Shown here: in pieces, positions 1 to 6,289 of the stretch | Numbering within the stretch: position 1 is the stretch's first letter | Layout of the letters: each line of letters begins with the position of its first letter | Source: a virus | Lineage: Duplodnaviria; Heunggongvirae; Uroviricota; Caudoviricetes | Length of the DNA stretch: 6,289 nucleotides | Virus record (IMG/VR): IMGVR_UViG_2606217107_000014 | Direction: 5' to 3' (one strand) | Translations under genes and position numbers: made by a program | The notes under the pieces: generated by a model | Seen by the model: the letters and a program-made list of their open reading frames with translations, nothing else | What the model was told of the DNA's origin: nothing | Database searches by the model: none

Positions 1-2
1 AC

Positions 3-758
3 CATATTATCTGGGCGAAGCCGTCCGGACGCTGGAACGGATGCAACAAGGAAAGCCTGCGGGCGTATTTCCCCGCCACAGAGCGCATTCTGTTCGCGGA
101 ACATTATCAGGGGCCGTATCGTCCGAAAGATGCCGGGTATGAGGCGAAGGGCAGGGCACTGAAACAGCATGTGATGGCCCCGCTGATTGCTTACTTTCGT
201 GATGCGCGCGCTGCCCTGGGGATAACGGCAAAACAGATTGCAGATGCCACAGGAAAGAAAAACATGGTGCCGCACTGGTTCAGTGCCAGTCAGTGGCAGC
301 TACCGAACGAAAGCGATTATCTGAAATTACAGTCGCTGTTTGCCCGGGTGGCAGAAGAGAAACATCAGCGCGGGGAACTGGAAAAGCCACACCACCAGCT
401 GGTCAGCACATACAGTGAGCTGAACCGGCAGTATATGGAACTGCTGAGTGAATATAAAAATTTGCGGCGGTATTTCGGTGTGACGGTGCAGGTGCCGTAC
501 ACCGATGTGTGGACGTATAAACCGGTGCAGTACTATCCAGGGAAACATCCGTGCGAAAAACCGGCAGAAATGCTGCAGCAGATAATCAGCGCAAGTAGTC
601 GTCCTGGTGATCTGGTTGCGGATTTCTTCATGGGGTCGGGTTCGACAGTCAAAGCCGCGATGGCGCTGGGGCGTCGTGCTACAGGCGTTGAGCTGGAGAC
701 TGAACGTTTTGAGCAGACGGTCAGGGAAGTTCAGGATTTAGCCAGTCAGAACGGATGA
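3..758 (+). CDS. DNA methyltransferase (N6-adenine/N4-cytosine family), C-terminal part; 5' end lies outside the window
   Basis: Frame is open from position 3 to the TGA at 756-758 with no stop, so the gene starts upstream of the window (the ORF track's GTG at 171 is an internal codon). The translation contains ...KHPCEKPAEMLQQIISASSRPGDLVADFFMGSGST..., i.e. an HPxxKP element followed by an FxGxG AdoMet-binding motif, which I recall as typical of pfam01555-type amino-methyltransferases such as E. coli YhdJ. Catalytic DPPY-type motif would be upstream, not visible. Confidence 0.6.
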   Translation, partial: HIIWAKPSGRWNGCNKESLRAYFPATERILFAEHYQGPYRPKDAGYEAKGRALKQHVMAPLIAYFRDARAALGITAKQIADATGKKNMVPHWFSASQWQLPNESDYLKLQSLFARVAEEKHQRGELEKPHHQLVSTYSELNRQYMELLSEYKNLRRYFGVTVQVPYTDVWTYKPVQYYPGKHPCEKPAEMLQQIISASSRPGDLVADFFMGSGSTVKAAMALGRRATGVELETERFEQTVREVQDLASQNG

Positions 759-759
759 T

Positions 760-789
760 ATTGCAGGATTAGTTACGTACCGTTATTAT
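760..789 (+). promoter_or_regulatory. Candidate sigma70 promoter for the tRNA cluster
   Basis: TTGCAG (760-765), 18-nt spacer, TATTAT (784-789), then a GC-rich stretch (cctgcgccc) just before the first tRNA 5' end at 799. Matched by eye only; spacer is one nt long. Confidence 0.3.
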
Positions 790-798
790 CCTGCGCCC

Positions 799-874
799 GG
801 CCCTTTAGCTCAGTGGTGAGAGCGAGCGACTCATAATCGCCAGGTCGCTGGTTCAAATCCAGCAAGGGCCACCA
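799..874 (+). tRNA. ileZ: tRNA with CAT anticodon (Ile2/lysidine-type or Met); 76 nt with encoded CCA
   Basis: Hand-folded cloverleaf: acceptor 799-805 GGCCCTT pairs with 864-870 AAGGGCC; D-arm AGCTCAGTGGTGAGAGC; anticodon loop cgactCATaatcg; T-arm GGTTCAAATCC; discriminator A then CCA at 872-874. Symbol by analogy to the ileZ-argN-argO cluster of Stx phages (recalled); Ile vs Met cannot be decided from sequence alone. Confidence 0.85.
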
Positions 875-881
875 TCACATA

Positions 882-958
882 CCGCCATTAGCTCATCAGG
901 AAAGAGCGCCAGCCTTCGAAGCTGGTTGCGCGGGGTTCGAGTCCTCGATGGCGGTCCA
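882..958 (+). tRNA. argN: tRNA-Arg (anticodon TCG), 77 nt with encoded CCA
   Basis: Acceptor 882-888 CCGCCAT pairs with ATGGCGG; D stem GCTC/GAGC; anticodon stem CCAGC/GCTGG with loop cTTCGaa (anticodon TCG); T stem CGGGG/CCTCG (one G-U) with TTCGAGT loop; discriminator T then CCA at 956-958. Symbol assigned by order, recalled not verified. Confidence 0.85.
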
Positions 959-971
959 TTATCGGTATTCT

Positions 972-1048
972 GCGTTGTTAGCTCAGCCGGACAGAGCAAT
1001 TGCCTTCTAAGTAATCGGTCACTGGTTCGAATCCAGTACAACGCGCCA
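972..1048 (+). tRNA. argO: tRNA-Arg (anticodon TCT, reads rare AGA/AGG), 77 nt with encoded CCA
   Basis: Acceptor 972-978 GCGTTGT pairs with 1038-1044 ACAACGC; D stem GCTC/GAGC; anticodon stem ATTGC/GTAAT with loop cTTCTaa; T stem ACTGG/CCAGT with TTCGAAT loop; discriminator G then CCA 1046-1048. Symbol assigned by order. Confidence 0.85.
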
Positions 1049-1061
1049 CACTTATTTTCCT

Positions 1062-1083
1062 GGCTCGCTTCGGCGGGCCTTTT
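1062..1083 (+). terminator. Rho-independent terminator after the tRNA cluster
   Basis: GGCTCGC (1062-1068), TTCG tetraloop, GCGGGCC (1073-1079; 7 bp with one G-U), then TTTT (1080-1083). Confidence 0.5.
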
Positions 1084-1211
1084 AATTTGCTGAAAAAGAA
1101 AACATCAGATGGTTAGTCGGGTATCAGTTATCTGGTGAAATTTTTAAATACCTCACAATTCAGGAAGGTGATTATTGTTTTTCTGGTGGGGAATTTGTTA
1201 AAAATCACTCC

Positions 1212-1396
1212 GCATGATGAATCCCCCTAAGCGGTGGGGCGACTGGCAAGGCTCCATTACGATGGTCACAATCCGCAGATTTAGTTTGCCAGGCTGAATC
1301 TACCGGGAGGCACCCGGCATCATGCATAATGTGGAAAATTGGAAATGTATTCAGGCCTCTACGAATTTTAGTAGAGGCTTTTTTTTGAGTAAAAAA
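1212..1396 (+). ncRNA. Candidate structured small RNA, copy A (structured core ~1212-1325 plus its own terminator 1365-1396)
   Basis: Conserved 5' block (cATGaTGAATCCCCCT..GCGGTGGGgCGACTGG) and 3' block (CTGAAtCtaCCGGGAGGCACCCGGCAtCATG) shared with copy B. Closing helix 1212-1219 GCATGATG pairs with 1318-1325 CATCATGC. Internal hairpin CCAT-tacg-ATGG (1254-1265) with a UNCG-type loop. Terminator GCCTCTAC / GTAGAGGC with 8-nt loop followed by T8 (1389-1396). No ORF or convincing promoter. Confidence 0.4.
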
Positions 1397-1400
1397 AGCC

Positions 1401-1427
1401 CGTCTATGGCAGCGGGCAAGTATGCAT
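1401..1427 (-). terminator. Minus-strand rho-independent terminator, back-to-back with the copy-A terminator
   Basis: On the + strand A7 (1401-1407) precedes GCCCG (1408-1412) ... CGGGC (1423-1427); on the minus strand this reads as a hairpin followed by T7. Stem is short (5-6 bp) with a 10-nt loop. Confidence 0.35.
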
Positions 1428-1615
1428 GAGAATACATTTTTTATTATTTGCCTGAAAATAGTACCCTGAGGTTATTGTTGTTTTCAACAGGCTGATTTGT
1501 GTTCTGATCGGGGATGTGACAAGGAACATACGTTCTTATGTGAAAATGTTAAATTCTTCACATTTCAGTGAGTTGAGTGTTGATTTCGTTTTATCTTTTT
1601 TGTTAAAAAAGTATT

Positions 1616-1795
1616 GCATGGTGAATCCCCCTGTGCGGTGGGACGACTGGTGACAACAATTCATCATCCGTGATGACCCAGAAGAGATCGCGGGTTCAGT
1701 GGCACCGGGCTGAACTCACCGGGAGGCACCCGGCACCATGTTCATGGTGATACAGAAATGCGGCTTCAGCCCCTCTCCGGAGGGGCTTTCTTATG
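1616..1795 (+). ncRNA. Candidate structured small RNA, copy B (diverged paralogue of copy A; core ~1616-1741 plus terminator-like hairpin 1768-1794)
   Basis: Same conserved 5' and 3' blocks as copy A. Closing helix 1616-1623 GCATGGTG pairs with 1734-1741 CACCATGT; the A-T pair of copy A is a G-C pair here (compensatory change). Internal hairpin TCATCA-tccg-TGATGA (1651-1666, UNCG loop). Helix GTTCAG (1694-1699) / CTGAAC (1710-1715) matches copy A's GATTTAG/CTGAATC with a U-G to C-G change. 3' hairpin AGCCCCTC-tccg-GAGGGGCT followed by TTCTTAT. Confidence 0.4.
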
Positions 1796-1798
1796 GAC

Positions 1799-1826
1799 AA
1801 AAAAGCCCGCGCTGGGAGACGCGGGC
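1799..1826 (-). terminator. Minus-strand rho-independent terminator, back-to-back with the copy-B hairpin
   Basis: + strand: A6 (1799-1804), GCCCGCG (1805-1811), 8-nt loop, CGCGGGC (1820-1826). On the minus strand this is a 7-bp GC stem followed by a T6 tract. Confidence 0.5.
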
Positions 1827-2019
1827 GGCAAGGAATAAACAATAAAACGTGAAGTAATATTTCAGCTGGCGAATAATACCCCATAGTAATCACTCTGCGC
1901 AACTGCGCGGCCTTTTTCGTATTGCGGGCTGTAGTCTCCCTTCTGCCATTGTCCTGTAACTTCCGGACTTCAGCTCGCTCCTTATCTGACTCACAACATT
2001 ATCCCGACCGGGAGGATTC

Positions 2020-3999
2020 ATGACATTTAAACACTACGATGTGGTCAGGGCGGCGTCGCCGTCAGACCTTGCGGAGCGACTGACACAAAAACTGAAGGAG
2101 GGGTGGCAGCCATTTGGCAGCCCTGTCGCCATCACGCCTTATACCCTGATGCAGGCCATTGCGGCGGAAGGTGATGTCACCACACCTGTGGTGGTGAAGC
2201 CGTCGGATGGAGAAGGCACAGTTATCAGCACCACCAGCGAACCGGAGTATTACTTTGTTGTTGTTCTGGCGGGGCAGTCAAACTCAATGTCTTTTGGGGA
2301 AGGGCTGCCGCTGCCGGAGACATATGACCGTCCGGACCCGCGTATTAAACAGCTGGCGCGTCGCAGTACGGTGACGCCGGGTGGTGCCGCCTGTAAATAT
2401 AACGACATCATTCCGGCAGACCACTGTCTGCATGATGTGCAGGATATGAGTAACCTGAATCATCCTCATGCAGACCTGAGTAAGGGACAGTACGGTTGTG
2501 TGGGGCATGCTCTGCATGTTGCCAAAAAGCTGCTGCCGTTTATGCCTGCGAATGCGGGTATCCTTCTTGTTCCATGTGGCCGTGGCGATTCGGGATTTAC
2601 TGCGGGGGCCGAGGGGGCGTTTAACGAAGCGTCGGGAGCGACCGCAGGCTCGTCCCTGTGGGGGGCGGATAAACCGCTGTATCATGACCTGGTCAGCAGA
2701 ACCCGTGCGGCCCTGAAGAAAAATCCGAAGAACGTGCTGTTATCAGTGATCTGGATGCAGGGAGAAAAAGATGTCAGTTCGGGGAGACATGCAGAACACA
2801 ATGCGCTTTTCCTTGCCATGGTAAATCAGTTCCGTACGGAACTGGCAGATGTGGCAGAGCAGTGTACTGGCGGGACAACGGCCAGCGTCCCGTGGATTTG
2901 CGGTGATACCACGTACTACTGGAAGGAAAGGTATGCAGCGCCGTATGAGGCGGTTTACGGTGGGTATAAAGGCAAAGCTGCGCAGAATATTCACTTTGTG
3001 CCGTTGATGACGGATGAGCATGGTGTGAATGTGCCGACAAACGAGCCGTCAGAAGATCCGGACATTATCCCGGCGGGATACTATGGCGCTGCGTCACGCA
3101 CTGCCAGTAACTGGACGTCAGCCAATCGTAAAACGCACTTCAGTTCATGGGCGCGAAGAGGCCTTGTTTCAGACCGTCTGGCAGGTGCCATTTTGCAGTA
3201 CGCCGGGCGGACATTATCGTTCCTTACCGGGCAGAGCGCACCGCTGTCGGGTGGTACAACTCCTGTCAGTCCGGGGACACCGGATGTTGAGAAACCGCAG
3301 GATGGCGGTGTTGCTGGTACTGGTCATGATGAGGCCGTGAGCAGTACCAGGACGGTGGCTGAATATGATGCGAACAGTGGAAATGGTGTATGGACAGAGC
3401 AGCAGTGGGGGGCTGCCGGTGGCAAAGGCACTGTGACTGATGACGGTGGACGGAAAGCGCTGCGACTGGAAAAACAGCCCGGTAAACTGACGTCCTGGAA
3501 AATGTTCCGTACTGTTGCAGTGGAGGAGGCAAAAAATCTTCTCAGCAAGGGGGGTGAAATTGCCGTACGGTTCAAAATTCCGGATGGAAGCGAACTGGTG
3601 AACGGACAGTTTGTCTTTGGTCTCTACTGGCCGGTGTCGCAGTGGGCGTCAGGCGCGGCAGCAAACAGTATGCTGGCATCATTCTTCCTTCAGACGGATG
3701 CATCAAATCTGAATCTTATGCACCACAAGGGCACGTCGAATGCACAACTGGGCACATTTGGTGCGTTTGACCATAACTGGCATACGGTTGTTTTCCGCTT
3801 TGCGGGAAATAACAGCGAAAGAGTCGTTCCGGTGATTGATGGTGCAGAGCAGACGGCGTTTGACCTTGTGATGTGGACAAATGATGGCTTTACAGCAGAT
3901 ACGCTGACGCTGACAGATATCACGGGGGCAAAAGCGACGTATCCTGTACTGCTTGATACGGTCACTGTCAAAGTGAAAGAAAGCGAAGCAGCGGCATAA
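2020..3999 (+). CDS. nanS-p: Prophage sialate O-acetylesterase (NanS-p-like; N-terminal DUF1737-like region, SASA/SGNH esterase domain, long C-terminal domain of unknown function)
   Basis: 659-aa ORF with GGAGG (2011-2015) 4 nt before the ATG. Contains GQSN (in VLAGQSNSMSFGEG), WMQGEKD and THF motifs that I associate with the SASA family. Position and N-terminus (MTFKHYDVV...) match my recollection of the esterase just downstream of stx in Stx phages (933W L0105). Recalled, not searched. Confidence 0.75.
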   Translation: MTFKHYDVVRAASPSDLAERLTQKLKEGWQPFGSPVAITPYTLMQAIAAEGDVTTPVVVKPSDGEGTVISTTSEPEYYFVVVLAGQSNSMSFGEGLPLPETYDRPDPRIKQLARRSTVTPGGAACKYNDIIPADHCLHDVQDMSNLNHPHADLSKGQYGCVGHALHVAKKLLPFMPANAGILLVPCGRGDSGFTAGAEGAFNEASGATAGSSLWGADKPLYHDLVSRTRAALKKNPKNVLLSVIWMQGEKDVSSGRHAEHNALFLAMVNQFRTELADVAEQCTGGTTASVPWICGDTTYYWKERYAAPYEAVYGGYKGKAAQNIHFVPLMTDEHGVNVPTNEPSEDPDIIPAGYYGAASRTASNWTSANRKTHFSSWARRGLVSDRLAGAILQYAGRTLSFLTGQSAPLSGGTTPVSPGTPDVEKPQDGGVAGTGHDEAVSSTRTVAEYDANSGNGVWTEQQWGAAGGKGTVTDDGGRKALRLEKQPGKLTSWKMFRTVAVEEAKNLLSKGGEIAVRFKIPDGSELVNGQFVFGLYWPVSQWASGAAANSMLASFFLQTDASNLNLMHHKGTSNAQLGTFGAFDHNWHTVVFRFAGNNSERVVPVIDGAEQTAFDLVMWTNDGFTADTLTLTDITGAKATYPVLLDTVTVKVKESEAAA

Positions 4000-4012
4000 C
4001 AGGCGAAAAAAG

Positions 4013-4055
4013 AGCCAGCGCCGGAGGGAAAACATATAAAGGAGCCGGGCGCTGG
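4013..4055. repeat. Long inverted repeat / stem-loop just after the nanS-p stop
   Basis: GCCAGCGCCGG (4013-4023) and CCGGGCGCTGGC (4044-4055) form a ~11-bp GC-rich stem around a ~20-nt loop. No T-tract follows on the + strand; on the minus strand it is followed by TCTTTTTT (complement of A6 at 4006-4011), so it could terminate minus-strand transcription. Confidence 0.4.
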
Positions 4056-4146
4056 CCAAACAAGGCAGCAAATATTGCTTAACTCTTATGTCCGTAGTTT
4101 TGTACCTTTTTTTACTGGATGTTTCAAATAATAACGGTAAGAAATT

Positions 4147-4341
4147 ATGACGTTAGTTCATCAGTTCATGCTGTACTTCTGTACGGCGGTATGCGTGCTG
4201 TATCTTCTTTCGGGTGGGTACAGGGCAGTGCGCGATTTCTGGCGCAGGCAGATTGATAAAAGGGCCGCAGAGAAAATCAGCGCCAGTCAGTCAGCCGGAG
4301 CAAAAACAGAAGCCCCACTCATTCCGGAACAACCTTCTTAA
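4147..4341 (+). CDS. Small membrane protein (64 aa) of the lysis-proximal region, function unknown
   Basis: ORF with one clear hydrophobic segment (FMLYFCTAVCVLYLL) followed by a basic stretch (RAVRDFWRRQIDKR). Weak SD. Position is typical for small late-region proteins in lambdoid prophages. Confidence 0.45.
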   Translation: MTLVHQFMLYFCTAVCVLYLLSGGYRAVRDFWRRQIDKRAAEKISASQSAGAKTEAPLIPEQPS

Positions 4342-4366
4342 TAACCCCTTTCAACGAGAAAATCCT

Positions 4367-4657
4367 ATGTCAGAAATAAAATCGCTGGTCACTGCTGAGG
4401 CAGTGAAGGAAGTCCTGCGCTCTGAAGAAGTCCGGAGCGCACTGAAACAGCAACTTCGGCAGAACCTTGAGGCGCGTCTTGATGCAGAAGTGGATGCCAT
4501 TCTGGATGAATTGCTTGGTGCACAGCCGGAACCATCCCCGGAACTGCTTCCGGAACCACAGGCGGAAGATGTCACCACGGAAAATGGTGATATTCAGCCG
4601 GAGCCACCGGTGACGGATATGACAGACACACAACCCGAACCGGGCACAATGCTGTAA
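4367..4657 (+). CDS. Acidic hypothetical protein (96 aa) with Pro/Glu-rich C-terminal tail
   Basis: I place the start at ATG 4367 (MSEIKSLV...) rather than the ORF-track start at 4214, because 4214-4341 overlaps the upstream ORF in another frame and that extension is low-complexity. The C-terminus carries repeated PEP motifs (PEPS, PEPQ, PEPP, PEPG). Confidence 0.5.
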   Translation: MSEIKSLVTAEAVKEVLRSEEVRSALKQQLRQNLEARLDAEVDAILDELLGAQPEPSPELLPEPQAEDVTTENGDIQPEPPVTDMTDTQPEPGTML

Positions 4658-4668
4658 CGGCGGGGCAG

Positions 4669-4704
4669 GGCCATCAGTAAAGAGCTGGTGGCCCTTTTGT
4701 TGTT
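4669..4704 (+). terminator. Strong rho-independent terminator upstream of the holin gene
   Basis: GGGCCATCAG (4669-4678), 7-nt loop, CTGGTGGCCC (4686-4695; 10 bp with one G-U), then TTTTGTTGTTGT. Confidence 0.6.
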
Positions 4705-4732
4705 GTGAGCTTCCGAGTACGGGAGACGGGGT

Positions 4733-4948
4733 ATGTACCAGATGGAAAAAATCACAACAGGTGTGTCATACACCACGTCAGCGGTGGGAACGGGCTACTG
4801 GTTCCTGCAGTTGCTGGACAGGGTTTCCCCGTCTCAGTGGGCGGCAATAGGCGTGCTGGGGAGTCTGTTGTTTGGGCTGCTGACATATCTGACTAACCTG
4901 TATTTCAAAATCAGAGAGGACCGTCGTAAGGCGGCGCGGGGAGAGTAA
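4733..4948 (+). CDS. S: Class II holin (pinholin, phage-21 S-type) with dual-start motif
   Basis: 71 aa; Met1 and Met4 (MYQMEK...) give the antiholin/holin dual start; a weakly hydrophobic Gly/Ala/Ser-rich first segment ([18 protein letters not shown]) and a second hydrophobic segment ([18 protein letters not shown]); charged C-terminal tail [17 protein letters not shown] lies 8 nt upstream. Matches my recollection of S21. Confidence 0.85.
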
Positions 4949-4952
4949 AGCG

Positions 4953-5483
4953 ATGAAGAAAAAATACGAACTGGTTGTTAAAGGGATAAATAATTACCCG
5001 AATAAGATTACTGTTACTGTGGCACTGGAAATTGGTGGGTATCCGTCACTGTTGTTGCCAGATGTGGCGATTAGTCTTGACCGTACTGAAGATGCCACGC
5101 TGGAGTTTTACGAAGCTGAGGCGAAAAAGCAGGCGAAGCAGTTTTTCATGGATGTTGCTGCCGGGTTATGTGAAGGGAACGAACCGTTGCCGGAAAAGCG
5201 CCCCGTAATTTTAGAGGCGCAGGATGTGTTGATAACCTACAGAGGAAAACTACCGGGAATAATTACTGGTTCTCTGAAGACGCCACCGACGGCATTGCGG
5301 TCAGAAAACGATGATATTGAATCACGCATTGAAAAACTGGAGTGCTATATCGCTGAATTGAAAAAAAGCACCCCAACAAAAAATGAGGTGCTTGCAGCAG
5401 ATGAAATGAAAGAAACTATTCTTGATCGCGCGGCGCATCTAAGCTGCGCTTCACTGTTGAAAGAGCATCTTCAGCAGCCTTGA
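4953..5483 (+). CDS. Hypothetical protein (176 aa) inserted between holin and endolysin; function unknown
   Basis: ATG 4 nt after the S stop codon, with a GGGGAGAG SD lying inside the S 3' end. No transmembrane segment; C-terminal third is charged and likely helical. Sampled 60-nt stretches are visibly more AT-rich than nanS-p or R. Confidence 0.55.
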   Translation: MKKKYELVVKGINNYPNKITVTVALEIGGYPSLLLPDVAISLDRTEDATLEFYEAEAKKQAKQFFMDVAAGLCEGNEPLPEKRPVILEAQDVLITYRGKLPGIITGSLKTPPTALRSENDDIESRIEKLECYIAELKKSTPTKNEVLAADEMKETILDRAAHLSCASLLKEHLQQP

Positions 5484-5628
5484 GGAATCTTTTATCATCA
5501 CGAGCAACTGTCTTTGGTATTTCTTTAATTAGATGTTCCATTTCGGCGATCAGGTAATCTGACACAGCGTTATTTTTACTTAGTGCATCCATTGCTTTGA
5601 TTATCTTTGCGAGGCAGCCATCTCGCAT
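5416..5628 (-). CDS. Possible small helical protein (70 aa from ATG at 5628; ORF track extends to a GTG at 5655)
   Basis: Convergent to the 176-aa ORF and overlapping its last 68 nt. Amino-acid composition looks protein-like (K/E/A/L/D-rich). No clear SD. A perfect palindrome sits immediately upstream of the ATG on the minus strand. Confidence 0.3.
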   Translation of the reverse strand: MRDGCLAKIIKAMDALSKNNAVSDYLIAEMEHLIKEIPKTVARDDKRFLKAAEDALSTVKRSLDAPRDQE

Positions 5629-5639
5629 TGTTGAGTTTA

Positions 5640-5660
5640 CGCCAGTGCCCACCACTGGCG
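5640..5660. repeat. Perfect 8-bp inverted repeat with 5-nt spacer (CGCCAGTG-cccac-CACTGGCG)
   Basis: Read directly from the sequence. Not followed by a T-tract on either strand, so not a classical terminator; candidate operator or RNA hairpin. Confidence 0.5.
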
Positions 5661-5716
5661 GGCTGAAGACTTAACATATCCAGGGATTCGGAACCGATAA
5701 ATCCTGATAAATATCC

Positions 5717-6250
5717 ATGAGCGCAAAAATCAGATACGGCCTGTCAGCTGCTGTTCTGGCGCTGATTGCTGCAGGCGCGTCTGCTCCTCAGATACTTGAC
5801 CAGTTTCTGGACGAAAAAGAGGGTAACCACACAACGGCATACCGTGATGGTGCAGGTATCTGGACCATCTGCCGTGGTGCCATCATGGTGGATGGCAAAC
5901 CTGTCGTTCCGGGCATGAAGTTGTCGAAGGAAAAATGCGACCAGGTTAACGCCATTGAGCGTGATAAAGCGCTGGCGTGGGTGGAGAAAAACATCAGAGT
6001 GCCGCTGACCGAACCCCAGAAAGCGGGGATCGCGTCATTCTGTCCGTACAACATTGGTCCCGGTAAGTGTTTCCCGTCGACGTTTTATAAACGAATTAAT
6101 GCAGGCGATCGCAGGGGGGCGTGTGAGGCGATTCGCTGGTGGATTAAGGACGGTGGCAGAGACTGCCGTATTCGCTCAAACAACTGTTACGGTCAGGTAT
6201 CCCGTCGCGACCAGGAGAGTGCGCTGGCGTGCTGGGGAATTGACAGATAA
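5717..6250 (+). CDS. R: SAR endolysin (T4-lysozyme-like muramidase with N-terminal signal-arrest-release segment)
   Basis: 177 aa; N-terminal Gly/Ala-rich weakly hydrophobic segment (GLSAAVLALIAAGASAP) and E35-D44-T50 with the 9/6 spacing of the T4 lysozyme catalytic triad. Same length as the lysozymes I recall from Qin (rrrQ) and 933W. No SD within 12 nt of the ATG. Confidence 0.85.
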   Translation: MSAKIRYGLSAAVLALIAAGASAPQILDQFLDEKEGNHTTAYRDGAGIWTICRGAIMVDGKPVVPGMKLSKEKCDQVNAIERDKALAWVEKNIRVPLTEPQKAGIASFCPYNIGPGKCFPSTFYKRINAGDRRGACEAIRWWIKDGGRDCRIRSNNCYGQVSRRDQESALACWGIDR

Positions 6251-6289
6251 GCAGAATATTTTGCTGAAAAATGCGGTTTGCTCACACGG

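Follow-up and report, generated by a model that had tools for sequence, protein, structure and literature searches.

The window analysed here, a stretch of 6,289 nucleotides taken at its full length, covers the late genes of an E. coli prophage that has the organization of a Shiga-toxin phage. We think it very probable that the interval between argO and the NanS-p esterase is the moron slot of an stx-negative lambdoid prophage with an Stx2-type late region, in which an extra sRNA pair (module 1) lies instead of Pstx-stxAB and is followed by a second module (module 2) that Stx2a phages share. The slot contains two convergent sRNA pairs ("dyads"; Tree et al. 2014), four sRNA genes in all, in the following setting.

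1-758, plus strand (listed open reading frame 171-758): 3′ part of a DNA methyltransferase gene that begins left of the window (Pfam N6_N4_Mtase, E = 8e-25).
799-1048, plus strand: tRNA trio ileZ (CAT, 799-874), argN (TCG, 882-958) and argO (Arg-TCT, 972-1048), from ARAGORN and Rfam tRNA.
1062-1083, plus strand: intrinsic terminator after argO, GGCTCGCTTCGGCGGGCC followed by TTTT (terminator scan).
1084-1598, no single strand: module 1, the sRNA pair at the Pstx-stxA-stxB position (BLAST breakpoints; no stx similarity).
1175-1204, plus strand: putative sigma-70 promoter of STnc100 copy 1, TTGTTT, 18 nt, extended -10 TGT-TAAAAA (alignment).
1212-1388, plus strand: STnc100-family sRNA, copy 1, with its terminator at 1353-1386 (Rfam RF02076 match 1182-1390, 122.1 bits, E = 3e-27).
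1391-1450, minus strand: candidate AsxR/AgvB-type anti-sRNA, convergent with copy 1, terminator at about 1391-1416 (sub-threshold Rfam match, conserved core, fold).
1458-1487, minus strand: promoter-like TTGAAA-18-TACTAT, placed to start the anti-sRNA near 1450 (promoter scan, 9/12 matches).
1580-1609, plus strand: putative promoter of STnc100 copy 2, TTGATT, 18 nt, TGT-TAAAAA (same reasoning as for copy 1).
1617-1796, plus strand: STnc100-family sRNA, copy 2, with its terminator at 1768-1793 (Rfam match 1586-1798, 140.3 bits, E = 7e-32).
1799-1979, minus strand: sRNA locus of the EcOnc08/21/42 / EPEC E2348C_1409.E2348C_1408.IGR type, convergent with copy 2 (homology).
1895-1915, plus strand: terminator-like hairpin and T-run in the esterase leader (terminator scan), kept in 933W, EPEC PP6 and PhiR5_1.
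2020-3999, plus strand: NanS-p-type sialate O-acetylesterase of 659 aa, DUF1737 + SASA + DUF6645 (Pfam).

The window is collinear with the Stx2 phages Stx2_95, Stx2a_WGPS2, 933W and Sakai Sp5 in the order methylase, ileZ-argN-argO, gap, esterase, DUF1378, DUF826, holin, DUF1327 and lysozyme. Its methylase matches the 1059-bp methylase genes of Stx2a_WGPS2, Stx2_95 and strain DETEC-S792, all directly upstream of tRNAs; the tRNA trio has 93-94% identity with the one that precedes stx2A in Stx2_95, WGPS2, 933W and Sp5; the homologue of the post-argO hairpin carries a terminator annotation in 933W (L005 4386-4409); and the esterase is collinear with the esterase downstream of stx in every Stx phage examined. 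A preliminary description of this DNA had recognized the methylase, the three tRNAs and the NanS-p esterase as the surroundings of stxAB in Stx phages, and the alignments bear this out, being syntenic and having sharp breakpoints at window positions 1083 and 1599. On the left, window 1-1083 corresponds to Stx2_95 1501-2585 at 94% identity, and the match ends at the T-run of the post-argO terminator; on the right, window 1599-3066 corresponds to Stx2_95 3968-5444. Stx2A/B occupy 2641-3881 in that phage and homology to the window restarts 86 nt after stxB, so that by pairwise BLAST the 515 bp of 1084-1598 stand in place of 1382 bp of Stx2_95 (Pstx-stxA-stxB plus the 86 nt). The left breakpoint is the same, 1083, against WGPS2, 933W and Sp5, and in each of them homology restarts at 1599. 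Only module 1 is in the toxin position, since Stx2a phages have module 2 (1599-2019) as well, as part of the backbone that follows stxB.

No trace of the toxin genes accompanies this synteny. Searched by tblastn with StxA and StxB of an Stx2a phage (word size 2, no filter; positive control E = 0 and 2e-59), the window returned nothing better than E = 0.15 anywhere and only E > 4 inside 1084-2019, and blastn at word size 7 found no stx DNA in the window. The earlier statement that no A-subunit or B-subunit reading frame lies between argO and nanS-p is therefore correct, and a degraded stx pseudogene was rejected because both searches came back empty. Flanking late-region synteny is present and stxA/stxB are absent from the argO-esterase interval, which makes the locus an stx-negative relative, not an Stx phage; with synteny to stx loci found and degraded stx absent, the comparison with toxin loci holds. 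The view that the cargo slot of a toxin-less relative holds non-coding RNA survives as to the sRNAs and the absence of stx, but the stxAB position is filled by module 1 only, and the RNA present comprises four genes in two convergent pairs, not two RNAs.

The gap from the end of argO (1048) to the start of the esterase (2020) is exactly window 1049-2019, 971 bp. Six open reading frames of at least 40 aa (40-68 aa) occur between these genes, short and all overlapping RNA elements, as had been noted before. Five have no Pfam match even at E ≤ 1, and the sixth has two marginal Pfam matches only (E about 0.09, 13 bits against cut-offs of 25-29); PGAP annotated zero CDS in a 99.9%-identical stretch of strain DETEC-S792. 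A coding slot was rejected on these grounds, there being no above-threshold Pfam family and no CDS in the near-identical annotated locus. That the interval nonetheless encodes at least one small protein, with the RNA matches incidental, seems to us scarcely credible: the six reading frames themselves, the pseudo fragments that PGAP labels "hypothetical protein" where STnc100 lies in two further genomes, and the ribosome footprints reported on some EDL933 STnc100 copies (PMC5331693) speak for it, but the frames overlap helices with compensatory substitutions and the RNA matches have E values of 1e-27 to 1e-32.

The RNA modules are real and well outside what chance would produce. Both STnc100 matches are full-length, covering positions 1-206 of RF02076, and their scores of 122 and 140 bits exceed the gathering score of the family (47 bits). 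Each copy has the fold of the family, in which a long-range helix encloses internal hairpins and is followed by a linker and an intrinsic terminator. Each also lies where the family is found, in the late region of a lambdoid prophage with PR′ or a moron CDS on one side and the esterase/lysis genes on the other. In an RNAalifold analysis of 12 STnc100 copies, 8 of the 35 consensus pairs showed compensatory changes and almost none was broken; between the two window copies, G-C and A-U pairs are exchanged in the closing helix and in the third hairpin. Because these copies are only 66% identical, with compensatory changes in their helices, a recent tandem duplication was rejected. A loop-loop pseudoknot of the two invariant hairpins was dropped, since one loop varies in the alignment without compensation, as was a possible likeness to the 6S RNA of lambda PR′-tR′, with which no shared sequence was seen; the present elements lie downstream of tRNAs, not at PR′. 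Identity with PasD was rejected as well: the seed UGUGAG and its context are absent from the window copies and found only in EPEC PP2, and PasD2 scores 35 bits against a profile of canonical copies.

We infer the STnc100 promoters from conserved blocks, in which TTG and TTTGTTAAAA are invariant across four aligned copies, and from the RIL-seq fragments of EPEC PasD2, which start at the homologous GCAUGGUG. They would be weak by consensus (-35 TTGTTT and TTGATT), and the scan tool did not pick them up. Copy 2 is the counterpart of the STnc100 that lies 75 nt downstream of stx2B in Stx2 phages (EcOnc27/sRNA103; PMC12711010, PMC12370729) and has 87% identity with that of Stx2_95; in WGPS2, 933W and Sp5, STnc100 comes immediately after stxB, and in the latter two it is convergent with AsxR. 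EcOnc27 overlaps this STnc100 downstream of stx2B (PMC12711010). Homologues have been detected by Hfq-CRAC and Northern blots (Sakai, EDL933) and, for PasD, by RIL-seq; in EDL933 the STnc100 copies are transcribed, and one of them (STnc100_4) was seen on a Northern blot (PMC5331693). PasD/STnc100 upstream of the esterase has also been reported (bioRxiv 10.64898/2026.05.13.724894), and at least eight Sakai prophages carry convergent Hfq-binding sRNA dyads between PR′ and the lysis genes (PMC4104026, PMC7873438).

The structural conservation invites another reading, one we regard as distinctly unlikely, in which STnc100 works chiefly in cis, at the level of the late transcript or of DNA, with trans sRNA activity as a secondary role. 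Possible cis roles include terminator/insulator arrays that silence the lysis genes in the lysogen, processing or stabilizing of the late mRNA, and portable homology for cassette exchange. STnc100 is always in late-transcript orientation between PR′ and the lysis genes, its structured core with two invariant hairpins is conserved far better than the presumed seed linker, and the terminator scan (6 found in all, 1.5 expected) places four plus-strand terminators in the slot; the recombinant-like STnc100 of phage PhiR5_1 and the methylase remnant between the copies of locus L006 point the same way. Against this, each copy has its own conserved promoter-like block, and discrete Hfq-bound RNAs of the family with many trans partners have been documented (EcOnc27/sRNA103, PasD1/2; STnc100_4 by Northern blot). 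Cis and trans roles are, moreover, compatible with each other.

The minus-strand partner in module 1 is a candidate anti-sRNA. Full-length Rfam matches at 1391/1393-1450 score 20.7 bits for AsxR (RF02703) and 15.9 bits for AgvB (RF02702), below the gathering scores of 63 and 56 and well short of the 88 bits of genuine AsxR in 933W/Sp5; no AsxR or AgvB reaches the gathering score in the window, nor does any in Stx2a_WGPS2. The AsxR match has an E-value of 0.47 multiplied over 4227 Rfam families, or, by calculation, about 1e-4 for one family predicted beforehand. Several further features fit the assignment. AsxR and AgvB have in common the core GUAU(U)CUCAUGCA..UUGCCCG..CGGGCUUUUU, and the conserved core CTCATGCA..TTGCCCG..CGGGCTTTTT is present in the candidate, which folds with a terminator hairpin. 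Prophage anti-sRNAs are 51-60 nt long; their first 14-18 nt vary, and about 42 nt on the 3′ side, terminator included, are conserved (Tree et al. 2014). The candidate has this layout and is 60 nt long, and the promoter-like site at 1458-1487 agrees in position with the 5′ end of the AsxR model match. STnc100 copy 1 and the candidate finish back to back, the former at about 1388-1390 and the latter at 1391 on the opposite strand, an arrangement also found in 933W (STnc100 5778-5983, AsxR 5985-6037 on the minus strand). Identity to 933W AsxR is 70.5%, with only 10/16 matches in the 5′ 16 nt; this 5′ region differs from those of both AsxR (target FnrS) and AgvB (target GcvB).

In module 2 the minus-strand locus is identical at 170/181 positions (93.9%) to an Hfq-bound locus of the EPEC prophage PP6 (NC_011601 1444797-1444978, minus strand). 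It has a strong terminator at 1805-1826 and, at 1827-1833, a seed-like CCUUGCC complementary to the RIL-seq target motif GGCAAGG/GGCAGGG. A TATTAT -10 element suggests a mature RNA of perhaps no more than about 70 nt (1799 to about 1870), as against the 182 nt of the EPEC annotation. The EcOnc08/21/42 name follows a note in Table S6 of PMC8550237, not an alignment of EcOnc sequences.

The arrangement is rare. Among 5426 complete E. coli genomes the exact argO-module 1 junction occurs in 11, as against 599 with an argO-stx2A junction; the exact 971-bp slot is carried by 6 genomes only, and the best whole-window match is 95.2% identical over 96%. Cassettes at the same site elsewhere consist of a TolA-like CDS, a DUF3927 CDS, or two or three STnc100 copies. 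These counts bear on whether the locus might be a decayed Stx phage, in which stxAB was once present and then deleted, leaving the RNA-only slot as a scar. We see a real though minor chance of this. The preponderance of the stx2A junction would fit, as would a backbone 94% (left) and 80-92% (right) identical to that of Stx2a phages, and repeated loss of stx after integration has been proposed in the Pas preprint (bioRxiv 10.64898/2026.05.13.724894). The window, however, retains zero stx-derived sequence, and the 515 bp are not a scar but an entire sRNA pair, in which each strand has a promoter-like site and a terminator. A cassette swap fits better than a deletion because both breakpoints coincide with module boundaries, one just past the argO terminator and the other within the STnc100 promoter. 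A swap that removed stx is possible, and would be indistinguishable from one in which stx was never involved.

Returning to the moron slot with an sRNA pair in the toxin position, we suggest how it might work, drawing on homologues for expression, Hfq binding, targets and read-through. The plus-strand member of each pair would be an STnc100 RNA of about 180 nt with a conserved multi-helix 5′ core and an intrinsic terminator, and its variable single-stranded linker is probably the seed; the minus-strand member would be a short RNA ending back to back with it, of the AsxR/AgvB type in module 1 and the EcOnc08/21/42 type in module 2. In the lysogen, each slot RNA would have its own sigma-70 promoter, associate with Hfq and work in trans on transcripts of the host and of islands, with the anti-sRNA type pairing with and inactivating a core sRNA. 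After induction, RNA polymerase modified by Q and arriving from PR′, to the left of the window, would pass all four plus-strand terminators in the slot, allowing expression of the esterase and lysis genes; because PR′ and Q lie outside the window, this read-through is taken from related records. Module 1 and stxAB would be alternative cassettes, probably swapped, in one direction or the other, through recombination between conserved sequences on both sides, namely the tRNAs with the terminator to the left and STnc100 with the esterase to the right.

A more general scheme can be imagined, although we consider it a long shot. Convergent sRNA pairs would be modular, recombination-prone cassettes in which the STnc100 core serves as a scaffold or as a cis element on the Q-antiterminated late transcript, and also as portable homology for swapping toxin, moron or RNA genes at one site; the rare argO-dyad-dyad arrangement would be an allelic alternative to stx2AB, and the new 5′ end of the anti-sRNA would direct it to a core sRNA other than the targets of AsxR and AgvB.

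What the locus provides is a base-level view of the stx2 cassette breakpoints: the left one directly follows the argO terminator, and the right one falls in the STnc100 promoter. It also shows that an sRNA pair is able to occupy the place of that cassette. Both points should help in typing relatives of Stx phages that lack stx and in modelling stx gain and loss. The locus further supplies one more allele of the known prophage sRNA dyads, including an anti-sRNA variant that would have a new targeting end. The layout and the RNA families have already been described, and the current understanding of these phages is unchanged; the finding is an ordinary one, because all of the parts belong to known kinds.

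The closest known systems are the Stx2a phages with a methylase backbone (Stx2_95, LC567838; Stx2a_WGPS2, NC_049941), which share with the window the order Q ... methylase, ileZ-argN-argO, terminator, slot, STnc100, esterase, DUF1378, DUF826, holin, DUF1327/YdfR and lysozyme. Module 2 and the esterase leader are about 91% identical to those of Stx2_95, but the window esterase is only 70-80% identical to those of the two phages, and WGPS2 has a longer, unrelated spacer ahead of its esterase. The stx2 locus of 933W and Sakai Sp5, with its EcOnc27-AsxR dyad (Tree et al. 2014), resembles the window in the tRNA trio, the post-argO terminator and the left breakpoint, and its convergent pair of STnc100 (plus strand) and anti-sRNA (minus strand) right before the esterase leader has the same design as module 1. 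Unlike the window, 933W lacks a methylase ahead of the tRNAs, where just a remnant of some 110 bp is left, contains stxAB and has one dyad rather than two; its STnc100 shows 67% and 74% identity to those of the window. The stx-negative lambdoid prophages PP2 (pasD2-esterase-pasA) and PP6 of EPEC E2348/69 have sRNA genes directly upstream of a SASA esterase, as in the window, although the PP2 slot holds a DUF3927 CDS and the PP6 slot an IS element. PasD2 resembles the window copies in the layout of the STnc100 promoter, in the GCAUGGUGAAUCC start and in overall architecture, yet the window copies, unlike PasD, are canonical STnc100. Two or three tandem STnc100 copies are found in NCTC9112, SW070917 and S19-651; unlike the window, S19-651 has a TolA-like CDS and a methylase remnant, and such a remnant, as in the inter-module spacer of S19-651, was looked for in the window and is absent. 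Finally, the non-Stx phage PhiR5_1 (PV340545) shares the esterase-lysis backbone, at 93% over window 1541-5480, but has a single STnc100 directly after Q, with neither methylase nor tRNAs; that STnc100 looks like a recombinant of the two window copies.

The interval 1049-2019 is exactly the gap between the end of argO and the start of the esterase, as follows from the coordinates of the two genes.

Genes of the window (tRNAs from ARAGORN, protein families from Pfam)
Upstream of the tRNAs: N6/N4 DNA methylase gene, 3′ part
799-874: tRNA with anticodon CAT, ileZ in related records
882-958: tRNA Arg-TCG
972-1048: tRNA Arg-TCT (argO)
2020-3999: NanS-p-type esterase of 659 aa, DUF1737+SASA+DUF6645
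3′ of the esterase, in order: DUF1378, DUF826, P21-type holin, DUF1327 protein, lysozyme

The tRNA at 799-874 is read as tRNA-Met (CAT) by ARAGORN and in the Stx2_95 record, and as ileZ, a tRNA-Ile, in RefSeq, 933W, and Sakai; the tRNA-Ile reading presupposes a lysidine-modified CAT anticodon. Farther downstream, in window 4953-5655, the DUF1327 ORF is 176 aa long, with the Pfam domain spanning only its first 112 residues; it is overlapped by a minus-strand ORF of 79 aa (5416-5655) that has no Pfam family, and nothing in the compared phages matches window 5481-5640. The homologous YdfR gene of E. coli DETEC-S792 is marked as truncated by PGAP.

The preliminary description had found no A- or B-subunit ORF between argO and nanS-p, and homology searches bear this out. 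With StxA and StxB of an Stx2a phage as queries, tblastn gave a best E value of 0.15 over the whole window and only values above 4 within the gap; on the control phage, the same queries gave E = 0 and 2e-59. A sensitive blastn search for stx DNA found nothing in the window. The window thus contains neither a toxin gene nor a recognizable remnant of one. The ORFs of the gap are, as had been claimed, short (six, of 40-68 aa); Pfam gives nothing for five of them even at E ≤ 1, and the two marginal matches of the remaining one fall far under threshold. A 99.9%-identical stretch in DETEC-S792 carries no annotated CDS.

The resemblance of the flanks to the surroundings of stxAB holds on alignment. 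With the whole window as query, 396 phage records give matches, mostly named Stx-converting phages. The Stx2a phage Stx2_95 shares the methylase backbone of the window: window 1-1083 corresponds to positions 1501-2585 of its locus (94%) and window 1599-3066 to positions 3968-5444, with Stx2A/B at 2641-3881. The alignments with Stx2a_WGPS2, 933W, and Sakai Sp5 likewise break at 1083 and resume at 1599, and the hairpin ending at the left breakpoint is annotated, in the comparison with 933W and Sp5, as the post-argO terminator. The window is therefore syntenic with stx loci, and 515 bp of it (1084-1598) stand in the stx2 position, as against 1382 bp in an Stx2 phage (the stx2 promoter, stxA, stxB, and 86 further bases). 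In 933W and Sp5, unlike in the window, the tRNAs are not preceded by a methylase gene. These two keep approximately 110 bp of the methylase 3′ end just 5′ of the annotated tRNA promoter (window 648-758, 933W locus 3970-4080).

It had been proposed that the cargo slot holds non-coding RNA. Non-coding RNA genes are indeed predicted throughout the gap, but they are not all cargo: window 1599-2019 is matched in a single piece, at approximately 91%, in Stx2a phages such as Stx2_95, and this part, module 2, is therefore backbone common to toxin phages. The toxin position itself is taken by module 1 (1084-1598) only. The toxin-less observation is thus confirmed, and its interpretation is supported in this refined form. 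The clean module boundaries favor a cassette swap over a deletion. Among 5426 complete E. coli genomes, 6 contain the exact 971-bp slot, and 11 have the junction of argO with the convergent sRNA pair, or dyad, versus 599 with an argO-stx2A junction; the whole slot was not found in any sequenced phage.

Predicted small RNA genes of the slot
1182-1390 (+): STnc100 copy 1, full-length Rfam match, 122 bits
1391-1450 (-): AsxR/AgvB-type candidate, full-length but sub-threshold Rfam matches to AsxR (20.7 bits) and AgvB (15.9 bits)
1586-1798 (+): STnc100 copy 2, full-length Rfam match, 140 bits
1799-1979 (-): EcOnc08/21/42-type locus, 93.9% identical to EPEC locus E2348C_1409.E2348C_1408.IGR

The 971 bp are filled by these four predicted genes, arranged as two convergent pairs, together with the terminator of argO and, in the leader of the esterase, a terminator-like hairpin. 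STnc100 also lies approximately 75 nt 3′ of stxB in WGPS2, 933W, Sp5, and Stx2_95, convergent in 933W and Sp5 with AsxR on the opposite strand, an arrangement that Tree et al. 2014 described as a dyad. EcOnc27/sRNA103, an experimentally detected Hfq-binding RNA, overlaps the STnc100 prediction 3′ of stx2B (PMC12711010). At 66% identity, the two copies in the window are diverged paralogues rather than products of a fresh duplication. Aligning 12 copies from seven loci brings out a closing helix of 7 bp, two hairpins that are invariant and a hairpin region that varies, a further hairpin of 8 bp carrying several compensatory changes, a single-stranded linker that is variable, and a terminator; compensatory changes affect 8 of 35 pairs, and there are almost no broken pairs. 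The linker has at least five sequence types, and in EPEC PasD, an STnc100 relative, the experimentally derived seed UGUGAG sits in the corresponding linker. Each copy is preceded by an invariant TTG, 18 nt, TGTTAAAAA, and then 7 nt to GCATG(A/G)TG, at whose G the RIL-seq fragments of EPEC PasD2 begin. From the conserved block and these fragment starts we infer a putative extended -10 promoter upstream of the copies, and that the first ~30 positions of the Rfam model (window 1175-1211 and 1580-1616) are promoter DNA and seemingly not RNA.

The minus-strand candidate of module 1 keeps the conserved core CTCATGCA..TTGCCCG..CGGGCTTTTT, is 70.5% identical to 933W AsxR, and has a promoter-like TTGAAA-18-TACTAT site positioned for a start near 1450; in its 5′ targeting part, no more than 10 of the 16 positions agree with AsxR. 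The EPEC counterpart of the module 2 locus comes from RIL-seq work as an Hfq-bound sRNA candidate, for which the authors noted EcOnc08/21/42 as EHEC homologues; in the window this locus ends in a strong terminator and retains CCUUGCC, to which the target motif that was reported, GGCAAGG, is complementary. In WGPS2 (L001 5383-6246), STnc100 follows stxB and an unrelated spacer of approximately 580 bp precedes the esterase; no AsxR/AgvB-type partner was detected there, so not every Stx2a phage carries the dyad.

Beyond the slot, at approximately 4005-4060 (-), between the esterase stop (3999) and the DUF1378 start (4147), lies a hairpin, GCCAGCGCC..GGCGCTGGC, with a T-run, missed by the terminator scan because its loop is long. 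It is similar to the 3′ ends of EPEC PasA and of a second element directly after the esterase stop of PP2, an EPEC prophage locus with pasD2, esterase, and pasA. This hairpin may belong to an sRNA of the PasA/PasC type, lying where such sRNAs have been published.

Tandem STnc100 arrays occur elsewhere, with two copies in NCTC9112 and SW070917 and three in S19-651. A TolA-like CDS is usually present in backbones related to the window, and the S19-651 copies lie 3′ of one (L006 3549-4688). Between the first two is a 116-bp methylase 3′-end remnant, 88% identical to window 603-718, which PGAP calls a methyltransferase pseudogene; it has the look of a scar left by module shuffling. PhiR5_1 resembles a recombinant in which the upstream part of copy 1 is joined to the body of copy 2; this form and the S19-651 fragment together indicate module shuffling by recombination. 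In copy 2 of NCTC9112 (L008 4048-4284), the variable hairpin is that of window copy 2 and the linker that of PhiR5_1, and this copy faces an anti-sRNA core nearer to AsxR. Such re-assorted parts suggest recombination inside the RNA genes.

By analogy with their homologues, the slot RNAs would be made in the lysogen, as trans-acting sRNAs dependent on Hfq and as a sponge for another sRNA; after induction, Q-modified polymerase would pass through the slot terminators. Stx-negative lambdoid prophages with the same late region have already been published, as have sRNA dyads at the moron site, reported for at least eight of the Sakai prophages, where they lie between PR′ and the lysis genes (Tree et al. 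2014; PMC4104026, PMC7873438), and STnc100/PasD genes 5′ of the esterase. To these the window adds, on sequence comparison, a rare allele with a second dyad exactly in the stx2AB position, and a candidate anti-sRNA variant whose 5′ end is new.

Follow-up and report, generated by a model that had tools for sequence, protein, structure and literature searches.

Two diverged STnc100 RNA copies with putative convergent partners in the moron slot of a non-Stx lambdoid prophage

The literature has described the paired-sRNA layout of lambdoid prophages since 2014, and at least eight prophages of E. coli Sakai have such Hfq-binding "dyads", with the late promoter on one side and the lysis genes on the other (PMC7873438). 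One described RNA of this kind, named EcOnc27 in EHEC Sakai and sRNA103 in strains EDL933 and 86-24, belongs to the STnc100 family (RF02076) and has been both crosslinked to Hfq and confirmed by Northern blots (PMC7873438, PMC12711010). The related PasD1 and PasD2 RNAs of EPEC E2348/69 are Northern-validated as well, PasD2 as a 172-nt RNA, and they take part in Hfq-mediated RIL-seq interactions; their chimeras lie in the last ~50 nt, with a UGUGAG seed in the linker before the terminator (PMC8550237). The family is common in E. coli and one member lies directly after stx2B, and in a 2025 machine-learning study variants beside it ranked with the top predictors of haemolytic uraemic syndrome.

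Two STnc100 copies and their convergent partners

The window (the whole 6,289-nt stretch that was analysed, with coordinates counted from its first letter) has the order methyltransferase, tRNAs (799-1048), A/A', B/B', nanS-p, holin and lysozyme, where A and B are the two RNA modules and A' and B' their convergent partners. A first-pass annotation had described two diverged copies of a structured RNA ahead of nanS-p, and the Rfam covariance-model search of the window bears this out. Copy A matches RF02076 at 1182-1390 (+) with 122.1 bits (E = 3e-27) and copy B at 1586-1798 (+) with 140.3 bits (E = 6.8e-32). Each match covers model positions 1-206 of 206, and the scores are far beyond chance and above the curated gathering score of 47 bits. 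Both modules are STnc100, the family of EcOnc27 (sRNA103), and PasD is related to them. Plastid-ycf2 (antisense to a tRNA), anti-hemB and STnc470 also gave Rfam matches in the window, all of them weak or spurious.

The ~950-bp gap ahead of nanS-p had been said to hold no credible ORF, and the longest one between 1050 and 2020 indeed has at most 68 aa. Eight small ORFs were tested for a protein-coding gap and none of the eight had a Pfam match at E<=1. The conserved 5' and 3' blocks of the annotation are direct repeats, 1212-1246/1616-1650 (89% identical) and 1289-1324/1705-1740 (86% identical), spaced 404-416 nt between the copies. Two STnc100 blocks occur in both copies, GAAUCCCCCU-N-GCGG-N-GGGGC, with one G-to-A change in copy B, and CACCGGGAGGCACCCGGCA. 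Copy A is a diverged member of the family. A search of 50,697 phage records found no relative of copy A above ~67% identity; the copy nearest to it is among the three of E. coli S19-651. The idea of an RNA-based cargo stands as far as RNA is concerned. Its novelty does not, and the finding is largely a rediscovery because the STnc100/EcOnc27/PasD family has already been catalogued in lambda-like E. coli prophages.

The two copies follow a common plan (Table 1). After the -10 box comes a closed 5' domain of several helices, then a single-stranded, AU-rich linker and finally an intrinsic terminator. What sets the copies apart is the sequence of the pseudoknot, the variable hairpin and the linker. 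Copy B has GGGAC in P2 where a 99.9%-identical genome has GGGGC, and the resulting C-A mismatch suggests that copy B could be slightly impaired.

Table 1. Features of the two copies, their partners and their boundaries in the window
Feature	Position	Strand	Remarks
Intrinsic terminator after tRNA cluster	1062-1085	+	terminator scan; upstream boundary of sRNA region
Copy A predicted promoter -10, extended (TG-T-TAAAAA)	1196-1204	+	7 nt upstream of G1212
STnc100 copy A	1212-1386	+	predicted RNA ~175 nt; Rfam, fold, homologue pair counts, terminator scan
Copy A P1	1212-1219 GCATGATG / 1318-1325 CATCATGC	+	
Copy A P2	1224-1228/1235-1239	+	
Copy A pseudoknot	1243-1249 (CTGGCAA) with 1286-1292 (TTGCCAG)	+	pseudoknot tests
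Copy A variable hairpin P3	1254-1257/1262-1265	+	
Copy A P4	1277-1284 AGATTTAG / 1294-1301 CTGAATCT	+	
Copy A P5	1303-1307/1313-1317	+	
Copy A single-stranded linker	1326-1352	+	
Copy A terminator stem	1353-1380, T-run to 1386	+	terminator scan
Putative partner A'	1391-1450	-	terminator GCCCG..CGGGC then T7; tail-to-tail with copy A, 4 nt gap
A' promoter-like site	1458-1487	-	TTGAAA, 18 nt spacer, TACTAT; consensus match only; start ~1451
Copy B possible -35 TTGATT	1580-1585	+	
Copy B predicted promoter -10 (TG-T-TAAAAA)	1601-1609	+	6 nt upstream of G1616
STnc100 copy B	1616-1794	+	predicted RNA ~179 nt; Rfam, fold, homologue pair counts, terminator scan
Copy B P1	1616-1623 GCATGGTG / 1734-1741 CACCATGT	+	
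Copy B P2	1628-1632/1639-1643	+	C-A mismatch 1628/1643
Copy B pseudoknot	1647-1652 (CTGGTG) with 1703-1708 (CACCGG)	+	pseudoknot tests
Copy B variable hairpin	1661-1666/1671-1676	+	
Copy B P4	1692-1699 GGGTTCAG / 1710-1717 CTGAACTC	+	
Copy B P5	1719-1723/1729-1733	+	
Copy B linker	1742-1767	+	
Copy B terminator	1768-1787 plus TTTCTTAT, to 1794	+	terminator scan
Putative partner B'	1799-1851	-	terminator 1826-1805 then T6; terminator scan
Further terminator-like hairpin between sRNA region and nanS-p	1895-1917	+	kept in Sakai Sp5
nanS-p, SASA-family sialate esterase	2020-3999	+	ORF list, RefSeq annotation of identical locus; downstream boundary

The promoter and 5' end of both copies are predicted from PasD2, whose 5' end is the G of GCATGGTG, whose 3' end is the T-run and whose -10 spacing is that of copy A. 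The -10 motif, TTTGTTAAAAA, is identical in copies A and B, and the TGnTAAAAA box is a feature of the Escherichia lineage; a position-specific promoter consensus across genera was looked for and only weak AT-richness ~7-12 nt upstream of P1 was found. Each module was said to end in its own terminator hairpin, and terminator-like hairpins with T-runs are present in both. In the family, a strict terminator detector places a terminator within 130 nt of the core in 52 of 89 cores, so that "every core with its own terminator" fails family-wide.

The annotation overlooked what appear, from their sequences, to be short convergent sRNA-like genes, the partners A' and B'. A' aligns over its full length, and weakly, to AsxR (RF02703; 20.7 bits, threshold 63) and AgvB (RF02702; 15.9 bits, threshold 56), and it carries part of their conserved motif (TCTCATGCA..TTGCCCG). 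B' does not have the motif and had no AsxR or AgvB match at E<=1 in the whole-window Rfam search. Membership of either partner in these families was rejected on score, and they are AsxR-like in position and architecture only. B' is near-identical to the matching element of an Stx2a phage and to an EPEC RIL-seq sRNA candidate, E2348C_1409.E2348C_1408.IGR, from which it differs in a 2-nt gap and a few substitutions.

Helices, covariation and a pseudoknot

P1, P2, P4 and P5 are present in both copies, by the Rfam alignment and by single-sequence folds. The long-range closing helix of the annotation lies where it had been placed and equals the outer Rfam helix, P1, and its A-U versus G-C difference is truly compensatory. 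P4, the second helix of the annotation, is real as well; it has 8 bp, more than had been claimed, with two fully compensatory positions between copies A and B. Homologue sets of 88-92 sequences were collected, and the 92 used for helix pair counts come from ~50 species. Of the 8 pairs of P1, 7 have changes on both sides, and the helix is 90% paired; P4, at 90.6% paired, has such changes in all of its 8 pairs, and P5 is 98.5% paired. None of 500 shuffles reaches any of these measures, and sliding the 3' partners lowers the pairing to 40-46%. Pairing-preserving changes on both sides, which the annotation had proposed to look for among homologues, are widespread in P1 and P4. Near-invariant bases in loops and junctions include GAAUCCCCCU..GCGG, the GCG before P4 and CCGGGAGGCACCCGG.

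One structural argument of the annotation has to be given up. The UNCG-capped middle hairpins do exist (UACG at 1258-1261, UCCG at 1667-1670), but they lend the fold no support. The loops are closed by U-A and A-U where C-G would be canonical, the hairpin is missing from the minimum-energy fold of copy B, and only 2 of 88 homologues, the window copies themselves, have a UNCG tetraloop there.

The bases that follow P2 pair with the loop of P4, and this pseudoknot is missing from the nested Rfam consensus. Counting in fixed columns gave only 47.7% paired with a MAFFT alignment and 48.4% with a model-based one; this count failed because the register shifts by 1-3 nt between lineages. An alignment-free comparison of cognate with non-cognate partners was used instead. 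The best helix is 6.4 bp for cognate and 4.4 bp for permuted partners (0 of 10,000 permutations), a helix of at least 6 bp is found in 77% of cognate versus 19% of non-cognate pairs, and the result persists with 33 representatives of distinct sequence. Helices that tolerate G-U beat those that tolerate A-C by 49 to 10, which indicates RNA from the + strand. That strand had been proposed for other reasons, and it is further favoured by the frequent G-U pairs in P4 and the pseudoknot (at one P4 pair, 38 homologues have GU and 34 have AU) and by EcOnc27 and PasD, homologues detected as RNAs. We found no description of an STnc100-family pseudoknot in the literature, and it is possibly a new point.

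These data also speak strongly against the idea that the repeats are DNA-level recombination or protein-binding sites, or duplication remnants without RNA function: the region is a mosaic recombination hot spot, and of 5,426 complete E. coli genomes only 6 share its exact arrangement, but this reading was already disfavoured and is very improbable given the widespread both-side changes that preserve pairing, the abundant G-U pairs that would be mismatches on the other strand or in DNA, and the family members detected as RNAs.

Genomic context and possible modes of action

The prophage is lambdoid, and both copies lie in its moron slot, the cargo slot of the annotation. The more specific claim that they occupy the position of stxAB holds for copy A and its partner and not for copy B, which sits where Stx phages carry STnc100. 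Homology to Stx2 phages restarts at window position 1599, the start of copy B, and Stx phages have STnc100 ~75 nt downstream of stx2B. For example, Sakai Sp5 has the order tRNAs, stx2AB, STnc100 (208 bits, +), AsxR (88 bits, -) and nanS-p. The 971-bp region has matches in 1,204 of the 5,426 E. coli genomes.

Outside E. coli the order is recurrent: Q or DUF1133, sometimes a tRNA, one or more STnc100 copies, then holin or lysozyme, as seen in Klebsiella, Superficieibacter, Enterobacter and a Pantoea plasmid. An obligatory link to tRNAs, by co-transcription or processing, was rejected, as a same-strand tRNA lies upstream in only 7 of 51 foreign loci. Tandem copies are not rare in the slot, with three in one E. 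coli prophage and up to six per kb in other Enterobacterales. Such multi-copy core arrays, including back-to-back triple-core units, are widespread and are possibly another new point.

We consider it probable that the gap holds two sRNA-gene dyads typical of the moron slot of lambdoid late regions, and that their RNAs are of the trans-acting Hfq type. Each dyad would consist of a + strand STnc100 gene and a tail-to-tail convergent - strand sRNA-like gene. Each STnc100 RNA would have its own sigma-70 promoter (TGnTAAAAA), start at the first base of P1 and end at its intrinsic terminator. The first 115-128 nt form a closed compact domain of P1, P2, variable hairpin, P4 and P5, in which an H-type pseudoknot ties the segment after P2 to the P4 loop. 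By analogy with the relatives, copies A and B would bind Hfq and have their seed in the 3' linker, so that Hfq binding and target pairing would fall to the AU-rich linker of 25-30 single-stranded nt together with the U-tail of the terminator. Most likely the RNAs are trans-acting, with host and prophage mRNAs as targets, like PasD1/2, and the different linkers and variable hairpins of copies A and B would lead one to expect different targets. A' and B' would presumably work like AsxR and AgvB, as short Hfq-bound sponges or anti-sRNAs. Once lytic growth is induced, the Q-modified polymerase would transcribe across all four sRNA genes.

Some observations count against this explanation, among them the P2 mismatch of copy B and the sub-threshold AsxR and AgvB scores of the partners. 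The single-sequence folding z-scores are modest (-2.2 for copy A, -1.4 for copy B), and the RNA-seq abundance of PasD2 is not reduced in an hfq mutant (log2 fold change +0.5 and +2.3; PMC8550237). What is conserved across genera is the structured 5' domain and not the presumed seed, which is unusual for a base-pairing sRNA and suggests that the domain has a function of its own.

In a different reading, the ~115-nt pseudoknotted core is an autonomous effector domain that binds a protein or metabolite, or serves as a decoy or sponge, and the sRNA tail is secondary. Enterobacterales phages and plasmids would then deploy the core singly with an sRNA tail or up to three times per transcript, and copies A and B would be two differently "programmed" units and not just Hfq sRNAs. 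Conservation across Escherichia, Pantoea, Rahnella and Erwinia concerns the core and not the linker; the core packs five helices and a pseudoknot into ~115 nt, and its loop and junction bases are near-invariant. Some transcription units of the multi-copy arrays have three back-to-back cores. On the Pantoea plasmid the cores are 11-56 nt apart and without individual terminators, a misfit with "one promoter, one seed, one terminator", and Kosakonia has a chromosomal STnc100 copy outside any prophage, ~200 nt ahead of kdgM and in its orientation. However, the conserved neighbouring genes suggest no partner or ligand, the upstream Q/DUF1133 antiterminator excepted, the relatives act as ordinary Hfq sRNAs with targets, and PasD is an active sRNA despite the loss of P5. 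To our knowledge no partner protein or ligand of the STnc100 core is known. We regard this combination of claims as possible but unlikely.

Quite improbable is a third reading, that the modules are cis-acting leaders of the late operon or of nanS-p, either riboswitch-like attenuators or, like the put RNAs of phage HK022, RNAs that would modify RNA polymerase. That the modules always follow Q or DUF1133 and precede the lysis genes, in the same orientation, would suit a leader, as would the Kosakonia copy ahead of kdgM, and a structured domain followed by a terminator resembles an aptamer with its expression platform. The 3' strand of copy B P1 can even pair alternatively with CATGGTG at 1743-1749, but this CACCATG..CATGGTG hairpin is clear of the terminator, is absent from copy A and Sakai, and was rejected as a riboswitch-like platform. 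In addition, a convergent gene and the 1895-1917 terminator stand between copy B and nanS-p, the relatives accumulate as discrete ~170-nt Hfq-binding RNAs, and these phages use protein antiterminators.

As a find, the two trans-acting RNA genes that we favour matter little, as a standard Rfam/Infernal run already assigns both modules to STnc100. Compared with the published nested model the fold seems richer, and a pseudoknot with covariation over ~50 species would change how mutations are read and how the family is modelled. A second sRNA dyad in the stx slot of a non-Stx prophage would imply that the slot swaps RNA cargo as readily as protein cargo.

Comparison with known systems

The window copies resemble STnc100/EcOnc27 in their helices, -10 motif, terminator and convergent partner layout, and in their site upstream of nanS-p in a lambdoid late region. 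Unlike the EcOnc27 locus, this prophage has no stx and two putative dyads instead of one. AsxR and AgvB, the anti-sRNAs of 51-60 nt described by Tree et al. (2014), whose 5' ends vary and whose 3' terminator part is conserved, are similar to A' and B' in length and in ending at a terminator, and AsxR has the same position in Sp5, immediately convergent to the STnc100 gene.

OmrA/OmrB, PrrF1/PrrF2 and the Qrr RNAs are adjacent diverged sRNA copies with a common scaffold and overlapping or distinct targets. These RNAs conserve the seed and terminator, whereas the window copies conserve the pseudoknotted 5' domain and vary in the presumed seed. They are given as examples in the preprint of Zhu, Shabalina and Storz (2026), where the PasA and PasD copies are distal and not tandem.

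PasD1 and PasD2 (Pearl Mizrahi et al. 2021; Zhu, Shabalina and Storz 2026 preprint) are upstream of a sialate esterase gene, as here. They share with the window copies the 5' start at GCATGGTG and a 3' end made of linker plus terminator, and they keep P1, P2, P4 and the pseudoknot (AATGATC/GATCATT). However, PasD has no P5 and its 41.4 bits fall short of the 47 required for STnc100, while the window copies are canonical STnc100, and the PasD seed UGUGAG is absent from both window linkers.

Two STnc100 modules in the late region of the prophage

This window represents the late part of a lambdoid E. coli prophage, and a prophage of strain DETEC-S792 is 99.9% identical to it. The 950-bp gap between the terminator that follows the tRNA-Arg gene and nanS-p has no credible ORF in either the ORF list or a Pfam search, but it holds four putative sRNA genes arranged as two dyads, i.e., an STnc100-type gene on the + strand (copies A and B) with a short convergent partner on the minus strand (A' and B'). 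The first-pass annotation had described two diverged copies of one module here, and this is borne out. The two modules have in common two blocks of 35-36 nt that are 86-89% identical and keep their order and spacing, and the proposed covariance-model search gave full-length matches to STnc100 (RF02076, gathering score 47) for both copy B (140.3 bits, E = 6.8e-32) and copy A (122.1 bits, E = 3e-27). The closing helix and the second helix of that annotation coincide in position with P1 and P4 of the Rfam consensus, and the terminator scan found a hairpin plus T-run 3' of each copy.

Coordinates of the features discussed (window positions unless a locus is named; for pseudoknots, the segment after P2 / the P4 loop)
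Feature	Location	Strand	Details
DNA methyltransferase gene	to 758		
Three tRNA genes	799-1048		
Terminator after tRNA-Arg gene	1062-1085		GGCTCGCTTCGGCGGGCC plus T-run
Copy A region	1182-1390	+	
Pseudoknot, copy A	1243-1249 / 1286-1292		CTGGCAA / TTGCCAG
A'	1450-1391	minus	~58-nt element; terminator GCCCG..CGGGC, T7
Copy B region	1586-1798	+	
Pseudoknot, copy B	1647-1652 / 1703-1708		CTGGTG / CACCGG
B'	1851-1799	minus	follows copy B; terminator GCCCGCG..CGCGGGC, T6
nanS-p/SASA esterase gene	2020-3999		
Small genes	after nanS-p		
Holin gene	4733-4948		
Lysozyme gene	5717-6250		
Pseudoknot, other lineage			TTTGATC / GATCAAA
Pseudoknot, other lineage			AGGCTAC / GTAGCCT
Pseudoknot, other lineage			AAATCTG / CAGATTT
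Pseudoknot, other lineage			TATCAGCGC / GTGCTGATA
Pseudoknot, PasD2			AATGATC / GATCATT
Triple-core unit, Pantoea sp. App145 plasmid pAPP145_2	L092 949-1989	minus	
Triple-core unit	L068 3115-4486		
kdgM-linked core, Kosakonia pseudosacchari	L075 3075-3203	minus	also L078, L030, L093, L067, L106, L057

The modules had also been placed in the position where Stx phages carry stxAB, which holds for only one of them. Homology to Stx2 phages (megablast) is limited to query 550-971, window 1599-2020; therefore, the common part is copy B, its partner and the region upstream of nanS-p, all of which are located 3' of stxB in those phages. The stxAB position itself is taken up by copy A and A' alone (about 1182-1450). 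The whole arrangement is rare, with at least 80% of 1050-2020 covered in six of 5,426 complete E. coli genomes. Several copies per slot are not rare; for example, E. coli S19-651 has three, one of which is the nearest relative of copy A, variable hairpin included. No close relative of copy A was found among 50,697 phage records.

Some neighboring features are recorded here for completeness. The first tRNA (799-874) is called Met (CAT) by ARAGORN, whereas the identical gene is a tRNA-Ile (ileZ type, CAT anticodon) in RefSeq; a spurious 'Plastid-ycf2' Rfam match lies antisense to it. The PasA sRNA of EPEC is encoded on the minus strand, in the gap from the esterase gene to the holin gene (L125 3766-4213; window counterpart 4000-4146), and locus L004 has a weak Esr41 match at the corresponding position.

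Fold of the core and a pseudoknot

Single-sequence folds of both copies give P1, P2, P4, P5, an unpaired linker and the terminator. Homologues were collected with an exact 17-mer scan (one genome per species) and then nhmmer. Cores, the ~115-nt structured 5' domains, were recovered in many Enterobacterales, including Salmonella, Klebsiella, Enterobacter, Kosakonia, Raoultella, Superficieibacter, Trabulsiella, Cedecea, Leclercia, Pantoea, Erwinia and Rahnella, and RF02076 matched above threshold in all 18 loci checked.

The covariation expected of a conserved fold is present. Pairs were counted in a MAFFT alignment (72 cores) and a model-based alignment (92 cores). P1 is 89-90% paired, with both-side changes at seven of eight pairs, and P4 is 88-91% paired, with both-side changes at all eight and as many as six pair types at one position. 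None of 500 shuffles reached the observed values, and sliding the partners by 1-3 columns left only 40-48% pairing. P5 is close to invariant, as is most of P2, but in a deep subfamily CCCC/GGGG becomes GCG/CGC (L040, L015, L124, L076, L114, L052, L081, L009 and L039 in alignment A5). Compensatory evidence for P2, missing from the main group, comes from this subfamily. Copy B has two peculiarities. At 1643 it reads GGGAC, which creates a C-A mismatch in P2; L001 (the genome with 99.9% identity) and every close relative read GGGGC. At 1734-1749, copy B and its close relatives have CACCATG (the P1 3' strand), TT and CATGGTG. These form a perfect hairpin in competition with P1, one that Sakai lacks and of which copy A has a degenerate version.

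The variable middle is a different matter. A hairpin of at least 4 bp is possible between the pseudoknot strand and P4 in 78 of 88 homologues, but this is often expected by chance in a stretch of 25-56 nt, and the loops range from 3 to 8 nt. The UNCG caps, which had been offered as evidence of a fold, occur among the 88 only in the two window copies, and in the closest relative of A the loop is AGCG rather than UACG. We consider them a coincidence and reject them as structural evidence.

In the 77 cores that were read, a segment 2-3 nt 3' of P2 is complementary to the P4 loop, with a sequence that varies by lineage. This pairing crosses P4 and is therefore an H-type pseudoknot. Fixed-column counts give no signal for it in either the MAFFT or the model-based alignment because the register drifts. 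Consequently, cognate and permuted partners were compared without an alignment in 88 cores. The best cognate helix averages 6.40 bp versus 4.42 bp when the partners are permuted (0 of 10,000 permutations), a helix of at least 6 bp forms in 77% of cognate and 19% of non-cognate pairs, and the duplex energies are -8.5 and -4.0 kcal/mol, respectively. Among 33 clearly different representatives the means are 6.42 and 4.31 bp (again 0 of 10,000). G-U-tolerant helices are ahead of A-C-tolerant ones in 49 cases and behind them in 10, which argues for an RNA read from the + strand, as had been proposed.

Predicted transcription starts, putative partners and a possible mechanism

PasD2 of EPEC is a 172-nt RNA that begins at NC_011601 741157, the G of GCATGGTG and the first base of P1, and ends in the terminator T-run. 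The motif TTTGTTAAAAA, identical in both window copies, places an extended -10 box, TG-T-TAAAAA, upstream of the equivalent G by 7 nt in A and 6 nt in B; hence, copies A and B are predicted to start at about 1212 and 1616. If the RNA has a PasD2-like start, RF02076 model positions 1 to ~29 (Sakai Sp5: L003 2923-2951) would be promoter DNA. The 11-nt complementarity to stxB reported for 'STnc100 positions 5-15' (PMC12370729) would then fall outside the promoter-derived RNA. Two variants past stx2B that predict HUS, a T/C change at +90 and a T deletion at +103 (PMC12711010), fall approximately in the -10 box and in the spacer before the inferred EcOnc27 start (L003 about 2935-2951); within this approximation, they lie in the promoter rather than in the STnc100/EcOnc27 RNA body.

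The A' terminator lies 4 nt past the T-run of copy A on the opposite strand. A' aligns end-to-end with AsxR and AgvB, at low scores (20.7 and 15.9 bits), and a promoter scan placed TTGAAA-18-TACTAT at a fitting distance. B' is near-identical to an sRNA candidate of the EPEC RIL-seq study, with CUUGCG as its proposed seed, and to the corresponding element of an Stx2a phage.

RIL-seq chimeras of PasD1/2 involve the last ~50 nt, and the proposed seed, UGUGAG, is in the single-stranded stretch from P1 to the terminator (PMC8550237). The linkers of copy A (AUAAUGUGGAAAAUUGGAAAUGUAUUCA) and copy B (UUCAUGGUGAUACAGAAAUGCGGCUUCA) are different, and neither matches that of PasD. In the best-supported model, both copies would be Hfq-dependent sRNAs that act in trans on distinct sets of targets, each coupled with a sponge-like short partner; for both, binding to Hfq, targets and promoters are predicted from relatives.

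Other genomic contexts and known STnc100 RNAs

A same-strand tRNA is upstream in only seven of 51 loci. The modules of Klebsiella grimontii, Superficieibacter electus (three copies) and an Enterobacter species are flanked by a Q or DUF1133 antiterminator gene on one side, in some cases followed by a tRNA-Arg, and by holin or lysozyme genes on the other. In the Pantoea plasmid pAPP145_2, two units lie downstream of a DUF1133 (Q-like) gene. Each has three back-to-back cores, 11-56 nt apart, and is closed by one terminator, which implies multi-core transcripts. One such terminator (L092 about 900-925) is identical in sequence to window 1062-1085, and the 8 kb after the units contain six further cores and a tRNA-Ala. 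Several Kosakonia species, Klebsiella indica and an Enterobacter have a chromosomal core ~200 nt upstream of kdgM (an oligogalacturonate porin gene) and a pectate lyase gene, with no phage genes nearby; this copy adjoins a LuxR-type regulator gene. The triple units and the kdgM-linked copies suggest that the core could work as a unit of its own, a reading that we regard as rather unlikely.

The observation is confirmed, and its reading as a structured-RNA cargo was right in kind, but it is not new, since both the family and the arrangement were known. In Sakai prophage Sp5 of EHEC, the STnc100 model scores 208 bits in a match that begins about 75 nt past stx2B and is directly followed by AsxR, a convergent anti-sRNA on the opposite strand. 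Tree et al. (2014) named this pair 'convergent sRNAs EcOnc02 and EcOnc27' and noted a similar organisation in Sp3, Sp4, Sp9, Sp10, Sp11, Sp15 and Sp17. EcOnc27 is sRNA103, confirmed by Northern blot and Hfq-CRAC (PMC7873438, which describes such dyads of Hfq-binding sRNAs, placed between the late promoter and the lysis genes, in at least eight Sakai prophages), and its overexpression raises fimZ and espA transcripts (PMC12711010). One 2025 paper placed STnc100 75 nt downstream of stx2 and detected it in outer-membrane vesicles (PMC12370729); in another, machine learning ranked variants adjoining this sRNA among the top HUS predictors (PMC12711010). PasD1 and PasD2, Northern-validated in a 2021 RIL-seq study that mapped their Hfq-mediated interactions (PMC8550237), are diverged STnc100 relatives according to a 2026 preprint.

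The after-P2/P4-loop pairing is not in the nested RF02076 consensus printed by cmscan, and the word pseudoknot appears nowhere in the 2026 preprint, whose folding used RNAalifold. Conservation is far higher in the 5' domain than in the presumed seed, the opposite of what is usually seen. Three leads merit follow-up by specialists: the pseudoknot, the arrays and this inverted conservation.

Follow-up and report, generated by a model that had tools for sequence, protein, structure and literature searches.

A three-part mosaic spacer with a YdfR-family gene and a variable module between holin and lysozyme of a lambdoid Escherichia coli prophage

The DNA that separates the holin gene from the lysozyme gene in a lambdoid, Stx-phage-like E. 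coli prophage is a composite of three parts: the core and linker of a ydfR-family gene (4953-5288), a variable module (5289-5653) and the leader of the lysozyme gene R (5654-5716). We identified these parts in a viral record of 6,289 nt (IMG/VR IMGVR_UViG_2606217107_000014), hereafter the window, which represents the late region of the prophage. In the reading that we favour and hold to be reasonably probable, the ydfR-family core supplies a late protein that contacts RNase E, the module behind it has been swapped in, and R is preceded by a leader lacking a Shine-Dalgarno (SD) sequence. The extra material in the spacer, including an antisense gene that is very probably dead, is ordinary phage mosaicism.

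A spacer in a phage 21-type lysis cassette

The window begins with a DNA methylase fragment, followed by three tRNAs, two copies of the sRNA STnc100, a nanS-p/SASA esterase gene (2020-3999), and a DUF1378 and then a DUF826 gene. After these comes the S21-type class II holin gene S of the pinholin family (4733-4948, plus strand, 71 aa), assigned by Pfam PF04971 Phage_holin_2_1 (E 9e-33) and by PHROG holin families. The 176-aa ORF of the YdfR/DUF1327 family, consisting of core, linker and fused coiled-coil tail, occupies 4953-5483 on the plus strand, and a mechanical ORF of 79 aa lies opposite and downstream (5416-5655, minus strand). The R21/RrrD-type lysozyme gene R (5717-6250, plus strand; Pfam PF00959) carries an N-terminal Gly/Ala-rich, SAR-like segment. 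From the S stop at 4948 to the R ATG at 5717 the spacer measures 768 nt, and the gap of about 0.75 kb between pinholin and SAR endolysin reported in a preliminary description of this DNA had been placed correctly.

Both flanking genes are of the phage 21 type. The holin profile is that of 'Bacteriophage P21 holin S', and the lysozyme aligns with the R21 structure (PDB 3hde, E 5.4e-16) and with RrrD (4zpu, E 1.1e-15) from residue 12, that is, from the N-terminal hydrophobic segment on. This segment (LSAAVLALIAAGASAPQIL) is weakly hydrophobic (maximum Kyte-Doolittle value 1.78, residues 9-27) and Gly/Ala-rich, and is predicted to be SAR-like. Unlike in the S21/R21 cassette of phage 21, S and R are neither adjacent nor translationally coupled here, being parted by 768 nt that hold ydfR and the module, with no SD and no coupling ORF before R.

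The spacer (4949-5716) has a GC content of 44.5%, compared with 53.7% for S, 54.3% for R and 54.6% for nanS-p, and is lowest in GC at 5484-5640 (38.9%). The contrast between an AT-rich insert and its flanks is therefore real, although smaller than hand counts had indicated (32-48% against 55-62%); 4.9% of all 768-nt stretches in the 6.3-kb sequence equal the spacer in AT-richness. The view of the spacer as an optional, more AT-rich addition to an S21/R21 cassette gains support from phage records, where DUF1327 is present in 101 against 434 with an S21-type holin (101/434), indicating that ydfR is optional in such cassettes. The order holin-ydfR-lysozyme is common to Qin, PhiR5_1, phage 86, Stx1a and Stx2 phages and the IMG/VR loci.

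The ydfR-family core and its putative contact with RNase E

The 176-aa ORF belongs to a common and already known family. The YdfR/DUF1327 profile (Pfam PF07041) matches aa 1-112 of the window protein over profile positions 1-92 of 93, with 152.5 bits (cutoff 25) and E 3.8e-45, while phrog_2091 matches the ORF over its full length (E 4.7e-81). The preliminary description had recognised no motif in this protein, which has to be corrected, since the family is catalogued in Pfam as DUF1327 and such genes are named 'YdfR family protein' in RefSeq and phage records. Its guess at an extended ydfR relative was right, given the Pfam match and, in the alignment to K-12 YdfR that it had proposed, 47% identity over aa 1-74 with no relationship beyond. 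The family is narrow but abundant: clustering of 1.84 billion proteins at 50% leaves 101 representatives, and DNA of its core is found in 3159 of 5426 complete E. coli genomes (58%), at 6735 places and up to 8 times per genome.

The 282 homologues, ranging from 103 to 305 aa, have the core in common and vary in their tails. Shared by family members are a core spanning roughly aa 1-74 and, behind it, a linker whose end reads ...ITGSLKTPP (aa 112); the window encodes both at 4953-5288 on the plus strand. The core comprises three strands and a helix that retains the LEFYEA motif at its start, the columns L50, E51, F52, Y53 and E54 being invariant in the family. AF2 models of the window protein reach pLDDT values of 67-88 for aa 1-70 and fall below 50 for aa 73-120, where the linker is disordered. 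Stand-alone representatives of 72-76 aa align to profile positions 1-72, and the window protein possesses the same compact N-terminal domain of about 72 residues. The core protein is conserved, with its invariant motifs, between alleles of about 55-65% identity, indicating that YdfR is under selection. The absence of a transmembrane segment from the 176-aa protein, claimed earlier, agrees with our scan (maximum Kyte-Doolittle(19) = 1.18), and the protein is acidic (pI 5.2).

The window gene shares several traits with ydfR of the Qin prophage (b1555, P76160), including membership of PF07041, a site flanked by an S21-type holin gene (essQ in Qin) and a lysozyme gene (rrrQ in Qin), and a start coupled to the stop of the holin gene by the same SD and 4-nt spacing; the N-terminal 74 residues at which the two proteins are alike correspond to the region for which RNase E binding is reported. 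The last 30 of the 103 residues of Qin YdfR are unrelated to the window protein, which, unlike it, has the conserved linker and a 64-aa coiled-coil tail. Qin ydfR also overlaps rrrQ by ATGA and is thereby coupled on both sides, whereas the window ORF stops 233 nt upstream of R with an antisense remnant in between.

For K-12 YdfR, residues 1-72 give bacterial two-hybrid signals with Rne (RNase E) and Rng (RNase G), Strep-YdfR co-purifies Rne 1-598 (the catalytic domain) together with DNase-resistant nucleic acid, RNA is pulled down, and few transcripts are altered upon overproduction of the protein (PMC13232886). By analogy, the most likely role of the window homologue would be that of a late-expressed, cytoplasmic accessory protein contacting RNase E. 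Late-operon transcripts would include the core, and its translation would start by way of the SD and 4-nt junction where S ends, yielding a soluble, acidic, cytoplasmic protein whose N-domain of about 72 residues may contact the catalytic half of RNase E and perhaps RNA. From the contact reported in K-12 it would follow that YdfR modulates late RNA processing or decay, not membrane lysis itself, and any consequence of the window protein for lysis is a presumed one. Against this reading, RNase E binding is known for the K-12 homologue only, whose overproduction altered few transcripts, and a pI of 5.2 is atypical for RNA binders. A MIC screen lists ydfR as a candidate streptomycin survival gene.

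Phage proteins that modulate RNase E include T7 gp0.7, T4 Srd and phiKZ Dip, all of which act early. If the K-12 result transfers, the window protein would resemble them as a small phage-borne protein contacting RNase E. It differs from them in that it bears no sequence or fold relationship to them and its gene resides in the late lysis operon, and the RNase E contact of YdfR is reported as binding, not as altered activity.

Searches for other functions gave no defence, toxin or structural match. No NCBIfam model matches the 176-aa or the 79-aa protein, and PADLOC-DB 2.0, queried at E 0.01 with the 176-aa protein, the 79-aa remnant and the antisense ORFs from the variant loci L001, L002 and L003, returned no match. 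PDB sequence searches with the family profiles returned only coiled-coil noise, and fold libraries contained nothing above noise. A literature search found nothing on a gene intervening between holin and endolysin in Stx phages.

The variable module behind ydfR

Sequence comparison places the 365-bp variable module between two CCACC microhomologies, one on the left (5283-5287) and one on the right (5649-5653). Matches of Stx2c phages to the window end at 5288. A short form of 114 aa (L004; Stx2_EH2201) equals the window minus 5289-5653, with CCACC joined directly to GCTGGC-CTGAAGAC; such short forms make up the most numerous homologue clusters and look like deletion derivatives. The sequence ACTGGCGGGCTGAAGAC (5654-5670, reading TGGLKT followed by a stop) is an imperfect repeat of ACTGGTTCTCTGAAGAC (5265-5281, TGSLKT). 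The homology of all long variants restarts at a hairpin (GCCAGTGCCCACCACTGGC, 5641-5659; arms GCCAGTG and CACTGGC around CCCAC), which marks the right edge of variability in the R-upstream sequences of loci L001-L006 and in the predicted fold.

The idea of one foreign insert with one novel gene is ruled out by the Stx2c matches that end at 5288 and by the short form that keeps 4953-5288. Contrary to the single one-gene insert first proposed, the variable cargo is confined to 5289-5653, where a coiled-coil ORF converges with a minus-strand gene that has a terminator of its own. The suggestion that the position is a recurrent site fared better, as the site is recurrently variable, carrying DUF1327 in the fraction of holin records given above and, among the variants, at least five different 3' modules after DUF1327. 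At the same joint, PhiR5_1 has a minus-strand ORF of 86 aa (phrog_2572), phage 86 one of 104 aa (phrog_1853) and Stx1a phages an unannotated one of 233 aa. Pfam searches with the antisense ORFs of other variants gave only sub-threshold noise, and the label 'DUF1823' in the PhiR5_1 annotation was rejected as a 15-bit match against a cutoff of 25. The tail and antisense module of the window itself occurs in 136 E. coli genomes, 44 of them at 80% coverage or more. In the favoured reading, the module would have been swapped in at the CCACC microhomology, joining the coiled-coil ORF in frame to ydfR and so producing the 176-aa frame.

Alignments and AF2 show that the C-terminal tail (5289-5483, plus strand) is composed of a heptad coiled coil (DDIESRIEKLECYIAELKK) and a second helix, modelled as low-confidence helices at 122-138 and 143-173. 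The coiled-coil segment SEKDDIESRIEKLE is common to many homologues, whose tails diverge beyond it. Free-standing relatives of the tail exist in Citrobacter and Salmonella prophages, supporting its interpretation as a separable coiled-coil ORF fused in frame to ydfR. In the Citrobacter prophage L007, a stand-alone 57-aa ORF (4191-4364, MTLEQRVEILERSVSGLKKS...) is convergent with an 85-aa gene and 53% identical to the window tail, with the hydrophobic heptad positions retained and the others varying. Annotated relatives of 62-63 aa are located upstream of holins in Salmonella and Citrobacter prophages; other small genes follow them downstream, convergent in the Citrobacter freundii loci. Fused to YdfR, the coiled coil may add self-association or contact with a partner.

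A different origin for the tail has been weighed, in which the sequence past codon 112 is non-functional debris of recombination. The gene would then truly encode a YdfR of about 112 residues, and the 64 extra codons would stem from chance read-through into the opposite strand of a dead moron. PGAP annotates the window-type gene as a truncated pseudogene, and the pN/pS of the tail (about 0.5, alike in the other frames, with too few substitutions) gives no sign of protein-level selection. Tail codons 138-147 (5366-5393) are the reverse complement of the antisense gene's terminator, and codons 155-176 with the stop (5416-5483) overlap the 3' end of that gene. The predominance of the 114-aa forms also fits such an origin. 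Against it, copies with about 10% divergence (L011, L013) keep a frame of exactly 176 codons open, the coiled-coil segment recurs in many otherwise different tails, and a homologous ORF is open as a separate gene of 51-63 aa in three other contexts with its heptad hydrophobics conserved. We therefore regard the debris origin as unlikely and retain the fused, separable ORF as the better description.

The minus strand of the module holds the remnant of a gene for a 91-aa helical protein (phrog_18136; 5416-5609), of which codons 29-91 and the stop are left. The remnant matches phrog_18136 with E 5e-41, and the intact form, found as WP_021565043.1 in E. coli G1/2 (L006) with an AGGA SD and an ATG, does so with E 4e-52. 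A three-way DNA alignment with E. coli G1/2 and S1-CAM-02-A revealed that the window and S1-CAM-02-A share a 100-bp deletion between copies of the 9-bp repeat TTATCTTTG, one of which remains as the deletion scar (5601-5609). The lost DNA held the SD, the ATG and codons 1-28, including the family-invariant motif FDRIFTLE, and for this reason the gene is very probably dead in the window; a 70-aa product from an ATG at 5628 may be made. The 79-aa ORF consists of this remnant extended upstream to a GTG start. It was rejected as an intact gene, because the N-terminus, SD and ATG of intact relatives all fall within the deleted 100 bp. Of 15 E. coli-type IMG/VR loci, 5 show the same 5' loss, as do many RefSeq genomes.

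The gene has an intrinsic terminator of its own (5366-5393, minus strand), with a 10-bp stem and a U7 tail, located by pattern scan and RNAfold (-15.5 kcal/mol, z -3.5) 23 nt past the stop. The E. coli, Citrobacter and IMG/VR contexts all conserve this terminator; 96% of the cells are paired, and in two base pairs both partners have changed. Most of the family's 32 protein clusters come from E. coli, members from Citrobacter and metagenomes showing 66-72% identity, and in copies about 10% diverged its pN/pS is 0.10-0.20 in its own frame and at least 0.4 in the other frames, on small counts. A promoter scan found no sigma-70 consensus match upstream of the gene, in the window or in the intact copy in E. 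coli G1/2; E. coli and Citrobacter have conserved the DNA upstream of it. AF2 modelled the intact 91-aa protein as a low-confidence helical bundle (pLDDT 63), too poor for a structure search. The minus-strand remnant (5416-5655), the terminator hairpin and the separate histories of the mosaic parts had all gone unnoticed in the preliminary description.

The minus-strand gene is found without ydfR in the Citrobacter prophage L007, upstream of the holin, and in unrelated phage contexts (L008, L033-L038), which marks it as an autonomous unit antisense to the late operon. It would have the layout of a moron, being read from its own strand with late transcription running against it. Like lambdoid morons such as lambda bor, the 91-aa gene family lies opposite to the late operon, has its own intrinsic terminator and a lower GC content, and is polymorphic in both presence and position. 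Unlike them, the window copy is 5'-deleted, and so has a terminator without an intact coding sequence, and overlaps the late-read coiled-coil ORF tail to tail, and the promoter scan was negative.

These features bear on the notion that the variable 3' module is cargo of benefit to the host, expressed in lysogeny (exclusion, defence or toxin-antitoxin-like), with the ydfR-R junction as a hotspot and the window copy inactivated. That the module can be present, absent or replaced, the joint having at least four unrelated antisense ORFs among its variants, is in keeping with this notion, as are the lowest GC of the region (38.9%), the gene's own terminator, its bor-like orientation against the late operon and its movement between contexts. 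On the other side, the antisense ORFs have no PADLOC, Pfam or NCBIfam match, the promoter scan was negative, AF2 gave only the low-confidence bundle, and the window copy has neither start nor conserved N-terminus. Moreover, the deleted form is itself widespread, arguing against a strongly selected function of the gene. We consider host-benefit cargo rather improbable.

An extension of this idea would make the 3' joint of ydfR (...ITGSLKTPP / CCACC) a dedicated recombination hotspot that exchanges small, lysogeny-expressed antisense genes, each placed tail to tail with a coiled-coil ORF on the late strand. The antisense gene would be shut off by late transcription, and its product or mRNA would be the target of the coiled-coil peptide, either on its own or attached to the RNase E-binding domain of YdfR. 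If true, this would constitute an undescribed convergent two-gene switch tying lysis-cassette expression to RNA decay, and we give it a decidedly low probability. Ordinary mosaicism behind a conserved ydfR core remains our preferred account, and the modular dissection and the recurrent joint are in themselves modestly interesting.

Initiation of the lysozyme gene and significance of the spacer

The end of S reads GGGGAGAG, TAA, 4 nt and then the ATG of the 176-aa ORF. The first of these elements is an SD within the 3' end of S (4938-4945, plus strand) that serves the ydfR-family ORF here, in accordance with the tight coupling of this ORF to the S stop described earlier. In Stx2_EH1846 (L009), which has no insert, the identical GGGGAGAG-TAA-4 nt-ATG junction goes directly into R, so that R begins 4 nt after S; the 176-aa ORF thus occupies the junction that serves R in ydfR-less cassettes. 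The essQ-ydfR junction of Qin resembles the one found here.

R itself had been noted to have no SD near its ATG, and indeed no SD-like purine run is present in the 25 nt before it (aaccgataaatcctgataaatatcc). Coupling to an upstream ORF is likewise absent: no upstream ORF ends at the ATGA of the R start, and the frame ending there has no start codon. The leader (5654-5716, plus strand) is AU-rich and SD-less, and near-identical in all DUF1327-bearing variants compared; its predicted fold is no more stable than that of shuffled sequence (z -1.1). R would initiate independently, and probably weakly, from this leader.

This arrangement gives rise to the main rival of the RNase E reading, a cis effect on the S:R ratio. 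Here the spacer would act as a lysis-timing device in which the SD-less leader lowers or delays the SAR endolysin relative to the pinholin, with the YdfR protein playing a minor part. Such an effect would account for an R gene that has no SD or coupling ORF and for a 76-nt leader that is nearly invariant despite differing upstream modules, and it gains from the comparison with ydfR-less cassettes, which couple R directly to S, and with Qin, where the ATGA overlap couples ydfR to rrrQ. The unremarkable stability of the leader speaks against it, as does the conservation of the YdfR core and its invariant motifs across divergent alleles, which indicates selection on the protein. On balance we think a cis timing device unlikely, and keep a late protein contacting RNase E as the favoured reading.

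The findings leave the understanding of lysis cassettes unchanged. For annotation, two separable units are joined in the 176-aa ORF, and the minus-strand 79-aa ORF is a deletion remnant. The YdfR family matters by its reach, its genes lying in prophage lysis cassettes of over half of the complete E. coli genomes, with many Stx1a and Stx2c phages among the carriers. If the reported contact with RNase E holds for the homologues, lambdoid phages would carry an overlooked late modulator of RNA decay.

tRNAs, sRNAs and small genes upstream of the holin gene

Three consecutive tRNA genes, Met-CAT, Arg-TCG and Arg-TCT, are located at 799-1048 of the window; in Stx phages, this trio typically precedes stx. 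Beyond them, two tandem copies of the STnc100 sRNA family (Rfam RF02076) were detected at 1182-1390 and 1586-1798, with scores of 122 and 140 bits, respectively. Both copies lie within an AT-rich stretch bordered by the tRNAs on one side and nanS-p on the other, which is the position of stx in Stx phages; no stx gene is present in the window. Between nanS-p and the holin gene S, the region 4147-4657 contains DUF1378 and DUF826, both of them small, conserved and functionally uncharacterised genes. The DUF1378 protein has a membrane-like N-terminus, and that of DUF826 an acidic, proline-rich C-terminus. A terminator-like hairpin (4667-4695) immediately precedes S.

Annotation of YdfR-family loci

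In two RefSeq loci, the PGAP annotation of the 176-aa ORF ends after codon 114 (L005 6254-6595 and L006 3254-3595) and flags it as a pseudogene "missing C-terminus", probably because the reference YdfR proteins are 268-305-aa forms. In the Stx1a-converting phage Stx1_14040 (L003), an unannotated candidate ORF of 233 aa is found on the minus strand (2754-3455), overlapping in antisense the 3' 250 nt of an annotated 263-aa YdfR-family ORF; searches of Pfam, PHROG and PADLOC returned no match for this candidate.

The linker motif and the R leader

Stand-alone coiled-coil proteins of 62-63 aa from Salmonella and Citrobacter (P0160-P0163) terminate in EKITGSLRAPVKL, a motif shared with the YdfR linker GRITGSLKTPP (window 5265-5288), directly before the fusion joint. 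The shared motif may mark a joint created by recombination, or the peptide itself may be functional.

Within the leader of the lysozyme gene R, the piece CTGAAGACTTAACATATCCAGGG (window 5664-5690) is homologous, on the opposite strand, to positions 3905-3945 of a Citrobacter prophage locus (L007), upstream of its 85-aa gene. Retention of this piece in the short 114-aa ydfR forms suggests that they are deletion derivatives of the long forms rather than their ancestors.

What the first reader, a model, noticed from the sequence alone, without database searches (positions are those of the whole stretch)
5416..5660. Convergent overlapping small ORF with a perfect palindrome immediately upstream
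A 70-79 aa minus-strand ORF overlaps the 3' end of the 176-aa gene by 68 nt, so at most an antisense relationship and possibly a two-gene module. A perfect 8-5-8 inverted repeat (CGCCAGTG-cccac-CACTGGCG, 5640-5660) sits just upstream of its ATG and contains the alternative GTG start. A small helical protein next to a perfect palindrome is the usual layout of an autoregulated DNA-binding regulator, or the hairpin may occlude the start codon at RNA level. Either reading would make the insert a self-contained regulated module.
Basis: seen in the sequence. Interest (0 to 1): 0.55.

Follow-up and report, generated by a model that had tools for sequence, protein, structure and literature searches.

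The report
Truncated prophage moron behind conserved leader
The small reverse-strand ORF is a deletion-damaged copy of a real prophage accessory gene, and the palindrome is one stem of a conserved, apparently undescribed leader RNA that precedes many unrelated small genes in enterobacterial prophages.

Summary
The ORF (5416-5655, minus strand), its 68-nt overlap with the 176-aa gene and the perfect 8-5-8 palindrome (5640-5660) are all present.

The ORF belongs to a real 78-101-aa protein family (phrog_18136; dN/dS 0.08-0.30) found in Enterobacterales prophages, always antisense to the late genes. The window copy has lost 100 bp between 9-bp direct repeats. That removed the native Shine-Dalgarno sequence, the ATG and 27 codons.

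The palindrome is helix P2 of a conserved module of about 115 nt. It has a fixed -10-like TAnnnT, an invariant UCAGCC...GGCUGA pairing, P2, and a GAGG/CCUC hairpin holding an anti-Shine-Dalgarno-like sequence. P2 is 97.6% paired across 84 leaders. Seven of its eight pairs show compensatory changes, and its commonest pair at one position is U·G, so it is an RNA stem on the minus strand.

The same leader precedes at least 16 unrelated cargo families and has no Rfam match. It is therefore not this protein's operator. The protein models as a long three-helix bundle with no fold match.

The C-terminal ~60 residues of the 176-aa protein form a conserved convergent partner, so "self-contained module" holds.

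The parts
5416..5655 (-). Truncated copy of the small moron gene. Codons homologous to residues 28-91 of the intact 91-aa protein lie at about 5416-5609. The stretch 5610-5655 is former 5' leader read as codons (ATG at 5628, GTG at 5655).
   Evidence: alignment with intact loci L005-L008 and L010-L013; phrog_18136 matches residues 10-79 only.
5601..5609 (.). Deletion junction. This is the single remaining copy of the 9-bp direct repeat TTATCTTTG. Intact alleles have two copies 100 bp apart, enclosing the native Shine-Dalgarno sequence (AAGGA), the ATG and codons 1-27.
   Evidence: (alignment A2: an exact 100-column gap in the window flanked by TTATCTTTG).
5603..5671 (-). Conserved leader RNA motif, as matched by the covariance model built on helices P1 and P2.
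   Evidence: model R1 scores 51.8 bits, E = 1e-12, over the full model length on the minus strand. Near-identical sequences were in the seed alignment.
5640..5660 (-). Helix P2 of the leader. This is the palindrome of the finding: CGCCAGUG-GUGGG-CACUGGCG on the minus strand.
   Evidence: 8 pairs, 97.6% paired, 7 of 8 with changes on both sides. The commonest pair at alignment columns 14-32 is U·G (43 of 84).
5661..5666 (-). 5' strand of helix P1 (UCAGCC), invariant across the family. The predicted transcription start lies at or next to it.
5614..5619 (-). 3' strand of helix P1 (GGCUG), within the invariant GAUGGCUG motif.
   Evidence: RNAalifold predicts P1 enclosing P2.
5608..5627 (-). Helix P3 in its E. 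coli form (UGCGAG-AUGGCUGC-CUCGCA). It corresponds to GAGG...CCUC around GAUGGCUGAUUA in most other leaders.
   Evidence: (present in the minimum-free-energy fold).
5673..5678 (-). -10-like hexamer TATGTT, 6 nt upstream of UCAGCC.
   Evidence: all 90 distinct leaders have TAnnnT ending 6 nt (80 leaders) or 7 nt (10 leaders) upstream of (T)CAGCC. Its function as a promoter element is inferred, not shown.
5679..5716 (-). Conserved upstream part of the module (TATCAGGAT...ATCCCTGG inverted repeat over the expected -35 region). It abuts the start codon of lysozyme R at 5717.
   Evidence: the same segment lies upstream of family members that have no R gene next to them.
5356..5393 (-). Intrinsic terminator of the small gene (10-bp stem plus a T run), 23 nt after its stop and lying inside the coding sequence of the 176-aa gene.
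   Evidence: Terminator-like hairpins at the same position in L118 and L110, with different stem sequences, were detected.
4953..5483 (+). The 176-aa late-strand gene. It is a DUF1327/YdfR domain (residues 1-112) fused to the convergent partner segment 'B' (residues about 115-176, nt about 5295-5483).
5416..5483 (.). The 68-nt convergent overlap of the two coding sequences.
   Evidence: an identical 68-nt overlap in L007, L013, L015, L115, L116, L118, L119.

Best explanation
The window lies in the late region of a lambdoid prophage. The order is holin S, a DUF1327 gene, the insert, then lysozyme R.

The minus-strand ORF is a 5'-truncated, probably non-functional allele of a genuine small accessory gene of the moron type. 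It is an independent transcription unit placed antisense inside the late operon. A 100-bp deletion between two copies of TTATCTTTG removed its ribosome-binding site, its start codon and the most conserved N-terminal helix. What reads as a 70- or 79-aa ORF is residues 28-91 fused in frame to former leader sequence.

The palindrome is helix P2 of the gene's 5' leader RNA on the minus strand. The leader is a portable promoter-plus-leader module of about 115 nt that is shared by many unrelated small cargo genes. It consists of:
- a -10-like TAnnnT at a fixed distance from the leader;
- an invariant UCAGCC that can pair with an invariant GGCUGA (P1);
- the covarying hairpin P2;
- a hairpin (P3) that pairs a Shine-Dalgarno-like GAGG with an anti-Shine-Dalgarno-like (G)AUUACCUC, a few nucleotides upstream of the real Shine-Dalgarno sequence.

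Shown here: the deletion, the reality of the family, the conservation and covariation of the leader, the strand, the terminator, and the conserved convergent partner.

Inferred: transcription starts at UCAGCC, and the leader controls translation or stability of the cargo mRNA by switching between P1 with Shine-Dalgarno sequestration and P3 with the Shine-Dalgarno free. Also inferred is that the small protein works together with the late-strand partner segment B.
For: Deletion:
- Searches show an exact 100-bp gap flanked by 9-bp repeats. Intact alleles encode MSEENSKENTALFDRIFTLELQVGF... preceded by AAGGA.
- The missing N-terminal helix is the best conserved part in distant homologues.

Real gene:
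- phrog_18136, E = 5e-41.
- Homologues in Salmonella, Citrobacter, Enterobacter, Serratia and Xenorhabdus.
- dN/dS 0.08-0.30.
- Always antisense to neighbouring lysis, tail or terminase genes.

Own terminator. Across cargo types, 52 of 135 have a terminator-like hairpin within 110 nt of the stop, against 5 of 135 control regions.

Different composition: G+C 0.39-0.43 against 0.53-0.55 in the flanks, and the GC skew changes sign.

Leader:
- The conserved sequence lies upstream of distant homologues that have no R gene nearby.
- At least 120 viral contigs and about 55 species-representative genomes, all Enterobacterales, carry it.
- It is followed by at least 16 unrelated cargo clusters.
- P2 covariation and the U·G pair.
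- TAnnnT at a fixed distance in 90 of 90 leaders.
- Alternative folds seen.

Partner: one search shows the conserved motif K(D/N)E(T/V)L.LDE(L/M)KE.ILDWA and the conserved 68-nt overlap.
Against: - No transcript, transcription-start or protein data were available. The simple sigma-70 scan found no canonical promoter upstream of the leader, and no -35 consensus is evident.
- P1 is invariant, so it has no covariation support. Its conservation could reflect recognition of the sequence rather than pairing.
- P3 covariation is thin, and P3 is replaced by a different hairpin in the 104-aa cargo type.
- P2 is absent in Xenorhabdus and Photorhabdus leaders and short in Pantoea, so it is dispensable for whatever the core does.
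- In this window the hairpin is equally perfect on the plus-strand late mRNA.
- The partner segment B is only weakly constrained outside the overlap (dN/dS about 0.3-0.9). In L014 a 1-nt deletion frameshifts it.
- The deletion allele occurs in several genomes and viral contigs, so some residual function cannot be excluded.
Confidence: 0.7

Rival explanations
1. One reading: the small helical protein is an autoregulated DNA-binding repressor and the palindrome is its operator.
For: A small all-helical protein lies next to a perfect palindrome. A second inverted repeat, CAGGAT...ATCCCTG, overlaps the expected -35 region.
Against: - There is no HTH, RHH or other DNA-binding family hit.
- The helices of 36, 19 and 19 residues do not resemble an HTH, and no fold match has E < 1.
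- The same palindrome and leader precede at least 16 unrelated proteins.
- The stem sequence changes freely while pairing is kept, and U·G is the commonest pair at one position. That is the signature of RNA rather than of a protein-recognised DNA site.
Confidence: 0.04
2. The hairpin acts on the plus-strand late mRNA just upstream of lysozyme R, for example as a processing or stability element or as a modulator of R translation.
For: In E. coli the segment 5640-5716 is shared upstream of R in about 1450 genomes, whatever cassette lies beyond it. The plus-strand fold is stable (-16.3 kcal/mol, z = -2.8).
Against: - The leader travels with the small reverse-strand genes into tail and terminase regions that have no R gene.
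- U·G at columns 14-32 in 43 of 84 leaders would be a C·A mismatch on the plus strand. There are 62 wobble cells on the gene-sense strand against 6 cells that would be wobble on the other strand.
- No T run follows the hairpin on either strand, so it is not a terminator.
Confidence: 0.08
3. The conserved leader is mainly a recombination handle. It would be a conserved linker that allows homologous exchange of cargo cassettes, and its secondary structure would be incidental.
For: - Homology between different cassettes in the S-R hotspot breaks close to the palindrome.
- A second conserved block, the partner's N-terminal MTLEQRVEALEK, bounds many cassettes on the other side.
- The window's own deletion shows the region is prone to rearrangement.
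Against: Compensatory changes in 7 of 8 P2 pairs and preserved wobble pairs show selection on pairing. A pure homology handle does not need that. The fixed spacing to a -10-like hexamer and to the Shine-Dalgarno sequence and ATG also points to an expression function. The two roles do not exclude each other.
Confidence: 0.12
4. The minus-strand transcript works chiefly as an antisense RNA against the late transcript (the 3' end of the DUF1327-B gene), and the peptide is secondary.
For: The 68-nt convergent overlap is conserved. An antisense RNA inside prophage late genes that blocks superinfection is documented (STnc6030, PMC7067206).
Against: There is strong purifying selection on the small protein, a conserved Shine-Dalgarno sequence and ATG, and a confident helical model. 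In the overlap, the small gene's reading frame is the constrained one.
Confidence: 0.1

Closest known systems
Phage morons: independent transcription units inside late operons, such as lambda bor and lom or HK97 gp15 (own knowledge; review PMC3594210, listed but not read)
   Same: A gene inserted between late genes, with its own terminator, lower G+C and presence/absence polymorphism among related phages. Like bor, it lies antisense to late transcription.
   Different: Here one conserved, structured promoter-and-leader module is shared by many unrelated cargo genes. The cargo also comes with a convergent late-strand partner. Classical morons each carry their own signals.
PHROG family phrog_18136 (unknown function)
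   Same: The window ORF matches at E = 5e-41. Intact relatives match over the full length.
   Different: The window copy lacks profile positions 1-17 and the native start. The family has no assigned function.
Cis-acting 5' leader RNAs that toggle Shine-Dalgarno access: riboswitch expression platforms and RNA thermometers (own knowledge)
   Same: A conserved structured element between a predicted transcription start and the Shine-Dalgarno sequence. It contains an anti-Shine-Dalgarno-like CCUC that can pair either with an upstream GAGG decoy or with the real Shine-Dalgarno sequence.
   Different: No ligand or signal is known. There is no Rfam match. The invariant 12-nt core suggests recognition by a trans-acting factor. 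The switch itself is inferred only.
Cassette systems with conserved flanks and variable cargo: integron attC cassettes and polymorphic toxin/immunity modules such as CdiA-CT/CdiI (own knowledge)
   Same: A conserved palindrome-bearing flank lies next to highly diverse small genes. The partner protein has a conserved N-terminus and a C-terminus that varies with the neighbouring gene.
   Different: No integrase and no toxin domain are present. The genes are convergent rather than co-directional. The hairpin shows RNA-type wobble on the cargo sense strand and sits upstream with the promoter. The covariation between partner and cargo is partly trivial, because the two share DNA.
STnc6030, an antisense RNA inside the BTP1 prophage late genes (PMC7067206)
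   Same: Minus-strand expression from within a prophage late operon, with a possible role in phage-phage interference.
   Different: STnc6030 is a non-coding RNA of more than 700 nt. Here a conserved protein is encoded, and no sequence similarity to STnc6030 was tested or seen.
Small phage repressors with palindromic operators, such as P22 Arc and Mnt or lambda Cro (own knowledge)
   Same: Small size and a palindrome in the upstream region.
   Different: There is no RHH or HTH signature or fold. The palindrome is not specific to this protein, and it covaries as RNA does.

Membership tests
Phage moron (independent transcription unit in a late operon) | Own intrinsic terminator directly after the gene | tested here: met
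   minus-strand terminator at 5393->5366 plus a T run, 23 nt after the stop; 52 of 135 cargo genes against 5 of 135 control regions.
Phage moron (independent transcription unit in a late operon) | Own promoter | tested here: inconclusive
   A -10-like TAnnnT lies at a fixed distance in 90 of 90 leaders. No canonical sigma-70 promoter was found by scanning, and no transcription-start data were available.
Phage moron (independent transcription unit in a late operon) | Composition differs from the flanks, and presence/absence varies among related phages | tested here: met
   (G+C 0.39-0.43 against 0.53-0.55); at least 6 alternative cassettes at the same S-R site.
phrog_18136 small protein family | Significant profile match | tested here: met
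   E = 5.4e-41, residues 10-79 against profile positions 18-87 of 87.
phrog_18136 small protein family | Full-length protein with the native start and the N-terminal helix (LFDRIFTLELQVGF) | tested here: not met
   a 100-bp deletion removes the Shine-Dalgarno sequence, the ATG and codons 1-27.
Autoregulated small DNA-binding repressor with its operator | Recognisable DNA-binding domain or fold | tested here: not met
   (no such family). (pLDDT 82 three-helix bundle; no PDB or viral fold match with E < 1).
Autoregulated small DNA-binding repressor with its operator | Palindrome specific to, and co-inherited with, this protein | tested here: not met
   the same leader and palindrome precede at least 16 unrelated cargo clusters.
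Structured cis-regulatory leader RNA | Conserved secondary structure supported by compensatory changes on the sense strand | tested here: met
   P2 is 97.6% paired, 7 of 8 pairs have changes on both sides, U·G is the commonest pair at one position, and 0 of 500 shuffles reach the observed values. This holds for P2 only. P1 is invariant.
Structured cis-regulatory leader RNA | Lies within the transcribed 5' UTR and affects expression | not testable with these tools
   Needs transcription-start mapping and reporter assays.
Any Rfam 15 family | Covariance-model match at or near the gathering score | tested here: not met
   (no match at the leader); only a 15.6-bit isrK-like match (gathering score 50) on the opposite strand, over the neighbouring terminator.
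Intrinsic terminator (as a reading of the palindrome) | G+C-rich hairpin followed by a T run | tested here: not met
   no T run after the hairpin on either strand, and the terminator scan does not report it.
DUF1327/YdfR (the 176-aa neighbour) | Pfam PF07041 match | tested here: met
   E = 3.8e-45, residues 1-112. Residues about 115-176 are the separate partner segment.
Toxin-antitoxin or effector-immunity pair | Two adjacent genes that vary together, one neutralising the other | tested here: inconclusive
   a convergent partner is present in 160 of 179 cassettes and its type tracks the cargo type (AMI 0.61). The two share DNA, however, and neither toxicity nor binding could be tested.

The most novel reading that the evidence does not exclude
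The leader is an undescribed structured RNA, possibly a pseudoknot with an anti-Shine-Dalgarno mimic and an invariant GGGAUGGCUGA core read by a trans-acting factor. It would serve as a portable expression platform for a large polymorphic set of two-gene modules in Enterobacterales prophages. Each module would pair a reverse-strand small protein made in the lysogen with a late-strand partner whose variable C-terminus matches it. The pairs would act as cognate partners, for instance in lysis control, superinfection exclusion or phage-phage discrimination.
Probability: 0.3. Interest if true: 0.8.

Novelty: new variant of a known kind. Interest (0 to 1): 0.6.

Why it matters
For this window the practical result is an annotation correction. 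The 70/79-aa ORF should be treated as a 5'-truncated remnant, and its apparent start codons and "operator" are artefacts of a deletion.

The wider result is a lead. A strongly conserved, covarying leader with an invariant core precedes dozens of unrelated, uncharacterised small genes. It was found in at least 120 viral contigs and about 55 species of Enterobacterales, and it is absent from Rfam and from RefSeq annotation.

If it is a regulatory RNA, it defines a common control point for a whole class of prophage accessory genes. It also gives a simple sequence tag for finding them, including many ORFs that annotation pipelines miss. The convergent partner architecture suggests testable protein pairs linked to the lysis and morphogenesis operons.

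Tried and rejected
- Pfam, NCBIfam and PADLOC scans of the small protein, the partner and other cargo proteins gave nothing informative beyond DUF1327, DUF1883 and a weak Lar/ECs_2282 zinc-ribbon match.
- A first AlphaFold model from a shallow alignment was poor (pLDDT 60). A 16-sequence alignment gave pLDDT 82, but Foldseek against PDB and BFVD found no match with E < 1.
- Rfam at gathering and at E-value thresholds found no family for the leader. The weak isrK-like match lies on the other strand over a terminator and was dismissed.
- Full-text searches for the leader sequence found no relevant paper, and a search for DUF1327 found one paper that was not opened. The moron keyword searches listed general reviews, and only the STnc6030 paper was read.
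- An upstream hairpin 'P0' (CAGGrT...AyCCTG) was considered as part of the RNA. It is not universal, and RNAalifold gave no consensus on either strand.
- The search for related loci with the divergent alignment failed for lack of a conserved peptide stretch.
- About 60 of the 116 genome contigs pattern hits were chance or coding matches in G+C-rich taxa and were discarded.
- The covariation between cargo type and partner C-terminus (AMI 0.61) is not used as evidence of interaction, because the two share or adjoin the same DNA.
- Readings of the GAGGGAUGG motif as a CsrA site, or of AUG GCU GAU UAC CUC UGA as a mini-ORF, were considered. They stay speculative and were not pursued.

Full report
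**Setting**

The window is the late region of a lambdoid E. coli prophage. The features in order are:
- the 3' part of a DNA methylase gene;
- three tRNAs;
- two STnc100 copies;
- a 659-aa SASA-family esterase;
- DUF1378 and DUF826 genes;
- a P21-type holin (4733-4948);
- a 176-aa DUF1327/YdfR gene (4953-5483);
- the region of the finding;
- lysozyme R (5717-6250).

An identical stretch lies in E. coli STEC17-183. There PGAP calls the YdfR gene a truncated pseudogene and does not call the small ORF at all.

**Observation**

The ORF at 5416-5655 (minus strand), the 68-nt overlap and the 8-5-8 palindrome at 5640-5660 are exactly as described. One perfect 8-bp inverted repeat is not beyond chance, since 0.6 are expected per window. 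Its significance comes from comparison with related sequences.

**The ORF is a damaged copy of a real gene**

The ORF matches phrog_18136 at E = 5e-41, but only from its residue 10 onward. Database relatives are typically 91 aa and have a different, longer N-terminus.

Aligning the window with four loci that encode the 91-aa form shows an exact 100-bp gap in the window. The gap is bounded by the 9-bp direct repeat TTATCTTTG, of which the window keeps one copy at 5601-5609. The lost segment holds the native Shine-Dalgarno sequence (AAGGA), the ATG and codons 1-27.

These codons encode LFDRIFTLELQVGF, the best conserved stretch in distant homologues from Salmonella, Citrobacter, Enterobacter, Serratia and Xenorhabdus. 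The deletion is therefore the derived state.

The ATG at 5628 and the GTG at 5655 lie in what was the 5' leader. Neither has a Shine-Dalgarno sequence upstream. The deletion allele recurs in 5 of 15 related viral contigs. The intact allele is in 29 of 5426 complete E. coli genomes, annotated as a hypothetical protein.

The family itself is a true coding gene:
- pairwise dN/dS is 0.08-0.30;
- with a 16-sequence alignment AlphaFold gives pLDDT 82 and three helices at residues 3-38, 42-60 and 67-85;
- no DNA-binding family or fold is detected.

**It is an independent, reverse-oriented unit**

A minus-strand intrinsic terminator sits 23 nt after the stop, at 5393->5366. G+C falls to 0.39-0.43 within the insert, against 0.53-0.55 in the flanks, and the GC skew changes sign. 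In every locus examined the family lies antisense to its neighbours, among lysis, tail or terminase genes.

**The palindrome is one helix of a conserved leader**

The upstream regions of distant homologues share a block: UCAGCC, a hairpin, about 15 nt, then GAGGGAUGGCUGAUUACCUC, 3-6 nt, AAGGA, and the ATG. The hairpin sequence changes while pairing is kept. Examples are CGCCAGUG/CACUGGCG here, CGUCCAUG/CAUGGACG in Serratia, and CGUCAGUG/CACUGACG in Salmonella.

The 20-nt core pattern finds at least 120 viral contigs. It also finds about 55 species-representative genomes with the full leader, all of them Enterobacterales. The remaining hits are chance matches in G+C-rich taxa.

On 84 distinct leaders the results for each helix are as follows:
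- **P2, the palindrome.** It is 97.6% paired, and 7 of 8 pairs have changes on both sides. None of 500 shuffles reaches any observed measure, and sliding the 3' partners lowers pairing to 27-49%. At columns 14-32 the pairs are U·G 43, U-A 22 and C-G 18. U·G is a C·A mismatch on the other strand, so the stem is selected as RNA on the gene-sense strand, which is the window's minus strand. Overall there are 62 wobble cells against 6 cells that would be wobble on the opposite strand.
- **P1.** RNAalifold independently predicts UCAGCC:GGCUGA enclosing P2. P1 is invariant and so has no covariation support.
- **P3.** This helix (GAGG/CCUC) encloses the invariant GAUGGCUGAUUA. The E. coli 91-aa type has GCGAG/CUCGC instead.

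Further properties of the leader:
- All 90 distinct leaders carry TAnnnT ending 6 or 7 nt upstream of UCAGCC, mostly preceded by TGGn. That predicts a transcription start at P1. No canonical -35 was found.
- A covariance model of P1 and P2 places the motif at 5671->5603 on the minus strand.
- Single-sequence folds give either P2 with P3, or P1 with P2 plus CCUC paired to the real Shine-Dalgarno sequence. This suggests, but does not show, a translational switch.
- GAU(U/C)ACCUC resembles the 3' end of 16S rRNA (own knowledge).
- No Rfam family matches, RefSeq annotates nothing there, and no paper in the library contains the sequence.

**The leader is not tied to this protein**

Behind the same leader lie at least 16 unrelated cargo clusters of 63-211 aa. 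They include a DUF1883 family, a zinc-ribbon family and many helical proteins without any family assignment.

In E. coli, the segment from the palindrome to the R start codon is shared by about 1450 genomes. It is followed by at least 6 different reverse-oriented genes. This excludes a cognate operator. It also explains why homology between cassettes breaks near the palindrome.

**The overlap partner**

The C-terminal ~60 residues of the 176-aa protein recur next to the small gene in other genera. The segment has a coiled coil followed by the motif K(D/N)E(T/V)L.LDE(L/M)KE.ILDWA. It occurs in three forms:
- as a stand-alone 51-66-aa late-strand ORF;
- fused to DUF1327;
- fused to another protein.

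The same 68-nt overlap is found in seven loci. The small gene's terminator hairpin is encoded inside this partner.

Outside the overlap the partner is only weakly constrained (dN/dS about 0.3-0.9). Within the overlap the small gene's reading frame dominates.

Across all cargo types, 160 of 179 cassettes have a convergent late-strand ORF ending within -60 to +130 nt of the cargo stop. Forty-nine of these share an N-terminal MTLEQRVEALEK-like motif although their cargo differs. A two-gene module is therefore plausible. The covariation between partner and cargo is partly trivial, because the two share DNA.

**Verdict**

The window copy is a truncated remnant. It is a widespread, apparently undescribed promoter-and-leader module, with strong covariation in P2 and an invariant core, that drives a polymorphic set of small prophage genes.

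Noticed in passing
window 1182-1390 and 1586-1798 (+): Two tandem copies of the sRNA family STnc100 (122 and 140 bits) lie upstream of the esterase gene, each ending in a terminator-like hairpin. Two STnc100 copies were also seen in Salmonella locus L122.
   Followed up: partly
window 799-1045 (+): Three tRNA genes lie in a row between the methylase gene and the STnc100 copies, as is typical of Stx-type lambdoid prophages. No stx genes are present in the window.
   Followed up: no
window 4949-5716; loci L001, L002, L009, L027, L038: The holin-to-lysozyme interval is a hotspot with at least 6 alternative inserts. Each has a late-strand gene (often DUF1327 with a variable C-terminal extension) and a reverse-strand gene of 86-210 aa. 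All share the R-proximal segment of about 77 bp.
   Followed up: yes
L119 2352-2373, L115 2352-2369 (late strand): In non-lambdoid contexts the cassette is bounded on its promoter side by an intrinsic terminator that faces the late-operon direction, directly before the next late gene's ribosome-binding site. It gave a weak isrK-like Rfam match (15.6 bits).
   Followed up: partly
L125, L227, L269, L276, L307, L329 and others: Small late-strand ORFs that begin MTLEQRVEALEK, preceded by a conserved ...AERRE.VM reading, flank many cassettes with different cargo. They form a second conserved boundary of the variable region. There are weak matches to phrog_9873 and phrog_1805, both of unknown function.
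   Followed up: partly
L014 (T run of the small-gene terminator): A 1-nt deletion in the terminator's T run frameshifts the DUF1327 fusion, so that it ends early (...KKAPQQKMRYLH). The partner tail is therefore lost in that lineage while the small gene stays intact.
   Followed up: no
L190, L263: Two leader-cargo cassettes with different cargo occur in one phage contig, at different late-region positions. This suggests the module spreads within genomes.
   Followed up: no
window 5701-5719: Lysozyme R has no recognisable Shine-Dalgarno sequence. Its ATG directly abuts the upstream end of the reverse-strand promoter and leader module (CCTGATAAATATCCATG).
   Followed up: no
E. coli K-12-type Qin prophage hits (rrrQ rows): Upstream of rrrQ only window 5673-5720 is conserved. 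That is the promoter-side stub, without P1, P2 or any cargo, which suggests the cassette was lost there.
   Followed up: no
L004 (NZ_CP075652, identical to the window): PGAP annotates the 176-aa DUF1327 fusion as an incomplete pseudogene (its first 114 codons). PHROG phrog_2091, however, covers nearly its full length. The disagreement stems from the mosaic C-terminal partner segment.
   Followed up: partly
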